64,000 nt of DNA, from the NCBI GenBank assembly GCA_026129095.1, contig JAHCIT010000005.1, forward strand, positions 248,001-312,000, written 5' to 3'. The notes below the pieces were generated by a model. It was not told where the DNA came from. It worked only from the letters and a program-made list of their open reading frames with translations, and made no database searches. This document shows positions 1-64,000 of this stretch, one piece after another. Within the stretch, counting starts at the first letter, position 1; every line of letters starts with the position of its first letter. Source of the stretch: Deltaproteobacteria bacterium (lineage in GTDB: Bacteria; JAGRBM01; JAHCIT01). Made by a program: the position numbers and the translations under genes.

Positions 1-90
1 CTTGCGGATCGGGGCCGGCATCGCCTGCTCGATCCACTGGCGGACCTCTTCCCTGAATCTGATCTGCTCGGGGGTAAACGACATGTCCAT
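1..90 (-). CDS. Acyl-CoA dehydrogenase family protein, N-terminus (runs off the window)
   Basis: Manual translation MDMSFTPEQIRFREEVRQWIEQAMPAPIRK matches the typical ACAD N-terminal pattern. Confidence 0.65.
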   Translation of the reverse strand, partial: MDMSFTPEQIRFREEVRQWIEQAMPAPIRK

Positions 91-213
91 GACGGTACCG
101 GTCTCCTGGTCGTGATGCTTATTTGGATGGGCGCGCCCGTGCGCGGCCCCTATGAGTAGCCCAAAGCCCCAAGGCCCGCCAACGGAAAACCGCCGTGAAA
201 ACTCCGATTTCTT

Positions 214-663
214 TTGCCGTCAGGTGACAGCGGCGTCAGGGGCGAGCGGGCCTCTTTCTACGAGGAGAACTACCTCGCCAACCTCATCGCCTGGGACTGG
301 CCGCGCATCTCGGAGAAGATCGCGCCCGTCCTCGTCCGGATGGTCCGCTACCTGCTCCTGATGCCCCACCGGCTGCTGCTGGGCTGGCTACTGGTGCTGC
401 TCACGCTGCAGGCGGCACGGGAACTCGCCCGCCGGGACCCCGCCGCTCCTGCCTTCGCGCCCCACCGGCTGCTGCTCGCTTCCGCCTGGATGTATCTCGC
501 GGCCGTTTACCTGATGTTTCTCGTCTCGCCCTGGTACGGCGACATGCAGGTCCGGGCCGCCTTCGACCGGATTCTCACGCATCTGGGGCCGGTGATGGGA
601 GTGGCGGCTGTCCTTCAAAATAGCTGCACACCACCCTACTCGTCCCATTCATCCGGAAGCTGA
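214..663 (+). pseudogene. 3' fragment of a polytopic membrane protein gene (possibly GT-C glycosyltransferase-like)
   Basis: Several hydrophobic segments and no convincing start; 460-606 recurs inverted at 46515-46662. Confidence 0.5.
460..606 (+). repeat. Dispersed inverted repeat, arm B copy 1 (pairs with 46515-46662)
   Basis: Direct alignment, e.g. gtttacctgatgtttctcgtctcgccctggtacggcgacatgcagg is present in both copies. Confidence 0.9.
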
Positions 664-1127
664 TACAATCCGCCTACGTCCCTGCAATGAGTTCGTGGAT
701 TTTGAAATTCAGGAAAGTAATAAAAATAAAAGTAAGACGCATATCTCTCATGGATTTTCGGGTAGGCATCATCCAATACACATCTACTAATAGCTCCCTT
801 ATTTGCACATTCGGCAGTTGAGAATTCACCATTCAACTGTGTTTCACAATCCTCACGAATTACATTTTCGCCGAAACTGAAATTTCCGTCGGCTCCAGAC
901 TCCAAAAATATATTCAAGCAGTAGTTTTCGACAGGAACATTGCACGAAACCCACTTAAAATCCGTATAATCACACCCAAAGATACAAAAGACCATTAGGG
1001 TGCCACACAATCGAAGACTTTCAGTACGGCCATTTCCCCCACGGCCACGACTCCTGATTGTGCCCAATGCCAAATTTTTCATGATGTCCTGCCTCCAGGG
1101 GGTTTGATCGACCATGCCAGTCTCCAC
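636..1127 (-). CDS. Putative RHS immunity protein, Cys-rich and lipoprotein-like (true start probably downstream of 1127)
   Basis: AT-rich ORF directly downstream of the RHS tip; hydrophobic stretch ending IFG-C; several Cys. Confidence 0.55.
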   Translation of the reverse strand: METGMVDQTPWRQDIMKNLALGTIRSRGRGGNGRTESLRLCGTLMVFCIFGCDYTDFKWVSCNVPVENYCLNIFLESGADGNFSFGENVIREDCETQLNGEFSTAECANKGAISRCVLDDAYPKIHERYASYFYFYYFPEFQNPRTHCRDVGGLYQLPDEWDE

Positions 1128-2043
1128 TGAATACCAGGCTCGACAAACCTGTCGCTACATGCAGCGGGATGTAGGCATTTCCAAGCACGCCAACCTGGGA
1201 TGCGAAATGAACAGACTCGTCGTACATCTTTCCGCCATAGGTATGGCGTGCTGGACTCCCCGCACGGCCCTTTGGGGATTTTATCAGTACCGCATGCCCC
1301 AAGGTCTGGGCTGGTGCATCGCCAAGCACGAATCCGGCGCCCGAGAATGCAATCACCCCGGTGCCATCGACAGATTCGGCATGGATGCCAACATGCTTCC
1401 CCTGCATCGCACCGACTGCAATCGCGGCAACGCCAGCCGTCAGTCCGAATAGTGTCGTTCGGGCCCCGGTCAGATATCCGTGGAACCCCACGCCCCCCTG
1501 CCGCTGGGTCGATGCGTAGGTTGCCGCGTCTGCACCGATCACAAATGGGTTTGCCGCCATCTGCCCAAGTATATCCCAGAACGCATCCGACAGCCCAAAG
1601 CCGGGCAAGGGAATGGGGAGAATTGCCATGAAGAGTGCCTGCATGACGATGCTGATCACGCTGGATAACACTTTCAGAACGAACTTCTTCACCCACTTCC
1701 AGAACCCGTACCCGTCCACATCCACCCGGTTCAGCGGGTTGTTGAGCACGTAGCTGAACCGGTTCAGATCCTGCGGCTCAAATGTCCGCCCCTGCCAGTC
1801 CTGCACCTGCTCCCGGATGCCGTCCGCAGGCGCGGCTCTGCCCGACTGGAACCCCCATTCGACAAGCCGCATCGCCTGAAGCGGAGCGGGTTCGAGTTGC
1901 CGGGGATCGGCGGAGATGAACCGGCCCACGAGGGGGTCGTAGTAACGGTTTTCGAAGTTCATGAGGCCAAGCGCGGCGTCCTGCCGCTTGCGGGTGAATG
2001 TCAGGTCATTGGCCGGTCCGGTATTCATCGCCAGTCCCACCAT
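1021..2043 (-). CDS. Orphan RHS repeat-associated core plus C-terminal toxin tip
   Basis: FTRKRQD...RYYDPLVGRFISADP...LNRFSYVLNNPLNRVDVDG core motifs followed by a ~230 aa tip; no YD-repeat body. Confidence 0.85.
   Translation of the reverse strand: MVGLAMNTGPANDLTFTRKRQDAALGLMNFENRYYDPLVGRFISADPRQLEPAPLQAMRLVEWGFQSGRAAPADGIREQVQDWQGRTFEPQDLNRFSYVLNNPLNRVDVDGYGFWKWVKKFVLKVLSSVISIVMQALFMAILPIPLPGFGLSDAFWDILGQMAANPFVIGADAATYASTQRQGGVGFHGYLTGARTTLFGLTAGVAAIAVGAMQGKHVGIHAESVDGTGVIAFSGAGFVLGDAPAQTLGHAVLIKSPKGRAGSPARHTYGGKMYDESVHFASQVGVLGNAYIPLHVATGLSSLVFSGDWHGRSNPLEAGHHEKFGIGHNQESWPWGKWPY
1698..1942 (-). repeat. Dispersed inverted repeat, arm A copy 1 (RHS core; pairs with 44898-45141)
   Basis: Aligned by eye; 1698-1758 is identical to the reverse complement of 45081-45141. 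Confidence 0.9.
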
Positions 2044-2149
2044 CTTGCGCCCAGTATATCACGGCCCCCTGATCCCCATAATCAGAACTGATTTCTGTTC
2101 TGGATAACCCTTTCCCGGCATTCCCAAGGGGCAAGACCGCCTGGCGGCC

Positions 2150-2310
2150 GCGCCTCACCTCAAACGAGGCGTGGTGAGCCGTGGTGAAGCGTGGTGGCTG
2201 TAATTAACTGTTTTCACTTACTATTTTGGCGTGATCTCCATCACCTTCTACCGGCCTGACCCATGGTGAGGTGTGGCGAAGCGTGGTGAGCCGTGGTGAG
2301 GCGTGGCGGC
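2150..2310. repeat. Two clusters of ~10-bp tandem repeats (consensus about CGTGGTGAGS) with one inverted unit
   Basis: gaggcgtggtgagccgtggtgaagcgtggtgg at 2166-2197; catggtgaggtgtggcgaagcgtggtgagccgtggtgaggcgtggcgg at 2262-2309; gcgcctcacc at 2150-2159. Confidence 0.75.
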
Positions 2311-2531
2311 GGCCCGGTTCACCGGCCGGGCGCAACACGGCTAACAGCCTGAAAAGCAGGACACTAATTTCCTGAAACCGAAGCAATTTGCGAAACTTTC
2401 AAACCCCTTCAGGGCCGGGCCTGCTGCTTTTTCAATGGGGCGTGCGGACCCATGTCCGCCACCCATTATACCACGGGGGCCGGAACGGGCCGGTGAGGTG
2501 TCAGGCAGGGAGCAGGGCCTGGCGGCCCGGC

Positions 2532-3572
2532 TCAGGTGTTCGACAGGTCGCGCTCGGCGGGCGCGGTGCCGCCGTTCGCCAGCCGGATCTGGTGCGAGCT
2601 GTGGATGTCGAGGGCCGCGGGGTCGGCGGGCACCCGCTCGGTGGCGGCGGCAAGGGCGGCCTGGAACATGGCCACCCAGTCGTCCTTCGTCTCCTCGGTG
2701 GGAAACAGGAACTCGTTGGCGATGTTGAGCGCCATGATGGCGGGGCTGCGCTCCTCGTCGAGATCAATGCCGAGCACCTTGAAGGCCGCCTTCATCGCCA
2801 TCACCTGCTTGGAGCGGCCCAGTTCCATTACCTTCCGGGGCTCGATGCCGAGGGTTTCGAAATCCTTCTCCAGCATCTTCGTCTCCCACATGGCCCAGAA
2901 CAGGATCCGCGCCTGGAAGACCATCATCGCGCTCACCTCGGCCTTCGACATGCCCCGGATCATCTCCGGCAGATACTGCATGCCAAGGCCCACGTGCCGG
3001 GCCTCGTCGCGCTCATAGTATTTCATCAGCTCGGCGATGACCGGCTCGGCCTTCAGTTCCCGCACGGTCTGGAAGATCGTGAGCGCCATCGTCTCGATCA
3101 TGAGCTGCATGCCGAGCAGCTTGTAGGCGAGGTTCGGCGTGTCGAGCACGAGGTCCAGGAGCGCCTGCGGCGGGCGGTCCATCCGCTTGGGGACGTAGCC
3201 CAGTTCCTTCAGGTAATCGTGCATCACGTAGAAGTGGCGGGCCTCGTCGAACGCCTGGCTCGTGGCGGCCATCTTCGCCTCCAGCGGCACCAGCCCGTCG
3301 GCGAGCTGGGCGCTGATCTTCCACGCGGCGAGTTCGCCCCACATGATGATGGCGAAGATGCGCGAGATGGCCTTGCGCTTGTCGTCGGGGATATTGATGC
3401 CGCCGTGCTCCCTGAGCAGCATCGGGAGGATATCCTTCCCGTCCCAGGCGAGATCCTGTCCCTTGTGGTAGATGTTCTCGCACCTGGCGAACCGGCGGGC
3501 CTGCTCGGCGTCGCGCTCCATGTCGAACATGTCGTAGCGAATCTGGGTCTTTCCGTATCCGGCAATGGCCAT
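2532..3572 (-). CDS. Ferritin-like di-iron domain protein (AurF/desaturase-like four-helix bundle)
   Basis: GELAA...DEARH and IETMA...DEARH paired E/ExxH ligands. Confidence 0.8.
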   Translation of the reverse strand: MAIAGYGKTQIRYDMFDMERDAEQARRFARCENIYHKGQDLAWDGKDILPMLLREHGGINIPDDKRKAISRIFAIIMWGELAAWKISAQLADGLVPLEAKMAATSQAFDEARHFYVMHDYLKELGYVPKRMDRPPQALLDLVLDTPNLAYKLLGMQLMIETMALTIFQTVRELKAEPVIAELMKYYERDEARHVGLGMQYLPEMIRGMSKAEVSAMMVFQARILFWAMWETKMLEKDFETLGIEPRKVMELGRSKQVMAMKAAFKVLGIDLDEERSPAIMALNIANEFLFPTEETKDDWVAMFQAALAAATERVPADPAALDIHSSHQIRLANGGTAPAERDLSNT

Positions 3573-3591
3573 GATGGAATCTCCTTAAGCG

Positions 3592-4284
3592 TCAGGGTTT
3601 CAGGGCGACGGCCCCGCGGAACAGGACCTGCTTGATGTCCTCGAACATGAGGCGGGCTTCCTGCCCGTTCTCCATGAAGTTGCTGTGGACGACGAACCCG
3701 GCGATCACCGCCTGCACCAGCGCGGCCGCCCGGTCCAGGGGGAGCATCAGCCGGCCGGCGTCGGGGCCGAGCGCCGCCCGGATCGTCTCGCACACCAGCC
3801 GGTGCTGGAGGCGGTCGAACTCCCGTATCCGCTCCCGGAGGCGTTCGTTGAAGTTGGCCGTGGACCACATCTCCATGAGGAAGGCGACGCGCTCGCGGTT
3901 GGCGATCAGCAGGTCGAACAGGGCGTCAGCGGCCGTGAGCAGCCGCTCGACCGACGGGGCCTCGACACGCGAACGCTCCAGCACGCCCGCCGCGATCCCC
4001 TCGCTCATGCGCGTCACGGCGGCGATGAGGATCTCTTCCTTGGAGGCGAAGTGGTAGTGGAGAAGGCTTTTCGACACCCCCGCGGCGAGCGCGATCTCCT
4101 TGGTGGAGGCGCCTTCGTAGCCGTGGCGGGCGAAACACTGGATGGCCGCCTCGACGATGCGGTCCACCGATTCGGGAACAGAATCAGCACCCTGCGCCGG
4201 TCTGGCGGTTTCGGCATCGGTTTGGCGGGGGTTCGTGACCACGGATTTCTTATAAACTGGCCAGCCAGTCAGTGTCAACAACAT
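3592..4284 (-). CDS. TetR/AcrR family transcriptional regulator (start may be near 4242)
   Basis: IVEAAIQCFARHGYEGASTKEIALAAGVSKSLLHYHF HTH. Confidence 0.92.
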   Translation of the reverse strand: MLLTLTGWPVYKKSVVTNPRQTDAETARPAQGADSVPESVDRIVEAAIQCFARHGYEGASTKEIALAAGVSKSLLHYHFASKEEILIAAVTRMSEGIAAGVLERSRVEAPSVERLLTAADALFDLLIANRERVAFLMEMWSTANFNERLRERIREFDRLQHRLVCETIRAALGPDAGRLMLPLDRAAALVQAVIAGFVVHSNFMENGQEARLMFEDIKQVLFRGAVALKP

Positions 4285-4354
4285 TCATCCATAACAACCT
4301 TAATCCGTTGTAATTATTGGAATCTTCAGCCTCCGGTGCTACAGGCCACCCGCC

Positions 4355-5329
4355 ATGAGTCGCCGCAAGAAACTGTTTGTTACTGCCGCCATCGTCCTGC
4401 TTGTTGCCCTGGGAATGATGCTGCTCCGCCAGCGCCCGGCACCCAAGACCCCGCGCCAACGGGAACGGGCAGCCGAATCCCGGCGGGATCCGGTCCGCGA
4501 GGCCAGGCCCCTCGCCAGCGCCAAGCCCCCCGAAGCCGGGGAAGAGGCGGAGGAGGAGGAAAAGCCCAGGTCCCGCTGCGGCAGGGGTGCCGGCCGGGAG
4601 ATCCGGCTCCAGCGGCTCGATGAGGTCATCTGGATCAAGACCAACGACGAGCTCTTCGAACTGCCCGAGGCCTATAGCGGCGATCACCGGGTCCGGGCCA
4701 CCGGCAAGGAACAGGAGCGCGAGCGCAAGCGCCCCAGGAAGGAACGGCGGATGATCCGCCTCCATTCGCTCATCCCCACCGGACAGGGGAGCATCGCGGC
4801 CATTGATCTCGTCCCCTGTTTCGGTGACGCCTGGCGGTTCCCCATGGCCGAACTGGACGAGAACCCCGACCGCTACGTCCTGATGCAGAACAAACGCGGG
4901 GTGCTGAAACTGACCGACCGGGTGAAGAACTCCCCGATGGTGGTGAAAAACCTCTATTCGATCGACCTCATTCCCTACGGCGACCCGCGCCTCGACGGCC
5001 CCCGGCCGGGGATCATCGAGAACGACGAAGAAGACCGGATGCACCTCGTCATCGACGCGCCGGGACAGGAACTGAAGACCCTCACCCGCGTGAAGATCCG
5101 CTCCTGCGGCGAGGAGGGATGCCCCATCACCGACTTCCTGCCGCCCGACGTTACCGAGGACTACTGCATCGAGAACAAGCCGGGCATGCGGCTCCGGATG
5201 CGGCCCGCGATCCTGACGAAAAGCCGCGTATGGATACCGGAGCGGGGGCCGGGCCTCCTGTTCTACCCCGGCGGGGTGAAGGGAGCCGCCGTGAACCAGC
5301 CGCTGTCCCTGGGGCCCTGCGATCCGTGA
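4355..5329 (+). CDS. Hypothetical membrane-anchored exported protein
   Basis: Basic N-terminus plus one TM helix, GC3-biased ORF. Confidence 0.65.
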   Translation: MSRRKKLFVTAAIVLLVALGMMLLRQRPAPKTPRQRERAAESRRDPVREARPLASAKPPEAGEEAEEEEKPRSRCGRGAGREIRLQRLDEVIWIKTNDELFELPEAYSGDHRVRATGKEQERERKRPRKERRMIRLHSLIPTGQGSIAAIDLVPCFGDAWRFPMAELDENPDRYVLMQNKRGVLKLTDRVKNSPMVVKNLYSIDLIPYGDPRLDGPRPGIIENDEEDRMHLVIDAPGQELKTLTRVKIRSCGEEGCPITDFLPPDVTEDYCIENKPGMRLRMRPAILTKSRVWIPERGPGLLFYPGGVKGAAVNQPLSLGPCDP

Positions 5330-5397
5330 AACTTGCATCCCCCGGGATGGCCGTTATGCTCCGCCGCTTCCGGTAACGGGAAAAGGAAATCTCCCCA

Positions 5398-6228
5398 ATG
5401 GCCGACATCATCAAGGAAGGCGAAAAGAACCGCACGCACATCGTCGGGCGGTTCATGCGCGAATCCCTGCTGAGCAAGGAACTGCTCGCCAGCACCGAAC
5501 CCCAGCGCGAGGTCCGGCTCCTGCCGGAGGCGAACATCATCGGGGTGGGCGGCCACTCGATCATGGACCGCGGCAAGGCGGCCGTGCTGCCGCTCTGCGA
5601 CGCGCTCGTCCGCGCCAAGGCGAAATACAAGATGATCGTCGGCGTGTCCGGCGGCACCCGCATGCGCCACACGATGAGCGTGGGGCTTGATCTGGGGCTT
5701 CCCACGGGCGGGCTCGCCCAGATCGCCGGGGCGGTTGAGGAACAGAACGCGGCGCTGCTGCAGGCCATCCTCTCGGCCCACGGCGGCGTTGCCATGTGCC
5801 GCGAGCATTTCCCCGAGCTTCCGATCTACCTGGAAGTGGGCATCCTGCCGATCGTGATCTGCATGCCGCCCTACCACTTCTGGGAGGAACCGCCCAGGAA
5901 GGGCCGCCTCCCGATGAACGGACCGGACGTGGGCCTCTACCTTACGGCCGACGTGGTGGGTGCCAGGAGCCTCATCTTCATCAAGGACCAGAAGGGCCTT
6001 TACACCGACAACCCGGATACCAACCCGAACGCGAAGTTCATCCCGGAAGCGACGTGCGACGAGATTCTCAGGGCCGACTACCCCGAACTCATCATCGAGG
6101 AAAAGGTACTGGAATACATGAAGAACGGCCGCCACATCCGCGAGATCCAGATCATCAACGGCCTGGAGCCGGGGAACCTGGAACGGGCCCTCAACGGCGA
6201 GCATGTGGGCACGATCATCCGCGCCTGA
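5398..6228 (+). CDS. mosA: Molybdenum storage protein alpha-like subunit (amino acid kinase fold)
   Basis: N-terminal arm HIVGRFMRESLL, MDRG, GLDLGLP, PPYH, NGLEPGNLERALNGEHVGTII. Confidence 0.75.
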   Translation: MADIIKEGEKNRTHIVGRFMRESLLSKELLASTEPQREVRLLPEANIIGVGGHSIMDRGKAAVLPLCDALVRAKAKYKMIVGVSGGTRMRHTMSVGLDLGLPTGGLAQIAGAVEEQNAALLQAILSAHGGVAMCREHFPELPIYLEVGILPIVICMPPYHFWEEPPRKGRLPMNGPDVGLYLTADVVGARSLIFIKDQKGLYTDNPDTNPNAKFIPEATCDEILRADYPELIIEEKVLEYMKNGRHIREIQIINGLEPGNLERALNGEHVGTIIRA

Positions 6229-6291
6229 TTCCTGACGCCCTGCTCCCACAGGCTGAAAACAGGCGACACCCAGCGAAGGAACCACCCAAAC

Positions 6292-7077
6292 GTGAGCACG
6301 ACCCCCGAGCGCAGAGTCATTGAATCCCTGATCGACGAGAAAAACGCGCCGGTCACGGCCATCCTGCCCAATACGAAGGTCATCAAGATCGGCGGCCAGT
6401 CGGTGATGGACCGGGGCCGGTCCGCGCTGTTTCCACTGGTGGACGAAATCGCCCAGTGCGCTAAAGACGGCTTCCACCTCCTGCTCGGCGCTGGTGGCGG
6501 CACCCGTGCGCGGCACGCCTACCAGATCGGCCTCGACCTGGAGGTACCCACCGGCGTGATGGCCCGTATCGGCTGCGCCGTGCCCCGGCAGAACGCCCGG
6601 ATGCTCCAGATGCTGCTCGCCAAGCACGGCGGCGTCTACATCATGCCCGATGACTTCGAGAAGCTGCCCCTCTATTTCCGGCTGGGCTGCATCCCGGTCA
6701 TGTCCGGCATGCCCCCGCACGAATACTGGGAGAAACCGAGCCCCGGCACCCGTATCCCGCCGAACCGGACGGACGCGGGTGTATACCTCGCCGCTGAGGC
6801 CCTTGGCGCCCCCATGTGCTTTTTTGCCAAGGACGAGGAAGGACTCTTCACCGATGATCCGAAGAAGAACCCCAAGGCCGAGTTCATTCCGAAAATCCAT
6901 GTACGCGAACTGATGAAACGCGATCTTGATGACCTGGTGGTCGAACGGAGCGTGCTCACCTATCTGGACCGCGCCCAGTCCTGCAAGCAGATCCAGATCT
7001 TCAACTCGCTCAAGCCCGGCAATCTCACCCGCGCTCTCAAGGGCGAGCACGTGGGAACGATCATTTACGCCGACTGA
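6292..7077 (+). CDS. mosB: Molybdenum storage protein beta-like subunit
   Basis: VIKIGGQSVMDRGR, GTRARH, IPPNRTDAG, PGNLTRALKGEHVGTII; tandem paralog of the upstream gene. Confidence 0.8.
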   Translation: MSTTPERRVIESLIDEKNAPVTAILPNTKVIKIGGQSVMDRGRSALFPLVDEIAQCAKDGFHLLLGAGGGTRARHAYQIGLDLEVPTGVMARIGCAVPRQNARMLQMLLAKHGGVYIMPDDFEKLPLYFRLGCIPVMSGMPPHEYWEKPSPGTRIPPNRTDAGVYLAAEALGAPMCFFAKDEEGLFTDDPKKNPKAEFIPKIHVRELMKRDLDDLVVERSVLTYLDRAQSCKQIQIFNSLKPGNLTRALKGEHVGTIIYAD

Positions 7078-7091
7078 AGGTGGACGGGCTC

Positions 7092-7472
7092 ATGCGTAGC
7101 CGCCATTCGCTTCCACTTGCCGCCGCCTTCCTTGTTTCCTGCGGCGCCAGGACTGCGCCACAACCGGAAACACCCAGCCTCCGGTGCCCGGAGATATCGG
7201 TGTTCGTCCGGGAGGGGTGCCCCCACTGCACGGCGGCCAAGGCCTATCTGGCGGAGTTCGCCGCCCGCGAACCCGGCCTCAAGGTCAGCTATCTCGATGT
7301 CCGCGCCAATCCGGCAAACCGGGACCGGCTGAAGACGCTCGCTGGCGAGCACGGGATCGAAACCATCGGCGTGCCGTCGTTCCTCATCTGCGGGGACTTT
7401 CTGGTGGGATTCAGTGAAACGGCCACACCGGCCGAGATCGAGCGGCGGGTGAAACAGCCCGCCTACCCCTGA
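7092..7472 (+). CDS. Glutaredoxin-like lipoprotein
   Basis: Lipobox LVSC, CPHC active site, GVP cis-Pro motif. Confidence 0.8.
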   Translation: MRSRHSLPLAAAFLVSCGARTAPQPETPSLRCPEISVFVREGCPHCTAAKAYLAEFAAREPGLKVSYLDVRANPANRDRLKTLAGEHGIETIGVPSFLICGDFLVGFSETATPAEIERRVKQPAYP

Positions 7473-7708
7473 TAGTCGGGCGAACCGGGAGCCGGTTCAT
7501 ACCCGTCGTTGTTCTCACGACATATCTTGCAGAGAATCATGCTGGTGGGACCGGCTTTGGCCGGGTTGGTGCAGCGGAAAATCATCGCCGACATCCGGTC
7601 ATTGTGCGAGGTGCCTTCTGGCAGCGCCGCCACGGCCGCCTCGTCGCGCACCTTGTAGACGCACTTTCGCAGGTCATGTCCGGAGCCCTTGGGACGCAGT
7701 TCAGCCAT
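7463..7708 (-). CDS. Small hypothetical Cys-containing protein
   Basis: 81 aa ORF at the end of the minus-strand operon; 4 Cys including CKIC. Confidence 0.5.
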   Translation of the reverse strand: MAELRPKGSGHDLRKCVYKVRDEAAVAALPEGTSHNDRMSAMIFRCTNPAKAGPTSMILCKICRENNDGYEPAPGSPDYQG

Positions 7709-7753
7709 GGGACCAGTATATGCTTGCCGGATACGGCAGGGGCAAACATCCCC

Positions 7754-8068
7754 CTACCAAGCCAGCCGTTCGGCGTCGGCTGCGGCAATACCGGCAATCC
7801 GGAGCCGCTTGTCACGGGATTTGTGGCCGCTCTCCAGCGTGACCTGTGAACTCCGGATCCCCAGCACTCCGGCGATCAGATCAGCCAGCTCATCATTTGC
7901 ACGGCCTTCCAGGGGCGGCGAAGTCAGGGCCACCTTCAGTACCGGACCTGACGGCATCTGGTGGATACCCTGCACCCCTGCTCTCCGGGCGCGGGGCTGG
8001 ACATGAACGTGGAGGAAAATTCCGCCCGCCGGATCATCCGTCCATGGCGCGGAGCGGGTGCTGGTCAC
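7754..8068 (-). CDS. yggU: DUF167/YggU family protein
   Basis: HVQPRA...LKVALTSPPLEGRAN...SGHKSRDK; operon context. Confidence 0.9.
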   Translation of the reverse strand: MTSTRSAPWTDDPAGGIFLHVHVQPRARRAGVQGIHQMPSGPVLKVALTSPPLEGRANDELADLIAGVLGIRSSQVTLESGHKSRDKRLRIAGIAAADAERLAW

Positions 8069-8091
8069 GAGTTCCCTGGGTGCAAAGACGG

Positions 8092-8604
8092 TCAGCCCGC
8101 CTGCTCGCCCTTCTTGATGAAGGCGACCTTCTTTTCGATCTGCGCCCGCTCGGCCTCGCTGGACGACTGGGCCTCAAGCAGCTTCTGGTGGAGTTCCAGC
8201 TCGGCGCGCAGGTGTGTTTCAAACTGGAGACGGAGCCGCTTCAGTTCCTGTATCTGCCCCTGAAGATCGGCCATGCGGTTATGCGCGTCCTTGACCAGCG
8301 CGTCGGCCTTCAGTTCGGCTTCGGCAACAGTGAGCTCGGCCTGTTTCTGGGCATTGCGGCGCATCTCCTCAACGGCCCGCTGCGCGGTCACAAGCGTGTC
8401 CTTCAGCGTCTGCTCACGGGTGCGGTGCTGCAGGATTTCCTGCTCCTGGCGGGCGATCGTCTCCCGCATGGTATTGTTCTCGCGCACCACGTCGGCATAG
8501 GCGCTCGCCACGGCCTCCAGGAAGTTTTTCACTTCCTGCTCGTTGAAACCGCGGAATGACCGGTTGAATATTTTCTGCTGAATCTCCATCGGAGAGAGTT
8601 TCAT
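8092..8604 (-). CDS. divIVA: DivIVA domain coiled-coil protein
   Basis: LSPMEIQQKIFNRSFRGFNEQEVKNFL followed by coiled coil. Confidence 0.9.
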   Translation of the reverse strand: MKLSPMEIQQKIFNRSFRGFNEQEVKNFLEAVASAYADVVRENNTMRETIARQEQEILQHRTREQTLKDTLVTAQRAVEEMRRNAQKQAELTVAEAELKADALVKDAHNRMADLQGQIQELKRLRLQFETHLRAELELHQKLLEAQSSSEAERAQIEKKVAFIKKGEQAG

Positions 8605-9485
8605 CGCCCACCACCTTTGCGTGCCGTCCGCCGTTTCGGGGCGGATGACGCCTTGTTAACCTTCTTGCGCTGCATTGTACCCGCTGTTGCCGCAGACCCC
8701 AACTGGCGCGACCGCTCCGTGGCTGCCTTCACGGCAGCTATGAACGCAGACCGCATGCCGTGCCGTTCCAGCTCGGCGCATCCGGCAATGGTCGTCCCGC
8801 CAGGGGAAGTCACCTGATCCTTGAGCTGGGCCGGATGCCGGCCGGTCGCAATGACCATCCGGGCCGCGCCGAGAACGGTCTGCGCGGCCAGCTTCAAGGC
8901 AACATCGCGGGGAAGGCCCGCCAGCACGCCGCCATCGGAGAGTGCCTCGATCATCTCGAATACGTAGGCGGGGCCAGACCCGGAGAGACCGGTCACAGCG
9001 TCCAGATCGGATTCCTTTGCCACTTCCACCACTTCGCCCACGGCAGCTAGCCACTTGCGGATTCGTTCCCGCTCCGGAACAGCGACTTCAGAAAAACAGA
9101 TGCCGGACGCGCCCTCGCCCACCAGTGCCGGTGTATTGGGCATCACCCGGGCAATGCCTCCCGAAAACCAGGTGCGGAGCGTGGCGATGGTCGAACCCGC
9201 AAGTATCGAGATCACGGTCTTGCGCGCAAACCCCTTTGCATAGGCGGGCCCCGCCTCCGGCAAGGTCTGGGGCTTGACGGCGAGCAGCAGCACCTCGGCC
9301 CGGAACGAATCCGCCGGACGGCCACTCACCTGCACCTTGAGATCATGCCTGAGCTCATCGCGCCGCGTTGCCAATGGCTCAATAATGATGATCTCGGATG
9401 CCTTCAGCGTGCCGGCGCGAACAAGCCCGGATGCCAGGGCTCCGCCCATGGCTCCGCCGCCCGCTATGGCCAGTTTCAGTGACAC
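8601..9485 (-). CDS. proC: Pyrroline-5-carboxylate reductase
   Basis: GGGAMG, LAVKPQ, RVMPNTP, GLSGSGPAY, VTSPGGTT. Confidence 0.97.
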   Translation of the reverse strand: MSLKLAIAGGGAMGGALASGLVRAGTLKASEIIIIEPLATRRDELRHDLKVQVSGRPADSFRAEVLLLAVKPQTLPEAGPAYAKGFARKTVISILAGSTIATLRTWFSGGIARVMPNTPALVGEGASGICFSEVAVPERERIRKWLAAVGEVVEVAKESDLDAVTGLSGSGPAYVFEMIEALSDGGVLAGLPRDVALKLAAQTVLGAARMVIATGRHPAQLKDQVTSPGGTTIAGCAELERHGMRSAFIAAVKAATERSRQLGSAATAGTMQRKKVNKASSAPKRRTARKGGGR

Positions 9486-9631
9486 CTGACAGATCCTGCT
9501 TCCTTAGTATCCGGCACCTGCGGAGCACCGCTCCCCGCCATCAACAAGCCGATGGCGGATACACGGTACAGACGAGGGCCGTCACTGTCGTTCGTGGGTG
9601 GGGCAGAAGGAACCGAAGGACCGGAGGAAAC

Positions 9632-10336
9632 TCAGGCGGGTTCACGGTCCGGCCGGGAGCCAAAGATGGCGGTCCCGATCCGTATGTGCGTTGCGCCTTC
9701 AGCGATAGCCACCTGGTAGTCATCCGACATGCCCATTGAGAGCACCGGGGGACCGTCGCCAGCTGACATATTGAACCTTCCGGACAGTTCTTTCAAGCGA
9801 CGGAATACCGGGCGGGCCTCGTCCGGGCTTCCCCCAAGTGGCCCCATGCACATCAGTCCCCTCAGATCGACAGCCGCTTTCTGGCTTTGCGCCGCCTCCA
9901 TAAGTGCGGGCAGATCCGGCTCCCGTGCCCCGGTTTTGCCCGCATCGCCTGAAAGGTTCAGTTCGAGAAGTATGGGCTGGCGAATCTGCCGGCTTTCAGC
10001 GACGCGGGCAATTTCGTCTATGAGGCGTACCGAATCGACCGAGTGGATCAGTGCTGTCCGGCCCACCAGGTATTTCACCTTGTTCGTCTGCAGGTGGCCG
10101 ATGAAATGCCACCGCACCGGCGCATCCGCGAGTTCGTCCGCCTTTTTCCGCCACTCCTGAACGTAGCTTTCGCCGATATCGGACAGGCCGGCAGAAACCG
10201 CCTCCCGCACCGCCGATGCCGGATGGAACTTGGAAACGCCGATGAGCGTGATCTCCGACGGACTGCGCCCACAGGACCGGCAATGGGCGGCAATTTCCTC
10301 GCGGACAAGGGCAATGCGGCGGGCGATACCGGTCAC
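9632..10336 (-). CDS. yggS: PLP homeostasis protein YggS
   Basis: GVSK, GESYVQE, WHFIGHLQTNK, LSMGMSDD, RIGTAIFG; GTG start chosen just after maf. Confidence 0.95.
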   Translation of the reverse strand: MTGIARRIALVREEIAAHCRSCGRSPSEITLIGVSKFHPASAVREAVSAGLSDIGESYVQEWRKKADELADAPVRWHFIGHLQTNKVKYLVGRTALIHSVDSVRLIDEIARVAESRQIRQPILLELNLSGDAGKTGAREPDLPALMEAAQSQKAAVDLRGLMCMGPLGGSPDEARPVFRRLKELSGRFNMSAGDGPPVLSMGMSDDYQVAIAEGATHIRIGTAIFGSRPDREPA

Positions 10337-10349
10337 GGCTGCGCCGCCC

Positions 10350-10931
10350 TCACCCGGGAAGCACGCCAAATGCGGCGAGCATCCGGGCGGTCTCCGCCAT
10401 CGGCAGGCCAATGACATTGGTATAGGAGCCGCTGATCTTCTCTATGAGAAAGGCCCCGGCACCCTGGATTGCATAGCCTCCGGCCTTGTCCATCGGCTCT
10501 CCGGTCAGGACGTATTTTTCGATTACCGGACGGGAATGGCTGAAGAACCTCACCCGGGTCCGGACGGAGCGGACTTTTTCCCTGACGCCGTCCGTGACGG
10601 CGATGGCAGTAAAAACCTCATGCTCGCAGCCCGAAAGCTGGCGCAGCAGACGGACCGCGTGGTCATTGGAGGCCGGCTTTCCCAGAATCTGCCCGTCCAG
10701 AACGACCGTGGTGTCTGCAGCAAGCACCACATGGCCTGTTGCGTTGTATTTCGCGATCACCGCCCTTGCCTTCTCACGGGCAAGGCGCCTCACCATGTCC
10801 ACCGGAGTTTCCGTGCGACGAAAAGTTTCGTCAATGGCAGGAACGAGAACCCGGAACCGGTAACCGGCTCCCGACAGCAGTTCCCGGCGGCGGGGAGACG
10901 AGGAAGCGAGGAGAAACAGCGGCGATTTCAA
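10350..10931 (-). CDS. maf: Maf nucleotide pyrophosphatase
   Basis: LASSSPRRRELL, ADTTV, ILGKP, DKAGGYAIQG, NVIGLP. Confidence 0.95.
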   Translation of the reverse strand: MKSPLFLLASSSPRRRELLSGAGYRFRVLVPAIDETFRRTETPVDMVRRLAREKARAVIAKYNATGHVVLAADTTVVLDGQILGKPASNDHAVRLLRQLSGCEHEVFTAIAVTDGVREKVRSVRTRVRFFSHSRPVIEKYVLTGEPMDKAGGYAIQGAGAFLIEKISGSYTNVIGLPMAETARMLAAFGVLPG

Positions 10932-10934
10932 GCG

Positions 10935-12116
10935 TCAGGGTCCTTTCCGCCTGGTGGCCACCGCAATGGCCTCCAGAAACCGGTCCGTATCATAGGGCTT
11001 CATCATCCGGATCACGCCATCGTCGGCAGTGCTGCCGGTAACATCGTCACCCGTGATGAGAATCGCCGGGAAAGCCGGCTGTTCCTTGCGCACGATCGAG
11101 ATTACCTCCGTGCCCGTGAGCCCAGGCATGTTTTCATCCACAATGATGAGGTCGAAACTCCCGGCTTGCGACTGGAATATCTGTACCGTTTCAAGTCCGT
11201 CGCGGGCGAGGGTCACCTTGTGGCCGAACTTTTCCAGCAACCGGGAACCAAGGAGACGGTTGGGTTCATCGTCGTCGGCCAGGAGGATTCGTACCGGGCC
11301 GCCCGGCGCCTTCAGCGGGGCTGATCCAGCGGGTGCGGCCGGGGCGGTTTCACCCGAAGCCGCAACCAGCGGCAGCTCAATATGAAAAGTTGCGCCTCGC
11401 AGGGGTTGCCGGGGCGCAAGCCTGAGCCGCCCGTTCTGGTCATGGGCGAGACGCCAGGCATGGCTGAGACCGGGACCGGATATCTTCCCGCCGGTCCGGG
11501 CCGAATAAAAGGGATCGAATATCCGGGGGCGGTCGGCTGCAGGGATGGCGGGGCCGGTATCAGTCACAGCGATTCGCACAACTCCGGAACCGGCCGGCTG
11601 CTCCAGGGAGAAGACTATTTTTCCTTCTCCCCCCATCGCCTCCGCGGCACTCAATGCCAGTTCCGAGAGCATTTGTACAAACAGCAGTTCATCCACCCGG
11701 ACACCCGCGACGCCAGGACTTTCCGTGGCCATCACGGTATCAACCGTCACCTTCGGGGGCATCCGTTTCCGGACGGCGGTGGTGGCGCTCTCCAGCAGTG
11801 TCCATGCATCCAGGGCCCGAAACTGCGGCCTCACCGGCCGGGAAAAGCCGGTCAGCGCAGCGGTGAGCTCCGCTCCACGTCGTGTGGACTGGTCGATCAG
11901 ATTGACCAGTTCCGCGGCGTCTGGCGGCAGGCCGCCCTGGATTTTCAGAAGCGCCGCCGTGTTCATGATGCTGTTGATGACGTTGTTGAACTCATGGGCA
12001 AGCCGCCCCGCAAATGCGCCAAGGGCGTCAAGACGGGCATCCAGATCGCCGGCTTCCTCCGGGCAGTCCGGTCCGCTTCCCATTCCCACCGGCGGATCTT
12101 TTTCATCGGCACTCAT
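10935..12116 (-). CDS. Hybrid histidine kinase/response regulator without an obvious sensor domain
   Basis: H-box LAHEFNN, degenerate HATPase (DTGP, IFDPFY, GPGL), C-terminal receiver (LADDD, IVD, KPY). Confidence 0.85.
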   Translation of the reverse strand: MSADEKDPPVGMGSGPDCPEEAGDLDARLDALGAFAGRLAHEFNNVINSIMNTAALLKIQGGLPPDAAELVNLIDQSTRRGAELTAALTGFSRPVRPQFRALDAWTLLESATTAVRKRMPPKVTVDTVMATESPGVAGVRVDELLFVQMLSELALSAAEAMGGEGKIVFSLEQPAGSGVVRIAVTDTGPAIPAADRPRIFDPFYSARTGGKISGPGLSHAWRLAHDQNGRLRLAPRQPLRGATFHIELPLVAASGETAPAAPAGSAPLKAPGGPVRILLADDDEPNRLLGSRLLEKFGHKVTLARDGLETVQIFQSQAGSFDLIIVDENMPGLTGTEVISIVRKEQPAFPAILITGDDVTGSTADDGVIRMMKPYDTDRFLEAIAVATRRKGP

Positions 12117-12153
12117 GGCGAACTTCCCGCTTTTCTTCTCTATACTGCCGCCC

Positions 12154-13953
12154 ATGTGGACTGTTCAACCGGGCTGGCCCCGCCGCCTGTTCGCCCTGAT
12201 ATCTCTCGCCCTCACCTTCCTGCCGTTTGCCGGATGCAAACCGGCACCGGTAGCGGCCCCGCGGTCCGAGCCCGCTGCCGCGCAGGCAGCCTCTGACGAA
12301 GGGGAAACCTGGCTTCTCGACCGCGAGACCTACCCGGCCGTTCTTGCCGCCATGCGGCAGGAACTGGACCGCTCGCGCACCCAGCTCAAGGCGAAGGATT
12401 TTCCGGCTCCGTACTTCACTGCCTACCGGATCAACGATCTCCGGCAGGTAAATATCGCCGGACGCGCCGGTGGCCTGCATACCGACAGCTCGACCCGTCA
12501 GCGCGGACTTTATACGGAGGTCCGCGTGGGGGACTATGGCTTCGACAACACCGGAGGCAGCCGGTACCAGTCGGGCGGCGGTTTCGGTTTCATGGGCTGG
12601 AGCCGCCCGCCGCTCCTGTCACTGGACGCCGACGTACAGGCGATCCGTTTCGACCTGTGGTCAGGAACCGACCAGGCATACAAACAGGCCGTCTCGCAGT
12701 TCTTCCAGCGGCGGGCGAGTCATGTCAGCCGGGTGGACCGGTACAAAACGGGGAGTTTCGCCCGTGCCCAGCCGGTGCAGTTCGAGGGCGAACCGGTGCG
12801 GTTCGATCCGGACGCCGCCCGCTGGCGGGACCGGGTACGGCGGCTGTCGGCCAGGCTGCGGGAGACGCCCGAAGTACTGGACGCCGACGTACGGTACACG
12901 GCCTATGGCGTTGAGCGTTATTTCGTGAACAGCGAGGGAACGGCCATCGCCGAGGCCTTCACCAACTATTCCATTTTCATCATCGCCCAGGGACGTGCCG
13001 ACGACGGCCAGCAGGTGGAAACCGTTCGGCCCTACTACGGACGCACACAGGAAGATCTGCCTTCATTCGATCAGCTTCTCAAGGATGTGGAATCAGCCGC
13101 CCAGGAACTTGTGCAGATACGTAACGCCCCGGTCCAGACGCCCTATACGGGTCCGGTCATTCTCTCTCCATCGGCGGCGGGCGTCTATTTCCATGAGGCG
13201 GTCGGGCACCGGCTCGAGGGAGAACGCCAGGATGATGATGAGGGCGGCCAGACGTTCGCCGACAAGCTGGACATGGAAATCATTCCCACGTTCATCGATG
13301 TTTTTGACGATCCCACCCAGGACCGGGAGAGCGGCATCACGCTCAACGGCCATTACCGTTATGACGATGAAGGGGTTCCCGCACAACGGGTCGAGCTGGT
13401 GCGATCCGGGGTTCTGAAGGATTTTCTCCTGTCGCGATCGCCCATCCGCAATCGTGACCGGTCGAACGGGCACGGCCGGGCCGGCGTCTTTTCGGCACCG
13501 ATGGCACGCATGGGGAACCTCATCGTCCGCTCCAGCCACACGCTGCCCAAGGACAGGCTGTTCGAGGAGCTCCGAGCCGAGGCCACGCGGCAGGGCAAGC
13601 CTTATGGTCTCTATGTCGAGGAGGTGGACGGCGGCGAGACGAACACGAGCCGCTGGGGGGTCCAGTCGTTCAAAGGGGTCGCCCGCAAGCTCTACCAGGT
13701 GGACGCCGCCACCGGGAAACTCACCCTCGTACGGGGGGCCGATATCGTCGGCACACCGCTGGCATCCATCCGCAAGATCACCGTCACCGGTGATGACTAC
13801 CATGTGTTCAACGGCTTCTGCGGGGCCGAAAGCGGCTATATCCCCGTCGCGGCCGTGGCACCGAGCGTGCTGGTGACGGAAGTCGAGCTCCAGCGCCGGA
13901 GCGAGGAGCCGCTCACCCAGCCAATCCTGAAACCACCCACGGTCACGCGCTGA
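12154..13953 (+). CDS. tldD: TldD/PmbA family metalloprotease with a lipoprotein-like signal
   Basis: FHEAVGHRLE, YDDEGVP, SNGHGR, RMGNL, GFCG; N-terminal FAG-C. Confidence 0.88.
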   Translation: MWTVQPGWPRRLFALISLALTFLPFAGCKPAPVAAPRSEPAAAQAASDEGETWLLDRETYPAVLAAMRQELDRSRTQLKAKDFPAPYFTAYRINDLRQVNIAGRAGGLHTDSSTRQRGLYTEVRVGDYGFDNTGGSRYQSGGGFGFMGWSRPPLLSLDADVQAIRFDLWSGTDQAYKQAVSQFFQRRASHVSRVDRYKTGSFARAQPVQFEGEPVRFDPDAARWRDRVRRLSARLRETPEVLDADVRYTAYGVERYFVNSEGTAIAEAFTNYSIFIIAQGRADDGQQVETVRPYYGRTQEDLPSFDQLLKDVESAAQELVQIRNAPVQTPYTGPVILSPSAAGVYFHEAVGHRLEGERQDDDEGGQTFADKLDMEIIPTFIDVFDDPTQDRESGITLNGHYRYDDEGVPAQRVELVRSGVLKDFLLSRSPIRNRDRSNGHGRAGVFSAPMARMGNLIVRSSHTLPKDRLFEELRAEATRQGKPYGLYVEEVDGGETNTSRWGVQSFKGVARKLYQVDAATGKLTLVRGADIVGTPLASIRKITVTGDDYHVFNGFCGAESGYIPVAAVAPSVLVTEVELQRRSEEPLTQPILKPPTVTR

Positions 13954-13958
13954 TTCCA

Positions 13959-14141
13959 ATGCGATTCTGGGCCGGCAAGCTGATTGAGGTGTTCGGGATC
14001 GGGCTGGTGGGGTTCGGTCTTGTGCAGGGCTTTTTCGAGCGCGACATGTACACCGAGCTCGGAATGCTGATCGCCGGGGGGACCGTGTTTTACATCGGCT
14101 ACATCATCGAAGGCGGCGGCAGGGGAAACTCCGCGGGATGA
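13959..14141 (+). CDS. Small two-TM membrane protein
   Basis: 60 aa hydrophobic ORF between tldD and glnE, overlapping the glnE start. Confidence 0.6.
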   Translation: MRFWAGKLIEVFGIGLVGFGLVQGFFERDMYTELGMLIAGGTVFYIGYIIEGGGRGNSAG

Positions 14142-16924
14142 GCCGTGCCGAAACAGTCGCTGGGTTTTCCCCCCGTTACGGGCGGTGGGCCGAATCGAAC
14201 ACGGAACGGGCCGCCAGCATCGCCGCCGATCCGCCTGCAGTAACGCCGGAATATCTCGAAACCCGTTTCGCCGGGATGAGCGGCGGACCATCGAACTCCC
14301 GGGACGATTTCTGCCGTAACCTTCGCACCCTCAAATACGAGGCGATGTATTCCATCTGCGTGCAGGACTTCTGCGGTCTGGTGACGCTTGGGGACTACTC
14401 CAGAATCCTCGCCCAGATCACCGCCACCGGAGAGTTTGCCGTCGATGCCGCGACACGCTGGGCACTGGCGGAAGCGGAACGGCAATGGGGCCCGCCCGTC
14501 TATCCCGGTTTCGACGGGAAATCCGCCACGGCGCAGTTCGCCGTACTTGGCCTGGGAAAACTTGGCGCCGGCGAACTCAACTTCAGCTCCGACGTGGATC
14601 TCATCTTTCTCCACTCGACCGTGACCGGCGAACCGGAAAAGGGTGCAACGGCGCTGCCACCGGCCGACTACTTCAGCCGTGTGGGGCAGATGCTGTCACG
14701 GGCGCTTTCGGACCGGACCGGCGACGGTTTTGTATTCCGCGTGGACCTCAATCTGCGGCCCGAGGGCAAGGCTGGCCCGCTGGTGCTGCCGCTTGAGGCG
14801 ATGGCGAACTACTACGAGATGTTCGCGGCCGCCTGGGAGAAATCGGCGCTCGCCAAGGCCCGGCCCGTGGGCGGCAGCCGTGCACTGGGCGGACTGTTCC
14901 TGAAGCAGATGGAGCCGGTGATCTACCGGCGCTATCTGGATTTCGCGGCGGTGAGTTCGATCAGGTCCATGAAGGGACTGATCGAGGACCGGGAGAGCCA
15001 GAAAAAGCAGGGGACCATTTCCGTCAAGCTGGGCGAGGGCGGCATACGCGATCTCGAGTTTTTCGTGCAGGCGCTGTGCCTGCTTTACGGCGGGAAGATC
15101 CCTGACCTGCGCACCCGCTCGGCAATAGAGGGATTACGGCAGCTCCGGCTGAACCGGCTCCTGAGCCAGGTGGAACACGACCGGCTGCTGGAGGCGTATT
15201 TGTTCCTCCGGCGCACGGAAAACCATATCCAGATGGCCGAGGAAGAGCAGGCCTATGACCTCCCCGCCCATCCGGAAGCGCTGGAGAACCTCGCCCGGTC
15301 GATGGGATTCACTGGTGGCGCCACTGCCGCCACGGAGCCGTTCCTGGAAGAACTCACCGACCACATGAAGACGGTCCGGCAGAGCTTCGACGCATTTTTC
15401 TCCGAAAGCAGGGACAGCCGGATCGGACAGCGGCTCCGTTCCCAGTTCAACCTGGCAGCGCTGTCCAGGGACATCGAGGAACAGCTTGACGCCATTGCGC
15501 GCCGCCTAGAGGGCGAAATCAGCCGTACTGCCGACGCCGAGATGGCCCATACGAACCTTGAGCTTCTCATGGATACCATAGGCCGGAGGATGAGCTTCTG
15601 GGGGACGCTCCTGGACAATCCCGCCCTGTGCGAACGGCTGGTATCGGTACTGGGCTCCAGCGATTTCCTGTCGAAAATCCTGGTTCGCAACTGGCGCATG
15701 CTGGACCGGATACTGTCCGCGGATTCGGCCGACGCATCGGCTTCGATCGGGACACTGCGCGAATCGTTCGCCGGCATCCGTGCAGGGTGCGCACCGGATG
15801 CAGGTGCAACGGAAGTGGCCGAAGAGGAGATCAACTGTCTCCGCACCTTCCGGAACCTGCATACGCTGGAGGTCGGCTTGCTGGATCTGGCGGGCGACAT
15901 CGACACGCCCGAGGCCTCCCGGCGGCTGACATGGATCGCACGGGTTTGCCTCGAAGAGGCACTGAAACTGGCCCTTAAGGATTCCCTCCACCGGCATGGC
16001 GAACCTGTCGACGAGGAAACCGGCAAGCCCGCCCGGTTCGCCATCATCGGGATGGGGAAGCTCGGCGCCGGAGAGATGAGCTACGGGTCGGACCTCGACG
16101 TGATCTTCCTTTTTTCCGGTGCCGGGGAAACCCGGACCACCCGCGAGGGGCAGAAGCAGCTGGCCAACATCGAGTTCTTCATACGTGTGGCGCAACGGCT
16201 CATTTCGTACCTGACAGTGAAGACGGCCGAGGGCTCCTGTTACGAAGTGGATGCCCGCCTGCGGCCCTCCGGCAACGCGGGGCTTCTGGTGACGAGTTTC
16301 CGCCAGTTCTGCACCTACCACGAAAAGAGCGCCCAGACCTGGGAAAAGCAGGCGCTCCTTAAGGGCCGGTTCGCCGCCGGTGACGAGCCGTTCGGGTCAG
16401 AAATCGAAAAGGCCATCCGCCACATACTCATAGAGGCGCCTACAGGCAGTATCGCTTCCGAGATAGCCCATTTGCGGTCACGGATGGAAAAGGAACTCGC
16501 AAAAGAGGACATTCGCCACAAGAACCCCAAGACGGGCAGAGGCGGAATCGTCGATATCGAATACACGGTGCAGTATCTCCAGCTCCGGCACTTCCGGCAG
16601 CACCCGGACCGGCTCTGGCTGGCCTCCACGCTGGACGCGATCCGCGAGCTGAACGGACTGAAACTTCTGCCTGACGAAGACGCTCAAGTGCTTCTGGACG
16701 GTTACACATTCATCCAGAGGCTGAGCAGCCGCATGCGGATCGTGCAGGACCGGCCGATGAAGGACATAGATCTGGAACCCACCGAACTCGACGCCCTCGC
16801 CTACCGGATGGGCTACTCGGGTGGAGGCCGCACAGAAGCCCGCCGCCGTCTCATGGATGACTACCGGCGCCATACCGAGGCGGTACGTGACGTCTATCTC
16901 CGTACGCTCGGTATCCGGGAGTAG
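14138..16924 (+). CDS. glnE: Glutamine synthetase adenylyltransferase/adenylyl-removing enzyme
   Basis: Two NTase domains: GKLGAGELNFSSDVDLIF and GKLGAGEMSYGSDLDVIF; DLNLRPEG and DARLRPSG. Confidence 0.96.
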   Translation: MSRAETVAGFSPRYGRWAESNTERAASIAADPPAVTPEYLETRFAGMSGGPSNSRDDFCRNLRTLKYEAMYSICVQDFCGLVTLGDYSRILAQITATGEFAVDAATRWALAEAERQWGPPVYPGFDGKSATAQFAVLGLGKLGAGELNFSSDVDLIFLHSTVTGEPEKGATALPPADYFSRVGQMLSRALSDRTGDGFVFRVDLNLRPEGKAGPLVLPLEAMANYYEMFAAAWEKSALAKARPVGGSRALGGLFLKQMEPVIYRRYLDFAAVSSIRSMKGLIEDRESQKKQGTISVKLGEGGIRDLEFFVQALCLLYGGKIPDLRTRSAIEGLRQLRLNRLLSQVEHDRLLEAYLFLRRTENHIQMAEEEQAYDLPAHPEALENLARSMGFTGGATAATEPFLEELTDHMKTVRQSFDAFFSESRDSRIGQRLRSQFNLAALSRDIEEQLDAIARRLEGEISRTADAEMAHTNLELLMDTIGRRMSFWGTLLDNPALCERLVSVLGSSDFLSKILVRNWRMLDRILSADSADASASIGTLRESFAGIRAGCAPDAGATEVAEEEINCLRTFRNLHTLEVGLLDLAGDIDTPEASRRLTWIARVCLEEALKLALKDSLHRHGEPVDEETGKPARFAIIGMGKLGAGEMSYGSDLDVIFLFSGAGETRTTREGQKQLANIEFFIRVAQRLISYLTVKTAEGSCYEVDARLRPSGNAGLLVTSFRQFCTYHEKSAQTWEKQALLKGRFAAGDEPFGSEIEKAIRHILIEAPTGSIASEIAHLRSRMEKELAKEDIRHKNPKTGRGGIVDIEYTVQYLQLRHFRQHPDRLWLASTLDAIRELNGLKLLPDEDAQVLLDGYTFIQRLSSRMRIVQDRPMKDIDLEPTELDALAYRMGYSGGGRTEARRRLMDDYRRHTEAVRDVYLRTLGIRE

Positions 16925-16986
16925 CGGCTCCCCCCCTTGCCCCATCCGCCACGAATGGCCATGTAGTCAGCGGAGGTTTTCCATCC

Positions 16987-17568
16987 ATGATGAAAAGGAT
17001 TTCACTGCTCGCGGCAACGCTGGTCCTCCTGACCGGCTGCGGCACCTACAACGATATTGTCGCCAGGGACGAAGGTGTAACAAAGGCGGCTGCTGACGTG
17101 GAAGCCCAGCTCCAGCGGCGAAGCGATCTCGTGCCCGGACTGATCGCCTCCGTGCAGAAGGTTGCCGACCAGGAAAAGGACGTCCTTACCGCTGTCACCG
17201 AAGCCCGGGCGAGGGCCTCCCAGATGCAGTTCTCCGGCGACGTGCTGACCGATCCGAATGCCATGAAGGCGTTCCGCGAGAATGTGGCGGCCCTGCGCGG
17301 CGCACTCTCCCGCCTCCTCGTCACAGTCGAAAAGTATCCCGATCTCAAGTCGAGCGAGGCATTCATGAGCTTCAATGCGCAGCTGGAGGGAACCGAGAAC
17401 CGCATCGCCGTTGCCCGCACCCGGTACAACGAGGCGGTTGCCGCGTACAATACCCGTATCCGCCAGATACCGGGCAACCTTTTGGCAGGGTGGTTCGACT
17501 TCAAGCCCAAGGTGGCCTTCGAAGCGGATGAGGCTGCAAAAACCGCCCCCAAGGTGGAGTTCCGGTAG
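16987..17568 (+). CDS. lemA: LemA family protein
   Basis: QRRSDLVP, EKYPDLKS, LEGTENRIAVARTRYN. Confidence 0.95.
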   Translation: MMKRISLLAATLVLLTGCGTYNDIVARDEGVTKAAADVEAQLQRRSDLVPGLIASVQKVADQEKDVLTAVTEARARASQMQFSGDVLTDPNAMKAFRENVAALRGALSRLLVTVEKYPDLKSSEAFMSFNAQLEGTENRIAVARTRYNEAVAAYNTRIRQIPGNLLAGWFDFKPKVAFEADEAAKTAPKVEFR

Positions 17569-17577
17569 CAGGCGCCG

Positions 17578-18315
17578 GTGAAGATCTTGCGACCGGGCTG
17601 GTTCATTGCCGCACTGCTGGCGGGCATTCCTGCTTCCGCCCTGGCCCGGTTCGAACCGCCGCCCCCTCCGAAAACGTATGTCCATGACGGCGCAAAAATG
17701 CTCGATGACGGGACACGTACCCGCATCGAATCGCTCCTGGAGGAGCTGAACCAGCGTCGGAAGATCCAGTTCGTCGTGGCAACCTTTCCGTCGCTCGCGG
17801 GAGACTCCCTGGAGGAAGCAAGCCTCCGCACCGCGGAGAACTGGAAAATCGGGCACAAGGGAGTTGATTCGGGACTCCTGCTCGTCATTTTCCGCGACGA
17901 CCGGCAGTTGCGGTTTGAAACGGGCTACGGCCTTGAGGGTGTCTTTACCGATTTTGCCGCCGACCAGATCATCCGCAAGGTGATCGTGCCGAGATTCCGC
18001 GAAGGCGATTTCTCCGGTGGCATCAGCGCCGGAGTCCATGCCGCTGCCGATGTGCTCATCACGGGCAAGGTGGATTTCGGACCTGACGAACGGGATACGG
18101 CCGGCAGTCCGGCTGCCATCGACACCATCATTTCGCTGCTGATCATGGGGTTCATCCTGTGGAGCATTTTCGCCGCTCCGCGCCGCCGCTATCCGTATTA
18201 CGGGGGCGGCTTCGGGAGAGGCGGCGGCTTCGGGGGTGGTTTTGGCGGGGGCGGAGGCGGATTTGGCGGCGGGGGCGGTGGTTTCGGTGGAGGCGGCGCC
18301 AGTGGCCGCTGGTAG
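17578..18315 (+). CDS. TPM domain protein (YgcG-like)
   Basis: WKIGHKGVDSG, ETGYGLEG, Gly-rich tail ending GGGGASGRW. Confidence 0.92.
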   Translation: MKILRPGWFIAALLAGIPASALARFEPPPPPKTYVHDGAKMLDDGTRTRIESLLEELNQRRKIQFVVATFPSLAGDSLEEASLRTAENWKIGHKGVDSGLLLVIFRDDRQLRFETGYGLEGVFTDFAADQIIRKVIVPRFREGDFSGGISAGVHAAADVLITGKVDFGPDERDTAGSPAAIDTIISLLIMGFILWSIFAAPRRRYPYYGGGFGRGGGFGGGFGGGGGGFGGGGGGFGGGGASGRW

Positions 18316-18324
18316 GAAACAGTC

Positions 18325-19032
18325 GTGAACGAACTGCTCGACATGATGGTTCAGACAGACCGCCCGACAGCAGCCGGGATCATTCTGCTCGCGGCACTGC
18401 TTGTCCAGCCGGTCTGGTTCGCCGCTGAAAGGCTCCGTGACCGGCCCCTGTGGCAGCGGCTCGGCATGGGAATCGCCATCGCCGGTACAGCCGCAGGTCT
18501 GATCTGGATTCCCGGAGCCGGGTTCTATTCACTCGGACCGCTCATGGCGCTGAACCTTTACCTCTGGCTCAGGCACCGCCGCTACGAAAAGGAATCCCGG
18601 GCCATCGAGGAGGAAATCGAGAAGGGGTTCCTGAGCCGGTCCGGCCGCGAGGACATCGAGGCGATGATCCGGGATGTGGAAAAGGCCTCCAGCGCCGAAC
18701 TGCGCGTGCTGGTGGAACTGGATCATGAAGGCGATCCGGCAGAACGCGCCCGCGATCTCTACCACCGGCTTGGAATGGACCGGACCCGCGACGGGACCGG
18801 TGTCCTGTTCTATTTCGAGGTCCGCCAGCGGCGGTTCGCCATCTGGGGATCGCTGCCGGACTCACTGGCCGCCCGTGCCGTGCAGCTCGGTGAGGAGGCA
18901 TTCCGTCAGGAACGGTTTGCCGACGGGATCGTTTCCATGATCGGCGAACTGCTGGACCATCTGGCGAAACAGTTTCCACCGCGGGCGGACAATTTCAACG
19001 AACTGCCGGACCATGTGATCGTGATACGCTAG
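18325..19032 (+). CDS. Membrane protein with C-terminal TPM domain
   Basis: Three TM segments, then SSAELRV, TRDGTGVLFY, NELPD. Confidence 0.82.
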   Translation: MNELLDMMVQTDRPTAAGIILLAALLVQPVWFAAERLRDRPLWQRLGMGIAIAGTAAGLIWIPGAGFYSLGPLMALNLYLWLRHRRYEKESRAIEEEIEKGFLSRSGREDIEAMIRDVEKASSAELRVLVELDHEGDPAERARDLYHRLGMDRTRDGTGVLFYFEVRQRRFAIWGSLPDSLAARAVQLGEEAFRQERFADGIVSMIGELLDHLAKQFPPRADNFNELPDHVIVIR

Positions 19033-21389
19033 GCTTGCTTGCCCTTGTGCGTGCGGGCGATGGCCCCTGCGTAGCGTGCCTCCAGATCCTTCTTCCCCGG
19101 CTTGAATATCCAGATCAGCGCCTGATGCATGCTGAGGTCTCCGATCAGGGAACCGATGATCGTCGAAACCGTGAGTATCCCGAAATGATAAACCGGGATG
19201 AGGTCCGAGATGAGAAGGACTGAAAATCCGCCGATGAGAATTGCCGACGAATAGAGGAACGCCTTGCCACGGGTGTTGGTCGTGTAGTCGATCGCCTCTT
19301 CGTAGGTATGGCCGTCCTCCATCGACTGGTTGAAGCCGATCAGATAGTGGATCGTGTTATCCACGAGCCCGATCGCGATGGACGGCGACATGCAGGTGGC
19401 AAGGTCCAGCGGAATCCCCAGTGCACCCATGACCCCGAAGGTGAACATGACCGGAAGGATATTCGGGATGAACGCCACAACCGCCCGTGAAAAGCTCCGG
19501 AGCACGATCCAGAACTGGAGCAGCATGAACAGGGCCGACACGGACAGGGAATTGATCTGCGACGAAGTCACCTTGTCGATCATGTTCGACATGAGCCGGA
19601 CGACACCCGACACCTTCCCCACGAAGTCGGGCTTGAGCTGGTCATTGATGTAGATTTCGGTGGCGCGGATCAGGTCGGTCAGTTCGTTCGATGTCAGCGC
19701 CTTTACCCGGGAGGTGATCCTGCCGGCCGAGCCGTCGGACGCGATGAAGCGCGTCAGCAGGGGCTCCCGCCTCCGGGCGTGCGGCATCAGGCGGAGCACG
19801 CCGTCTACCTCTTCTTCCCGGGTCGGCAGCGTCCGGCCGCCGCCAAACAGGGCCCGTTTGCCTTCAGCCATGATGTCGGATGGCCCCAGCACGCCCGTGA
19901 TCTCCTCGCGGCGATCAAGGAAGTTGGCGATCTTGTCCATCTCCCAGTAGTGCGTGACCTTGTTCAGCCGGCCCCCGGGTTCCCTGGATTCGATAAACAC
20001 CTCGAACGGCATGGTGCCGCCCAGGTTTTCCTCGAAAAACCGGTAGTTGCGCGTGAACTCGGTACGCTCGGCGAAGAACTTGATCGGGTTTGTTTCCACC
20101 GTGATCCAGGTGGCGCCCCACAGCGAAACGCCGAGGAACACGAACGAGGCGATGACAACCGGCCAGGGACGGGTCCGGTTCAGCCTGGAGACCGACCGGA
20201 GGAACCGGTCCACCCACCCGCTCTCGACGCTCGCCCGGACTTCAGGGCGCGGGGGCCGGGTGAGCAGCAGCAGGACCGGCGTCAGCGTGATGGCCGAGAA
20301 GAATGCGGCCAAGATGGCGACTGCCGTCAGGATGCCGGTCTGGACCACCGGCAGCACGTCGGCGGTCGCCAGCGCCAGGAAGCCGATGGATGTCGTGAGG
20401 CTGGAGAAGAAGCAGGGGCGAATCATCCGGCCCATCGTGACGATGACGGCCTCCTCCTTGTCCGGGTGCTCTTCAAGGGTGTGGTAGTAGTGCGTTACGA
20501 TATGCACGGCATCGTTGACGCCGATGACGAGAATCACCGGGATGACAATCGAGCTGGCGATCGTGAGCGGCGCACCCGCTGCGGCAAAGAGGCCGAGCAG
20601 CCAGATGCTCGATACGATCATGGTCAGCGCCGGGATCAGCACGCCGATGAGATTCCGGAATGTCAGCATCAGCACGATTACCGTGAACGCCAGCACTATC
20701 GGCGTCAGCAGCACCATGTCCCGCAGGACGGACCGGTACAGCTCCGACGCATAAACAGGCGTCCCGGCCAGCCGCACAAGTCCCGGTGCCTCTCCGGCAG
20801 CATCGCGGGCCTGCTCCATGAGCCTGGTGATTTCCAGCCGGTGACTGGGGTTGTCCGGATCGCCCTCAATCACAACGTAAACGAAGGCGGTCTTCAGGTC
20901 CGGCGAAACCAGGAGATTCCGGTAGACGTTCGTGCCATTCAGCTTGGCCAGCACATAGCGCCGGTCGGCCTCGGAAAGCTGCGTCTTCTTGACGATCGGT
21001 TCGCCCATTTTCGGGATCGAACCGGACAGGTCGATCGAATCGAGATCGGTCGCCGTCGCCGCCGAGATTGCGGCTATGACACCGGGCTTTCTCCGTATCT
21101 CGCTCACGAGGCGGGTGATGTATTCGAGCGACGGCTGGCCGAGCGCATCACCATCGGTATGCGAGAAGATGACGAATTCATCAGTGCCAAACTTCTTCTG
21201 GAGCGCCTGGTAGGCCTGGAGGTCAGGATCACTCTGGAGGAAAAAATACTCCAGTTCCGTCACGATCCGGAGCCGCGACACCGCCACGCTCAGGCAGGCA
21301 GCCGTAATGGCGATCTGGATCGCCAGCACCCAGGTCCGCTTGCCAAGGAACCAGCGCGCCATGCGCTCATACACATTCCGGTCGGTCAC
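19029..21389 (-). CDS. MMPL/RND family transporter
   Basis: Duplicated periplasmic+TM modules with IGVNDAVH and GLVDNTIH motifs. Confidence 0.9.
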   Translation of the reverse strand: MTDRNVYERMARWFLGKRTWVLAIQIAITAACLSVAVSRLRIVTELEYFFLQSDPDLQAYQALQKKFGTDEFVIFSHTDGDALGQPSLEYITRLVSEIRRKPGVIAAISAATATDLDSIDLSGSIPKMGEPIVKKTQLSEADRRYVLAKLNGTNVYRNLLVSPDLKTAFVYVVIEGDPDNPSHRLEITRLMEQARDAAGEAPGLVRLAGTPVYASELYRSVLRDMVLLTPIVLAFTVIVLMLTFRNLIGVLIPALTMIVSSIWLLGLFAAAGAPLTIASSIVIPVILVIGVNDAVHIVTHYYHTLEEHPDKEEAVIVTMGRMIRPCFFSSLTTSIGFLALATADVLPVVQTGILTAVAILAAFFSAITLTPVLLLLTRPPRPEVRASVESGWVDRFLRSVSRLNRTRPWPVVIASFVFLGVSLWGATWITVETNPIKFFAERTEFTRNYRFFEENLGGTMPFEVFIESREPGGRLNKVTHYWEMDKIANFLDRREEITGVLGPSDIMAEGKRALFGGGRTLPTREEEVDGVLRLMPHARRREPLLTRFIASDGSAGRITSRVKALTSNELTDLIRATEIYINDQLKPDFVGKVSGVVRLMSNMIDKVTSSQINSLSVSALFMLLQFWIVLRSFSRAVVAFIPNILPVMFTFGVMGALGIPLDLATCMSPSIAIGLVDNTIHYLIGFNQSMEDGHTYEEAIDYTTNTRGKAFLYSSAILIGGFSVLLISDLIPVYHFGILTVSTIIGSLIGDLSMHQALIWIFKPGKKDLEARYAGAIARTHKGKQA

Positions 21390-21717
21390 AGGGAAACAGC
21401 CTCCACCGGCGCCCGGATTCATCGGGCGCGGAAACCCCCTGAAAATCAGGTGTTCTGCTGTTTTTCACAGGTGGAAGCGGAAGGCAACAGCCTTCCGGTA
21501 ACGTCCAGAGTACCGGACGTGAATGGATGTTAACGGTAACATGCGGGAGCTTCCGGGGCCGCCACGGTTTCCAGGGAAGCCTCCAGCGGGCGTATCCCTC
21601 TTGCCCTTCCCTGCCGGAGCCCATACGGTTGGCTCCGCCGGAATGGCTGCGGCAGGCCGCAGCCATTCCGGATATCTGTCGATAACGCTTACGATAAGGA
21701 AGAAGAGGAACGGTTCC

Positions 21718-22599
21718 ATGAATCTGCTCAAGGGAAAAACAGTGGCAATTACAGGTGCAGGCGGCGGTATCGGACGCGCCCATGCGCTACTGGCGGCCAA
21801 GGAAGGCGCGCAGGTGGTCGTGAACGATCTGGGCGGTTCACGCGATGGCACCGGTTCGGGGACGACGATGGCCGAAAAGGTGTGCGAGGAAATCCGGGCC
21901 ATGGGAGGCAAGGCGGCGGCCAACTATGGAAACGTCGCCACGGCCGAGGGGGCCAACTCCATCGTTGAGACGGCGGTCAAGGAGTTCGGCAAGCTGGACG
22001 CCATGATCTGCAATGCAGGCATCCTGCGTGACAAGTCCTTCAAGAACATGAACGACGAGCTGTGGGATCCGGTGATGGCGGTCCACCTGAAGGGCACCTA
22101 CTACTGCGCCAAGGCGGCGTGGATGCACTTCCTCGACAAGCAGATCAAGGGACGGCTCGTGTTCACCAGTTCCACTTCGGGACTTTTTGGCAACTTCGGC
22201 CAGACGAACTACGGCGCGGCCAAGGCCGGAATCTGGGGGCTGATGAACTGCCTGTGGCGCGAAGGCGAAAAGGCGGGAATTACCGTCAATGCCATCTGCC
22301 CGGTGGCACTCACCCGCCTCACCGAGGATCTGGCCGGTTTCAAGGGCGATAGCGCCCCCATGGCCGAACTGAAACCCGAGCACATATCGCCAACCGTCAT
22401 CTGGCTCTGTTCCGACCAGGCGGCAGGCGTCAGCGGCCGGACGTTCCTTGTGAAAGGCGCCGAGGTGGAACTCCTGACGCTGATCCGTGAACCCGGAGCC
22501 AAGACCAGCAGCAAGGATCCGTGGGATCCTTCCGAACTGGGACCGCGCCTTGCCGACGCGGTCAGGAAATCGCAGTTCAAGGCGAGCTGGTCATCCTGA
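21718..22599 (+). CDS. Short-chain dehydrogenase/reductase (3-hydroxyacyl-CoA dehydrogenase-like)
   Basis: TGAGGGIG, VVNDLGG, NAGILRD, NFGQTNYGAAK. Confidence 0.93.
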   Translation: MNLLKGKTVAITGAGGGIGRAHALLAAKEGAQVVVNDLGGSRDGTGSGTTMAEKVCEEIRAMGGKAAANYGNVATAEGANSIVETAVKEFGKLDAMICNAGILRDKSFKNMNDELWDPVMAVHLKGTYYCAKAAWMHFLDKQIKGRLVFTSSTSGLFGNFGQTNYGAAKAGIWGLMNCLWREGEKAGITVNAICPVALTRLTEDLAGFKGDSAPMAELKPEHISPTVIWLCSDQAAGVSGRTFLVKGAEVELLTLIREPGAKTSSKDPWDPSELGPRLADAVRKSQFKASWSS

Positions 22600-22646
22600 T
22601 CCAGCCCTTCTTGCCCCAGTTCCCGTTCCGGCGCTACGAAGTACGG

Positions 22647-23864
22647 ATGCAACGCTTCCGCCACTTCGTAGCGCCGGTCCTGCTTCTTCTGGCCGCCTGC
22701 GCCGCCAAGCCGGAAAGTCCGCCTGCGGGCCCTGCCCCCCAATCCGGGGCTATTCCGGAAATTCATGACGAAACCGAACAGCCTGTCCCGGTGACAGTCT
22801 TGCCAGTGGAACCGGAATCCGCCGCACGGCATGGAGCGGTCACCATTGCCGCCGCCGGAGACGTGACGCTTGGAAACCATTTCAAGGTATTTGACCCGGA
22901 ACTGAAGCAGAAGCGCGGGCTCACCGGCGACGATATCCTCGACTACCCGTTCCTGCATGTTCGCAAGTGGTTCAGGGAGGCTGATATCGCCATCGTGAAC
23001 TACGAGGGCACATTCACCACCTCCACCGAGAAAACGGTCAAGAACTTCACCTTCAAGGCAGATCCGCACGAAGTGGACAAGCTGAAACGTGCCGGAATCG
23101 ATGTGGTGTCTCTGGCCAACAATCACGCCTCCGACTTCGGGGAAACCGGCCTCAGGGATACGGCCCGGACGCTCGACCAAGCCGGTATTCTCCACTTCGG
23201 AGCGGGGGAAAACCTCGCCGCCGCCCGCCGCCCGGCACGGCTGGAAGCGAACGGGCTTGGTGTCTGCTTTACCGGTTACCTTTATCTGGGGCTCCACTCC
23301 ATCGAGCCGGACGTGGTCTGGGCGGGAGAGGCCAAATCCGGTGTTGCCGGCGTGCCGAGCTACGAGGGCAACGAGGCAGACATGGCGGCGATGCTCACCG
23401 AAGACCTCGCCGCCATGGGTAACCGCAGGGATTGCGACTTCCGGGTGGTGTTTTTCCACTGGGGACGCGAGGGAACCCACGAACTGATGCCCTACCAGCG
23501 GGAACTGGCGACAATTGCGGTCCAGCACGGGGCCGATGCCGTGCTGGGCGCACACCCCCATGTCCTGCAGGCGGTGGAATACCTGGAGGGCCCTGCGGGA
23601 CTGGTGCCCGTTATCTATTCGATGGGGAACTTCGTTTTCGCCGGGAACTGGAACCCGAAACGGAAGGATTCCGTGATCGCGCTTCTCCTTCTGGAAATCA
23701 CCCCGGAGGGCCGCCGCCGGACGATGGAGTTCGTCCCGGTCTACTCCGACCGGTACCCCGAGTTTCCCTTCCAGCCCTGGCCGCAGGCCCCCGAAAAGGC
23801 CGAAAAAACTGTCCAGCGGATGCTTTGCTGGGCCCAGGCCGCCACGGTGGAGGAGTGCGAATAG
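22647..23864 (+). CDS. CapA family metallophosphoesterase lipoprotein
   Basis: LAAC lipobox; GDV, NYE, LANNH, FHWG, GAHPHVLQ, YSMGNF. Confidence 0.9.
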   Translation: MQRFRHFVAPVLLLLAACAAKPESPPAGPAPQSGAIPEIHDETEQPVPVTVLPVEPESAARHGAVTIAAAGDVTLGNHFKVFDPELKQKRGLTGDDILDYPFLHVRKWFREADIAIVNYEGTFTTSTEKTVKNFTFKADPHEVDKLKRAGIDVVSLANNHASDFGETGLRDTARTLDQAGILHFGAGENLAAARRPARLEANGLGVCFTGYLYLGLHSIEPDVVWAGEAKSGVAGVPSYEGNEADMAAMLTEDLAAMGNRRDCDFRVVFFHWGREGTHELMPYQRELATIAVQHGADAVLGAHPHVLQAVEYLEGPAGLVPVIYSMGNFVFAGNWNPKRKDSVIALLLLEITPEGRRRTMEFVPVYSDRYPEFPFQPWPQAPEKAEKTVQRMLCWAQAATVEECE

Positions 23865-23960
23865 GTATCCCTCTTGCCTCTTGCCAGGGGCGGCGGGTAT
23901 CCGTTAGGTAACGTCCGCGCCGGAAACCGGCGTCAAAACGGCCCAAGAGGTTTGCCCCGG

Positions 23961-24476
23961 ATGGCCCACTTCATCACCGACAAATGCACCGGCTGCACCA
24001 TGTGCATTCGCGTCTGCCCGACCGGGGCCATTACCGGCGACAAGCGGGACATCCACCTCATCGATCCGGACCTGTGCATCGACTGCTCGACTTGCGGGAT
24101 TTACTGCCCCTATGACGCCATCGAGGACGGTCTTGGCGTGATTGTCCCGAAGATCAAGCCCAAGGATATCCCCAAGGCCTATGTGGTCGACGAACTGTGC
24201 TCGGGATGTGTTTTCTGCGTGGACGCCTGCCCCTTCGACTGCATCGAAATGGTGGACAAGCAGGTTCCGGGCGAGGCCGGCAACTTCAAGATTGCCTGGG
24301 TTGACCAGAAGAAATGTGTTTCCTGCAAACTTTGCGCGCAGGTCTGCATCAAGGACGCGATCCGCGTCGAGCGCCCTACTGTCTTCCAGAACGAGAGCTA
24401 CCAGGGGTTCCAGCGCCCCGAGGAGCACATGATCTCCCTGAAGAAAATGATGCAGGTTCCTGGCACTGCCGCCTGA
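23961..24476 (+). CDS. Polyferredoxin (four 4Fe-4S motifs)
   Basis: Four CxxCxxCxxxC motifs. Confidence 0.92.
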   Translation: MAHFITDKCTGCTMCIRVCPTGAITGDKRDIHLIDPDLCIDCSTCGIYCPYDAIEDGLGVIVPKIKPKDIPKAYVVDELCSGCVFCVDACPFDCIEMVDKQVPGEAGNFKIAWVDQKKCVSCKLCAQVCIKDAIRVERPTVFQNESYQGFQRPEEHMISLKKMMQVPGTAA

Positions 24477-24512
24477 GCGTACCGCTTCCCGCTGACCAGC
24501 CCGACCTGTGAT

Positions 24513-25718
24513 CTACTGCCGCTGTACTGACGGCTTTGTCCGCTTGCGCCCCGGTTTCGCCTTCTTGCTGCCGAAATCACGGCGGAGCCGCTCATGCTCG
24601 GCGACGGCGGCGTCAGCCAGCGGGCCGGAATCGGCGAAATAGACATTTTCGTCGTTCAGCTCGTTCGCCGGCCGCGTGTAGTTGAAGCTTCCCGTGGCGA
24701 GCCGGCGGCCGTCAACGACCAGAAACTTGTGATGCAGTTTGCCCGGTGGCGGACTCCGGAGCACCTCGCATCCGGCCTCCTCAATCCGCTCATCGGGGCT
24801 CCACGACTGGCCTGCCTGGCCCGCGTCAAACAGTCCGATGCACCGGACCCCTCTCCGGGCCGCCCGGATCACGGCATCGGTGAGAGCCGAGCTTTCCGAA
24901 AAGGTGAAGATCGCAAACCGCACTTCCTCAGTGGCACCGTCAACCATCGCCACCAGTTCACTCTCGGCGTCGGAGGCTGGGGTAAAGAGCACACGGTTGC
25001 GGCTTCCGCCCGAAAGCTCCACCCACCCGGGCAGCTTTGGTTGCCGTTTCACCCGGCGGCCAAAGGCTCCGCTCCATGCTTCCATGAACTTTGTCCGGTA
25101 GGCCCTGACGATCTGCGGTCCGGTGATGATGACCGCGTTGTTGAAGTTCACGCGCGCATCAGTCCTCGTGAAATTCATTGATCCGGTCCAGACCGCCTCG
25201 TTCTTCAGCCCGTAGTCACGCACCACGAACTTGTGATGGAAGATTGCCGGATTGTAGTCCGGCCGGATGTCTATCCCGGCACGCCAGAAGTCGGAGATGA
25301 TCTGGCGGTTCACGTCCAGCGAATCGGGCAGCACTTCGGGGCCGATACCAGCGGTCACACCGGGCCTGCTTCCGCCCGTCTCCGGCAGGGGGGCTTTTGC
25401 CAGCAGGTAGTCCATTTCCACCACCACGCGAACCTTGAGCCGCCGCCGGTGGGTCGAAAGCCCCCGCACCCGGTCAATGAGTGCGCGGGCCAGTTCCGGG
25501 TGATCCCATTCCTGCACGAGGATATCGAGACTGCAGCAGGCGTCTGCGAGAAAGGCCGTCAGCTCGCTCTCCAGATCGTCCGGAGCCCCGCGGGATTTCG
25601 GTCCGGCGAGAAACCGGACCGTGCCATCTGCCGCATGGACAGCCGCCCCCGCCCCGTGCAAGGCTATGGCCAGCACGATGAACAGCCGGAAATCACAAAG
25701 GTTCTTACGCAGGCTCAT
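24513..25718 (-). CDS. Phospholipase D superfamily protein (two HKD motifs)
   Basis: HHKFVVRD...TGSMN and HHKFLVVD...TGSFN; start uncertain. Confidence 0.88.
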   Translation of the reverse strand: MSLRKNLCDFRLFIVLAIALHGAGAAVHAADGTVRFLAGPKSRGAPDDLESELTAFLADACCSLDILVQEWDHPELARALIDRVRGLSTHRRRLKVRVVVEMDYLLAKAPLPETGGSRPGVTAGIGPEVLPDSLDVNRQIISDFWRAGIDIRPDYNPAIFHHKFVVRDYGLKNEAVWTGSMNFTRTDARVNFNNAVIITGPQIVRAYRTKFMEAWSGAFGRRVKRQPKLPGWVELSGGSRNRVLFTPASDAESELVAMVDGATEEVRFAIFTFSESSALTDAVIRAARRGVRCIGLFDAGQAGQSWSPDERIEEAGCEVLRSPPPGKLHHKFLVVDGRRLATGSFNYTRPANELNDENVYFADSGPLADAAVAEHERLRRDFGSKKAKPGRKRTKPSVQRQ

Positions 25719-26577
25719 GGTCCTCGCAGTATTGCTTACCGGTATGTCAGGACGTGACACACCGGTCCGGGCGGCCAGTGATCCGGTCCGGATCGAAACG
25801 GGCGTTCATCTCCTGTCGGTCGGGCCCATCGAACGCGATTCCTACTACGCCGACTACTATCTCTGGTTCCGGTGGGAAGGTGATCCACGTCTCAACTCCT
25901 TCGAGATTATCAACGGCATTTCGGCGGGCAACAACTTCCAGAGTGTACCAGTTGAAATCCGCACGACCAGCGATGGCTGGAACGTCGAGGTCTATCGCCT
26001 TTCGGGACTGTTCAAGCGGTATTCGGACTCGAGGAAGATCGTGCTCCAGATCGAGAACACGGTGAACGAGATCGACACGGTGGTCTATGCGGGGCATCCT
26101 CCGACACTGGAACCGACTGTCGGAGCGTCCGGATGGACGCTGACCCGGCCGTCGTGGATCGAGAAAATACATACTTATCCGACCGCCTTCGGCGATGGTC
26201 CCGGGCCGCCCACCGAATCAAGTTATTCGCGCCTTGAGCTGGACATCCGGCTCATACCCCGAATGGATGCTTTCCGTGGTCTGGGCCTCGTGGGCTCCAT
26301 CCTCGCCTTCGTGCTCATCGCGCTTACGGGGCTTCCCCGGTTTGATGTATCGGCAGCGGACCTTTCAATCGGCGCCGGTGGCGTGTCGCTCCTGGTGGGG
26401 CTCTCCGGACTTGCCGGTTCGACGGGGGCCCTGTGGGCAGGGGTCGTGGGGCTGGCTGCCGCCGCCTGCGCCGGAGCTGCCCGCCGGTTCGGGGCGCGGG
26501 ACGTACAGGCGCTCGTTCTTTATATCGGCTCGCTGGGCCTGGCCGCGTATGCGGTAGTGCTCGCCTCCCTCTTCTGA
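25717..26577 (+). CDS. Membrane protein resembling a prokaryotic pentameric ligand-gated ion channel subunit
   Basis: Signal-like N-terminus, beta-rich domain (YYADYYLWFRW, FEIING, YSRLELDIRL), four C-terminal hydrophobic segments. Confidence 0.5.
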   Translation: MVLAVLLTGMSGRDTPVRAASDPVRIETGVHLLSVGPIERDSYYADYYLWFRWEGDPRLNSFEIINGISAGNNFQSVPVEIRTTSDGWNVEVYRLSGLFKRYSDSRKIVLQIENTVNEIDTVVYAGHPPTLEPTVGASGWTLTRPSWIEKIHTYPTAFGDGPGPPTESSYSRLELDIRLIPRMDAFRGLGLVGSILAFVLIALTGLPRFDVSAADLSIGAGGVSLLVGLSGLAGSTGALWAGVVGLAAAACAGAARRFGARDVQALVLYIGSLGLAAYAVVLASLF

Positions 26578-27518
26578 CCGGACCTTCCCTTGCGAAGGCG
26601 GGTGCGGCTTGTCCCGGCCCGGCACACCGGCAGCAGCATGCAACTGGCGCAAGTCACGCGGTCCGGCTTGGCCGGACAGTCGCCCAAGATACCCAGCCGG
26701 CAGAGGGCGAAGTCGTAACGGAGCGGGTCATCTGGGTCCAGCAGCCTGAGCGAGGCAGTGGCCTCCTGGGCAGCCGCCCATCCGTTGGTCGCCCGGTCCG
26801 TAAGTCCCAGGTAGCGGACGATGCGTGAGAGGTGCGCGTCGAGCGGCAGCACAAGCTGGGACGGCTGGATAAAATCCCAGAGCCCGACGTCCAGCTCATC
26901 CCGCCGGACCATCCAGCGCAGAAAGAGGTTCATCCGCTTGCAGGCCGATCCGTCCGCTGGGTCGGAAAGCAGGAAACGGGCCGACGCCGGACCCGGCAGC
27001 AGCCCGTCCGCGTATACCGGCGTGCAGTCGCTCGCCAGCATGCTCCGCACCCAGCCGGACAGGGCCGGGCCGATGTCAGAGTCGCCGGTCTTATAGAACT
27101 GCCGGAAATGCTCACCAAGCCTCCCCCACCGGGCGAGCGAAAGCCCCGTCCAGTGCAGCAGCAACAGGACGTCATCCCCCGAATTGAACCGGTGGCGAAA
27201 GGGCGCCAGACGGCGACGGACTTCGTTCCGGTCGAAATCGCGCAGGAAGGCCGCAGGGGACGGGCCCAGAATCTCCAGCACCCGCTCGATTGAACCGAAA
27301 ATCGTCCGGACATTGCCGTAGGCAAGAGCGGCCGACAGCAGCGCAACGGTTTCGCGGTCTTCTGGGAGCCGGTAACGGTGCACATACCGAAGCGGATCGG
27401 TTTCGAGGAAACCGGCATGGTGATACCGGATGAACAGCGGCTCCAGAAACGACTTGAGTTTCGCGGCACGGGCCGCTGTGAGACGGCTTCGGGGTGGATT
27501 TTCCAGGCCGGAGGCCAT
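26520..27518 (-). CDS. TIGR02757/DUF2400 family protein
   Basis: DPL, LAYG, SACKRMNLFLRWMVR, PLDAH, DPLRYDFAL. Confidence 0.9.
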   Translation of the reverse strand: MASGLENPPRSRLTAARAAKLKSFLEPLFIRYHHAGFLETDPLRYVHRYRLPEDRETVALLSAALAYGNVRTIFGSIERVLEILGPSPAAFLRDFDRNEVRRRLAPFRHRFNSGDDVLLLLHWTGLSLARWGRLGEHFRQFYKTGDSDIGPALSGWVRSMLASDCTPVYADGLLPGPASARFLLSDPADGSACKRMNLFLRWMVRRDELDVGLWDFIQPSQLVLPLDAHLSRIVRYLGLTDRATNGWAAAQEATASLRLLDPDDPLRYDFALCRLGILGDCPAKPDRVTCASCMLLPVCRAGTSRTRLRKGRSGQKREASTTAYAARPSEPI

Positions 27519-27536
27519 GACGAAAGGGCCGCCGCG

Positions 27537-27893
27537 CTATTGCGGTGCCCCGGCTGGTCCGGCCGGCTCGACCGGTATGGACGTTGCTTCCGGCAGGCGG
27601 CGGGCACCCTTGCGCTCCAGCTGGAAAATAACGGGAGTCTTGATTTCAGCCCGGTCCACCTCATCCACAACGATACCGCGGAAGGTGTCGTCCGTTCCCT
27701 TTTGCGAGTTCAGCACCGGCCGGTGAACGATAGCGCGAACGGTAGTGCGGCGGTGCTTGCCCTTCACATTGGTGAAAACCAGCCGGTCACCCACCGTCAG
27801 CGGCTGCTCCGGCATCAAACCGATAACAAGGACTCCCTTGTCGTCCAGGGTATAGGCATGGAGCCCTTCAAAAAACAGTTCGCCGTCACTCAT
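27537..27893 (-). CDS. Hypothetical protein
   Basis: 118 aa ORF co-oriented within the minus-strand run. Confidence 0.6.
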   Translation of the reverse strand: MSDGELFFEGLHAYTLDDKGVLVIGLMPEQPLTVGDRLVFTNVKGKHRRTTVRAIVHRPVLNSQKGTDDTFRGIVVDEVDRAEIKTPVIFQLERKGARRLPEATSIPVEPAGPAGAPQ

Positions 27894-27966
27894 GACTCGT
27901 GTTCCTGCCAGTTCGCCGGTATTCGCCCTCTTGCGGTTTCCATACTGCCTTCAGCCTGCCGGGAGG

Positions 27967-28629
27967 TCAACGCGCCGCCCTCCGGCAGACGACACGGACG
28001 GCATTTTCCCGGTGGCGGCGGGGTTCCAGCCTCACGACCGATTCGATTTTCCACTCCGGGGCCGATGCTGCCAGTTCGGCCCGTTCAGATGCCTCAAACG
28101 CCGGCCCCCGGATGAACAGGGCCCTGCCGTCAGGGCCCAGGAGCTCACCGGCGAGGTTCAGGACAAACGCCGGAGTACCCAGTGCCTGCGCCGTCAGGCG
28201 CGAGAACGAGCCGGGTTTGCCGAACAGTCCCTCCTTCACTGATTGCGGCGTAATCCGTATGGCGAACGCCCGGTAGTTGTCCAGCCCCAGAAGGCGGGCG
28301 GCATGCTCCTGGAAGGTGACCTTTTTCTGGCGGGCTTCGATACTGATGACACGGACGGAGGGGATCGCCCAGGCGATGACGAGCCCCGGGAACCCGGCCC
28401 CCGATCCCACATCGGCCACCGTGGAGCCGGCCGGAATCTCCTGTGCAATATCGAGTGCGTCCAGAACGAGGGCTTCGAGAATGGCCTCTTCATCCGGCAG
28501 GGCCGTGAGCCGTACCGTCCGGTTCCATTTCAGGAGTTCGCGGGCGAGATCCGCAAGCGGACCAGGCCCGGTGCGCGGTGAACCGGCGGCGGCCAGCCGC
28601 TCTGCAACGCGCCGGTTGAGCGCATCCAT
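27967..28629 (-). CDS. rsmG: 16S rRNA G527 methyltransferase
   Basis: KWNRTVRLT, DVGSGAGFPG, IEARQKK. Confidence 0.9.
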   Translation of the reverse strand: MDALNRRVAERLAAAGSPRTGPGPLADLARELLKWNRTVRLTALPDEEAILEALVLDALDIAQEIPAGSTVADVGSGAGFPGLVIAWAIPSVRVISIEARQKKVTFQEHAARLLGLDNYRAFAIRITPQSVKEGLFGKPGSFSRLTAQALGTPAFVLNLAGELLGPDGRALFIRGPAFEASERAELAASAPEWKIESVVRLEPRRHRENAVRVVCRRAAR

Positions 28630-28641
28630 GCGCCCGCCACC

Positions 28642-30699
28642 TCAGGAGGCCGCGTCGGCTTCGTCCCCGCCGATCAGCTTGTCCACATCCATCTTGTAGT
28701 CGACGGTGGTTTCAGCCTTGATCTTGTCCAGAAGCTGCTGCTGGATTTCGTTCCGCATATGGCGGGTGATCTCCTCGCGAAGCTCCGACATCTGCGCTTC
28801 CTTCTGGGCAGGATCGGGATCCTGCCGGGACTTGAGGCGAATCAGCACGAGCTTGTCCTCCACCTCGAAGGGACCGGCCGTTTCACCGGGTGTCTTGAGA
28901 TTGAATGCCGCCAGCTTTAGCGCGCCGGACTTTCCGATCTGGTTCACCACATCACGGCCGGAGGCACCAGCGGCCGAACCGGAATCGCTGCGCGAGAAGA
29001 CACCCGTATCGCCCGAGGCCGCTCCCTTGAGAAGCCTGGCCGCACGCTCGGCCGATCCACCGGGCCCGCTCATTGCCTTCCGGGCCTTGTCGAGGTCCGC
29101 GGCGATCCGCTCCCGGGCAAGCTGCTTTTTCACCCGCTCGGTAATCTGTTCACGGACCTCTTCCAGCGGACTCGGTGCAGGCGGCATCACATCCTTGAGC
29201 TGATAAACAATGACCCGGTTGCCGATCCGGGCCATCCGGGGAGCATCTCCCGGCTTCAGTGTTCCAAAAATTGCCTCTTCGTCGTCCTGGCCCAGCCTTC
29301 CGATTCCGGCGAGTGCTTCGCCACGGGAGAACGGCGGCGAGACGATGATTTCGGGCGCGCCATCACCGCCCGTCGCGGGCAGGCCGCTGGACCGGACCTT
29401 GTCAAGAAAGGCGGCCGATTCGATATCCACCACTGCCTGCGCCCGCTGGTTGGCAAGCTTGCGCCGGATCGCATCCTTCTGGTCATCGAATGGCTTTCGC
29501 GCACCAGTAGCGAACTTCTCCGAGACGTGAATAAACCGGTATGCACCCATCGACTCGAAGATTTCCGATGTATCGCCGAGGGCAAGCGTCTTGGCCTTCC
29601 CGACGATATCCTTGTTGAAGTACTTGTCGCTGATGAGTCCCAGGTCACCGCCACGCTTGAGCAGCTTCTCGCGGCGGTCGGTGCTCACCTCATTGGCCAC
29701 GGCGGCGAAATCCTCACCCCCACGGACACGGGCGAGAGCCTTTTCAATGATGTCCCCGGCCTTGGCCTTCTTCTCGTCCGCAGAAAGCTTCTTCAGCGCC
29801 TCGTCTTCGGGGTTGCCGAGGTCAAACCCGACGACCATTTCCCGCACCCGGAAGTTTTCCTCCGCGAACGTGAACTCCTCTGCATTCTGGTCATAGTAGG
29901 CGCGAATATCCGCATCGGAGATATTCTTCACGTTGTCGCGGTCACGGACTTCCTTGCTGGCCGGATTGAAGTCGGCATAACGGACCACCCGGCGCTCGGG
30001 CCGGAAAAACTCGACCTGGTTCTGGTTGTAATAATTGCGGATTTGCTCCTCGGTGGGCTTCATCGAGGAGGCCAGTTCAGCAATTCCGGTGCTGACGAAC
30101 TCAAGCGCAATCTTGGTATTGCGGTCCAGCCATTCCTGCTCCACATGAGCCCGGCTCGGCCGGACTCCATCGTAGAAGAGATTCGTCAGCTTCTGCCGGA
30201 TCAGATCCTCGCGCAGCTCATTCTCGAACTTTTCGGCCGTGGTCCGCCGCCGCTGCAGCCATTCCTGGTAGTTCTGGAGCCGGAATACGCCTTTCTCATC
30301 ATGAAAAGCGGGGGTTTCGCGCACCATGCGCCTGATTTCCTCGTCGCTCACATTGAGTCCCAGCTCGCGGGCCCGGTCGAGCGCCCCATACCGGAATATC
30401 AGCCGGTCTATCGAGAAGCTCTTTACCTGGGGAAGGAAGTAGGACTTGAGCTGTTCCCACTGGTCGCCATACTGCTCCTGAAACCGGTATTCCATCTGGC
30501 GGTAGGCTTCGAGGAACTCCCTGACCGTAATCTTGTGCTTGCCATTGATGACGGCGAAAGTTTGCTCTGCGCCCTCGCGGCTGCTCCGCCCGACATTGGG
30601 TACGACCATGAACCCGATGAAAAAAGACCCCGCCAGAAGCCAGAGGAGGATCTTGGAACCCAGTGACTTGAAACGCTGCGATACGGTCTGCTTGGCCAT
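28642..30699 (-). CDS. PpiD/SurA-like membrane-anchored periplasmic chaperone (parvulin domain)
   Basis: N-terminal TM, SurA-N-like region, DFAAVANEVSTD...GGDLG. Confidence 0.85.
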   Translation of the reverse strand: MAKQTVSQRFKSLGSKILLWLLAGSFFIGFMVVPNVGRSSREGAEQTFAVINGKHKITVREFLEAYRQMEYRFQEQYGDQWEQLKSYFLPQVKSFSIDRLIFRYGALDRARELGLNVSDEEIRRMVRETPAFHDEKGVFRLQNYQEWLQRRRTTAEKFENELREDLIRQKLTNLFYDGVRPSRAHVEQEWLDRNTKIALEFVSTGIAELASSMKPTEEQIRNYYNQNQVEFFRPERRVVRYADFNPASKEVRDRDNVKNISDADIRAYYDQNAEEFTFAEENFRVREMVVGFDLGNPEDEALKKLSADEKKAKAGDIIEKALARVRGGEDFAAVANEVSTDRREKLLKRGGDLGLISDKYFNKDIVGKAKTLALGDTSEIFESMGAYRFIHVSEKFATGARKPFDDQKDAIRRKLANQRAQAVVDIESAAFLDKVRSSGLPATGGDGAPEIIVSPPFSRGEALAGIGRLGQDDEEAIFGTLKPGDAPRMARIGNRVIVYQLKDVMPPAPSPLEEVREQITERVKKQLARERIAADLDKARKAMSGPGGSAERAARLLKGAASGDTGVFSRSDSGSAAGASGRDVVNQIGKSGALKLAAFNLKTPGETAGPFEVEDKLVLIRLKSRQDPDPAQKEAQMSELREEITRHMRNEIQQQLLDKIKAETTVDYKMDVDKLIGGDEADAAS

Positions 30700-30955
30700 T
30701 TGAACCTTAACCTGACAAAAACAGCCAAAAGGCTGGAATTTCCACGGGATAGGGCGGGGCTCCACCAGCCTGAATCCACCAAACCCGGGACCCCTCTAGT
30801 GGCCGGGAGAGCGGCCCCTTGTCAATCCCGCCCTTTGCCCCTTCAGGACACTGGCGCTCTGCCGCTGGACCGGTAATAAACATGCAGAAGGCCAAGGGCA
30901 GGGAACCGGAGAGCTTCACCGCCCGGTTAAGGAAAGGACTCGCTTCCGGCCATCC

Positions 30956-31834
30956 ATGTTCGCACTCTGGAACCGCCCTGCTCCCCGCCTGATATTTCTG
31001 ACGCTTGTTGCGATGGGAGCCTTTGCCACGAGCGTCTCCCGGCAGAACCAGATCGGCCCCATCCCGGCACTGGTACTGGACGCTTTCTCCCTCCTGCAGA
31101 TGACGGCCGCAAAGACAGTCAGCCTCACTGGCGAAGCAGGCAGCCGCTACGTGTATCTTGTCGGTGTGCAGAAACGCCTGGACCAGCTGGAAACGGAACG
31201 CGGCCACCTTCTTGCCGAACGGGCCGCGCTCGTCGAACTGGCGCGGGAAAATACCCGGCTCCGCGAACTGATCGGTCTCAAGGAAAAACTCGGCGGCGAT
31301 CTCGTTGCCGCCCGCGTCATCGGGATCGCCGACGAGGAAAAGGCGACACTTACCATCGACCGTGGTTCGCTCTCGGGAATCCAGCCAGGACAGGCCGTTC
31401 TCGCCAACGGCGGCGTGATCGGGCAGATCTGGTACGCCGGACGGCTTACATCCACTGTGCTGCTGCTGGAAGATCCCCGAAGCCGGGTGCCTGTCTACAA
31501 TGCCCGTTCACGGGCCCGGAGCATCGTGACGGGCGGTGGAGCAGGCGATCCGCTGGAAGTAAACCGCGTCCGCCGTACCGATGACGTTCAGCCGGGCGAC
31601 CTGCTCATTTCGGCCGGGTCAGGGCTGATCTTTCCCCGTGGCCTCCCTGTGGCGATGGTAACTGCCGTGGGAAATCCCGGCGTCGGCCTTACGCTGCCCG
31701 TGACGGCTGTTCCGGCAGCCAGTGTCAGGCATCTGGATGAGGTGCTGGTGGTACGGGCGCGGGCCGAGGCCGGAGACGAAACGGAGGAAACCCCGGCTGA
31801 TATCCAGCCACCTGCCGAAGGAAACCCGCCATGA
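30956..31834 (+). CDS. mreC: Rod shape-determining protein MreC
   Basis: ENTRLRELIG, ARVIG, IDRG, FPRGLPVA; operon context. Confidence 0.92.
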   Translation: MFALWNRPAPRLIFLTLVAMGAFATSVSRQNQIGPIPALVLDAFSLLQMTAAKTVSLTGEAGSRYVYLVGVQKRLDQLETERGHLLAERAALVELARENTRLRELIGLKEKLGGDLVAARVIGIADEEKATLTIDRGSLSGIQPGQAVLANGGVIGQIWYAGRLTSTVLLLEDPRSRVPVYNARSRARSIVTGGGAGDPLEVNRVRRTDDVQPGDLLISAGSGLIFPRGLPVAMVTAVGNPGVGLTLPVTAVPAASVRHLDEVLVVRARAEAGDETEETPADIQPPAEGNPP

Positions 31835-32397
31835 TTGATCCGAATGCCGATCCGGTGTGGCGCGGGTTTTTCCTGTACGTGCTGGCGGGCGCCATCTGCC
31901 TGATCCTCCAGCAGACAGTCCTCATACCGTTCCTGCCGTGGCTCACCATCCAGCCGCTGGTGGTACTCACTGTCCATGCCGGCTTCCGCCGGGGTCCATT
32001 CGAGGCAGGCTGGATCGCTACCGTGCTGGGCATCCTGTGGGATGTGACAGGGAGCGGCCTGTTCGGTGCCTGCTGGCTGCGGCTGATGTTCGTCCTCCTG
32101 GCGGTCCATTTTGGCCGCCGTTTCCTGCGGGACACACTCCCTTTTCTGCTGTTTGCCGTCGTTCTGGCCACGGTGATCGAACGGGCGGCGATCATACTGC
32201 AATATACCGGGTTCGCCGGCTTGCCATCCGGTCCCGCCGGAAGCCTGTCAAACCTGCCGGCGTCCGTGTTTTTCAACCTGATCCTCACCGTAGTCCTCTC
32301 GGCGCTGATCGAATGGGCCTTCCGGATCCGTCCATTCCGGCTGTCGGAGGCTGGCATCTCGGTAACCGGCCCAGGCGGTTTCGGGCGCGAAAGGTAG
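31831..32397 (+). CDS. mreD: Rod shape-determining protein MreD
   Basis: Multi-TM protein with GILWD motif between mreC and mrdA. Confidence 0.8.
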   Translation: MIDPNADPVWRGFFLYVLAGAICLILQQTVLIPFLPWLTIQPLVVLTVHAGFRRGPFEAGWIATVLGILWDVTGSGLFGACWLRLMFVLLAVHFGRRFLRDTLPFLLFAVVLATVIERAAIILQYTGFAGLPSGPAGSLSNLPASVFFNLILTVVLSALIEWAFRIRPFRLSEAGISVTGPGGFGRER

Positions 32398-32400
32398 GAA

Positions 32401-34362
32401 ATGGCTTCCTACCTCGACACTAGCGAAATCCTGAAACGCCTGCAGGGTCGGGTTACGTTTCTGGTGATCCTGTTCGCCATTCCGCTCCTGCTGCTGGTGG
32501 CGCGCCTGTTCGTGCTGCAGATCGTACACCACGAGTTCTACGCGGGGCTGAGCCGGGACAACAAGCTCATCAGTGAGCGGATTGCCGGATATCGCGGCAT
32601 TGTGAAGGACCGCCACGGAATCACTCTGGCGGAATCGCGGGCGGGGTTCTCTCTCGTGCTGCTGCCGGACCAGTTCCGGGCGCCCCGGCACGACAAAATC
32701 CGCAGGGCAGAGATAGATGCCGTCATCACCCAGATCGCCGGACTGCTGGAGGATGAGCCGGAGAATATCCGCCGTTTCATCGCCTCATGGAAGGGCCGGG
32801 ACCGGTTCTTTTACCAGCCTTACCGGCGCGATCTCACCTGGGACCAGATGTCCCGGATCGAGGAAGCGCATCTTCCGCCTGCCTATGCCGATGTCGTTAC
32901 CGATCCGGTACGGGACTACCCGTTCGGACGAAACCTGTCGCACGTGCTTGGTTACGTGGGCGAGGTAAACGAAACGGAACTGGCGCAACTCCGCGAGGCC
33001 CACCCCGGCAAGGACTACCGGCAGGGTGACTGGATCGGGAAAGCCGGTCTGGAGCTCACCTTTGAACAGGATCTCCGGGGCCAGCCGGGATACCGCGAAC
33101 GGGTAGCCAATGCCCGTGGCGAACTGGTGGAGCCCGAGGATCTCGCGGAATTCGGCATCTCCGGCGAATACATCCCGGCACAGGCGGGGAACTCGCTCGT
33201 GCTCACCATCGACGCCGAACTGCAGACGTACGCCTGGGAACGGATGCTCGGCACCCGTGAAGGCGCACTGATCGCACTCGATCCGCGGAACGGCGAAATC
33301 CTGGCCATGATCGACAAGCCGGGCTTTGACCCCAACCAGTTCTCGATCGGAATATCCGGTGCCGCGTTCAGCGCGCTGCTGAACGATCCCGACCGTCCGC
33401 TTTTTTCCCGCGCCATACAGGGACGCTACCCGCCCGGCTCGACCTACAAGATCGTCACCCAGGCCGCCGCCCTCCAGGAAGGCGTCATCGGCCCGCACAC
33501 GTCCTGGCTGTGCACCGGCAAGAAAAAGTTCGGGAACCGCGACTTCGGGTGCTGGAAGAAGGAAGGACACAGCACCATGGCGGCGCACGATGCGATGAAG
33601 CACAGCTGTGACGTCTACTTCTACAGCGCCGGGGCCCTGCTCGGCATCGACAAGCTGGCCTACTGGTCGGGGCACTTCGGCCTCGGCAAGCCCACCGGAA
33701 TCGAACTCCCACGCGAAACTGCCGGTGTGAACCCCAGTCCCGAATGGAAACAGCGGACAATGAAGGAACCCTGGTACTGGGGCGAGGTTATCAGTTCAGC
33801 CATCGGACAGGGTTACACACTGATGAGCCCCCTCCAGGTGGCCAAGATGACATCCGTCATCGCGGCAGGCGGGCGGGTCTTCCGTCCGCATCTGGTCCGC
33901 CAGGTCCAGTCCCCAACCGGAAAACTCATCCGCACCATTCCCGTGGATCCCGAAATCGTCCTCCCTCTCCGGCCGGAAGTCATCGATACGGTAGCCGACG
34001 GAATGCGGGCCGTCGTGAACGAGCCCGGCGGAACGGCCTACCGCGTTCACAGCAAGGAAATCGTGATCGCCGGGAAGACCGGAACCGCGCAGGTCACAAC
34101 CATGGACGTCCAGCGCCAGTACAAGGAGCAGAAGCTGCCTCTGCCCTACGAGCTTGAGGATCACGCCTGGTTTACCGCCTTCGCTCCGGCCGGGCCGTAC
34201 GAAACGCCGGAGATCGTCGTCGCCGCGCTCATCGGCCATGGCGGATCAGGAAGCCGTACGGCTGCGCCGGTCGTGGCCGATGTCATCGCGGAATGGAAGC
34301 GGCTGAAGGAGCGCCGGCAGCTTGAGGCAAGCGCCGCTGGTGCCGGGGGCGGACACCGATGA
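32401..34362 (+). CDS. mrdA: Penicillin-binding protein 2
   Basis: RGIVKDR, PPGSTYK, SCD, GKTGTAQ, DHAWF. Confidence 0.95.
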   Translation: MASYLDTSEILKRLQGRVTFLVILFAIPLLLLVARLFVLQIVHHEFYAGLSRDNKLISERIAGYRGIVKDRHGITLAESRAGFSLVLLPDQFRAPRHDKIRRAEIDAVITQIAGLLEDEPENIRRFIASWKGRDRFFYQPYRRDLTWDQMSRIEEAHLPPAYADVVTDPVRDYPFGRNLSHVLGYVGEVNETELAQLREAHPGKDYRQGDWIGKAGLELTFEQDLRGQPGYRERVANARGELVEPEDLAEFGISGEYIPAQAGNSLVLTIDAELQTYAWERMLGTREGALIALDPRNGEILAMIDKPGFDPNQFSIGISGAAFSALLNDPDRPLFSRAIQGRYPPGSTYKIVTQAAALQEGVIGPHTSWLCTGKKKFGNRDFGCWKKEGHSTMAAHDAMKHSCDVYFYSAGALLGIDKLAYWSGHFGLGKPTGIELPRETAGVNPSPEWKQRTMKEPWYWGEVISSAIGQGYTLMSPLQVAKMTSVIAAGGRVFRPHLVRQVQSPTGKLIRTIPVDPEIVLPLRPEVIDTVADGMRAVVNEPGGTAYRVHSKEIVIAGKTGTAQVTTMDVQRQYKEQKLPLPYELEDHAWFTAFAPAGPYETPEIVVAALIGHGGSGSRTAAPVVADVIAEWKRLKERRQLEASAAGAGGGHR

Positions 34363-35483
34363 CGGGAAGGACCGGACCCTCGCGCCTGGACGGCTGGATC
34401 ATCTGGCCGCTCGCCATGATTTCCGTCGCGTCGGTGATCAATCTCGTGAGCGCAGGACAGACCATCGCCGGCAGGCCCGTCTGGATTTCGCAGGTGGTTG
34501 CCATCGCGGTTGGTGCGGTGATCTTCGGGATCGTTTCGCTGGTGGACCTGAAGTCCATCGAGCGGTGGGCCTACTGGCTGTATGCGACTGGCATCCTGGT
34601 GCTCGCCTCAGTGCATTTCGTGGGATACAGCGCTGGCGGTGCAAAAAGCTGGCTCAGGCTGGGTCCGGTGGGGCTTCAGCCGTCAGAGCCGATGAAAATC
34701 ATCCTCATCATCACGCTGGCACGATTGCTGGTCCGGCAGGGACTGGAACGGCCCGTGGGACTGAGCTCCCTGCCCAAGATACTGGCACTTGCATTACCGC
34801 CTCTCGCACTGATCCTGAAGGAGCCGGACGTCGGGACAGCGGTGATTTATGCCACCATGATCGGAACGCTGATCCTCTTCGCAGGGATCGACACGACGCT
34901 GAAACGTCTTGCAGCCGGTTCGATGATCCTCGTTATCGGTGGCCTGTCCTTCTATGTCTTCATTCTGGATCGCGACCCGCTCCAGCACCTGAAGGCACAC
35001 CACCGGAAGCGGCTCGTCGCACTTGTCGATCTTGAATCCGATCCCAAAGGTGTCGGCTACCAGCAGATCCAGGCCAAGATCGCCATCGGCTCAGGTGGCA
35101 CAGGGGGCCTTGGATGGATGCGCGGCAGGCAGAGCCAGTTTGCCTACGTGCCCAAGCAGCATACCGATTTCGCCTTCTGTGTGCTGGCCGAGGAGTGGGG
35201 ATTCACCGGAGCGCTCGCCGTGATCACCTGCTTCTGGATCCTGATACTCCGGGGGGCCGCAGCCGCCCGCGAATCCCGCGACCCGTTCGGGACGCTCCTC
35301 TGCGTGGGGGTCGTGTCCCTTCTTTTCTGGCACATGGTCATCAACCTGGGAATGAATCTCGCCGTCATGCCGGTCATCGGCATTCCGCTGCCGGTCATAT
35401 CCGCTGGAGGAAGCTCCGTGCTGACACTGTTCGCCGGAATGGGCATCATCGCGGCGGTTTACCGGGACCGGTTCCATTTCTAG
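34359..35483 (+). CDS. rodA: Rod shape-determining protein RodA (SEDS family)
   Basis: QPSE, EPDVGT, AIGSGG, HTDF, EEWGF, GIPLP. Confidence 0.95.
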   Translation: MTGRTGPSRLDGWIIWPLAMISVASVINLVSAGQTIAGRPVWISQVVAIAVGAVIFGIVSLVDLKSIERWAYWLYATGILVLASVHFVGYSAGGAKSWLRLGPVGLQPSEPMKIILIITLARLLVRQGLERPVGLSSLPKILALALPPLALILKEPDVGTAVIYATMIGTLILFAGIDTTLKRLAAGSMILVIGGLSFYVFILDRDPLQHLKAHHRKRLVALVDLESDPKGVGYQQIQAKIAIGSGGTGGLGWMRGRQSQFAYVPKQHTDFAFCVLAEEWGFTGALAVITCFWILILRGAAAARESRDPFGTLLCVGVVSLLFWHMVINLGMNLAVMPVIGIPLPVISAGGSSVLTLFAGMGIIAAVYRDRFHF

Positions 35484-35504
35484 CCGTAGTGCGGATGGCC
35501 GGCT

Positions 35505-36179
35505 CTACTTGAGCCCCGGCCCGCTTTTCACACCGACGCGGGGGCAGATATCCGCCAGGATGCAGCCCTCGCAGCGGGGCTTCCGTGCCGCACAGGTGTC
35601 CCGGCCGAGAAAGATCAGACGGTGGGAAAAATTGGTCCACTCGTCTTCCGGCAACAGGCCCATCAGCTCGAACTCCACCTTGACGGGATCCGTGTGACGG
35701 GTGAGACCCAGGCGGCGGGAGAGCCGTCCCACATGCGTATCCACCACGAGTCCGGGAATATCGAAGGCGTTGCCGCGTACCACGTTGGCTGTCTTGCGGC
35801 CGACACCGCGAAGCGAAATGAGGGCGTCCAGTTCCACCGGTACCCTGCCACCGAACCTTTCAACGATATCCCGGCAGGCCTCCTGTATTGATTTCGCCTT
35901 TGAACGGAAGAAACCGGTCGAGCGGATCAGCTTCTCGATTTCCCCGATATCGGCACGGGCGAATGCCTCTGCCGTGGGGAACCGGGCAAACAGGGCTGGT
36001 GTCACCATGTTGACCCGCACATCCGTACACTGGGCCGACAGGATTGTTGCCACGAGCAGCTGGAGCGGCCCCTCATGGACAAGCGCGCACTCGGGATCCC
36101 TGTACCGGCGCTTGAGACGCCGGACCACTTCCAGGGCACGGGTCCGCCTGGCCACGGCTGTTTCACGGGATTTAGCCAT
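35505..36179 (-). CDS. nth: Endonuclease III
   Basis: ILSAQCTD, GVGRKTANVV, VDTHV, C-x6-C-x2-C-x5-C cluster. Confidence 0.96.
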   Translation of the reverse strand: MAKSRETAVARRTRALEVVRRLKRRYRDPECALVHEGPLQLLVATILSAQCTDVRVNMVTPALFARFPTAEAFARADIGEIEKLIRSTGFFRSKAKSIQEACRDIVERFGGRVPVELDALISLRGVGRKTANVVRGNAFDIPGLVVDTHVGRLSRRLGLTRHTDPVKVEFELMGLLPEDEWTNFSHRLIFLGRDTCAARKPRCEGCILADICPRVGVKSGPGLK

Positions 36180-37284
36180 TACCAGGCCCCGCTTGAGCGA
36201 ACAGGGAGCGTACCGGATCCGGAAGCGCCGTCTCTGGTACCGCTGCAAGCCCTCCCGACATGTCCGCACTGCTGTAGGTGTTCCAGAACATCGCCGGCCC
36301 CTTGCAGCCACGCGCACGGTGCAGCAGCGCCGCAAGAGTTTTCCCCGTATAAGTGGTTTCGAGACTCAACCCTTCGCTCTCCCCGGCCCGGCGGACCGCC
36401 TCGCGTGACGCCGCCGTCGGGTCGCCATAGCAGCGGCCCAGATAGCCGGTCTCGAACCGCAGCCGTGCACGGGAAACGGGAGGTAACGGACGGCCCGTGA
36501 GCGACTGGAGCTTTCGGTGACCGGCTTCGGCCAGCAGCCAGACAACGTATGGGTTGCTCAGGGGCCGCTCCACAACCTGCACGGCTCGAACATTCACGTC
36601 TGCTTCCGCCAGATGAAACCCGAGCAGCAATCCTGCTGCCGTTCCGCCAGAACCCGCCGCGACAAAAACATCGGACGGGAGGGGACATTCCCCCGCTTTC
36701 GCCTGACCGACCAGTTCCAGTGCCGCTCCGGCATAGGCCAGCACGGTAAGCGGTGTCGAACCGCCCGGAACCAGGACATACGTCCGGTTACCAGGCAGGA
36801 ATGTACGGCCCGCTTCCGCCGCGATCCGCGCCGCCATTTCTGCCGGGCCGGATACGGGCACGATGTCCGCCCCGAAGGAGTGCAAAAGGCGCTGAACCTC
36901 CACCACATGCGGCGTCAGCGGCTGGGGCATCACATAACCAGTGGTCCCGATCCCGAAGCTCCGGGCAAAAGCCGCCGTGGCCAGCACATGATGGGAGCCC
37001 CAGCCTCCACCTGTGACAATCCGTTTCAACCCGCGGCGGAAAACTTCCGGGAAAACCAGTTCCAGCTTCCGGACCTTGTTGCCGCCATAGAGGCCAGAAC
37101 TGGTATCGTCGCACTTGAGCCATATCTCCGCCCCCGTTTCACGCGACAAACCCCCTGCCCGTTTTACTGGCGTCGGAAAGCGCCCAAGCGGTTCGGCGGG
37201 CAATCGGCCAGCGAGCTCCGGAGCAAAGCGGTACAAGGCGTCGGGCGGCATCAGCAGGAAAGGTAGCATGGAGCCGGGCGTCAT
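36172..37284 (-). CDS. PLP-dependent D-cysteine desulfhydrase/ACC deaminase family protein
   Basis: FPTP, YGGNKVRKLE, GSGGTAAGL, YTGK. Confidence 0.88.
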   Translation of the reverse strand: MTPGSMLPFLLMPPDALYRFAPELAGRLPAEPLGRFPTPVKRAGGLSRETGAEIWLKCDDTSSGLYGGNKVRKLELVFPEVFRRGLKRIVTGGGWGSHHVLATAAFARSFGIGTTGYVMPQPLTPHVVEVQRLLHSFGADIVPVSGPAEMAARIAAEAGRTFLPGNRTYVLVPGGSTPLTVLAYAGAALELVGQAKAGECPLPSDVFVAAGSGGTAAGLLLGFHLAEADVNVRAVQVVERPLSNPYVVWLLAEAGHRKLQSLTGRPLPPVSRARLRFETGYLGRCYGDPTAASREAVRRAGESEGLSLETTYTGKTLAALLHRARGCKGPAMFWNTYSSADMSGGLAAVPETALPDPVRSLFAQAGPGNG

Positions 37285-37329
37285 TGGCGAAATCCCGTTC
37301 GGGACCGTCTACAATCATCGCCAGAGCCT

Positions 37330-38637
37330 ATGCGGATAGCAGTTATCGGAGCCGGTTATGTGGGTCTTGTGACGGGGACGTGTCTCGCCGAGACGGGAAA
37401 CGACGTGGTTCTGGTGGACACGGACCCGGAGAAGATCAAAGTCCTGCGGCGTGGCGAGTGCCCCATCTACGAGGCAGGCCTGGAGCGCCTGATCCAGAGA
37501 AACGTGAAGGGCGACCGGCTCGCCTTTACCACGGATACGGCTTCCGCCGTGAAGGGCCGGCAGGTGGTATTCATCTGCGTTTCGACCCCGCCGGGCGAAA
37601 ACGGCCAGTGCGATACCCGGAACATTGAATCGGCTGCCCGCGCACTGGCACCCGCACTGGCAGCAAATACCATCGTAGCCCTGAAAAGTACCGCTCCTGT
37701 AGGAACGACAGCGAAAATACGCGAGTGGATTTCTGCCGGAACACAAACCCCGTTCCATGTGGCGTCAAACCCCGAGTTCCTCAAGGAAGGAACGGCGGTC
37801 AATGATTTCCTCAAGCCCGACCGGATCATCATCGGTTCCGACAATCCGGTGGTGTTCGAAACACTGGAGGCACTCTACGCGCCATTTGTGCGTACCAACA
37901 AACCCATACTGCGGATGGATATCGCCAGCAGCGAACTCTCCAAATATGCCGCAAACGCCTACCTCGCCATGCGTATTTCGTACGTGAATGAACTGGCGTT
38001 GCTTACTGGCCGGGTTGGAGCCGATATCTCCGCCGTTCGTCGCGCCATCGGCAGCGATCCGCGCATCGGCGAAGGGTTTCTGTTCCCCGGGCCGGGCTAT
38101 GGCGGATCGTGTTTCCCAAAAGACGTCCTGGCCTACCGGGAGCTTGGCCGGTCGGCGGGACTCACACTGGAGCTGGCCGAAGCAACCCACCGCGTAAATG
38201 AGCGCCAGAAGCAATACGTGCTGGAACGGACTATCGAAGCACTCGGTGGCCAGCCGAAGGGGAAGCGTGCAGCTATCTGGGGGCTTTCGTTCAAGGCCGG
38301 AACCGACGACTGCCGGGATTCAGCTTCGCTCACCGTGATTGAGGGGTTGCATTCGGCAGGCGTTCTGGTCACCGGCTACGACCCTGAGGCCCGCGAACGG
38401 AATCTGGGCGACGTGGCCCGCCATGTCCGTCTGGTGCAGAAACCGTACGACGCGCTTGAGGATGCCGACGTGCTTGTGATTCTGACCGAGTGGAACGAAT
38501 TCCGCGAGCCGGACTTTGAGCGGATGAAGTCGCTGCTGAAGTCGCCCGTTGTCGTTGATGGCCGGAACCTGTACCGGAAGAACCGGATCGAATCACTCGG
38601 TTTCCGCTACTTTGGTATCGGGGGCCACCGTACGTGA
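37330..38637 (+). CDS. ugd: UDP-glucose 6-dehydrogenase
   Basis: GAGYVG, KSTAP, SNPEFLKEG, GYGGSCFPKD. Confidence 0.95.
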   Translation: MRIAVIGAGYVGLVTGTCLAETGNDVVLVDTDPEKIKVLRRGECPIYEAGLERLIQRNVKGDRLAFTTDTASAVKGRQVVFICVSTPPGENGQCDTRNIESAARALAPALAANTIVALKSTAPVGTTAKIREWISAGTQTPFHVASNPEFLKEGTAVNDFLKPDRIIIGSDNPVVFETLEALYAPFVRTNKPILRMDIASSELSKYAANAYLAMRISYVNELALLTGRVGADISAVRRAIGSDPRIGEGFLFPGPGYGGSCFPKDVLAYRELGRSAGLTLELAEATHRVNERQKQYVLERTIEALGGQPKGKRAAIWGLSFKAGTDDCRDSASLTVIEGLHSAGVLVTGYDPEARERNLGDVARHVRLVQKPYDALEDADVLVILTEWNEFREPDFERMKSLLKSPVVVDGRNLYRKNRIESLGFRYFGIGGHRT

Positions 38638-39599
38638 CTGTCCCAAACCTTGCGGATTTCTACCGGGGTGGCGCCGTTGTTATTGCCGGTGGCGCCGGCT
38701 TCATCGGCTCACACCTTGCAGAACGGCTGATGGCTCTGGGCGCGGGCGTCACGGTCATTGACAATGAACTGACAGGTTCGAGAAAGAATCTTGCCGGCAG
38801 CCCGGCCGTCACGTTCATCCGGGCAGACGTGACCGAGCCGCTGCCTCCGCTGCCCCCGAAACCTGCCGCCGTTTTCAATCTCGCTTCGGCGGCCTCCCCG
38901 GTTCATTACACGAAATACGCCATCGAGACGCTCCGTGCCGGCTCAAAGGGAACGGAAAACCTGCTCGACCTGGCTGAAAAATCCGGGGCCGTATTCGTGC
39001 AGGCCTCCACAAGCGAGGTTTACGGCGACCCTGATATCCACCCCCAGCCCGAAACCTACTGGGGCCGGGTAAATCCCGTGGGGCCCCGCTCCATGTACGA
39101 CGAGGCAAAACGCTACGGGGAGGCCCTGTGCGCCGCCTATGAACGAAGCCGCGGTGCCAACGTCCGGATTGCCCGCATTTTCAATACGTATGGGCCACGA
39201 ATGCAGCTTGATGATGGGCGCGTGGTGCCCAACTTCATCGCACAGGCTCTCCGGGGCCAGCCGCTCACTGTATATGGAGACGGGAAACAGACCCGCTCGT
39301 TCTGCTACGTGAGCGACCTGGTGGACGGCCTGCTCAGGCTTGGGGCGTCGGACGTGCGCGGCCCGGTGAACCTGGGGACTGGCGATGAGCGCACCATTCT
39401 GGACTTCGCCGGACTGATCCGGAAACTTACCGGCGCACAATCGGAAATTGCCTTCCGGCCGCTGCCCACGGACGATCCGCTGCAGCGCAAGCCCGACAAC
39501 ACCCGCGCCCGGCAGCTTCTTGGATGGGAACCGGTAGTGCCGCTGGAAGATGGCCTTAAAGAGACAATCCGCTACTTCCAGAAGGTCATGGGAGCCTGA
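38634..39599 (+). CDS. UDP-glucuronate decarboxylase (UDP-xylose synthase) family
   Basis: GGAGFIGSH, ASPVHY, STSEVYGDP, YDEAKR, RIFNTYGPRM, DGRVV. Confidence 0.9.
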   Translation: MTVPNLADFYRGGAVVIAGGAGFIGSHLAERLMALGAGVTVIDNELTGSRKNLAGSPAVTFIRADVTEPLPPLPPKPAAVFNLASAASPVHYTKYAIETLRAGSKGTENLLDLAEKSGAVFVQASTSEVYGDPDIHPQPETYWGRVNPVGPRSMYDEAKRYGEALCAAYERSRGANVRIARIFNTYGPRMQLDDGRVVPNFIAQALRGQPLTVYGDGKQTRSFCYVSDLVDGLLRLGASDVRGPVNLGTGDERTILDFAGLIRKLTGAQSEIAFRPLPTDDPLQRKPDNTRARQLLGWEPVVPLEDGLKETIRYFQKVMGA

Positions 39600-39638
39600 C
39601 TATCGCCCTTCCCTCTCCGCTCGACTATCTATCTCTCC

Positions 39639-40331
39639 ATGCCCGAACTCACGGTTATCATTCCCTGCTACAATGAGCGCGAGACGATCCGCGAGATCGT
39701 CTCGCGGGTGCTCGCCACGGGCTATGATCTTGAAATCGTCATCGTCGACGACGGTTCGACTGATGGCACCCGCGACCTGCTGTCTTCCCTGGAGAGTCCG
39801 AAGGTCCGCGTGGTGCTCCAGCCGCACAACATGGGAAAAGGGGCCGCCCTCCGGCGCGGCATAGAGGAGGCCAAGGGCAAATTCGTGATCATTCAGGACG
39901 CAGATCTCGAATACGACCCGGCCGACTACAGCCGCCTGCTGGAACCCATGCGTACGGGACAGTACGACGCCATCTACGGGAGCCGGTACGCCGATGGCTG
40001 GCGCGGCAAGTCGCCTTTCTGGCACTTCTTCGTGAACTGGACACTCACGACGATCGGCAATCTGGTCTTCGACCTTGATCTCACCGACATGGAATCCTGC
40101 TACAAGTGCTTCCGGCGGGATCTCATCCAGGATGTCCCCCTCAAGTCCAACCGGTTCGGTTTTGAGCCGGAAGTCACGGCCAAGCTCGCCCGGCGCGGGG
40201 CACGACTTGCCGAAGTGCCTATCAGCTATGACCGGCGGGGTTTTGACGAGGGCAAGAAGATTGGCTGGAAGGACGGCTTCGCCGCCCTCTGGCACATTGT
40301 GCACTTCGGCTGGCTGTCGCGGGAATACTAG
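39639..40331 (+). CDS. Glycosyltransferase family 2 (DPM1-like)
   Basis: [32 protein letters not shown]. Confidence 0.93.
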
Positions 40332-40404
40332 GAAAACTACTTGAAGACGACAGTATCACCCGGCGCCAGACACTGTCAGTGATCCGGGCTGCGTGATTTG
40401 GGCG

Positions 40405-41040
40405 TCAGTACTTCACAGAACAGCCATAGGCCTGGGTCGAGGCCGTGGCCACCGGCTTTCCTGCCATTGCCTCATCAAGGGCCTGCGAGACGTAGTTGAC
40501 CGACTTCGGAATGTCCTTCTGGTCGGTAGAACGCTTGCTGTCGATGGCCCCGGCATAGATGAGATCCCCCTTGGGATCGATGACAAACATATGCGGTGTC
40601 GTCTTGGCATCATAAGCCCGGCCGATCTTCCCCTCCGGGTCCAGTATCACGGCTGTGGGGGACGCGTTGTGTTTCTTCACGTCGGCATTGGCTTCTTCTG
40701 GTGTCGAATAGCCCTGTTTTCCAGGTGCGGATGAAATGACGCTCAGCCAGATGGTTTCCTTTTCCGTGTATTTTTTCTGCAAGCCCTGCATGTTGCCGCT
40801 GTCATAGTGCTTGGCCACATATGGACAGCCATGGTTCAGCCACTCGAGCACTACATATTTTCCCCGGTAATCGGACAGGTTGTAATCCTTTCCATCACTG
40901 CCCTTCCCGGTAAACGACGGGGCAGGTTTGCCGATCTCAAGCGCCGATGCCCTGCTGCTCATCAGCACACTGATACCGGCGCCCATCGCCACCAGCGTCA
41001 TCACTGCCGCTATTCCCTGTATCCACGTTTTCTTCTTCAT
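40405..41040 (-). CDS. Exported thioredoxin/AhpC-TSA family protein
   Basis: Signal peptide, VLEWLNHGCPYV, AKTTPH, YGCSVKY. Confidence 0.9.
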   Translation of the reverse strand: MKKKTWIQGIAAVMTLVAMGAGISVLMSSRASALEIGKPAPSFTGKGSDGKDYNLSDYRGKYVVLEWLNHGCPYVAKHYDSGNMQGLQKKYTEKETIWLSVISSAPGKQGYSTPEEANADVKKHNASPTAVILDPEGKIGRAYDAKTTPHMFVIDPKGDLIYAGAIDSKRSTDQKDIPKSVNYVSQALDEAMAGKPVATASTQAYGCSVKY

Positions 41041-41120
41041 GGTGTCCAACCTCGCTGAAAGTCCAGTTGCGGATTTCCTACCACGGTCCGGCCGGAATGT
41101 CCCCCGTGCTGCCTCCCCGC

Positions 41121-43214
41121 TCACCGGGGAGATTGAACGGCGTTAATCACGATGGAAGCCGTAAGGACCGGCGGCAGGAGCTCGACCCGGCCGGAAATAC
41201 CTTCCGGATACCAGGCATAGGTGGGCACGCTGTTGCGGCCGAGCCGGGCGAGACTCCCCGCGATCACACTGTCTTTCTGCGTCCAGTCGGCCTTCAAAAC
41301 GGTGGCTTCCGCGACACCAAATGCAGCCCGCACATCATCACGGGAGAAAACCGTCCGCTCGTTCACCTGGCAGGTGATGCACCAGGCGGCGGTATAGTTG
41401 ACGAAGAGGGGTTTTCCCGAAACAGCTAGCTCTGCCTCCGGCGACCAGGGTTTCCAGAACGCATCCGCCGATGGGGCGCCGCTGACCGCTACCGCAGGCG
41501 GCCGGGCGGTTGCGGCAAGTCCAATCGCCCCGGCAAGGAAAGCCATCGCTGCCACTACGGGCAACGGGCGTAACTGGAACTGCGTCCGCCCCCAGAGCCA
41601 TCCGGCAATGGCGAGCAGCCATAGCGCCCATAGCAACCGGACTGCATTGTCCACTCCGGACAGATGGCCGTAGACCCACAGCAGCCAGATGCCAGTTCCA
41701 TAGAGCGGGAACGCCATCACGCGCCGGAAGGTGTCAAGCCACGGACCGGGGCGCGGGAGTTTTTCCAGCCAGGCGGGAAACTCCGACAACACGACATAGG
41801 GCGTGGCCATTCCGGCTCCCAGTCCCGCGAATACAGCCACCGCAGAAACAGCGGGCTGCGTCAGGGCAAAGCCCAGCGCCGGTCCCATGAACGGTGCCGT
41901 GCAGGGTGTGGCGACGACCGTCGCCAGAACGCCGGTAAGAAACGACCCGCCATAACCTCCGCCGGCCGAACTGCCCAGGCGCGTGAACGAAAGACCGATT
42001 TCGTACAAACCGGACAGGCTCAGCGCCAGTGCGAACAGCAGCATGACCAGTGCGGCGACAAAGCCGGGCGACTGCAACTGGAAGCCCCAGCCAAGCTGCT
42101 CGCCTCCCGCCCGGAGCAGCAGTAGCGCAGCGGCCAGCACGGCAAAGGCCGCCATGACACCCGAAGCGAACACCCATCCATGCCGCCGGACACGGGCCGG
42201 ATCGGAATCCGCCTGCTCGACAAAACCCAGTATTTTCAGTGTCAGCACCGGGAAAACGCACGGCATGAGGTTCAGAAGCAGGCCGCCCATGAAGGCAAAA
42301 AGAATGGCGAGCAGGAGACCTGGACCTGCCCGGTCCATGCCCCCGGATCGCACTGCCTCGAATGAGAATGCCTTCCGGGTTCCGTCTGGCAGTTTCCCGG
42401 CGAGCAGTCCGGGCAGAACCGTTACCGGTGACGGATGCATCGCTTCCTTCGGCACGGAAACCCGCACGACCTCGTTGGCGGCTTCGACCTTCTGCGGGGC
42501 AGCGTTCACGAGGATGCCTTCGGTTTCGGGAAAGAGCCGGAGTGTTCCCGGATCGACCCCGCCCAGCACGTTACGCCGGACCACAACAGTGACCATGCCG
42601 CTCCGGTCTTCCACCACTGCGGCGCCCGCCGGTAGCGAATGAGGCCGGGTGGCGCGGGCTGCCTCGAAGAGCGGTCCGTGCGGACCGGGCCGGGGAGCGG
42701 TTTCCACGGGGATCACAAGTTCGAGCCGTGCCGAGCCAGGAATACAGTCCTCGCGGCACACGAGCCATTTGGCTTCCGTCACAAGGCGAACCGTCTCACC
42801 GGGGACCGCGGAGCTGTCCAAGGCAAATTCGACCGGGAAGACCACTTCTCCCTCGTAGCCATAGTTCAGCAGTGGCCCGACCGGAATCCGCTCCGGCGCG
42901 GGCCAGTGAAGCGCGCCGGCCGTCACCTCCGGTGGCAACTCCCACTCAAAGCGTGGCGCCTCGCCCGAATCGCCGGGGTTCTTCCAGTAAACGTGCCATT
43001 CGGGATCGAGCGTGAACTTCACCCCGGCTTCAAACTGGCTGCCGGGAGAGAGGGCAGCGGAGTCGGCCACCAGTTCCACTGTCACATGATCGCGCCGGAC
43101 TGGTCCTGAAACCCCGGCAGGCACTGCCGATTCGCCGGCATGGGACGATATCGCTGACAGCAGCCAGAGAAATAACCCGAACGCCGGCACCCGGCCCTGG
43201 AGGGCAAAATTCAC
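41121..43214 (-). CDS. dsbD: Thiol:disulfide interchange protein DsbD family
   Basis: WHVYWKNPGDSG, LMPCVFPVL, ATPCTAPFM, AWCITC. Confidence 0.92.
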   Translation of the reverse strand: MNFALQGRVPAFGLFLWLLSAISSHAGESAVPAGVSGPVRRDHVTVELVADSAALSPGSQFEAGVKFTLDPEWHVYWKNPGDSGEAPRFEWELPPEVTAGALHWPAPERIPVGPLLNYGYEGEVVFPVEFALDSSAVPGETVRLVTEAKWLVCREDCIPGSARLELVIPVETAPRPGPHGPLFEAARATRPHSLPAGAAVVEDRSGMVTVVVRRNVLGGVDPGTLRLFPETEGILVNAAPQKVEAANEVVRVSVPKEAMHPSPVTVLPGLLAGKLPDGTRKAFSFEAVRSGGMDRAGPGLLLAILFAFMGGLLLNLMPCVFPVLTLKILGFVEQADSDPARVRRHGWVFASGVMAAFAVLAAALLLLRAGGEQLGWGFQLQSPGFVAALVMLLFALALSLSGLYEIGLSFTRLGSSAGGGYGGSFLTGVLATVVATPCTAPFMGPALGFALTQPAVSAVAVFAGLGAGMATPYVVLSEFPAWLEKLPRPGPWLDTFRRVMAFPLYGTGIWLLWVYGHLSGVDNAVRLLWALWLLAIAGWLWGRTQFQLRPLPVVAAMAFLAGAIGLAATARPPAVAVSGAPSADAFWKPWSPEAELAVSGKPLFVNYTAAWCITCQVNERTVFSRDDVRAAFGVAEATVLKADWTQKDSVIAGSLARLGRNSVPTYAWYPEGISGRVELLPPVLTASIVINAVQSPR

Positions 43215-43328
43215 GGCGCCACTTTAGGCGATCCTGCTGCCATGGGCATTACCAATCCATTCACCCATATTACGGCACCTGCCATTCTGGATGCTGCCAT
43301 GCCGGTATGTGAAGCAGTATCAGGCCGG

Positions 43329-44708
43329 TTATTCCCTGAGCACAGCCCCGGAGATCCTGCGCCAGACGGGCAGCAGGTGCCGGTTCCGGTAGTCCGGATA
43401 TTGTGAATAGACCGCCGGTGCTGCCACCATTTGGAGGAGTCGCGGCACGACCAGCCGGATGAGTGCAGGGTGCCGTGCGAAGGCGGCGGCTTTCGCCGGG
43501 AGCGACACAAGCGGCGGCGTCTCCAGTCTCTGGACAAAACCGGGCCACGCCATGGTCTCGTCGAAGATTCCGCTCGCGAACATCTCCCCGACGCCTTCCG
43601 TGCCGATGTCGCTGCTCATGCGCCGCATTGCCTCGTAAGCGGCGATCACGGCGCCGAATTCGCGCTGGAACCGGCACTGGTAGTCCCAGAGCTGCTCGTC
43701 GCCGCCCGGATCCTTCGCCTGCGTGACCGAGTCGGCCAGCATCCGTCCGGCGATCAGCCCGTAGCCGATGCCGCTCCCGTGAGCCGGGAACACCTGGCAG
43801 GCGGCGTCTCCGACGAGAGCGACGCCTCCGGCGGCCAGCCTGTCGCAGGTCCGGCGAAGTGGAATGAGCGCGCCGCCGCCGAAAACCGGTTCGCCGATCC
43901 ACGGGTGCTCCCGCCGCACACGGGCCATGATCTCCGGCCCTTTCGCCCAGGGGCCCTCAGCCATCGAACCGGTCAGCACGGCGACTTCCTCGAGGTTCTT
44001 CTCGACGCGGATCATGAGCGCCGAGAACCCGCCATCGAGCCCCATCCAGTTCACGGCCTCGCCCGGCTGCGCGCCGTGGCGGTCCAGAAAGCGGCGCATC
44101 CCTTCCGGATCCTTCAGTTCGTAGACAAAATGGCTGGCCGAACACAGGTCCTTGGCCTCGACGTCCGGACATGAATCCCGCAGGGCGGGGATGTGGCGCC
44201 TGAGCACTCCGGACCGGCCGCTCGCATCCACGAACAGCTTGGCCCGGAACCGGAAGCCGCCGCTTCGGCCGTCCTCCGCAGACGCATTGACCGAGATTTC
44301 CCGCAGGCGGCCGTCCTCTATTACCGGCGCCAGATTCCGGCACTTCCCGAAAAGGACGGCGCCGCTCGCACGGGCGTCCCGCTGCAGCCGTTCCGTGAGC
44401 AGGCGCATGTCCACTTCGATGATGGGGTTATCCGGAAAACGGAGGGTCGTTCCGTCGGGGCCGGTCATGTGAACCGGGTCGCCAGCAGCCCGCAGCTCGG
44501 GTTCCCTGGGAAACGGCACTCCCGCCCGTTCGAACTGCCACCGGAGCACGCCGTTGCACCAGCGGGCGCCGGTCTTGTCCATCGTCCGGCTGTCCAGCAG
44601 CGCTACCGACAGGCCTGCTCCAGCAAGTGCACGGGCGGCGCCGCTTCCGGCGGTTCCGGCTCCGACCACAACGGCGTCCTTTTCGACCAGTTCCGGCTGG
44701 ACAGGCAT
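43329..44708 (-). CDS. FAD-dependent oxidoreductase (geranylgeranyl reductase-like)
   Basis: VVGAGTAG, VDASG, LVGDAA...HGSGI. Confidence 0.85.
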   Translation of the reverse strand: MPVQPELVEKDAVVVGAGTAGSGAARALAGAGLSVALLDSRTMDKTGARWCNGVLRWQFERAGVPFPREPELRAAGDPVHMTGPDGTTLRFPDNPIIEVDMRLLTERLQRDARASGAVLFGKCRNLAPVIEDGRLREISVNASAEDGRSGGFRFRAKLFVDASGRSGVLRRHIPALRDSCPDVEAKDLCSASHFVYELKDPEGMRRFLDRHGAQPGEAVNWMGLDGGFSALMIRVEKNLEEVAVLTGSMAEGPWAKGPEIMARVRREHPWIGEPVFGGGALIPLRRTCDRLAAGGVALVGDAACQVFPAHGSGIGYGLIAGRMLADSVTQAKDPGGDEQLWDYQCRFQREFGAVIAAYEAMRRMSSDIGTEGVGEMFASGIFDETMAWPGFVQRLETPPLVSLPAKAAAFARHPALIRLVVPRLLQMVAAPAVYSQYPDYRNRHLLPVWRRISGAVLRE

Positions 44709-44747
44709 ATGCGGCCGCGATTGTGGCACATGACGGCACATATGTGA

Positions 44748-45750
44748 TGGTTTCGCAGCCGTGATGGAACGGTTTTCCTAGATGCTGGACATGGGGCCAT
44801 TACGCATTTCGGCCAGTCATACGAACGTGATAAACTGGGCCGTATCGTGAGGAAAACAGAAACCACGAATGGCGTTGTGCGGGAGTATGCCTACACCTAC
44901 GACCCCCAGGCGGGCCGGTTCATCTCGGCCGACCCCCGGCAGCTCGAACCCGCGCCGCTCCAGGCGATGCGGATGGCGGAGTGGGACTACCAGAGCGGCA
45001 GCGCCAGCGCCGGTTCCATGTCGGAAGAACGGCTCGCTGACTGGCGGGGGCGGACGTTCGAGCCGCAGGACCTCAACCGCTTCAGCTACGTGCTCAACAA
45101 CCCGCTGAACCGGGTGGATGTGGACGGGTACGGGTTCTGGAGAAAATTTTTCAAAGTTGTGTTAGCGGTAGTGGTAATCGCTGCTACTTCAGCATTGGCA
45201 GGACTTGTATTCGCAGCTATTGGTGGCACCAATCTGGGTGTTGCGGCCGGAGTTGGTGGGTTTACCGGCGGGTCATTGGGCCTGGCCCGGTCCGCCCATC
45301 GAAATGTAGATGACTTGGAAGGGATGTTAGTGGGTTCCATGATTGGAACCGGAATAGGCATTCTAACCGGAATTCTCACGTATCTTGGCGGAGCATGATA
45401 TTCGGGGAAAACCTCACTGAAGTTTCTGAATTTCTTAAGACAGTGCCCGAAATGGCAAGGAGGCTTAGAGGGACTCCAAACCCAGCCGTGGACAGGCGGC
45501 GGCCGGTGGAGAAGTCGCCTATTCGCTTGCCAGGAAGATATCAGACCCGCACTAAACTTTATCTTCCAAGACGGCCTTACGGGCAGAGGAATCTCGTTCA
45601 GCAGTATTTACTGGCGGCATTGTTACCGGCGGGTATTTTGCGGCGAAAAAGGATCGATCAGCTCGTGGATTACCTAAAGAACAGAAGGAACTGCATTTCT
45701 AGGATATCCACGGGAATCTTCGATGTCACATCGCTCGCCCCCATATAACT
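44748..45750 (+). pseudogene. Degenerate orphan RHS fragment: one YD repeat fused to the core, followed by an interrupted tip
   Basis: YERDKLGRIVRKTETTNGVVREYAYTYD joined to PQAGRFISADP...NNPLNRVDVDG; stop at 45398; broken frames afterwards. Confidence 0.75.
44898..45141 (+). repeat. Dispersed inverted repeat, arm A copy 2 (RHS core)
   Basis: Homologous to 1698-1942 on the minus strand; last 61 bp identical. Confidence 0.9.
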
Positions 45751-45939
45751 AAAAGCCAGTGATATGAAGTGTCCATCAGCAATAACAGAATTGCTCCCTT
45801 GGTCCTGATCAGTTTGGCATTGGCAGTCTCCTGCCCAGTTGCATGCCGGGCCCAGCCCTGGAACCTATCGACGATGGTGCTTGATCCGGCGGGCAGCTTC
45901 TTCTTTCGGAAAGGATGAAATACCCCAATTCCTTCCGAT

Positions 45940-46510
45940 TTCTGGATTGACCATGAGGTAACGGTCAGCGAATACTATCAGTGTCCGTGGGCGTTCGGTA
46001 CTCCGCCTGAACCCGTTTTGATTGGATTGTACGCTGCAGCTGAACCATCCGTTCTTCTTCGGAAGCCTGGTGAGCCCCGCCCGGCCGCGAGCCGTCCGCA
46101 ACTGCGTAACGGGACCAGCCAGTATCTACCGCCAGTGGGCAGCGTTGGCTGCCGACAGAAAGGGAATGGGAGAAGGCTGCACGGGGCGATGACCGGCGGA
46201 TGCCCCCCGGGCGACGCCGCCGTCCAGGACGCGGTGATGAGGAAAACAATGTCTGGTTGTGGCGCAAAACGACATGATGTTTTTGCTCAAAGCCGGATGG
46301 AAACCGCCGCATGGCCTGTGCGACATGTCCGGCAATGTGTGGGAGCGGTGGTTGACTGGGCAGAGATTCGGGAAGATCGGAGGCAATAAAATTATCAAAG
46401 GTGGGACGTATCGTTGCGATCAGGATTCAAAGACATTGAAACTGACATACCAGGGTGGGGGAAGAAACGAGTTCGCCGTAGATGTTGTCGGCTTTCGATG
46501 TGCGAAATAG
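45940..46510 (+). pseudogene. Frameshifted FGE-sulfatase (SUMF1/C-type lectin fold) domain gene
   Basis: Signature pieces spread over different frames: FWIDHEVTVSEY, LPTEREWEKAARG (~46149-46187), GLCDMSGNVWE...IIKGG...VGFRCAK*. Confidence 0.8.
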
Positions 46511-46514
46511 CGAG

Positions 46515-46662
46515 TGCCATCCCCATCACCACCCCCGCGTGGGTGAGTATCCGGTCGAAGGTGGCTTGGGGCCTGCATGTCGCCGTACCAGGGCGAGACG
46601 AGAAACATCAGGTAAACCGCCGCGAGATAAATCCAGACGGAAGCGAGCAGCAGCCGGCGGGG
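46515..46662 (-). repeat. Dispersed inverted repeat, arm B copy 2 (membrane-gene fragment, frameshifted)
   Basis: Reverse complement aligns with 460-606. Confidence 0.9.
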
Positions 46663-46978
46663 TACGTCACCTGTAATGTCATATGAAGACTGGCGGGCAG
46701 CGGGGGACGCTTATCGAACGAAATATCTGAATCCGCTGTTCGTTCCGGGGGATCAGGAACGGCTGGTCGCGGATCTGCTCTCGGCATAGACATTTAAAAC
46801 CGCCCCAAGCAATGTGGTTTCAGAAATGCCTATTCCTGATGCTCTCCCCGATCGATGCCATTATTCGGGAAAATATGACCTCCGTGGGTCTAGCGGTTGG
46901 GAAACTATTAGAATTGGCACGTTATTTCTGATTGGGGGTTTTGGCATTTTGGAAGTATTCCATGGACCGGTCTCATCG

Positions 46979-47527
46979 ATGAAAGCACTACTTCCCTCTC
47001 TCTTCCTTCTTTTCCTTGGGTCCGCCCTGTCCGCCTCGGCAGAACCTGATTGTGCGGCTCTGAGCGGTGACGAGGCGGTGCTTCCGGGGGAGTTTCTTCC
47101 GTCGAGTTGGAAATCCGAGAAGCTTCCGGACAAGGGAGATATAGGCCGGTCATTGGAAGAACTCGATTACGGCGATGAACTGCCGGTTTCCCTTGGCATG
47201 GATCTGAACAATGACGGCAAGGAAGAGCTGTTTCTGACCAGTCCGGGTGGACGATCGTGCGGGAATGCCGGTTGTCCGTATATTCTTCTCGAAAACGGCT
47301 CGATGAAACTGATCGGGAAGTTCTTTGGCCATCTGGCTGTGCTGGATGAGCGTGTCAATAAGTACCGGATCATCCAGTCGTTCAGCCGTCTAAGAGTAGA
47401 GGCGACGAACCTGGATACCTGGGTATTTGACGGAAAAGAGTTCAGGCAAGTTTCGCACGCGATCCTAGACCCGTGCGGATTCGAACAATGGGGCCGTCGA
47501 ATCCGCAAAGCGGCTTCAGGCAAATAG
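46979..47527 (+). CDS. Hypothetical exported protein
   Basis: Signal peptide MKALLPSLFLLFLGSALSA; DLNNDGKEE loop; CGNAGC. Confidence 0.65.
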   Translation: MKALLPSLFLLFLGSALSASAEPDCAALSGDEAVLPGEFLPSSWKSEKLPDKGDIGRSLEELDYGDELPVSLGMDLNNDGKEELFLTSPGGRSCGNAGCPYILLENGSMKLIGKFFGHLAVLDERVNKYRIIQSFSRLRVEATNLDTWVFDGKEFRQVSHAILDPCGFEQWGRRIRKAASGK

Positions 47528-47555
47528 GGATAGTATTAATGCGGGTATGACGTGC

Positions 47556-48929
47556 TTACCGTAGCGCCGCGATTACGTGGCTTAAGAATTTTGATACGCT
47601 TTCGATTTCCCCGTTTCGTCCGTGTGATGCGCCCATCCGGACTATCACGAGATCGCATTCGGGGATAACAATCAGATACTGGCCGAGCATCCCCTTCGCA
47701 TAAAAGGAACCCCTCGGTGCCTTAGGGATGCTCCACGGAACCGTCGTAAACGGGATATCGCCATCCAATCCGTTGATCCAAAATCCTGCGCCGTAACCGG
47801 TACCGAGTGTCGGACGAGTTGAATACTCAACCCACCCTTCCGGCAGTATTCGCTGTCCGGATACGACACCGTCATGGAGGTACAGCAGGCCGAATTTCGC
47901 CCAGTCCCGGGCTGAAGCCAGTAAGTAAGTTGATCCTACCGGTGTCCCGGCCGCGTCGCTTTCCAATACTGCGGTCTTCATCCCGAGTGGACTGAAAAGC
48001 TCCTGTTGAGCAAAGGCGGCCAGATCGCCGCCGGCTCTGTCCTTCAGAATCCCGGACAGGATCAACGTGTTACCGCTCGTGTAGCTCCAGGATTTTCCGG
48101 GTTCGCAGTCCAGCGGCGCACTTCTCGCATACGCCGCCATATCCGGTTCCAGGTACATCATCCGCGCAACCGGGGAATAGGGGCTCCCGGACTCTCCAAG
48201 GTCCAGACCGCTGGTCATTCGCATCAGGTGATCGACTGTTATCCGGCTTCGTTCGTCTCCGGACCATTCCCTCAGCTGCGTCACAGCGTTCACGTCCAGT
48301 CTGCCCTGCCGGACCAGAATACCCGCAAGTGCGTTCATCACCGACTTCGCCATCGAATAACCGAGCAGCGGTGTATTGGTCTGGATGCCGGACGCATATT
48401 TCTCCGCGACGACACGGCCGTGGTGAATCACGACGATAGCCCTAGTCATTCGCGGTTCGCCGCTGGCCGGCTCTTCGAAAGCTTCATCCATAGCGGCTGA
48501 GAGCCGCGCACTTATTGGAGTGACCGGTTCGATCCCATCGGCGATGTCCGGAAGAACAGTCCCGAATTCACCACCGTGAATCTCTATCGCATATCGCTCA
48601 GGTAAATTGCCGTTATCCGGTAGGAGCAGGCAGCCGCGACCTTTCCGATAAGCTGCCCGTCGTTTGAAACCGCCGAAAATGGTGGCTGAGGTTTCCTGAT
48701 TGATACGGTCCACGGAAAAACCGGTCGCCCAGGAGATGAAGCCGAATCCCGGTCGTGGTTTCACGCTCTCAATATAGGATCTTTGAGGCTCCAGACCTGT
48801 AACAAACGTCTCTGAGCAGACGTTGTGACTGACAAGCCCGGACGCAACCCGAAAGGGCTGGGAAACCGAGCAACCAGAAAGCAGGACAGCGCCGGGCACG
48901 GATAACCATAGGGCCAAGTGTCGGGTCAT
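47556..48929 (-). CDS. Serine hydrolase, beta-lactamase class C-like lipoprotein
   Basis: LSGC lipobox, SMAK, LMRMTSG, YTSG, ARDWAKFG. Confidence 0.9.
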   Translation of the reverse strand: MTRHLALWLSVPGAVLLSGCSVSQPFRVASGLVSHNVCSETFVTGLEPQRSYIESVKPRPGFGFISWATGFSVDRINQETSATIFGGFKRRAAYRKGRGCLLLPDNGNLPERYAIEIHGGEFGTVLPDIADGIEPVTPISARLSAAMDEAFEEPASGEPRMTRAIVVIHHGRVVAEKYASGIQTNTPLLGYSMAKSVMNALAGILVRQGRLDVNAVTQLREWSGDERSRITVDHLMRMTSGLDLGESGSPYSPVARMMYLEPDMAAYARSAPLDCEPGKSWSYTSGNTLILSGILKDRAGGDLAAFAQQELFSPLGMKTAVLESDAAGTPVGSTYLLASARDWAKFGLLYLHDGVVSGQRILPEGWVEYSTRPTLGTGYGAGFWINGLDGDIPFTTVPWSIPKAPRGSFYAKGMLGQYLIVIPECDLVIVRMGASHGRNGEIESVSKFLSHVIAALR

Positions 48930-49351
48930 GACTTCGACCTGCGTCTGCGGCCGAAATAGAGGCGGGCTGTCACGCGCGCTATCGGTGTCAGCACAACAAT
49001 TCCAGCCGCCTGAATGACCGGCACCAATATGATTGCGATGGGTCCCTGTGCATCGGGGTGGAAGAAGATGACATCCGCCAGCAGAATTAGCCCACCAAGG
49101 CTGGCCACCAGTGTCACTGTGAAGTTCGCTACTGACGTCAGGCGACTCCCTGAGAGGAAAGGTGTCAGGATCGCCATGAGTGCATGCGGGAACAGCAGCC
49201 AAAGCGAAAACAGGATGCCGGCCTTCAGTGAACTCGGAGATAAGACCCTGACCATTGCCAGCGTCAGGGCCGCAGACACAAGCAGAATGCTATAGGCAAA
49301 TTTCAGGATCTTTCGTACGTTAGTTGCCGAAGGTGCGCTTTCTCTCGCCAT
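48926..49351 (-). CDS. Four-TM hypothetical membrane protein
   Basis: Hydrophobic ORF with HPDAQG motif; overlaps the start of the hydrolase. Confidence 0.65.
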   Translation of the reverse strand: MARESAPSATNVRKILKFAYSILLVSAALTLAMVRVLSPSSLKAGILFSLWLLFPHALMAILTPFLSGSRLTSVANFTVTLVASLGGLILLADVIFFHPDAQGPIAIILVPVIQAAGIVVLTPIARVTARLYFGRRRRSKS

Positions 49352-49430
49352 TATATTCGTTGAATTCTAGACGGATCACGGCCGTAATGCAGATTTACAG
49401 CGAAATTGCCGCCTTCTGCTAGAATGAGAC

Positions 49431-49781
49431 ATGCACATCTCGAAGCCAGTGCGGCTATTCATTTGTTTTTTCACTGGTGCACTGTTTTTCCTGATGGCCG
49501 CTCTACCACTGGCAATACCGGTTGGGAGAGTCCTGCCGCCGCTGGCCGCCCCGCTGTTTTTTGGCGGACTGTTCGCCTGGTTTATCCCCGGCCTGCTTCT
49601 AAAATGGACGGGAGCCTTCACCTTCGTCGAATTCGGAGCGCGTCCCAATGGTATATGGGGATATCTGGCGGCGGTTACTTTCTGGGCGGCGGTCTCAGCG
49701 TTGATCGCCTGGTTGTCCGCGAGACCTAAACCTGTGCGATCTAAAACACATCTGCCGCCAACGTCGTACATCGATTCTTGA
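49431..49781 (+). CDS. Hypothetical membrane protein
   Basis: 116 aa, about three TM segments, overlaps the next ORF. Confidence 0.55.
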   Translation: MHISKPVRLFICFFTGALFFLMAALPLAIPVGRVLPPLAAPLFFGGLFAWFIPGLLLKWTGAFTFVEFGARPNGIWGYLAAVTFWAAVSALIAWLSARPKPVRSKTHLPPTSYIDS

Positions 49782-51613
49782 AAGCCGTCGCCGAGGATCG
49801 TCGACAACCCGCCGCAATCGCGGTAAAAAAGCCAATGGCTCGCCGTTTACTGATTGTCTTTCTGGTGATTTCACTCTGCCTTCTCGCCGCAGAAACGCTC
49901 GTGACCGATGCGGCGATGTCAGTCAGCGGTGTGAGGGGTTCCGACCGTCAGTTCTGGCTCGTCTATCTGGCGCTGATCGGCGCACCGTATCTCCTAGCGG
50001 TTGTGCTTCTGCTTTCCAGGAAGCGGGGATACGGTAATGCACTTGCTGGCGGCACTGCGGCGACGGCGATCGTCGCTCTCGGTCCTTTCTCAGTCCTGAC
50101 CGTAATTTTCGCTGGTTTTACGTTGGGGAACCGGGACCAGATCTGGACTATTTTCCTGTTGGTCCTCTTCGTGCTTGCGCAGATTCCGGTGACCGTTCTG
50201 TCCATTGTCGAATGGAGAAAACCGGCTCCGTCCGAGCGGCCGGACAAGGCGCTTCCCGTCGGTGTCCTTGGTCCTGTCCTTTATGCACTGATCCTGTTCG
50301 CTGGCGGGAAAGAGTTTATCGCCTACGGAGACCGTCGTACCCAGACGGCATTGAGTAACCAGAGCCAGACAGGAACGGTATTTTCCGCTGTCGTGGATTG
50401 TCTGAACCGGCACCGGAGCATCAATCCGCAGGCCGGTTATCCTGCAACATTGGACGAGCTAGCGGCTGGCGGCTCGCCGTGCGCGAGTCCCGACCTGTTG
50501 AAAGACAGCCCTGAAGGGTACGAGATCAGCTATTGGAGCGGTGTGAAGCCGGAGTCCGGTCCTCGGGGTGTTTTTTCGCTCTGTGCGGCGCCCAGAAAAG
50601 CCTGGAAAACCGGTTACCAGATCTACGTGGCGGACGAAATCGGTGCATTGAACGGTTTTTCGCCGCGTCCGGAGGATGCCGACCGCTGGAGCTGTACCGA
50701 TGTCTGGCGGTCCGAACCCAGAAGACTGATCAAGCACTGCGCCGTCCGGTTTGCCAGCGACCGCGGGACTTATCCGGCGTCCCTCTCCGATCTTGGACCG
50801 GCGGGCTCCGGGTGTCTGACAGTTTTGCCTGACGGCCGCGAGGCTCGTATCGAAGGAGATTGGTACTCAGGATCACGTGGTGAAGCGGTGCAGTTCGTCA
50901 CCGTCCGAAATTCTTTTGGCAATGTCAACGGTTTCGAGATTCACTGGCGCCAGTCGCTGGAGGGCCGGGACGTGTACTGGATGTCTGACGAAAGCGGGAG
51001 GGTTCATGTCTCCGCTAGCCAACGGGCGGCTCGCTCTGATCCTTCTCCGGCCGAGCTGATGAAACAGTTTGAAGCGGAAGCGCATGCCCGTGCCGGTGAA
51101 ATAGTGCGCCTCGAATCAGCTTGCGGCGGAGGGTCGCTGGCAGATTGCGACCGCCTCGCGCTGAAGACCTACGAACCGACGAGCCCGTCGAGGGCCGAAG
51201 AGTTGTGGGTGCGGGCCTGTAACGGAGGTCTGCTCAGGAGCTGCCTTTTTGTTCCTCCGGCACGGCGCGATAAGGCGATGTGGCATCTCGTCTACGACCG
51301 GCAGGAATGTGAAACACAAACCAAGGGCGAATGCCCCGAGCTTGATCGGATGGCCGAACGGGACCGGAACTGCCGCCAGGGAAACCAGATTCAGTGCCGG
51401 GAGGCCGCCTACGACTGGGAGTATCACCGCGACCGCGATCACGCGAACGACCTCTGGAAGTCGGCCTGCGAATCGGGTGACCGGGAAAGCTGCTATCTCT
51501 TTCAAGTCAGGGACATCGAATACGCCCAGGTGCTCGGATGGAAGAAAAGGTGCCGAAACAGCGAGAAGGAACCGTGCGAGTGGTTAGCCCGCCGGGTCAA
51601 AGATTTTCGTTAG
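49778..51613 (+). CDS. Multi-TM protein with two pilin-like domains and Sel1-like Cys repeats
   Basis: About five TM segments; YPATLDEL and YPASLSDL repeats each ending DExG; ACxxGxxxxC repeats. Confidence 0.6.
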   Translation: MKAVAEDRRQPAAIAVKKPMARRLLIVFLVISLCLLAAETLVTDAAMSVSGVRGSDRQFWLVYLALIGAPYLLAVVLLLSRKRGYGNALAGGTAATAIVALGPFSVLTVIFAGFTLGNRDQIWTIFLLVLFVLAQIPVTVLSIVEWRKPAPSERPDKALPVGVLGPVLYALILFAGGKEFIAYGDRRTQTALSNQSQTGTVFSAVVDCLNRHRSINPQAGYPATLDELAAGGSPCASPDLLKDSPEGYEISYWSGVKPESGPRGVFSLCAAPRKAWKTGYQIYVADEIGALNGFSPRPEDADRWSCTDVWRSEPRRLIKHCAVRFASDRGTYPASLSDLGPAGSGCLTVLPDGREARIEGDWYSGSRGEAVQFVTVRNSFGNVNGFEIHWRQSLEGRDVYWMSDESGRVHVSASQRAARSDPSPAELMKQFEAEAHARAGEIVRLESACGGGSLADCDRLALKTYEPTSPSRAEELWVRACNGGLLRSCLFVPPARRDKAMWHLVYDRQECETQTKGECPELDRMAERDRNCRQGNQIQCREAAYDWEYHRDRDHANDLWKSACESGDRESCYLFQVRDIEYAQVLGWKKRCRNSEKEPCEWLARRVKDFR

Positions 51614-51623
51614 ACGTAACTTA

Positions 51624-52070
51624 CTATGACTTGGCGGGACCTTCCGTTCCGATAATCCGGACGATAATGAGACCTTCAACTATCGATCCGATGAGCAGGA
51701 TACCAAGTTCGACTGCCGCTAGCGACAACGGTTCGCCGAGCAACGTCATGTAGATGAACCATTCCTGGAACAGCCAGTACATGGCCCAGATCATAACGCC
51801 CCATGCGATTCCTTTGGTTTTCCAATTCGAGCCGGGAACGGAATCTCTGAGGATTCCGAACATCACTCCATGAATTGCCGACAGGACCACCAGTCCGGCG
51901 ACAGATACCGGAATGTTCCGGAGCGGCGTGACCTCCCGGAATAGCCTGCTCTGTCGTGCCGGGTCGTAGAGCAGATCCCGGACCCAACTGATCGAATAGA
52001 TGCCTCCAAGAAGGCCGTTGCCGAAAAAACCGCCGGTTATCCCGGCTATTACCGAGCGTAGATGTTTCAT
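51624..52070 (-). CDS. Hypothetical membrane protein
   Basis: Four hydrophobic segments; last gene of a coupled three-gene run. Confidence 0.7.
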   Translation of the reverse strand: MKHLRSVIAGITGGFFGNGLLGGIYSISWVRDLLYDPARQSRLFREVTPLRNIPVSVAGLVVLSAIHGVMFGILRDSVPGSNWKTKGIAWGVMIWAMYWLFQEWFIYMTLLGEPLSLAAVELGILLIGSIVEGLIIVRIIGTEGPAKS

Positions 52071-52798
52071 GAAATCTCCTTTGACGGGAATCCATTCACC
52101 CGTATGTCTGCAAGCCTGATCCAGACCAGTAACGGTCCGGGTAATGTTGAAAATGCGCCAATCCTGGGTACTACCTTCCGGTTCGTATAAATCCGGAGGC
52201 CCCCCGCTCGTTGATGTTCAAGACAGAAATTCGCCGCAGCGGCCCAGCGTCCTATCACGTCCGCCGTATAGTCATGGCGGAGCAGCAGTCCCTCGGGGCT
52301 GAATTGAAATGACTGGTTTCGGCAGTGCGTCGGGAAATTATCGGGAAAGACCGCGTCCAGAATAATGTCGCCAGCATTCGACCGCCGGTCACGGATCACC
52401 ATGCCCGGCTCGGTCAGAAGCCAGGGGAATGACAGATAATTCCATAGTGCGTAGCCGCAGAAATAGAGGAGATCTGCCGCATCCCATCTGAAGTTCCGGC
52501 TGAAATGTTCGAATGAGCTTCGGGGCGACTCACGTTCCAGCACAACATCGGATTCTGAGCGGATCGACACGACGTCCGGAGTCCAGATTCCTGAATATCC
52601 CTGTGCCGGATAGTTGTCGATCCGGACGACCCGCCGGCGGGGTTCCACATGGATAGGCTTGCCTATCAGCTTTCCGCCCTGGAACCGGGAACGGAAGGCG
52701 AGCCCGTCAGTCGAAAGAATGGCCTCGATCGTTTCGCATGACGCCCACCGTTCCATTCCGCCATGAGCTGCCACGACCTCGCGCAACGATGGGTTCAT
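52067..52798 (-). CDS. Hypothetical protein
   Basis: AHGGMERW, YALWNYLSFPW, RHDY motifs; start/stop overlaps on both sides. Confidence 0.7.
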   Translation of the reverse strand: MNPSLREVVAAHGGMERWASCETIEAILSTDGLAFRSRFQGGKLIGKPIHVEPRRRVVRIDNYPAQGYSGIWTPDVVSIRSESDVVLERESPRSSFEHFSRNFRWDAADLLYFCGYALWNYLSFPWLLTEPGMVIRDRRSNAGDIILDAVFPDNFPTHCRNQSFQFSPEGLLLRHDYTADVIGRWAAAANFCLEHQRAGGLRIYTNRKVVPRIGAFSTLPGPLLVWIRLADIRVNGFPSKEIS

Positions 52799-53592
52799 GG
52801 GTATCCGATATCTACCACTCGGCCGGTGAAAGCAGAGGCAGCTTCGGTTGCGAGAAAAGCGATGGCCTGACCTGCGTTTTCGAGTGTCAACGGGCGTCCC
52901 GAGACCTGGAGCTTCCGGATCCGCTCGGCGTATTCAGCGACCGGTATTCCCGCCGTGACGGCATTGGCCGCCATGGTGAGCTGAATCGTCCGGGTTTCGC
53001 CGATCGAGTCCAGACGGGCACAAACCACCCGAATGCCGCGCGGGGCATATTCGGCCGTCAATACTCGTGCCAGACCTTCGACTGCGTCGCTGGCTGCTGT
53101 GATTCCGGCCATATGCGGGATGGAATGGCGCGATAGAGAGGATGTGATCAGAATGATGACGCCGCCATCTGTCGTCATCCGCCGGGCTACGAGACTTGAG
53201 GTCAGAAACTGCGACCCGGCGATTGCTCTCAGGGTTCCGGTGAATTGGTCGAATTTCAGCTCCGTCGAGGGAAGCCCGTATCCGGCATCCACCGGGGAAA
53301 GCCCAATGCCGTTAAAGGTAATATCAAAACGCGGGATGAGCCGCTCGATCTTTCGCAGGTATCCTTCAACGGAAGCCGTGTCAGCCGCATCTACGATATC
53401 TGCCGCTACAGTCCGGCCGAGAGCCTTTTCCAGCCGTTTTGCCGCTAGCTCAAGTCGCCCCTCATTCCTCGCTGAAAGGAATAGCCGCGCACCCAGTCTT
53501 CCGAGCGAAGCGGCAACTGCTTGCGAAATCTCTCCGGTTGCAGCAAAGATGACTGCGTTCCGTCCAGCGAGTGGTAAACTTGTCTGACTCAT
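52795..53592 (-). CDS. Atypical short-chain dehydrogenase/reductase
   Basis: Degenerate Rossmann motif AATGEIS, EYAPRGIRV, AFLA...FTG; lacks canonical YxxxK. Confidence 0.8.
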   Translation of the reverse strand: MSQTSLPLAGRNAVIFAATGEISQAVAASLGRLGARLFLSARNEGRLELAAKRLEKALGRTVAADIVDAADTASVEGYLRKIERLIPRFDITFNGIGLSPVDAGYGLPSTELKFDQFTGTLRAIAGSQFLTSSLVARRMTTDGGVIILITSSLSRHSIPHMAGITAASDAVEGLARVLTAEYAPRGIRVVCARLDSIGETRTIQLTMAANAVTAGIPVAEYAERIRKLQVSGRPLTLENAGQAIAFLATEAASAFTGRVVDIGYP

Positions 53593-53653
53593 CGAACCGC
53601 CTGACTGCGTAGTGGCGCTATCACATATAAGACGTTCGAGGAGCCCGAAACGG

Positions 53654-54379
53654 ATGGAAGAAAATAGCGGTCAGATATACGAACGGCTCCGTCCGGAGCT
53701 TACGGCCTATTTATGCCGGCTGGTTATCCGACCGGCCGTCGCCGAAGAAATAACCCAGGCGGCATTTGTCCGGTTTCTGGAGAGCCGTGAGGATCCCGCA
53801 TGGCAGCCAGAATCGGCAAAAGCCTGGCTCTTCCGGGTTGCCACAAACCTCGCCATCGACGAGCGGCGCAAGCATTCGAACTGGCGTGAGAATGCTCTAA
53901 CTGAACTGAAGATCGCTGCCGAAGCCGACGCAGGCTTTGTCGCAAGCTCGCAGGAACTGGCGTCTACCCCTGAAACTGGCACCATAGCTCGCGAGCACTT
54001 GATTGCCTGCTTTGCCTGCGTGCTCCGGAATCTTCCGGAACAGAAGGCGGCGGCACTGCTGCTCAAGGAGGTTCACGGTTTTTCGCTAGCCGAATCGGCC
54101 TCAGTCCTTGAAGCCACGGAGAATCAGGTGAAGAACTGGCTTCAGGAAGCACGCAGCTACATGGACTCGAAATACCGAACCACCTGTGCGCTGATCACGA
54201 AGGAAGGCGTTTGCCATCAGTGTGTCGAACTGGACGGTTTTTTCCGTGCCGACCGGGGCCGGCCCATCGAAGGCGGCGTAGATCACCTGGCGGAACGGAT
54301 TGAACTGCTTAAGACCGGCCGGTCGAAGCCGTGGGGGAGATGGCACAGGATGATGTTCGGTTTGCTCGACAGGCTCTGA
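53654..54379 (+). CDS. ECF sigma-70 factor with Cys-rich C-terminal extension
   Basis: AEEITQ, AWLFRVATNLAID, region 4 LLKEVHGFS...VKNWLQEAR, CALI...GVCHQC. Confidence 0.88.
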   Translation: MEENSGQIYERLRPELTAYLCRLVIRPAVAEEITQAAFVRFLESREDPAWQPESAKAWLFRVATNLAIDERRKHSNWRENALTELKIAAEADAGFVASSQELASTPETGTIAREHLIACFACVLRNLPEQKAAALLLKEVHGFSLAESASVLEATENQVKNWLQEARSYMDSKYRTTCALITKEGVCHQCVELDGFFRADRGRPIEGGVDHLAERIELLKTGRSKPWGRWHRMMFGLLDRL

Positions 54380-54394
54380 ACCATAAGAAGCGCA

Positions 54395-54988
54395 ATGAAA
54401 GTCACCACAGACAGCTCCGGTAGGCTCTTGCTCGAAGAAGGTCTGCCGGCGCTTCGCTGGTCCCTTGTTGCGGGTGCCGTAGGCCTGTCGGTCCATTGGG
54501 GGGGAGCGCTCAGCACCGGGACGGCAACGACACTAAACCTTCTCCTTGAAGGAGTTGCCGTCGGTTTTGTTCTTCTGTGCGGTCTTTTGGTTCAGGACTC
54601 TAGGTTTCAATTTGACCCGGTCCGGAAGGTCCTGAGCTGGGAGTCTCGACGTCTGATCGGAACGAAACAGGGACGGATGCCGTTCGATGGCATCCGGCAC
54701 GTTGCTGTCTTGAAGCTGAGTCAGCGCGAGGGAAGTGCCGTCTCCACTTACTATCAGGTCGTTCTGGTCACCGACGCATTGCAACTCCGGCTCGGCAGCC
54801 GGGACCTGGACGAAACGGAAGCACTTTTGCTCGCCGGATCGGTGCATAAAGTTCTCGGCATTGATGAACCGCCCCGCATCGCTGCGCCGGCAGAGGTGGT
54901 AGAGGCCGGCGTGAAGATCGACGCGATCAAAGCCCGGCGGACCGAGACGGGGGAAACATTGGAAGAGGCGAGCAAAGATCTGCAATGA
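54395..54988 (+). CDS. Hypothetical membrane protein with a C-terminal L7/L12-like helical motif
   Basis: Two TM segments; KIDAIKARRTETGETLEEA. Confidence 0.6.
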   Translation: MKVTTDSSGRLLLEEGLPALRWSLVAGAVGLSVHWGGALSTGTATTLNLLLEGVAVGFVLLCGLLVQDSRFQFDPVRKVLSWESRRLIGTKQGRMPFDGIRHVAVLKLSQREGSAVSTYYQVVLVTDALQLRLGSRDLDETEALLLAGSVHKVLGIDEPPRIAAPAEVVEAGVKIDAIKARRTETGETLEEASKDLQ

Positions 54989-55148
54989 TGGCTGTTATTC
55001 ATGATCGTCACGGACGACCAGCGCAAGCCGGACCTGTCCAACCCCGTGACAAACTGACTTTTGCTAAATAGTATTTCAAAAGGTAGGAATGGCAGCGTAG
55101 CGATTACGAGTGATCCTAGGGGCGGTCGGCAATGCAGCCTGCTAATTG

Positions 55149-56420
55149 ATGGTCAAGATGAAGCCACGAGCAGCAGATTTCTACCGAATTAATCCGCCCG
55201 GCGTTTGTTCTCGCCGAAATAGATTAACTGCCGTCGATCTTTTTGCAGGCGCAGGCGGCATCTCGCTTGGGTTGATGAATTCTGGGTTCGATGTGCTTTT
55301 CGCGTCTGATATTTCCGGTCCGTGTATGGCGACGCATACGCTAAATCTTCCGAATATTAAATTCCAGCAAACCGATATCAGGTCTCTATCAGGCGCGAAA
55401 ATATTGCGTCAGACTGGTTTAGGTCGGGGCGAGCTGGACCTATTGATTGGTGGGCCACCGTGCCAAGGTTTTAGTATCCTCGGACAACGTGTCCTTGAAG
55501 ATCCTCGTAACCGCCTGTTTCAAGAGTTTGTTCGCATTGTTGGCGAACTGAAGCCCCGCGTCGCCGTGATCGAAAATGTCCCGGGCCTCGCTACCCTGAG
55601 CAAAGGTGTGCTTTTGAGTAGAATCGGGGCAGCCTTCGGAAGATTGGGTTATCGTGTGGAATGCGCGGAGCTTTTAGCTGCCCAATATGGTGTTCCCCAG
55701 ATGCGTTGGAGAATGTTTTTCGTCGCATGGCGGTCAGATTTCGGCCCGCGAACTGCGGGTTTCCCCGTCCCAACTCATGGGCGATTGGGAATTGGTGATC
55801 TAGTCCCAAATCGAAAGATTACAGACGTCCAATCCAAAGGCTTCCTGTCAATTTGGGATGCAATTAGTGATCTTCCGCCAATTGAGAGCGGCGAAGTCGG
55901 AACGATATATACGAATAAACCCAAATCGCCGTATCAAGTAGCCATGCGAGCAAACTGCAAACGCGCCGAATTGCACAATCACTATGCTCCAAAATTGTCA
56001 CCCATAAATCTCCAGAGAATTCAGACGCTCCAACCCGGCCAAGACTGGCGAGACTTACCACGAGAATTACTCCCTCCGGGGATGCAGCGCGCGCTACGAA
56101 AGGACCACACTCGTCGTTTTAGACGGATGAAGTGGGATGGCATTGCGCGCGCCATCATCACTAGATTTCGCGATCCCAAATCGGGGGAGTACATCCACCC
56201 CGACCAAACCCGCACGATAAGCATTCGGGAGGCTGCTCGTATTCAATCGTTTCCAGATTGGTTCGTGTTTGAAGGGAACTATACCGATCAGTACGATCAG
56301 ATCGGGAATGCCGTTCCGCCACTATTGGCACGCGCTGTAGGAACTGAAATCCAACAGGCTCTTGCAGCAGCGAGTGTTGAGCGTATAGTGCCAAAATCAC
56401 GATATAAAATTCCTGCGTGA
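55149..56420 (+). CDS. dcm: DNA (cytosine-5) methyltransferase
   Basis: DLFAGAGG, GGPPCQGFS, ENVPG, YGVPQMRWR, REAARIQSFPD, QIGNAVPP. Confidence 0.96.
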   Translation: MVKMKPRAADFYRINPPGVCSRRNRLTAVDLFAGAGGISLGLMNSGFDVLFASDISGPCMATHTLNLPNIKFQQTDIRSLSGAKILRQTGLGRGELDLLIGGPPCQGFSILGQRVLEDPRNRLFQEFVRIVGELKPRVAVIENVPGLATLSKGVLLSRIGAAFGRLGYRVECAELLAAQYGVPQMRWRMFFVAWRSDFGPRTAGFPVPTHGRLGIGDLVPNRKITDVQSKGFLSIWDAISDLPPIESGEVGTIYTNKPKSPYQVAMRANCKRAELHNHYAPKLSPINLQRIQTLQPGQDWRDLPRELLPPGMQRALRKDHTRRFRRMKWDGIARAIITRFRDPKSGEYIHPDQTRTISIREAARIQSFPDWFVFEGNYTDQYDQIGNAVPPLLARAVGTEIQQALAAASVERIVPKSRYKIPA

Positions 56421-57538
56421 TGAAGAAACCAAGCAAAGCCGCTCGTGGAAATTATGTTAGCGAATGGTTCGGCCATCGCGTATTTCCGAATGTCGTAGCC
56501 GGGAAAAAGAGTTTGAAAGAGCAGCAAGCAGAGTCGTGCCCCTTCTTAACCGCTGCAATTGGTGAGGTCAGAACATGTATCAAAAGTAGTGCTGCGCGAG
56601 GTGTGTGCACGATCAACACTGCTACTAGTGGTACCAGAATGGATTGGCTGGTCTGCCCATACCGAGCTCTTGATCCGTCACTTCTTGAAAGTGCGGTCAG
56701 ACGGCTATTCGGATTTCGCGAAAGCCAAGCTGTATATATCATTCCTGCCATTCGGTTAGAGGCAGAGAAAATCAGAGAAGAGATAGGCCAAAGGCTCCGA
56801 TCAGGAGATCGGGTATTTATTTATTTTGACGAAAAACTAGGCGGCGAACTAAGTATACCCGCAACTGCGAAGTCGCCAGAGTTTTCCTTCGACGTCACAA
56901 TAATCGAAATCGAATTATCAGATGGTCGGCCGCATGTTGGCCGTTTTGGCGTTATTGAAATTCAGACCATGGATTTCCACGGCTCATATAGAAAGGCCGT
57001 TGCTAATCTCAAGGACGCTCTTCGGCTGCACCCAAAAGATTTTGCTACATCATTACAGACCAATCAAAACTGGTTGAGTGAGGATATTGAAGGTCCAAAT
57101 ATAGCCAATGTGTTTAAACGAACATTCTATCAAATGATGTTTAAGTTTCAGCTCGGTCAAAATCCACGTTGTGCAGGATGTGTCCTTGCCGTTCCACTGT
57201 CGGTTTGGGAAAGTTGGCAGCGTCACTTGGGACAACCAGAGCTGAGATCAGAGCCAGATGGGACATTCAGTCTGTTCCCAAGTGGTGGTGCCCGACCCCC
57301 CATTGTACCGGCTTGGATATACGTATTTGATATAAGTTCTATGAGTCGAACATCGCCCAGCCCACTAGTAATTTCAAAGATTATTGCTACCGATGCGACA
57401 TCTATTTCTCACTATGCACTTCAGGTCGCACCCGCAGCAGCATTAGAAAATATAGCATCTGCAACGGGTATGTTGACGCTTTTGGCACGCCGTATAAGCA
57501 GGCTTTGGCCGGAGTTAGGTACAACGTTAACGGTGTGA
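56417..57538 (+). CDS. NotI-family type II restriction endonuclease
   Basis: EWFG, four Cys (CPF, C-IK, GVC, VCPYR), FD...IEIQ catalytic motif; coupled to the methyltransferase. Confidence 0.8.
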   Translation: MMKKPSKAARGNYVSEWFGHRVFPNVVAGKKSLKEQQAESCPFLTAAIGEVRTCIKSSAARGVCTINTATSGTRMDWLVCPYRALDPSLLESAVRRLFGFRESQAVYIIPAIRLEAEKIREEIGQRLRSGDRVFIYFDEKLGGELSIPATAKSPEFSFDVTIIEIELSDGRPHVGRFGVIEIQTMDFHGSYRKAVANLKDALRLHPKDFATSLQTNQNWLSEDIEGPNIANVFKRTFYQMMFKFQLGQNPRCAGCVLAVPLSVWESWQRHLGQPELRSEPDGTFSLFPSGGARPPIVPAWIYVFDISSMSRTSPSPLVISKIIATDATSISHYALQVAPAAALENIASATGMLTLLARRISRLWPELGTTLTV

Positions 57539-57795
57539 GGATTCCTTCCGTAGCGAATTATTGCGGGGGGGGATGATGATTGACACGTCCAGCAGGACGG
57601 ACCAATCGTACCAGATACGAGGATGAATCCATGATGGCCCGGGAACCCCAAAGGCATCTGGTTTGAGACTAGCCTTGGAGTGCACGGAATTGTCACGCGG
57701 TGTGCCATCTGGCGAAAACAGGATAATGCATTTGGGGTGTTGTAAAAATCGTATGGATATTTAAAATACGAATGATAGGTGCCATACTTTCCCTA

Positions 57796-58063
57796 ATGGC
57801 GGGGAAGCTCGTGACACTTGTGGTCACCTTCGACCTGGATGAAGACGATGATTACGACGATGCGTACAAGGTCTTAGCTAACTTCAATCTTGAGCCCGTA
57901 ACCACGAAAAAAATTGCCATTGCCGAGCACTACAGTGATGGGGAAGGTAACTATTGAAAATGCTGCTGCGGCTCGCGACGCAATTTTGGAGGTATTGAGG
58001 GCTGCCGGTTTGACCGTTAAACAAATCCTGGTTGTTGACGCAAACAAATGGGCCTCTAAATGA
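57796..58063 (+). pseudogene. Small ferredoxin-fold (Cas2/GhoS-like) gene split by a frameshift at an A7 run
   Basis: LVVTFDLDEDDDYDDAYKVL...TTKK continues in the +1 frame as LPLPSTTVMG...ARDAILEVL...ILVVDANKWASK*. Confidence 0.5.
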
Positions 58064-58140
58064 ACCTGATCTCGGGCTGCTGACTGTGCTAAAACCGGTG
58101 CACACGCACGGCTGCTTTACATCAAGAGACACGCGGCGCC

Positions 58141-58163
58141 CTTCCAGACGATCGCGCTGGAAG
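58141..58163. terminator. Possible hairpin between convergent genes
   Basis: cttccag-N9-ctggaag inverted repeat; no clear U-tract. Confidence 0.3.
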
Positions 58164-58177
58164 ACCTATGACAGAGC

Positions 58178-58816
58178 CTAATGCAAAAATTCATTAAATT
58201 TGAAGATGAAATTTCCGACCGATGCGACTTTGCTTAAGGGTTCGAGCAGTCTTGAAATAATACCGGCGTCGGGCTTCGTCTTAGAGAACTGCCGTTCAAT
58301 TTCATCCAAGTCGCCCAAATGCTCACGTCTCTCAACGTCGGTCAGATTTGCGTCACTGCTTAGAGCGTTCTTTGCGGCCCTAATTAGGGTGGCCAAAGTT
58401 TCTGAATCGACTGGACTGGGAAGGGTTTGGCTAATTGAGCTGTGCTTTCCCGTGAAAGCTATCTGGTTACTATTTCCATGCACGTTTACGACATTTACTT
58501 CGTGCTGGACATTATTGCCATCGTCGCTGCCGTCACGGTTTGATTCGACAAACATTCGTCCCTTCCCGGTCAGTTCCGCGTGAACCATTCCCTTGGGAAG
58601 AAATAGGCATTTGGCTATGCCTTGATCTTGCAGAGCATGCCCAGCGTCGATGAACCATCCGGAATCTGGCACGTCTATATCGAGAGCTCCCGCAATTTCC
58701 GGAAGCGGATAGTAGTGTGAACCCTTCTCTTGATCGAGGAGATAAAGCTGCTCAACAAGTTGGTTGAAGAATTCTGTGAAGGTAACCCGTGCCATAGAAG
58801 TTTTTTCCTGCGTCAT
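58178..58816 (-). CDS. Hypothetical protein (possible N-terminal winged helix, low-complexity linker, helical C-terminus)
   Basis: 212 aa ORF; LTGKG wing-like motif; divergent from the MBL gene. Confidence 0.6.
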   Translation of the reverse strand: MTQEKTSMARVTFTEFFNQLVEQLYLLDQEKGSHYYPLPEIAGALDIDVPDSGWFIDAGHALQDQGIAKCLFLPKGMVHAELTGKGRMFVESNRDGSDDGNNVQHEVNVVNVHGNSNQIAFTGKHSSISQTLPSPVDSETLATLIRAAKNALSSDANLTDVERREHLGDLDEIERQFSKTKPDAGIISRLLEPLSKVASVGNFIFKFNEFLH

Positions 58817-59122
58817 ACACCTGAAATCCAGTTATTCGAGTTTCGAAGCTGAACTGTCCCAGATTACAAGATTGCTGATGGAGCCTCTATATTTCCCCAT
58901 AATATCACATGGTTATATTTTTTATTTTTCGTACCCTTGACGTTTTTTGAGCGATAGCCATTTTAAGCAATGAGGGCTTTGGGGCTAAATCATTTGGTTT
59001 GGCCGACGTTGTGTTTTGGGAAGGCGTGAGCCTCAAAGACTTCATTCTTCGATCTCTTTTCGGCAACTCCTTTCCAGAATGGCACGATGTTGAATGCTGA
59101 AGTGGCATTTAAGGGAGTTACC

Positions 59123-60226
59123 GTGACCTCCGAAGACTTGTATCCGAAAAGCAATGTAATGCGTGTCCTTTTTCTGTACGTTGGGCAGGGAGAGGCAACC
59201 CTTTTTCTCGTACCTGACGGCCTTGGTGGACACATCTCCATGCTTGTGGACTGCAACTATTCGCCGTCACTCAACGGAATCGACCTGCCATGCTTTTTAG
59301 CGGATACGCTCCCTAAGAATTCCAAGGGCAGACCGGTTCTCGACTTGTTCGTTAATACGCACCCTCATTCGGATCATCTTGGTGGCCTCAAAGCTCTACG
59401 GCAGGCCATAGAGATTCAGAACGTCTGGCACAGCGGTCATAATCCTGGCCGGGAACACGGTGATGCCTATAAAGAGCTGCAAACCCTGATGAAAGAAGTG
59501 GAAGACCGAAAGGGAAAGGTTGAAGAACTTCAGGGATCCCGGACGGCGGTCAAATTCGGAGCCGCTGAAGTTCATATCCTGGCGCCAGCCGAATACGTGA
59601 AAGATGAAATCGCCGACGAAAAGGCCGAAACACGCTATCAGCGTATACATGAGCATTGTGCGGTGCTTCGGGTAAGATACGGCTCCGCCGGCAAAAAAGT
59701 AGGTGTCCTGGTGACCGGGGATGCCGATAAAGCCGCATGGGAAAATCACATCACCGATTACCACGGTGCAAAAGAAGAGAACCGGCTAAAATCGGAAATA
59801 CTTAGTGCTTCCCACCACGGGTCCAGAACGTTTTTCAAAACGGATGAGGACGATGACAAGCCGTACACCAAACATCTCGATTACATCCAGCCAGAACGCT
59901 TGGTAATTTCCGCGCCGGCCCAGAAGGACAGTCCTCACGATCATCCGCACGATGATGCTCTTGAACTTTATCAAACATACATCGAAACGGACTGCATTCA
60001 CCATATGGGAGCCGGGCGTTGGTCATTTCAACTCGATGTTGATGACAAAGGGGATTACGAACTTGAAGAGGACCGAGGTAAAATTGCGGATGAATACCCG
60101 GCTTCGGATGATGATGAAAAATCAGACAAAGGCGGCGGCAGTGGCGGCACAAAAGCTACCATCGCCAGCACGCCCATCAGCCGTGTCGGCAAAACCCATC
60201 CAATGGGGATGCCAAGCGAGCGGTAA
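59123..60226 (+). CDS. ComEC/Rec2-like metallo-beta-lactamase fold hydrolase with a disordered C-terminal tail
   Basis: YVGQGEA, LVDC, THPHSDHLGG, TGDA, SHHGS, HPH; GTG preceded by AAGGGAG (alternative ATG at 59087). Confidence 0.9.
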   Translation: MTSEDLYPKSNVMRVLFLYVGQGEATLFLVPDGLGGHISMLVDCNYSPSLNGIDLPCFLADTLPKNSKGRPVLDLFVNTHPHSDHLGGLKALRQAIEIQNVWHSGHNPGREHGDAYKELQTLMKEVEDRKGKVEELQGSRTAVKFGAAEVHILAPAEYVKDEIADEKAETRYQRIHEHCAVLRVRYGSAGKKVGVLVTGDADKAAWENHITDYHGAKEENRLKSEILSASHHGSRTFFKTDEDDDKPYTKHLDYIQPERLVISAPAQKDSPHDHPHDDALELYQTYIETDCIHHMGAGRWSFQLDVDDKGDYELEEDRGKIADEYPASDDDEKSDKGGGSGGTKATIASTPISRVGKTHPMGMPSER

Positions 60227-62613
60227 TGTTCCCAGGCATTCCATGGTTCGTTGAGCATCCTGATCTGTATCGATCGGAGGCTAGTGAACTTCGAGAAAAG
60301 TTCCCCGAAATGACGGAGATGCCGGAACCGGATATTTCGGGGCGTGTCTACTTCTATGGCGCTTTGAAATTCCACTCCGGACGAACGACAACTTCCGTCA
60401 ATATCGTTTTGTATTATCCAGCCGATTTTCCGTATTCGTCGCCCGCTGTTATCCCGGTAGAAAAATTGCCCCACGAGTTGGGGCAAGAAGCACCGCTTCT
60501 GCTTGATCGCTCGAATATCCGTTTCTTTTCCGCCCGTCACCAAATGGCTAGCGGAATGATTTGTCTTTACGAAGCAGATGGCCGCCCTTGGCACCATCTT
60601 GCCGTGACGGGTGTTGAAGCACTCCACAGGGCCAGGAAATGGCTACGTCACGCAATACGAGGGCAATTCCCTAGCGATCTCGATGGCGATCATGCAGAAC
60701 TCTCAGAACATTACCAGGCAACTGGTGACGTATTGGTCGGCCCGGCAATGCATCGAACTAATCTAGGGGCTCCGAAGCGGTTCCTAGCCGTTCAACTTCG
60801 ACCTAAGCAGCAACTATTCGCGGTAACTCATGTCCAATATGAACACGGATGGGCAGATGATCGAGCCGTCTTTAATAGACTAATGCCTGAAGCATTTGGG
60901 AACGAGCAGTGGTGGGATTCCGCAGGGACGACAGAAAATCTGGATATTTTGCGGGTGAAACCGGACTGTCTGGTCGGCGAGTGCTACCCCATTTCCGGGG
61001 AGCCTCGGCCATATCGATCAGCTTCCGAATTCGCCCAAACGCTATATCCGGAAAAGGGCGCCGCAGCCATTGAAGCTCTTCAAGAAAAATATGCTGTTGA
61101 GCGGACCTGCCGGGAAAAGGTGGTATTGCCTATTCAATATCCAGGCAGGGCAGGCAGTTGGGAATGGCTATTTATCGAATTGCAAATAAAAAACACTGCT
61201 CCTGAACGAATCAAAGCTCCCACAGGGGAGATGGTCCCTCTCTTAGATTTAAGTCCTTCATCCCGAACAGCACTCGCTACTGCTGTCCCAACAGTATTAC
61301 GCCAACATGATTTACAGCGCAGAAGTTTGGAGCTTCGCAATGGTGGCCGAGCCCAGCCGGACATTAATAACTGGACGGTATCGCTATTTGGAGCCGGAGC
61401 CATCGGCTCCGAAACGGGCGTGCTTCTTGCCAAAGCGGGAATCGGGAAACTGAAGATATGGGACAACCAAATCCTTTCAGCCGGGAATACCATTAGGCAT
61501 CTATCCGGGCTCTTTGGTGTCGGGTTTCCCAAGGCGTCGCTGACGGAACTGATGGTTAAGCAGCACAATCCGCATTGTGAGGTGGCGTCAACTTTTGGGG
61601 ATGCCCTCGATGCGATAACGAGAAACCCGAATGATGCATGGGGATCCAATGCGACTATCAGCACCATCGCCGATGATGGTGTCGAGTTGCGGTTGAATAA
61701 GCTGGCAGTATCGAGCGGCAAGACGGTTTACTATTTGCGCGCCCTCAGGTCCGGTTCGGTAGGTCAACTGCTGCGGGCTATACCTGGCAGTGGTGCGTGT
61801 CTGGAATGTCTGGCGCATTATCTGCAAGATGAGACGCCGGATCCAAAATCGTTCCCAATGGATGAAATCCCCGGAGAAATTGTCGCTCGTGAATGCGGTA
61901 GACCCATACTTGCGGCAAGTGCAATGGATCTTACGACCGTAGCGGCATTTGGCAGCAGACTTATTCTTGGCGATCTGGCGCAACCGTCTGAAAACAATTT
62001 ATGGGTTTGGACGACCGATGGTATCCCAGGACATTCGGAACTGGCCAAGCCATTTTCGATGGCCTCGTCGTTTTTACCTCCGCACCCAGCATGTTCAGTG
62101 TGCCGCCCCAAGGCGATTGGCAATGTTCATTTTCCAAAGGACGTTCAAGCTCGAATGATAGATTTGGCTCGGCAACATGAGCCGAACGAGACGGGCGGTA
62201 TGCTTATCGGCTATCGGAAGGGACAGGACGTATTTGTTCTGGAGGCAAGTGACGCGGGACCAAAGGCCACCAGCATGCCGTCACGGTTTGAGAGAGATGG
62301 GGGTTACAGTGAAACGTATCTAATGGATGCCGTGCGGCGGAATGGCAACGGTATTGATTATGTCGGTGATTGGCACAGTCACCCCGGATATCCGGCAGTT
62401 CCTAGCCCAAGGGACGCGGTTTCTATGCATGATATTGCGGCAGATCCGGGATACCGTACCGATTACCCGATAATGGCGATAGTCGGCCTGCCCGATAGCG
62501 GGAAATCGGGTGATCCTGAATTCACCTGTTACTGCTTTCCCAAGGGGAGCAGTAGTTACAGCGTCGGTGTGAGGATCACCGATTCTGCTCCAGTATCACG
62601 AACAGGCGATTAA
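60226..62613 (+). CDS. E2-like + ThiF/E1 + JAB (Mov34/MPN) fusion protein
   Basis: YPADFPYSSP...HQ..SGMICLY (E2); GAGAIGS, D...GNTIRH, CLEC, ECG, CSVC (E1); NETGG...GDWHSHP...PSPRD (JAB). Confidence 0.9.
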   Translation: MFPGIPWFVEHPDLYRSEASELREKFPEMTEMPEPDISGRVYFYGALKFHSGRTTTSVNIVLYYPADFPYSSPAVIPVEKLPHELGQEAPLLLDRSNIRFFSARHQMASGMICLYEADGRPWHHLAVTGVEALHRARKWLRHAIRGQFPSDLDGDHAELSEHYQATGDVLVGPAMHRTNLGAPKRFLAVQLRPKQQLFAVTHVQYEHGWADDRAVFNRLMPEAFGNEQWWDSAGTTENLDILRVKPDCLVGECYPISGEPRPYRSASEFAQTLYPEKGAAAIEALQEKYAVERTCREKVVLPIQYPGRAGSWEWLFIELQIKNTAPERIKAPTGEMVPLLDLSPSSRTALATAVPTVLRQHDLQRRSLELRNGGRAQPDINNWTVSLFGAGAIGSETGVLLAKAGIGKLKIWDNQILSAGNTIRHLSGLFGVGFPKASLTELMVKQHNPHCEVASTFGDALDAITRNPNDAWGSNATISTIADDGVELRLNKLAVSSGKTVYYLRALRSGSVGQLLRAIPGSGACLECLAHYLQDETPDPKSFPMDEIPGEIVARECGRPILAASAMDLTTVAAFGSRLILGDLAQPSENNLWVWTTDGIPGHSELAKPFSMASSFLPPHPACSVCRPKAIGNVHFPKDVQARMIDLARQHEPNETGGMLIGYRKGQDVFVLEASDAGPKATSMPSRFERDGGYSETYLMDAVRRNGNGIDYVGDWHSHPGYPAVPSPRDAVSMHDIAADPGYRTDYPIMAIVGLPDSGKSGDPEFTCYCFPKGSSSYSVGVRITDSAPVSRTGD

Positions 62614-63248
62614 CTGGTTGGAAGATTTAGGAATTGGACAAAAAGTTCGCGGGCGTAATAGCAGCCGAAACGATGCATTCGGGCTAGAGCTATCGCAACT
62701 AGTACCCCGAAAAACAACACAGGCCTCCAGCTTCCTGGCCCCTTCTCCCATAACAACAGGGCGGCCACGACCAATAAACTGGCGGCGATTCCACGGCACA
62801 GACCATAGTTGCCATTGAATCGTTCGATTCGCTCTAGTCGATTAGCCGCGCCAATTGCCGCATGTATCTGCCGGGTAATCGGCGTCCATTCGGCTGCCGC
62901 AATTTTGGATAATTCGACCGGTTCATTTCGGCCGAGTAATTTCTGGAGTCGTGTTTCGAGTAATCGCTGCTGATCGGGGCTTATCAAGTTCCCACGACCG
63001 GAAATAACCCAGTCGGTAGGCATTCCTTTGAAGATTTTCCAATGTAACGTTTCAAGCCTATTTCCTATGAACTGAACCAAATGGCCAGCGGCGTACGAAA
63101 GAATGATAAATACCCCAAGATCACCAAACGACGCTCCCGATGCTTTCGCTATCAGGGAGATCGATGGATAGATCAACGATGCGCCGAATATAGTGATTGC
63201 GCCTGGCGCTAAAATGCCCGCGAATTCGTAAAAGTCGAATTGCTTCAC
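62610..63248 (-). CDS. Hypothetical four-TM membrane protein
   Basis: FDFYEFAGILAPG N-terminal TM pair, soluble middle, C-terminal TM pair. Confidence 0.75.
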   Translation of the reverse strand: MKQFDFYEFAGILAPGAITIFGASLIYPSISLIAKASGASFGDLGVFIILSYAAGHLVQFIGNRLETLHWKIFKGMPTDWVISGRGNLISPDQQRLLETRLQKLLGRNEPVELSKIAAAEWTPITRQIHAAIGAANRLERIERFNGNYGLCRGIAASLLVVAALLLWEKGPGSWRPVLFFGVLVAIALARMHRFGCYYARELFVQFLNLPTS

Positions 63249-63613
63249 GTTTGTGCATCCTCAAAGCGTATCTTTGGACAGGTTTTCCGCTTACGCAACT
63301 TTAGCCCGCTCACATTCCCCTTTCGGGTAGAAGGATAAAAAGAGATTCGAACCGTTGGGACATTTAAGCCCTCAGACTCCGGCATAGTGCCCCAGCCCCT
63401 ATCGCTTTTTGCGCCGGGGACCGGGATAAAACCGTCCACATAAACATAACCAGTGATACAAGAACTACCTAACCCCAGTAACTAACTAGCAATAACCCAC
63501 ATATCTAAAATCTCTTGGTCATTTTGCCCCTACCCCCTAATGTGGCGGGATTGTGCGCCAACCTTAACCGAGTAAAATGCAGACCTGAGACATGGCAAGG
63601 AGCCAATAGTTAT

Positions 63614-64000
63614 ATGAGCACGAAACCAAAGACCGATGAGACGAAAGAGAGCCTGTCCCGCAATGAGGGCAAATGGACCCCAAAGCTGATGGCAGCAGGG
63701 TGGGTCGCAATTCCAGCGGTAATCATTGAGCAACAGGCGAAATTGCAGCTCAGTCCGACCGACATGAATATCATTCTGTTTCTCGCATCCAAGTGGTGGG
63801 AGAAAGAAAAACTGCCGTTTCCCAGCAAGAAACATATCGCGGAAAGTATCGGTATCGACGCGAAGACGGTTCAGCGCAGGATCAGCCAGCTCGAAAAGGT
63901 CGGCTATCTGAAACGCCATATTCGTCAACGGGCCGACAAGAGCTTCAAGTCGAACATGTATTCGTTCGATGGGCTCATCGAAAAAAGCACTCCTCTTGCC
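63614..64000 (+). CDS. Winged helix-turn-helix protein (DnaD-N/replication initiator-like), partial
   Basis: Manual translation: KW...GWVAIP...LSPTDMNIILFL...WW...PFPSKKHIAESIGIDAKTVQRRISQLEKVGYL...SNMYSFDGL. Confidence 0.8.
   Translation, partial: MSTKPKTDETKESLSRNEGKWTPKLMAAGWVAIPAVIIEQQAKLQLSPTDMNIILFLASKWWEKEKLPFPSKKHIAESIGIDAKTVQRRISQLEKVGYLKRHIRQRADKSFKSNMYSFDGLIEKSTPLA

Follow-up and report, generated by a model that had tools for sequence, protein, structure and literature searches.

The window, a 64,000-nucleotide stretch of DNA from a Deltaproteobacteria bacterium, contains a gene pair distantly related to 6A-MBL, a phage-defence system that is already on record. The locus is probably an anti-phage module of the 6A-MBL type that represents a divergent sister family of canonical 6A-MBL; in it, three parts, a ComEC-like MBL nuclease, an E2-linker-E1-JAB chain and a Csx27-like membrane protein, would operate by a mechanism analogous to that of type II CBASS Cap2/Cap3. 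What is established here are the folds, the catalytic residues, the linkage of the genes, and both the conservation and the co-variation of the tail; the features concerned are the following.

59087..60226, + strand: MBL-fold, ComEC-like metallo-hydrolase, probable DNase (longest ORF 379 aa; Pfam Lactamase_B, 2e-6)
60116..60223, + strand: disordered MBL tail, residues 344-379 (pLDDT <50 for 344-379), an acidic/Gly-rich linker followed by a conserved ...HPMG
60200-60208, + strand: tail motif P372-M373-G374, read from the sequence
60209-60223, + strand: five-residue extension MPSER past G374, read from the sequence
60226..62613, + strand: single-chain E2-linker-E1-JAB protein ('Cap2-Cap3 fusion'), 795 aa (ORF, Pfam, PADLOC, NCBIfam)
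60235..60684, + strand: E2-like UBC/UEV-fold domain, residues 4-153, candidate catalytic C113 (predicted model, VIA)
60685..61320, + strand: Cap2/ATG7-type linker domain, residues 154-365 (VIA, Foldseek, Atlas)
61321..62121, + strand: E1/ThiF-type adenylation domain, residues 366-632, with GxGxxG and candidate catalytic C557 (Pfam ThiF 373-544, 2.9e-15)
62122..62553, + strand: JAB/JAMM metallopeptidase domain, residues 633-776, with an intact E...HxH(x7)SxxD (Pfam Prok-JAB 637-755, 1.3e-15)
62610..63248, - strand: 212-aa predicted 4-TM, Csx27-like membrane protein (family HMM, hydrophobicity)

The preliminary description of this locus over-rated its novelty: an E2-E1-JAB protein beside an MBL gene is the operon type 6a that Iyer, Burroughs and Aravind described in 2006 (PMC1779556), and the elements that define this type architecturally, namely Pfam ThiF and Prok-JAB domains, a UBC/UEV fold and an adjoining MBL-fold gene, are all present in the window. 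According to a review, the anti-phage activity of canonical 6A-MBL has been confirmed experimentally in Pseudomonas aeruginosa (PMC13276650), and a preprint lists the system among jumbo-phage defences (10.1101/2025.09.30.679545). NCBIfam now carries the architecture as a named anti-phage 6A-MBL system, with the models NF058523 (cap2_3) and NF058524 (MBL enzyme). The reported source of the canonical activity is van den Berg et al. 2024.

The proteins of the window are members of a large environmental sister family of canonical 6A-MBL. Their top NCBIfam matches are the two 6A-MBL models, each far below its cut-off: the fusion scored 137.1 bits against NF058523 6A-MBL_cap2_3 (E 7.7e-40, residues 111-741; curated cut-off 320), and the MBL scored 79.8 bits against NF058524 6A-MBL_enzyme (E 2e-22; curated cut-off 220). 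The 6A-MBL_cap2_3 model was also the top match for 18/18 relatives of the fusion, with a best E of 5.5e-50 that is weaker than expected at the cut-off; the fusions of the five canonical pairs used for comparison scored 615-657 bits on NF058523, above the cut-off. Alignment of profiles with hhalign connected the fusion family with the five canonical Cap2_3 proteins at 99.67% (E 2.2e-25, 564 columns), pairing C113 with an invariant Cys of the canonical fusions, and the MBL family with the five canonical MBLs at 97.8% (E 9.2e-13, 282 columns). In a quick MBL tree, a very long branch parts the canonical MBLs from those of the sister family.

Both ORFs initially reported, 59087-60226 and 60226-62613, exist, and they are coupled as stated by a TAATG overlap at 60224-60228, in which the MBL stop TAA (60224-60226) overlaps the ATG of the fusion (60226-60228). 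The MBL start requires revision: judging from the sequence, GTG 59123, which gives a protein of 367 aa, is probably the true start rather than 59087, because AAGGGAG sits 5 nt 5' of this codon and the database form of the MBL has 367 aa. The HxHxDH motif (H92, H94, D96, H97) was invariant in 42 MBLs, as were H188, D212 and H243/H244. Profile searches against the PDB retrieved ComEC MBL domains at 2.6e-10 to 6.9e-7, and Foldseek placed the ComEC domain 9ic4 at rank 1 (E 3.2e-19, TMt 0.80) for the predicted model (pLDDT 87.5). TIGR00361 (ComEC) matched at profile positions 442-652 only; the ComEC channel and OB-fold domains are absent, and the soluble-looking 379-aa protein, having the MBL domain alone, falls outside the definition of ComEC. 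The MBL domain of ComEC acts as a metal-dependent nuclease, according to the available text of PMC8579336. The MBL was undetected in the 40 other genomes searched, including three of the same family and two of the same order.

All the residues previously named in the fusion are present, and in an alignment of relatives (18 rows, 31-49% identity) none of them varied. The proposed domain order E2-E1-JAB is likewise correct, as indicated by Pfam ThiF and Prok-JAB, the UBC/UEV fold and colinearity with Cap2. The preliminary reading depended on a UBC fold at the N-terminus, and a UBC/UEV fold was found there in the predicted model (pLDDT 91.0): residues 4-153 gave UEV/E2 matches in VIA in the range of Z 8.6-10.3, among them Tsg101 UEV (Z 10.3), UFC1 (Z 9.3) and UBE2S (Z 9.2). 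Profile matches of this domain to the PDB at E<=10 were E2/UEV chains in 25 of 26 cases, all of them weak (best E 0.0092), and Pfam Prok-E2_A gave no match to the fusion at E<=0.1. C113 was invariant in 38 rows, with N-termini at 15-35% identity, and belongs to the invariant block S102/R104/H105/Q106/M107/G110/C113. The region of ~230 aa between E2 and E1, which had been left unassigned, does exist and can now be assigned as a Cap2/ATG7-type linker: VIA aligned model residues 10-365 colinearly with residues 7-363 of E. cloacae Cap2 (7to3_A; Z 12.3, rmsd 4.9, 271 aligned), Foldseek ranks 1-2 were both Cap2 (6.8e-8 and 1.5e-7), and Atlas returned the feature match Cap2_linker (0.91). In the JAB domain, E655, H717-S-H719, S727 and D730 were invariant, and further matches included PADLOC JAB models down to 5.7e-23 and NCBIfam Cap3 at 6.4e-11.

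The invariant residues of the E1 domain comprise G389/G391/G394, D413, R424, K436, C525/C528, E556-C557-G558 and C623/C626. The two CxxC pairs probably constitute a Zn site, and C557 would lie on a crossover loop, as suggested by its position between the pairs and by C548 of Cap2. Profile searches of this domain against the PDB matched UBA5 (2e-12) and Cap2 (1.3e-11), and also MoeB, ThiF, MccB and PaaA. These latter matches, together with two CxxC pairs as in MoeB/ThiF-type enzymes, could fit an E1 that alters the C-terminus of the MBL without conjugating it to a protein, for example by forming a stable adenylate or a thiocarboxylate, or by tail chemistry like that of MccB/PaaA; however, the E1 is fused to an upstream UBC-fold E2 that is intact and whose Cys is invariant, a rhodanese or sulfur-relay domain is absent, and the E2-linker part is structurally closest to Cap2, a proven ligase, so that we regard such chemistry as very improbable.

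The pairing of the two genes is conserved among relatives. Linkage of homologues to MBL genes, by which the preliminary reading was to stand or fall, holds: the MBL lies directly upstream of a full-length fusion relative in 6/6 genome loci, and MBL-partner adjacency is kept in 47/50 metagenome loci that extend 2400 bp or more past the MBL (fusion in 37, split E2-E1 plus JAB in 10, a weak match in 1 and none in 2), while the start of a partner is visible in 19/20 shorter metagenome loci. The DNA-cutting enzyme is probably equipped with a ubiquitin-like tail of its own. The C-terminal end is [RHK]P[MLIVAF]G plus 0-8 residues in 97/120 MBL homologues, the protein ends exactly at the tail Gly in 26 of the 120, and the strict motif is missing in 23/120; at the six genome loci, the tails read ...SRPMG plus 0-2 residues. 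The tail motif differs according to which type of E1 partner accompanies the MBL. Beside a fused partner, the MBL tail is xMG plus 0-9 residues in 35/37 loci, whereas beside split E2-E1 with a separate JAB, PMG occurs in 0/10 MBLs, and in 8/10 the very last residue is Gly or Ala, mostly as [KR][YF]G. Two partner-less copies (L119 and L147) have an MBL without a Gly tail, and canonical 6A-MBL MBLs end in PRAG plus 0-4 residues.

The predicted complex of E1 (residues 355-640) with MBL (residues 1-374) lends the conjugation model weak support. It scored 0.49, against 0.00 for the best of three controls, with runs sharing at least 43% of contacts and a partner pLDDT of at least 80; the mark applied is reached by 116/157 solved complexes and 2/215 mismatched pairs, and passes at <=0.60 comprise only 18 of the 157 solved complexes plus both passing mismatches. 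The pass may also reflect likeness only, because the similar Cap2-CdnD complex is solved. The earlier proposal that the MBL is itself the conjugated modifier gains indirect support from the disordered tail, the conserved Gly with its variable extension and the co-variation with the partner; conjugation, like processing, adenylation, DNase activity and defence, we infer for the window's copy by analogy. On this model, the JAB would trim the MBL extension and expose Gly374, the E1 domain would adenylate this residue, and the acyl group would pass via thioesters on C557 and then C113 to an amine of the target. Conjugation could activate or relocate the nuclease, leading to degradation of phage and/or host DNA, and the JAB might also be able to reverse it; the membrane protein would be a partner, possibly an anchor, target, sensor or second effector. 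Absent regulation, a fused JAB would counteract the conjugation of its own ligase, and this we count against the mechanism.

An extension past the tail Gly, which would require trimming, occurs in 27/37 fused-partner MBLs versus 2/10 split-partner MBLs, and this could also belong to a protease-gated nuclease without conjugation, in which the JAB cleaves and thereby activates an MBL proenzyme, in the manner of the trypsin-like or caspase-like proteases that act on HamM/Avs1a-type MBL nucleases, and E1/E2 are merely a sensor or scaffold. ComEC-like MBL nucleases in defence are described as proenzymes opened by a linked protease in the available text of PMC12799240, and the MBL here weakly matches the defence MBL models LmuA (2.5e-9), RTasMBL, PDC-M48B and Avs1a (PADLOC 0.018; NCBIfam 1.9e-4). 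Nevertheless, the adenylation motif, both candidate Cys and the E2 block are invariant across the alignments given above, and catalysis is therefore favoured over a scaffold role; moreover, what is conserved in the MBL is a Gly at its terminus, like that of E1 substrates. Gating by proteolysis is thus considered improbable.

The view of a two-gene system was incomplete, overlooking the conserved Csx27-like gene at 62610-63248 (-), which is the third component of the module. This gene is convergent with the fusion, whose stop it overlaps by 4 nt; because it is on the opposite strand, it is not co-transcribed with the pair here. Its family HMM matched in 63/92 loci and gave 0 matches in 68 other loci that served as control. 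The gene lies <=1.5 kb from the system in 30/37 complete related loci and within ~2 kb in 5/5 canonical 6A-MBL loci, and it was undetected in 6/37 complete loci, among which are L008 and L009, both close relatives. Csx27 is a type VI-B1 CRISPR accessory membrane-protein family. The protein of the window resembles it in having four hydrophobic peaks, that is, four predicted TM segments, and in its linkage to a ComEC-like MBL and E1/E2/JAB, but it has no Pfam, NCBIfam or Csx27-model match; one relative matches PADLOC Csx27 at 6.8e-13, and 4/12 family members match NCBIfam Csx27 (NF040557; 3.5e-6 to 1.5e-3, 18.6-27.2 bits), all below the cut-off of 65. According to the available text of citing papers, Makarova et al. 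2019 noted computationally a link of the Csx27 family to competence-like and ubiquitin-like genes and proposed a membrane channel serving to transport or degrade ssDNA (PMC8209922, PMC7642515). An unlikely extension of the conjugation model is that E2-E1-JAB ligates the ComEC-type nuclease by its trimmed C-terminal Gly to Csx27-like or other membrane-site proteins, stationing a DNase where phage DNA enters, the JAB being fused in this lineage because the nuclease precursor needs trimming before activation; if true, a competence machine would have been turned into an entry barrier.

The module is inside a low-GC island of about 13 kb, beside a type II cytosine methylase: GC in the window is 0.55-0.59 up to about 55000 and drops to 0.47-0.53 thereafter, and MTase_II (9.4e-112) lies upstream of the pair. 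DnaD/HTH_36 and T5orf172 genes share this island. Promoter-like and terminator-like sites were no commoner than in shuffles. In the window, the pair has just a single recognisable defence gene beside it; among the nearest neighbours in 19 related loci, 12/65 matched PADLOC at E<=1e-10 versus 0/30 control ORFs (window 1-45000), with a Fisher p of 0.016 for loci that are not independent. This enrichment bears on a non-defence role, as a membrane-linked device for DNA uptake, degradation or modification or as a mobile-element function, to which the linkage of a ComEC-like MBL with a Csx27-like 4-TM protein, the 2019 channel proposal as relayed in the available text of PMC8209922 and PMC7642515, and the DnaD/HTH_36 and T5orf172 genes could all point. 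Such a role appears improbable: besides the defence neighbours, the MBL is a stand-alone 379-aa protein without ComEC channel or OB domains, and canonical 6A-MBL has confirmed anti-phage activity according to the review (PMC13276650) and is placed among jumbo-phage defences (10.1101/2025.09.30.679545).

Compared with type II CBASS, the probable 6A-MBL-type module has E2, linker and E1 in the fold and order of Cap2 (Z 12.3, residues 10-365), and its C113 and C557 correspond to C109 (E2) and C548 (E1, on the crossover loop) in the available text on Cap2, where the substrate likewise has a disordered tail whose conserved end enters the E1 site (10.1101/2022.03.31.486616). However, as first reported, no CD-NTase, cyclase or ubiquitin-like family was found among the neighbours scanned (Pfam, PADLOC, NCBIfam), nor a nucleotide-activated effector, which places the locus outside CBASS; the presumed substrate is the nuclease effector itself, most substrates extend past the reactive Gly, and the JAB is fused to the ligase, whereas Cap3 is separate. 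With the protease-activated MBL nucleases found in the Hachiman, AVAST, Lamassu and 'canu' systems, as the available text of PMC12799240 presents them, the module shares a stand-alone ComEC-like MBL just 5' of a peptidase-bearing gene, as well as the weak HMM matches to LmuA and Avs1a; the peptidase is a JAB metalloprotease fused to E1/E2 here and trypsin-like or caspase-like there, and the conserved regulatory element here is the C-terminal Gly tail. In Bil and Bub operons (PMC11601596), a JAB similarly trims a precursor C-terminus and/or removes conjugates, and the residue that E1 and E2 act upon is a C-terminal Gly, but there the modifier is a separate beta-grasp Ubl, for which the tail of the enzyme appears to substitute in the window. 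From canonical 6A-MBL, the sister family differs in identity (~20% for the fusion, ~26% for the MBL), in a tail of [RK]PMG rather than the PRAG of the five canonical loci, in HPHxDH rather than HPDKDH as the MBL motif, in two E1 CxxC pairs that are absent from the canonical invariant columns, and in the first ~100 residues of the fusion, which are unalignable to the canonical profile. Nevertheless, both groups share the gene order of an MBL followed by an E2-E1-JAB triple-module protein, an MBL tail with a conserved Gly and a short variable extension, and a Csx27-like membrane gene nearby.

The locus at the right-hand end of the window is best explained as a defence module of the 6A-MBL type, i.e. 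the named anti-phage system that pairs an MBL-fold protein with an E2-E1-JAB enzyme. Its main genes are as follows:

59087-60226, + strand: P0001, MBL-fold protein, 379 aa; Pfam Lactamase_B, 2e-6
60226-62613, + strand: P0002, single-chain fusion, 795 aa; Pfam ThiF at residues 373-544 (2.9e-15) and Prok-JAB at residues 637-755 (1.3e-15)
62610-63248, - strand: Csx27-like gene, predicted membrane protein, 212 aa; overlaps the fusion stop by 4 nt

The TAA stop of P0001 (60224-60226) and the ATG start of P0002 (60226-60228) overlap. A GTG at 59123 is a likelier MBL start than 59087, because AAGGGAG lies 5 nt upstream of it and a 367-aa form is found in the database. PADLOC matched P0002 with its CBASS 'E1-E2' models (best E 4.9e-27) and 'JAB' models (best E 5.7e-23), and the E1 and JAB folds are assigned here from sequence. 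Of the 19 strong relatives of P0002, 17 were aligned with it, P0019 (646 aa) and P0021 (530 aa) being left out as shorter, and every P0002 residue named in the preliminary description proved invariant across the 18 rows. The E2 part carries the invariant block S102/R104/H105/Q106/M107/G110/C113; the E1 part retains G389, G391 and G394, the pairs C525/C528 and C623/C626, and E556-C557-G558; and the JAB part retains E655, H717, H719, S727 and D730.

The N-terminal part (residues 1-365) was modelled with AlphaFold2 from 38 rows, namely the window sequence and 37 of the 43 loci with full-length matches (pLDDT 91.0, pTM 0.86). The first two Foldseek hits were chains of Enterobacter cloacae Cap2 (7tqd_B, 6.8e-8; 7to3_A, 1.5e-7), and VIA-align superposed model residues 10-365 on residues 7-363 of 7to3_A (Z 12.3, rmsd 4.9, 271 aligned). 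For residues 4-153, the next VIA-align matches were UEV/E2 domains: Tsg101 (Z 10.3), UFC1 (Z 9.3) and UBE2S (Z 9.2). The N-terminal profile searched against PDB sequences gave 26 matches at E<=10, all weak (best E 0.0092), 25 of which were E2/UEV chains aligned on a YPxxxPYxxPxV strand motif; the Atlas look-alikes of P0002 fell in Cap2_linker and Prok-E2_A/B clusters (0.90-0.91). Given these Cap2, UEV and E2 matches of model and profile, a UBC fold, whose absence the preliminary description had named as refuting its reading, is present at the fusion N-terminus. The E2-like domain recognised there thus stands, while the following region of about 230 aa, then left unassigned, is in the model a Cap2/ATG7-type linker. 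Foldseek ranks 3-50 included many MPN/JAB-fold chains (Rpn11, CSN5, BRCC36, eIF3f/h), with E from 1e-4 to 5e-3 and a low TMq of ~0.2; these matches to P0002 ~154-365 (window 60685-61320) may mean that the Cap2-type linker resembles the MPN fold, or may be an artefact.

The MBL model (pLDDT 87.5) matched best the ComEC beta-lactamase-like domain 9ic4 (E 3.2e-19, TMt 0.80), which led the next structural match by about eight orders of magnitude, and sequence profiles likewise pointed to ComEC. The MBL domain of ComEC is described as a metal-dependent nuclease (PMC8579336). From residue 344 onward the model is disordered. The MBL tail reads ...SRPMG followed by 0-2 residues in the six genome loci that encode a full-length fusion relative. 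Since the choice of rows made P372-M373-G374 invariant in our MBL alignment, the unbiased figure is the one from the 120 best MBL homologues: in 97 the C-terminus is [RHK]P[MLIVAF]G plus 0-8 residues, and 26 of these stop exactly at the Gly. The other 23 are mostly xMG variants or truncated. Judged by its sequence, this tail pattern is that of a ubiquitin-like precursor.

The MBL gene lies directly upstream of a full-length fusion relative in 6/6 genome loci. A metagenome scan with the MBL profile yielded 80 loci, whose open frames were searched with the fusion HMM.

Partners found downstream of the MBL gene in the 80 metagenome loci, by length of downstream sequence
At least 2400 bp (n = 50): fused E2-E1-JAB in 37; split in 10, with E2-E1 (about 600-700 aa) and JAB as separate proteins; weak N-terminal match in 1; none in 2
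300-2400 bp (n = 20): partner start visible in 19; none in 1
Less than 300 bp (n = 10): no room for the test

The tail changes with the partner. MBLs with a fused partner end in xMG plus 0-9 residues in 35 of 37 loci, the remaining two ending in PMG plus 12 residues and in PNG, whereas PMG occurs in 0/10 split loci, eight of which stop exactly at a Gly or Ala, mostly as [KR][YF]G. Neither of the two partner-less MBLs (L119, L147) has the Gly tail. An extension past the Gly was found in 27/37 fused-type versus 2/10 split-type loci (Fisher p = 0.004, which is descriptive only, as the loci share kinship). The split loci (L112, L126, L140, L141, L152, L154, L157, L163, L166 and L169) have the three-gene order MBL, E2-E1, JAB, with a separate JAB of 119-310 aa and MBL tails of the [KR][YF]G, RYA or PFA type, mostly without extension.

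Several further loci carry variant MBL genes. The MBLs of L119, L147 and L156 are without a recognisable E1 partner or PMG tail and are nested in fused-partner clades: that of L119 follows an S24/LexA-like gene, that of L147 a patatin gene, and that of L156, near a DUF4145 gene, has the tail PYG plus 2 residues; the Csx27-like gene is retained in both L119 and L156. In two loci (L103:7648-8547 and L127:4041-4931), a second, shorter MBL-fold gene adjoins the system and matches the PADLOC candidate PDC-M48B (8e-133 and 9.7e-145). Two genome loci with E1-JAB matches (L069, L084) have a weak MBL match upstream (1.7e-9, 9.1e-9); a Csx27-like gene was not found in either, and they may represent another MBL-linked E1/JAB type. 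The same MBL profile recovered five loci from viral_contigs, three of them good matches.

A complex model of the E1 domain (355-640) with the MBL (1-374) scored 0.49 (runs 0.49, 0.51 and 0.30), the best of three controls scoring 0.00; the runs shared at least 43% of contacts, with partner pLDDT of at least 80. Of 157 solved complexes 116 attain the pass mark, as do 2 of 215 mismatched pairs; scores of 0.60 or less that still pass come from just 18 of those solved complexes and from both of the passing mismatches. The model thus hints at an E1-MBL interaction; as a like complex (Cap2-CdnD) is already solved, the pass may reflect likeness only.

In an all-against-all comparison of flanking ORFs, relatives of the Csx27-like gene abut the system in 13/19 related loci. 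Their alignment (14 rows, 14-37% identity) contains invariant P15, N145, Y148 and R152, and the hydropathy profile shows four peaks. The family HMM matched in 63/92 loci, including 5/5 canonical 6A-MBL loci (those scoring above the NF058523 cut-off), loci of the split type, and L119 and L156, whose partner is missing or weak, versus 0 of 68 control genome loci with other E1/JAB contexts; across the 64-kb window it matched its own gene only. Thirty-seven loci contain the complete system with 900 bp or more on each side; among them, the gene lies within 1.5 kb in 30, at 2 kb in one, and was not detected in six. Eighteen of the 30 nearby copies are upstream and six downstream of the system on the same strand, two downstream and one upstream are on the opposite strand, and three overlap the set frame limits. 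No Pfam model matched the family; its sole NCBIfam matches were weak ones to Csx27 in 4/12 members (18.6-27.2 bits, cut-off 65), one relative matches PADLOC Csx27 (6.8e-13), and its neighbours in the Atlas belong to unnamed clusters. Makarova et al. 2019, as cited in PMC8209922 and PMC7642515, deals with the connection of Csx27-family membrane proteins to competence-like components and the ubiquitin network. The end of a putative 64-aa gene without a family match (63245-63439, - strand) shares 4 nt with the start of the Csx27-like gene.

The module lies in a low-GC island, in which GC drops from 0.55-0.59 to 0.47-0.53 between ~55000 and about 7 kb past the window end, and whose start is marked by the following locus:

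55146-57538: type II C5 cytosine methylase and an ORF overlapping its end; PADLOC MTase_II, 9.4e-112; Pfam DNA_methylase, 1.8e-63

The overlapping ORF (373 aa) had no match in Pfam, PADLOC or NCBIfam, as was the case for most island genes, and may encode the cognate restriction enzyme. The island also carries a DnaD/HTH_36 protein and a T5orf172/Sel1 protein. The latter (T5orf172, 3.5e-13, with Sel1 repeats) is encoded ~4.6-5.9 kb past the window end on the same contig (L090:6598-7929, - strand), beside several large ORFs (645, 476 and 296 aa) without a family match. Just upstream of the MBL gene, on the opposite strand, a 212-aa ORF (58178-58816, -) has weak PADLOC PDC-M14B matches only (1.7e-6) and shows no homology to the Csx27-like gene. 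The MBL was not found in 40 other genomes searched, only 5 of which share the family or the order. A tRNA scan of 40000-64000 found none, and a promoter/terminator scan of 58700-63500 gave no signal (2 and 7 sites versus 4.7 and 5.0 expected). Among the 65 nearest neighbours in the 19 related loci, 12 had PADLOC matches at E<=1e-10 (HmaA, DrmB, REase_I, AbiEi, capP, PDC and HEC), compared with 0 of 30 control ORFs, all from the first 45 kb of the window and thus from one genome only (p = 0.016).

The analysis shows the folds, the catalytic residues, the gene linkage and the change of tail with partner; for the window module we infer tail processing, conjugation, nuclease activity and defence. 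In the proposed working, a ComEC-like nuclease would carry its own ubiquitin-like tail; the JAB domain would trim this tail, the E1 domain would adenylate the trimmed end, and the tail would be handed via C557 and then C113 to a target, with the Csx27-like membrane protein as a partner in the module. Alternatively, as suggested by analogy with protease-gated MBL nucleases, for which PMC12799240 offers a precedent, the JAB could solely unlock the nuclease. The conserved terminal-Gly substrate tail, the variable extension, which predicts JAB-dependent maturation, the conserved membrane partner and the change of tail motif with E1 partner type provide handles on the 6A-MBL mechanism, of which no published account was found in the literature searched.

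Architecture, defence role and the association with a membrane protein have all been published before. The combination of E2-E1-JAB and MBL is row 6a in Table 1 of Iyer, Burroughs and Aravind 2006; the anti-phage activity of Pseudomonas aeruginosa 6A-MBL is experimentally confirmed according to a review citing van den Berg et al. 2024 (PMC13276650); and a preprint lists 6A-MBL among jumbo-phage defences (10.1101/2025.09.30.679545). P0001 matched NCBIfam NF058524 ('anti-phage 6A-MBL system MBL-fold protein') at 2e-22 (79.8 bits, cut-off 220) and P0002 matched NF058523 ('6A-MBL system cap2_3 protein') over residues 111-741 at 7.7e-40 (137.1 bits, cut-off 320), both under the cut-off. NF058523 was the most-matched model for 18/18 fusion relatives, with a best E of only 5.5e-50. 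The value of the window module lies in its rules for tail and partner, which can be tested, and in the evidence that a large environmental family escapes the curated models, so that its loci are annotated only as 'ThiF family' or 'MBL fold' proteins.

The canonical set comprised five genomes reached via the collected loci, with MBLs of 389-416 aa and fusions of 750-764 aa that score 615-657 bits on NF058523. Two of these loci (L036:8723-9784 and L072:9470-10378) have an extra MBL-looking gene, as judged from N-terminal sequences only. In profile-profile comparison, the 18-row fusion alignment matched the canonical one at 99.67% (E 2.2e-25, 564 columns, 99-743 vs 115-750, 20% identity), C113 pairing with a canonical invariant Cys and the first ~100 residues finding no alignment to the five-member profile; the MBLs matched at 97.8% (E 9.2e-13, 282 columns). 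A quick-search tree of 60 MBLs, omitting L006 (partial MBL), L110 (identical to L109) and L143 (broken MBL frame), separated the five canonical members by a very long branch (support 100) and grouped the window MBL with MAG copies from Pseudomonadota, Myxococcota and Acidobacteriota (support 98). Nine of the ten split-locus MBLs form one group in this tree.

Compared with canonical 6A-MBL, the window family has the MBL motif HPHxDH instead of HPDKDH, and it carries two CxxC pairs in the E1 domain that the invariant columns of the canonical set do not include; the tail of canonical MBLs is PRAG followed by 0-4 residues, whereas the window MBL ends in ...THPMG plus MPSER. In its tail the MBL matches the CD-NTases of type II CBASS, in which a disordered tail is inserted into the E1 site of Cap2, as reported in a preprint (10.1101/2022.03.31.486616). 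Should the nuclease act as its own ubiquitin-like modifier, it would, together with CBASS, show that bacterial E1-E2 machinery can be re-used to arm different effectors.

Follow-up and report, generated by a model that had tools for sequence, protein, structure and literature searches.

This locus raises the question of whether the five residues that follow a conserved glycine at the C-terminus of an MBL-fold protein mask a conjugation handle, or whether they result from the way in which two genes are joined. The stretch of DNA analysed here (the window) comprises 64,000 nt of Deltaproteobacteria bacterium (GCA_026129095.1, contig JAHCIT010000005.1, positions 248,001 to 312,000, + strand), and all positions given below are counted within it. 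A preliminary description had placed an acidic, Gly-rich linker and a Gly codon at 60206-60208 ahead of an MPSER tail, and had proposed that a JAB peptidase fused in the neighbouring gene product removes MPSER to license conjugation, as a built-in activation step. The linker, the Gly codon and the MPSER tail are all found in the ORF and in the DNA. The two genes and the parts of the MBL C-terminus are as follows.

59087..60226, + strand: gene (ORF, 379 aa) of an MBL-fold (ComEC-like) hydrolase, the presumed conjugated substrate and effector.
60104..60148, + strand: acidic, Gly-rich linker S340-G354 (SDDDEKSDKGGGSGG), read from the sequence.
60149..60208, + strand: conserved tail T355-G374 (TKATIASTPISRVGKTHPMG), delimited by conservation, with the presumed conjugation residue Gly374 at its end.
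60209..60223, + strand: non-conserved extension MPSER after Gly374 (ATG CCA AGC GAG CGG), a presumed pro-peptide.
60224..60228, + strand: TAATG junction, in which the MBL stop codon TAA (60224-60226) shares one base with the partner ATG (translational coupling).
60226..62613, + strand: gene of an E2-E1-JAB triple-module protein of 795 aa (ORF, Pfam, PADLOC, AF2).

The product of 59087..60226 exhibits the MBL fold of a type 6a operon according to Pfam, profile, fold and the HxHxDH motif. Pfam Lactamase_B matches the protein with an E of 2e-06, and a profile of 35 MBL family members (alignment A1) matches the MBL domain of ComEC (9ic4_A, E 1.4e-09). The AF2 model (mean pLDDT 86.5) has the same 9ic4 as its top solved match (Foldseek E 2.6e-19, TM 0.78 on the target). 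The metal-binding HxHxDH residues (H92/H94/D96/H97) are invariant in 35 of 35 sequences of A1, as are further His and Asp residues. Given the profile match, the fold match and the invariant metal-binding residues, the MBL protein is predicted to be an intact ComEC-like phosphodiesterase, and the enzyme is probably a nuclease. The C-terminal MBL (beta-lactamase-like) domain of ComEC is its nearest solved relative in both fold and sequence and shares the HxHxDH metal site. In contrast to ComEC, the MBL of the window is stand-alone and soluble, lacks the competence channel domains and carries a presumed conjugation tail. For this protein, PADLOC returned only LmuA, RT-MBL and PDC matches, all of them weak; the PADLOC version used (2023) contains no 6A-MBL model. 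The true start of the gene may lie 12 codons downstream of 59087, and the database copy of the protein (P0001) comprises 367 aa.

The E2-like part, the E1-like part and the JAB of a type 6a operon are found together in the product of 60226..62613, which comprises an E2-like module (~aa 1-345), a ThiF-type E1 (~355-625) and a JAB/JAMM peptidase (~633-785). Pfam places ThiF at 373-544 and Prok-JAB at 637-755 of a single ORF, in agreement with the fused JAB of the preliminary description. The CBASS models of PADLOC match the protein with a best E of 4.9e-27 for E1-E2 and of 5.7e-23 for JAB, and its sequence matches in the PDB comprise the E1 domains of Cap2 and UBA5 and a JAB peptidase. In the AF2 model (pLDDT 87.4), the top PDB match is Cap2 from the Cap2-CdnD complex (7to3_A, E 5.7e-23, 657 columns), while MccB-peptide complexes are among the fold matches of the E1. 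Since the alignment with Cap2 extends over 657 columns, the N-terminal 345 residues, on which Pfam is silent, can be assigned to an E2-like module.

In an alignment of the window E2-E1-JAB with 37 partners of related loci (A2), the catalytic residues of all three modules are invariant in 38 of 38 sequences. These are the E2-type His/Cys signature R104 H105 Q106...G110..C113, the E1 nucleotide site G389 G391 G394 D413 R424, two CxxC pairs (C525 C528 and C623 C626) together with E556 C557, and the JAMM residues E655 H717 H719 S727 D730. The His/Cys signature of the E2-like module was described by Iyer et al. 2006 (PMC1779556). Judged by these residues and by the fold match, the partner is a Cap2-like E2-E1 with its catalytic residues intact, plus an intact JAMM site. 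An earlier start of the partner gene, which would overlap the extension, is ruled out by the absence of any in-frame start codon upstream of 60226, and is also contradicted by 55 partner N-termini that align from the 60226 start point.

The two genes are co-directional and tightly linked through the TAATG overlap and, as far as its sequence tells, the window locus is a further copy of the known 6A-MBL system. It exhibits the same two-gene operon of an MBL-fold protein and an E2-like/E1-like/JAB protein in the same domain order, and nothing is structurally different; the window copy departs from its relatives in a 5-residue extension, longer than most, and in HPMG instead of RPMG. Iyer, Burroughs and Aravind 2006 (PMC1779556) list the operon type in row 6a of their Table 1; type II CBASS is what row 6b there became. 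The name of the 6A-MBL anti-phage system and its experimental test reportedly come from van den Berg et al. (2024, Cell Host Microbe). That study is cited, with passing mention of a '6A-MBL' or '6A_MBL' defence system, in PMC11601596, PMC13276650, PMC13700489 and 10.1101/2025.09.30.679545, and a statement in the Ye et al. 2024 Discussion cites it as well. Both the 6A-MBL system and the conjugation of the MBL through its C-terminus are ideas that are already known.

With regard to the tail, the MBL C-terminus reads ...SDDDEKSDKGGGSGG-TKATIASTPISRVGKTHPMG followed by MPSER, so that the ORF ends with ...EYPASDDDEKSDKGGGSGGTKATIASTPISRVGKTHPMGMPSER and the stop codon. The codons CCA ATG GGG at 60200-60208 encode P372, M373 and G374. 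In the AF2 model, residues 344-379 have a pLDDT <50, the linker falling below 50 from residue 344. On this basis, the MBL tail of ~36 residues, made of the acidic Gly-rich linker and then a conserved hydrophobic-basic segment, is predicted to be flexible or disordered. The linker of the homologues has a similar composition (D/E/G/N/S-rich), and its sequence is not conserved.

The conservation of the tail was analysed in the best 120 of 908 homologous proteins found at E <= 0.001. An xMG motif is present in the last 45 residues of 113 of these 120, as RPMG in 77, KPMG in 18 and HPMG, the form of the window, in 4, a frequency well above what chance would give. Among the seven best homologues in which xMG is absent, three are apparently frameshifted or truncated, one has no clear motif, and the others end with ...RRQG, ...RPMA plus 4 residues, and ...KPRGYA. 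In A1, both M373 and G374 are conserved at >=90%. We then pooled the best 120 homologues with the MBL ORFs from the best 80 genome loci (n = 200) and anchored the tails on xM[G/A] in their last 30 residues, which was possible for 177 of the 200 and gave 171 unique tails. The entropy in these tails is 1.39 bits at position -4 (R/K), 0.80 bits at -3 (P) and 0.19 bits at -1, which is G except for 5 Ala; the Met at -2 follows from the anchor itself. The entropy jumps to 3.68 bits at +1 and stays at or above 3.1 bits through +6. Conservation therefore stops at the equivalent of Gly374, one residue before MPSER begins, and the earlier claim that this Gly ends a flexible conjugation handle is borne out to that extent. 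The MBL thus presents the tail features of a Cap2-type substrate: a flexible C-terminal tail, a conserved Gly/Ala end, and conservation that stops there. From these tails, Gly374 is well supported as the end point of a conserved handle that would serve for conjugation.

The constraint acts on the protein and not on a nucleotide signal, since all four Pro codons (CCA 19, CCG 15, CCC 10, CCT 7) and all four Gly codons (GGA 25, GGC 11, GGG 11, GGT 7) are used in the motif. The same synonymous variation rules out the PMG motif as a ribosome-binding site of the partner gene.

Among the best 80 of at least 312 confirmed relatives, the type of tail was compared with the architecture of the neighbouring genes. 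PMG-type tails are found in 61 of the 80 loci, with the E1/JAB partner next to the MBL gene, mostly as one E2-E1-JAB ORF of ~760-860 aa; the partner is apparently split or fragmented in four of them (L004, L037, L041 and L057) and cut at the contig end in L003. Nine loci exhibit tails of the types ...RRYG, ...RKFG, ...SRFG, ...VRYA, ...ARYA, ...REYA, ...GRSG or ...GRSA-Y, followed by a ThiF-containing (E2-E1) protein of ~600-660 aa and then a separate JAB of ~165-210 aa, and eight of these nine end exactly at G/A. One more locus (L056, ...GKWA) may belong with this split-JAB class. Six loci have tails of the ...KPYF, ...RPYY or ...KPYC type, with no E1/JAB detected nearby; small partners are found instead, two of which carry a SEC-C motif. 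The other three loci are uninformative (contig end or odd ORF). The tail type changes together with the E1/JAB architecture, which fits a tail that is read by the neighbouring E1 and JAB, the tail classes being phylogenetic groups too, so that these events are not independent.

A complex of the full E2-E1-JAB (alignment A2) with MBL residues 325-379 (alignment A1) was predicted with an ipSAE of 0.58, against 0.00 for the best of 3 controls. The runs agree in >=69% of the contacts, and the partner pLDDT is >=44. In the benchmark, 116 of 157 solved complexes reach the mark that was passed here, as do 2 of 215 mismatched pairs; only 18 of the 157 solved complexes, together with the two mismatched pairs that pass, score <=0.60. 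These counts hold only roughly for a prediction built on custom alignments. The model hints that the tail may bind E2-E1-JAB, with a score that does not tell the E1 site from the JAB site. The solved Cap2-CdnD complex (7TO3) resembles the predicted complex, and the pass may reflect memory of it.

From the anatomy of the two proteins, their conservation, their fold likeness and the gene junction, we infer adenylation, conjugation and trimming, as well as a nuclease activity of the MBL. Both genes would form a 6A-MBL anti-phage system, consisting of a ComEC-like MBL hydrolase and an E2-E1-JAB related to Cap2/Cap3. The MBL enzyme itself would take the part of ubiquitin, with a disordered tail ending in [R/K/H]-P-M-G. 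The E1 module would adenylate Gly374, which would then be handed to C557 of the E1 and C113 of the E2 and joined to a target. The window MBL would be made with MPSER, blocking the Gly374 carboxylate, and the JAB module would most likely clip MPSER off, since it must recognise the same tail for deconjugation. The extension would arise where the MBL frame runs on to a stop codon that overlaps the partner ATG. Taken as a whole, from conjugation at Gly374 and clipping by the JAB to an extension that is a by-product of the junction, this proposal appears reasonably likely to us.

E1 adenylation requires a free Gly carboxylate. From this requirement and from the precedent of Cap2-cGAS, any capped MBL would have to be trimmed. 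In the Cap2-cGAS structure, the extreme C-terminus lies in the adenylation site and is AMP-linked, the G436E substitution in cGAS abolishes defence, and the cut made by Cap3 in a linear cGAS-GFP fusion falls precisely behind the final residue of cGAS (10.1101/2022.03.31.486616). JAB peptidases are also described as cleaving pre-proteins in the bacterial Bil and Bub pathways (PMC11601596, Discussion). As the JAB is the sole peptidase in the operon, and in view of the fusion cleavage by Cap3 and of the JABs that cleave pre-proteins, trimming of MPSER by the fused JAB would be the most economical reading, and we consider it quite probable.

The E2-E1 fold is common to the window partner and to type II CBASS Cap2/Cap3 (Ledvina et al., 10.1101/2022.03.31.486616; 7TO3, 7TQD). 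In both cases the substrate is an enzyme and not a beta-grasp Ubl, and its disordered tail ends in a small residue that is conserved. Cutting after the last residue of the substrate is a feature of Cap3 that the fused JAB of the window may share. In contrast to type II CBASS, the substrate is an MBL-fold hydrolase and not a nucleotide cyclase, the JAB is fused to the ligase, and many of the MBL genes encode further residues beyond the Gly. None of the six ORFs between 55146 and 63248 gave a match to a cyclase or effector model, the CBASS matches there being E1-E2 and JAB only. Ubiquitin-like precursors (Bil/Bub, PMC11601596) likewise exhibit a variable extension after the reactive Gly, and there too one peptidase could both mature and deconjugate. 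In contrast to these precursors, the window contains no beta-grasp Ubl, and the extension has few residues, is missing from many MBLs and is linked to the gene junction.

The distribution of the extension was examined in the same homologues. Among the 113 best homologues with xMG, its length is 0 in 34, 1 in 8, 2 in 51, 3 in 10 and 4-20 in 10. In the pool of 171 unique tails, 55 end exactly at Gly/Ala and the other 116 carry 1-20 unconserved residues; the extension has >=3 residues in 31 tails and >=5 in 13. The closest homologue among the matches listed (P0002, 64% identical) ends with ...RPMG and no extension, and one related locus (L017) has ...KPMG plus 7 residues.

The end of the extension follows the gene junction. 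With the partner starts of 55 related loci set by their conserved W-[FY]-x-x-H-P N-terminus, the partner start overlaps the MBL stop in 37 (1 nt shared in 25 loci, 4 nt in the other 12), and in 52 it falls between -4 and +10 nt from that stop. The distance from the Gly codon to the partner start codon is 2-11 nt in 59 loci, bar a few outliers, and 17 nt in the window. This geometry indicates that the extension is what the MBL frame encodes after the Gly codon and before the coupled stop/start.

Extension-free tails are found in 18 of 26 Bacteroidota loci and in 5 of 34 loci of other phyla (Fisher p 3e-05, kinship ignored; phyla as given in the database records, L003 left out), a contrast that is confounded by phylogeny, the Bacteroidota loci being close mutual relatives. 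Bacteroidota largely dispense with Shine-Dalgarno pairing. With little use of such pairing, their partner ATG could sit 2-5 nt from the Gly codon. Outside Bacteroidota, three loci (L001, L004 and L053) have a stop codon directly after the Gly and the partner start further on, which suggests that the uncapped form is easy to evolve.

Among the partners aligned in A2, the 11 that belong to cap-free MBLs (L001, L012, L018, L022, L046, L051, L053, L055, L060, L062 and L071) show the same invariant JAMM residues. Trimming therefore cannot be the only conserved job of the JAB, whose conserved role is most likely deconjugation, as for Cap3. Specificity of the JAB for the bond after the Gly would make the caps harmless. 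Rather than a conserved regulatory mask, the extension is most plausibly a by-product of the coupled gene junction that the system tolerates, its neutrality being argued from this pattern.

A stronger version of the maturation step, which we regard as unlikely, is that in most lineages outside Bacteroidota the MBLs are capped pro-enzymes, for which the JAB in cis is both obligatory activator and deconjugase, in the manner of SENP or Atg4 and without a ubiquitin-like protein, the cap length being set by the translation coupling of the lineage. If this were true and infection governed the activity of the JAB, the cap would act as a genuine immune checkpoint.

The built-in activation step of the preliminary description goes further, the extension being a selected mask that keeps the MBL as an inactive pro-form until a regulated trimming by the JAB licenses conjugation, for instance on infection. 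Two thirds of the unique tails carry an extension (116 of 171), the class in which extensions are common has its JAB fused in cis, eight of the nine split-JAB loci end exactly at G/A (9 of 10 if L056 is counted), and ubiquitin-like systems with dual maturing and deconjugating proteases are known, all of which would suit such a mask. However, neither the sequence nor the length of the extension is conserved, its positions +1 to +6 having the high entropy given above, and it is missing from 55 of the 171 tails and from P0002, so the activation step is not supported as a built-in feature. Its end is dictated by the start codon of the partner, the extension-free tails are concentrated in Bacteroidota, and loci with nothing to trim conserve the JAB active site to the same degree. 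In addition, no feature of the locus points to a signal controlling the JAB. We therefore consider a selected mask quite improbable, and the licensing of conjugation is not supported as a selected feature.

A different possibility is that the tail is not conjugated to a target at all and that the E1 does no more than modify or hold the C-terminus, for example through MccB-like adenylation chemistry or by docking it non-covalently so that the nuclease is kept sequestered until infection. The MccB-peptide complexes among the fold matches of the E1 fit this reading, the literature consulted names no target, and the complex prediction shows binding at most. Nevertheless, pure adenylation or docking would need neither the invariant RHQ...G..C of the E2 nor the E556-C557 of the E1, and the whole E2-E1 aligns with Cap2, which conjugates its substrate. 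A terminal Gly/Ala followed by free variation is, moreover, the signature of an end that is ligated or cleaved, which makes the absence of conjugation very doubtful. The most improbable reading is that the extension of the window stays on and that the MBL copy here cannot be conjugated, has partly decayed or is regulated differently: its five residues are longer than usual (>=5 in only 13 of 171 tails) and its HPMG replaces RPMG (4 of 113 best homologues), but both genes are intact with all catalytic residues and the tight TAATG coupling is kept, homologues with extensions of 4-20 residues keep the motif, and Cap3-type JABs cleave much longer linear fusions.

In the reading that we prefer, with a tail conjugated at Gly374 and an extension that comes with the junction, 6A-MBL would be one of the bacterial defences that use ubiquitin-type chemistry without a ubiquitin-like protein. 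The window locus alone is an ordinary result. The patterns in the family are the invariant Gly end, the frequent unconserved caps tied to the junction, and three tail types that follow the partner architecture. They provide simple mutants (MBL ending at Gly374, G374E and a JAB-dead partner) that would separate the maturing and deconjugating roles of the JAB. In the literature searched, which stops short of the full text of van den Berg et al. 2024, we found no description of the MBL C-terminal extension, and its unpublished status is unproven; the Ledvina preprint (10.1101/2022.03.31.486616) makes no mention of MBL or lactamase. The family-wide picture, with capped and uncapped tails, caps tied to coupling and taxon, and three tail classes, may go beyond what we found in print.

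The genomic context of the pair is distinct from the rest of the window. The GC content is 0.57-0.65 before 55 kb and 0.47-0.53 from 55 kb to the end of the window. A restriction-modification pair lies in this low-GC stretch.

55146..56420: C5 cytosine methyltransferase (Pfam E 1.8e-63).

The methyltransferase gene is overlapped by a 373-aa ORF with a weak match to a type II restriction enzyme. No tRNA gene was found in 44-64 kb of the window to mark an integration site or border. The 6A-MBL pair shares the low-GC stretch with the restriction-modification pair and with a DnaD_N/HTH_36 protein at the window edge, and the stretch looks like an acquired defence island.

Among the genome loci holding the best 80 of the 312 confirmed MBL relatives, nine (L020, L044, L058, L061, L070, L073, L076, L077 and L078) carry a split arrangement, in which the MBL gene is followed by an E2-E1 protein of about 600-660 residues and a separate JAB protein of about 165-210 residues. 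The MBL tails of this variant end in ...R[YF]G, ...RYA or ...RSG, and the extension, the residues encoded after the conserved C-terminal Gly/Ala, is absent in eight of the nine. L056 is perhaps a further locus of this type.

The MBL relatives in L023, L031, L063, L065, L068 and L069, each matched at about 5001-6100 of its locus, exhibit tails reading ...KPYF, ...RPYY or ...KPYC instead of PMG, and no E1 or JAB was found near the MBL in these six loci. Two small ORFs, of about 236-305 and then about 195-225 residues, lie 3' of the MBL; in L023 and L031, the first of them contains a SEC-C motif. Here the same putative nuclease may be paired with a distinct partner system that has yet to be described. 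In L037, the ORF directly 3' of the 6A-MBL pair (3561..6188, 876 residues) matches DUF6079 (E 9e-135) and, weakly, a BrxC/BrxD-like ATPase; it may belong to another defence gene cluster.

Features of the window accompanying the 6A-MBL operon (MBL gene and E2-E1-JAB fusion gene):
55146..56420, C5 cytosine DNA methyltransferase gene (Pfam E 1.8e-63)
56417..57538, 373-aa ORF with a weak PADLOC type II REase match (E 0.0031)
58178..58816, minus strand, 211-aa ORF with weak PADLOC PDC-M14B matches (E 1.7e-06)
59087..59125, N-terminal stretch of the MBL gene; the database start lies 12 codons downstream of 59087
62610..63248, minus strand, 211-aa ORF with a hydrophobic sequence
63515..64000, DnaD_N/HTH_36 protein gene, incomplete, interrupted by the window end

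The methyltransferase gene and the 373-aa ORF, whose REase match is its only one, overlap by 4 nt and look like a restriction-modification pair immediately 5' of the operon. The GC content, 0.57-0.65 upstream of about 55 kb, falls to 0.47-0.53 over the rest of the window, and this drop suggests an acquired island (55000..64000) comprising this pair, the operon and the DnaD_N/HTH_36 protein. No tRNA genes were found across 44-64 kb.

With regard to the MBL start codon, the database copy P0001, which is 100% identical to the window protein, is 367 aa long, and its called start is therefore 12 codons 3' of the ATG at 59087. In the predicted model, pLDDT stays below 50 across residues 1-11, and this segment is unaligned with homologues.

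The operon is bordered on both sides by minus-strand 211-aa ORFs, neither of which gave a Pfam family; the one at 62610..63248 may encode a membrane protein, since its sequence reads as hydrophobic.
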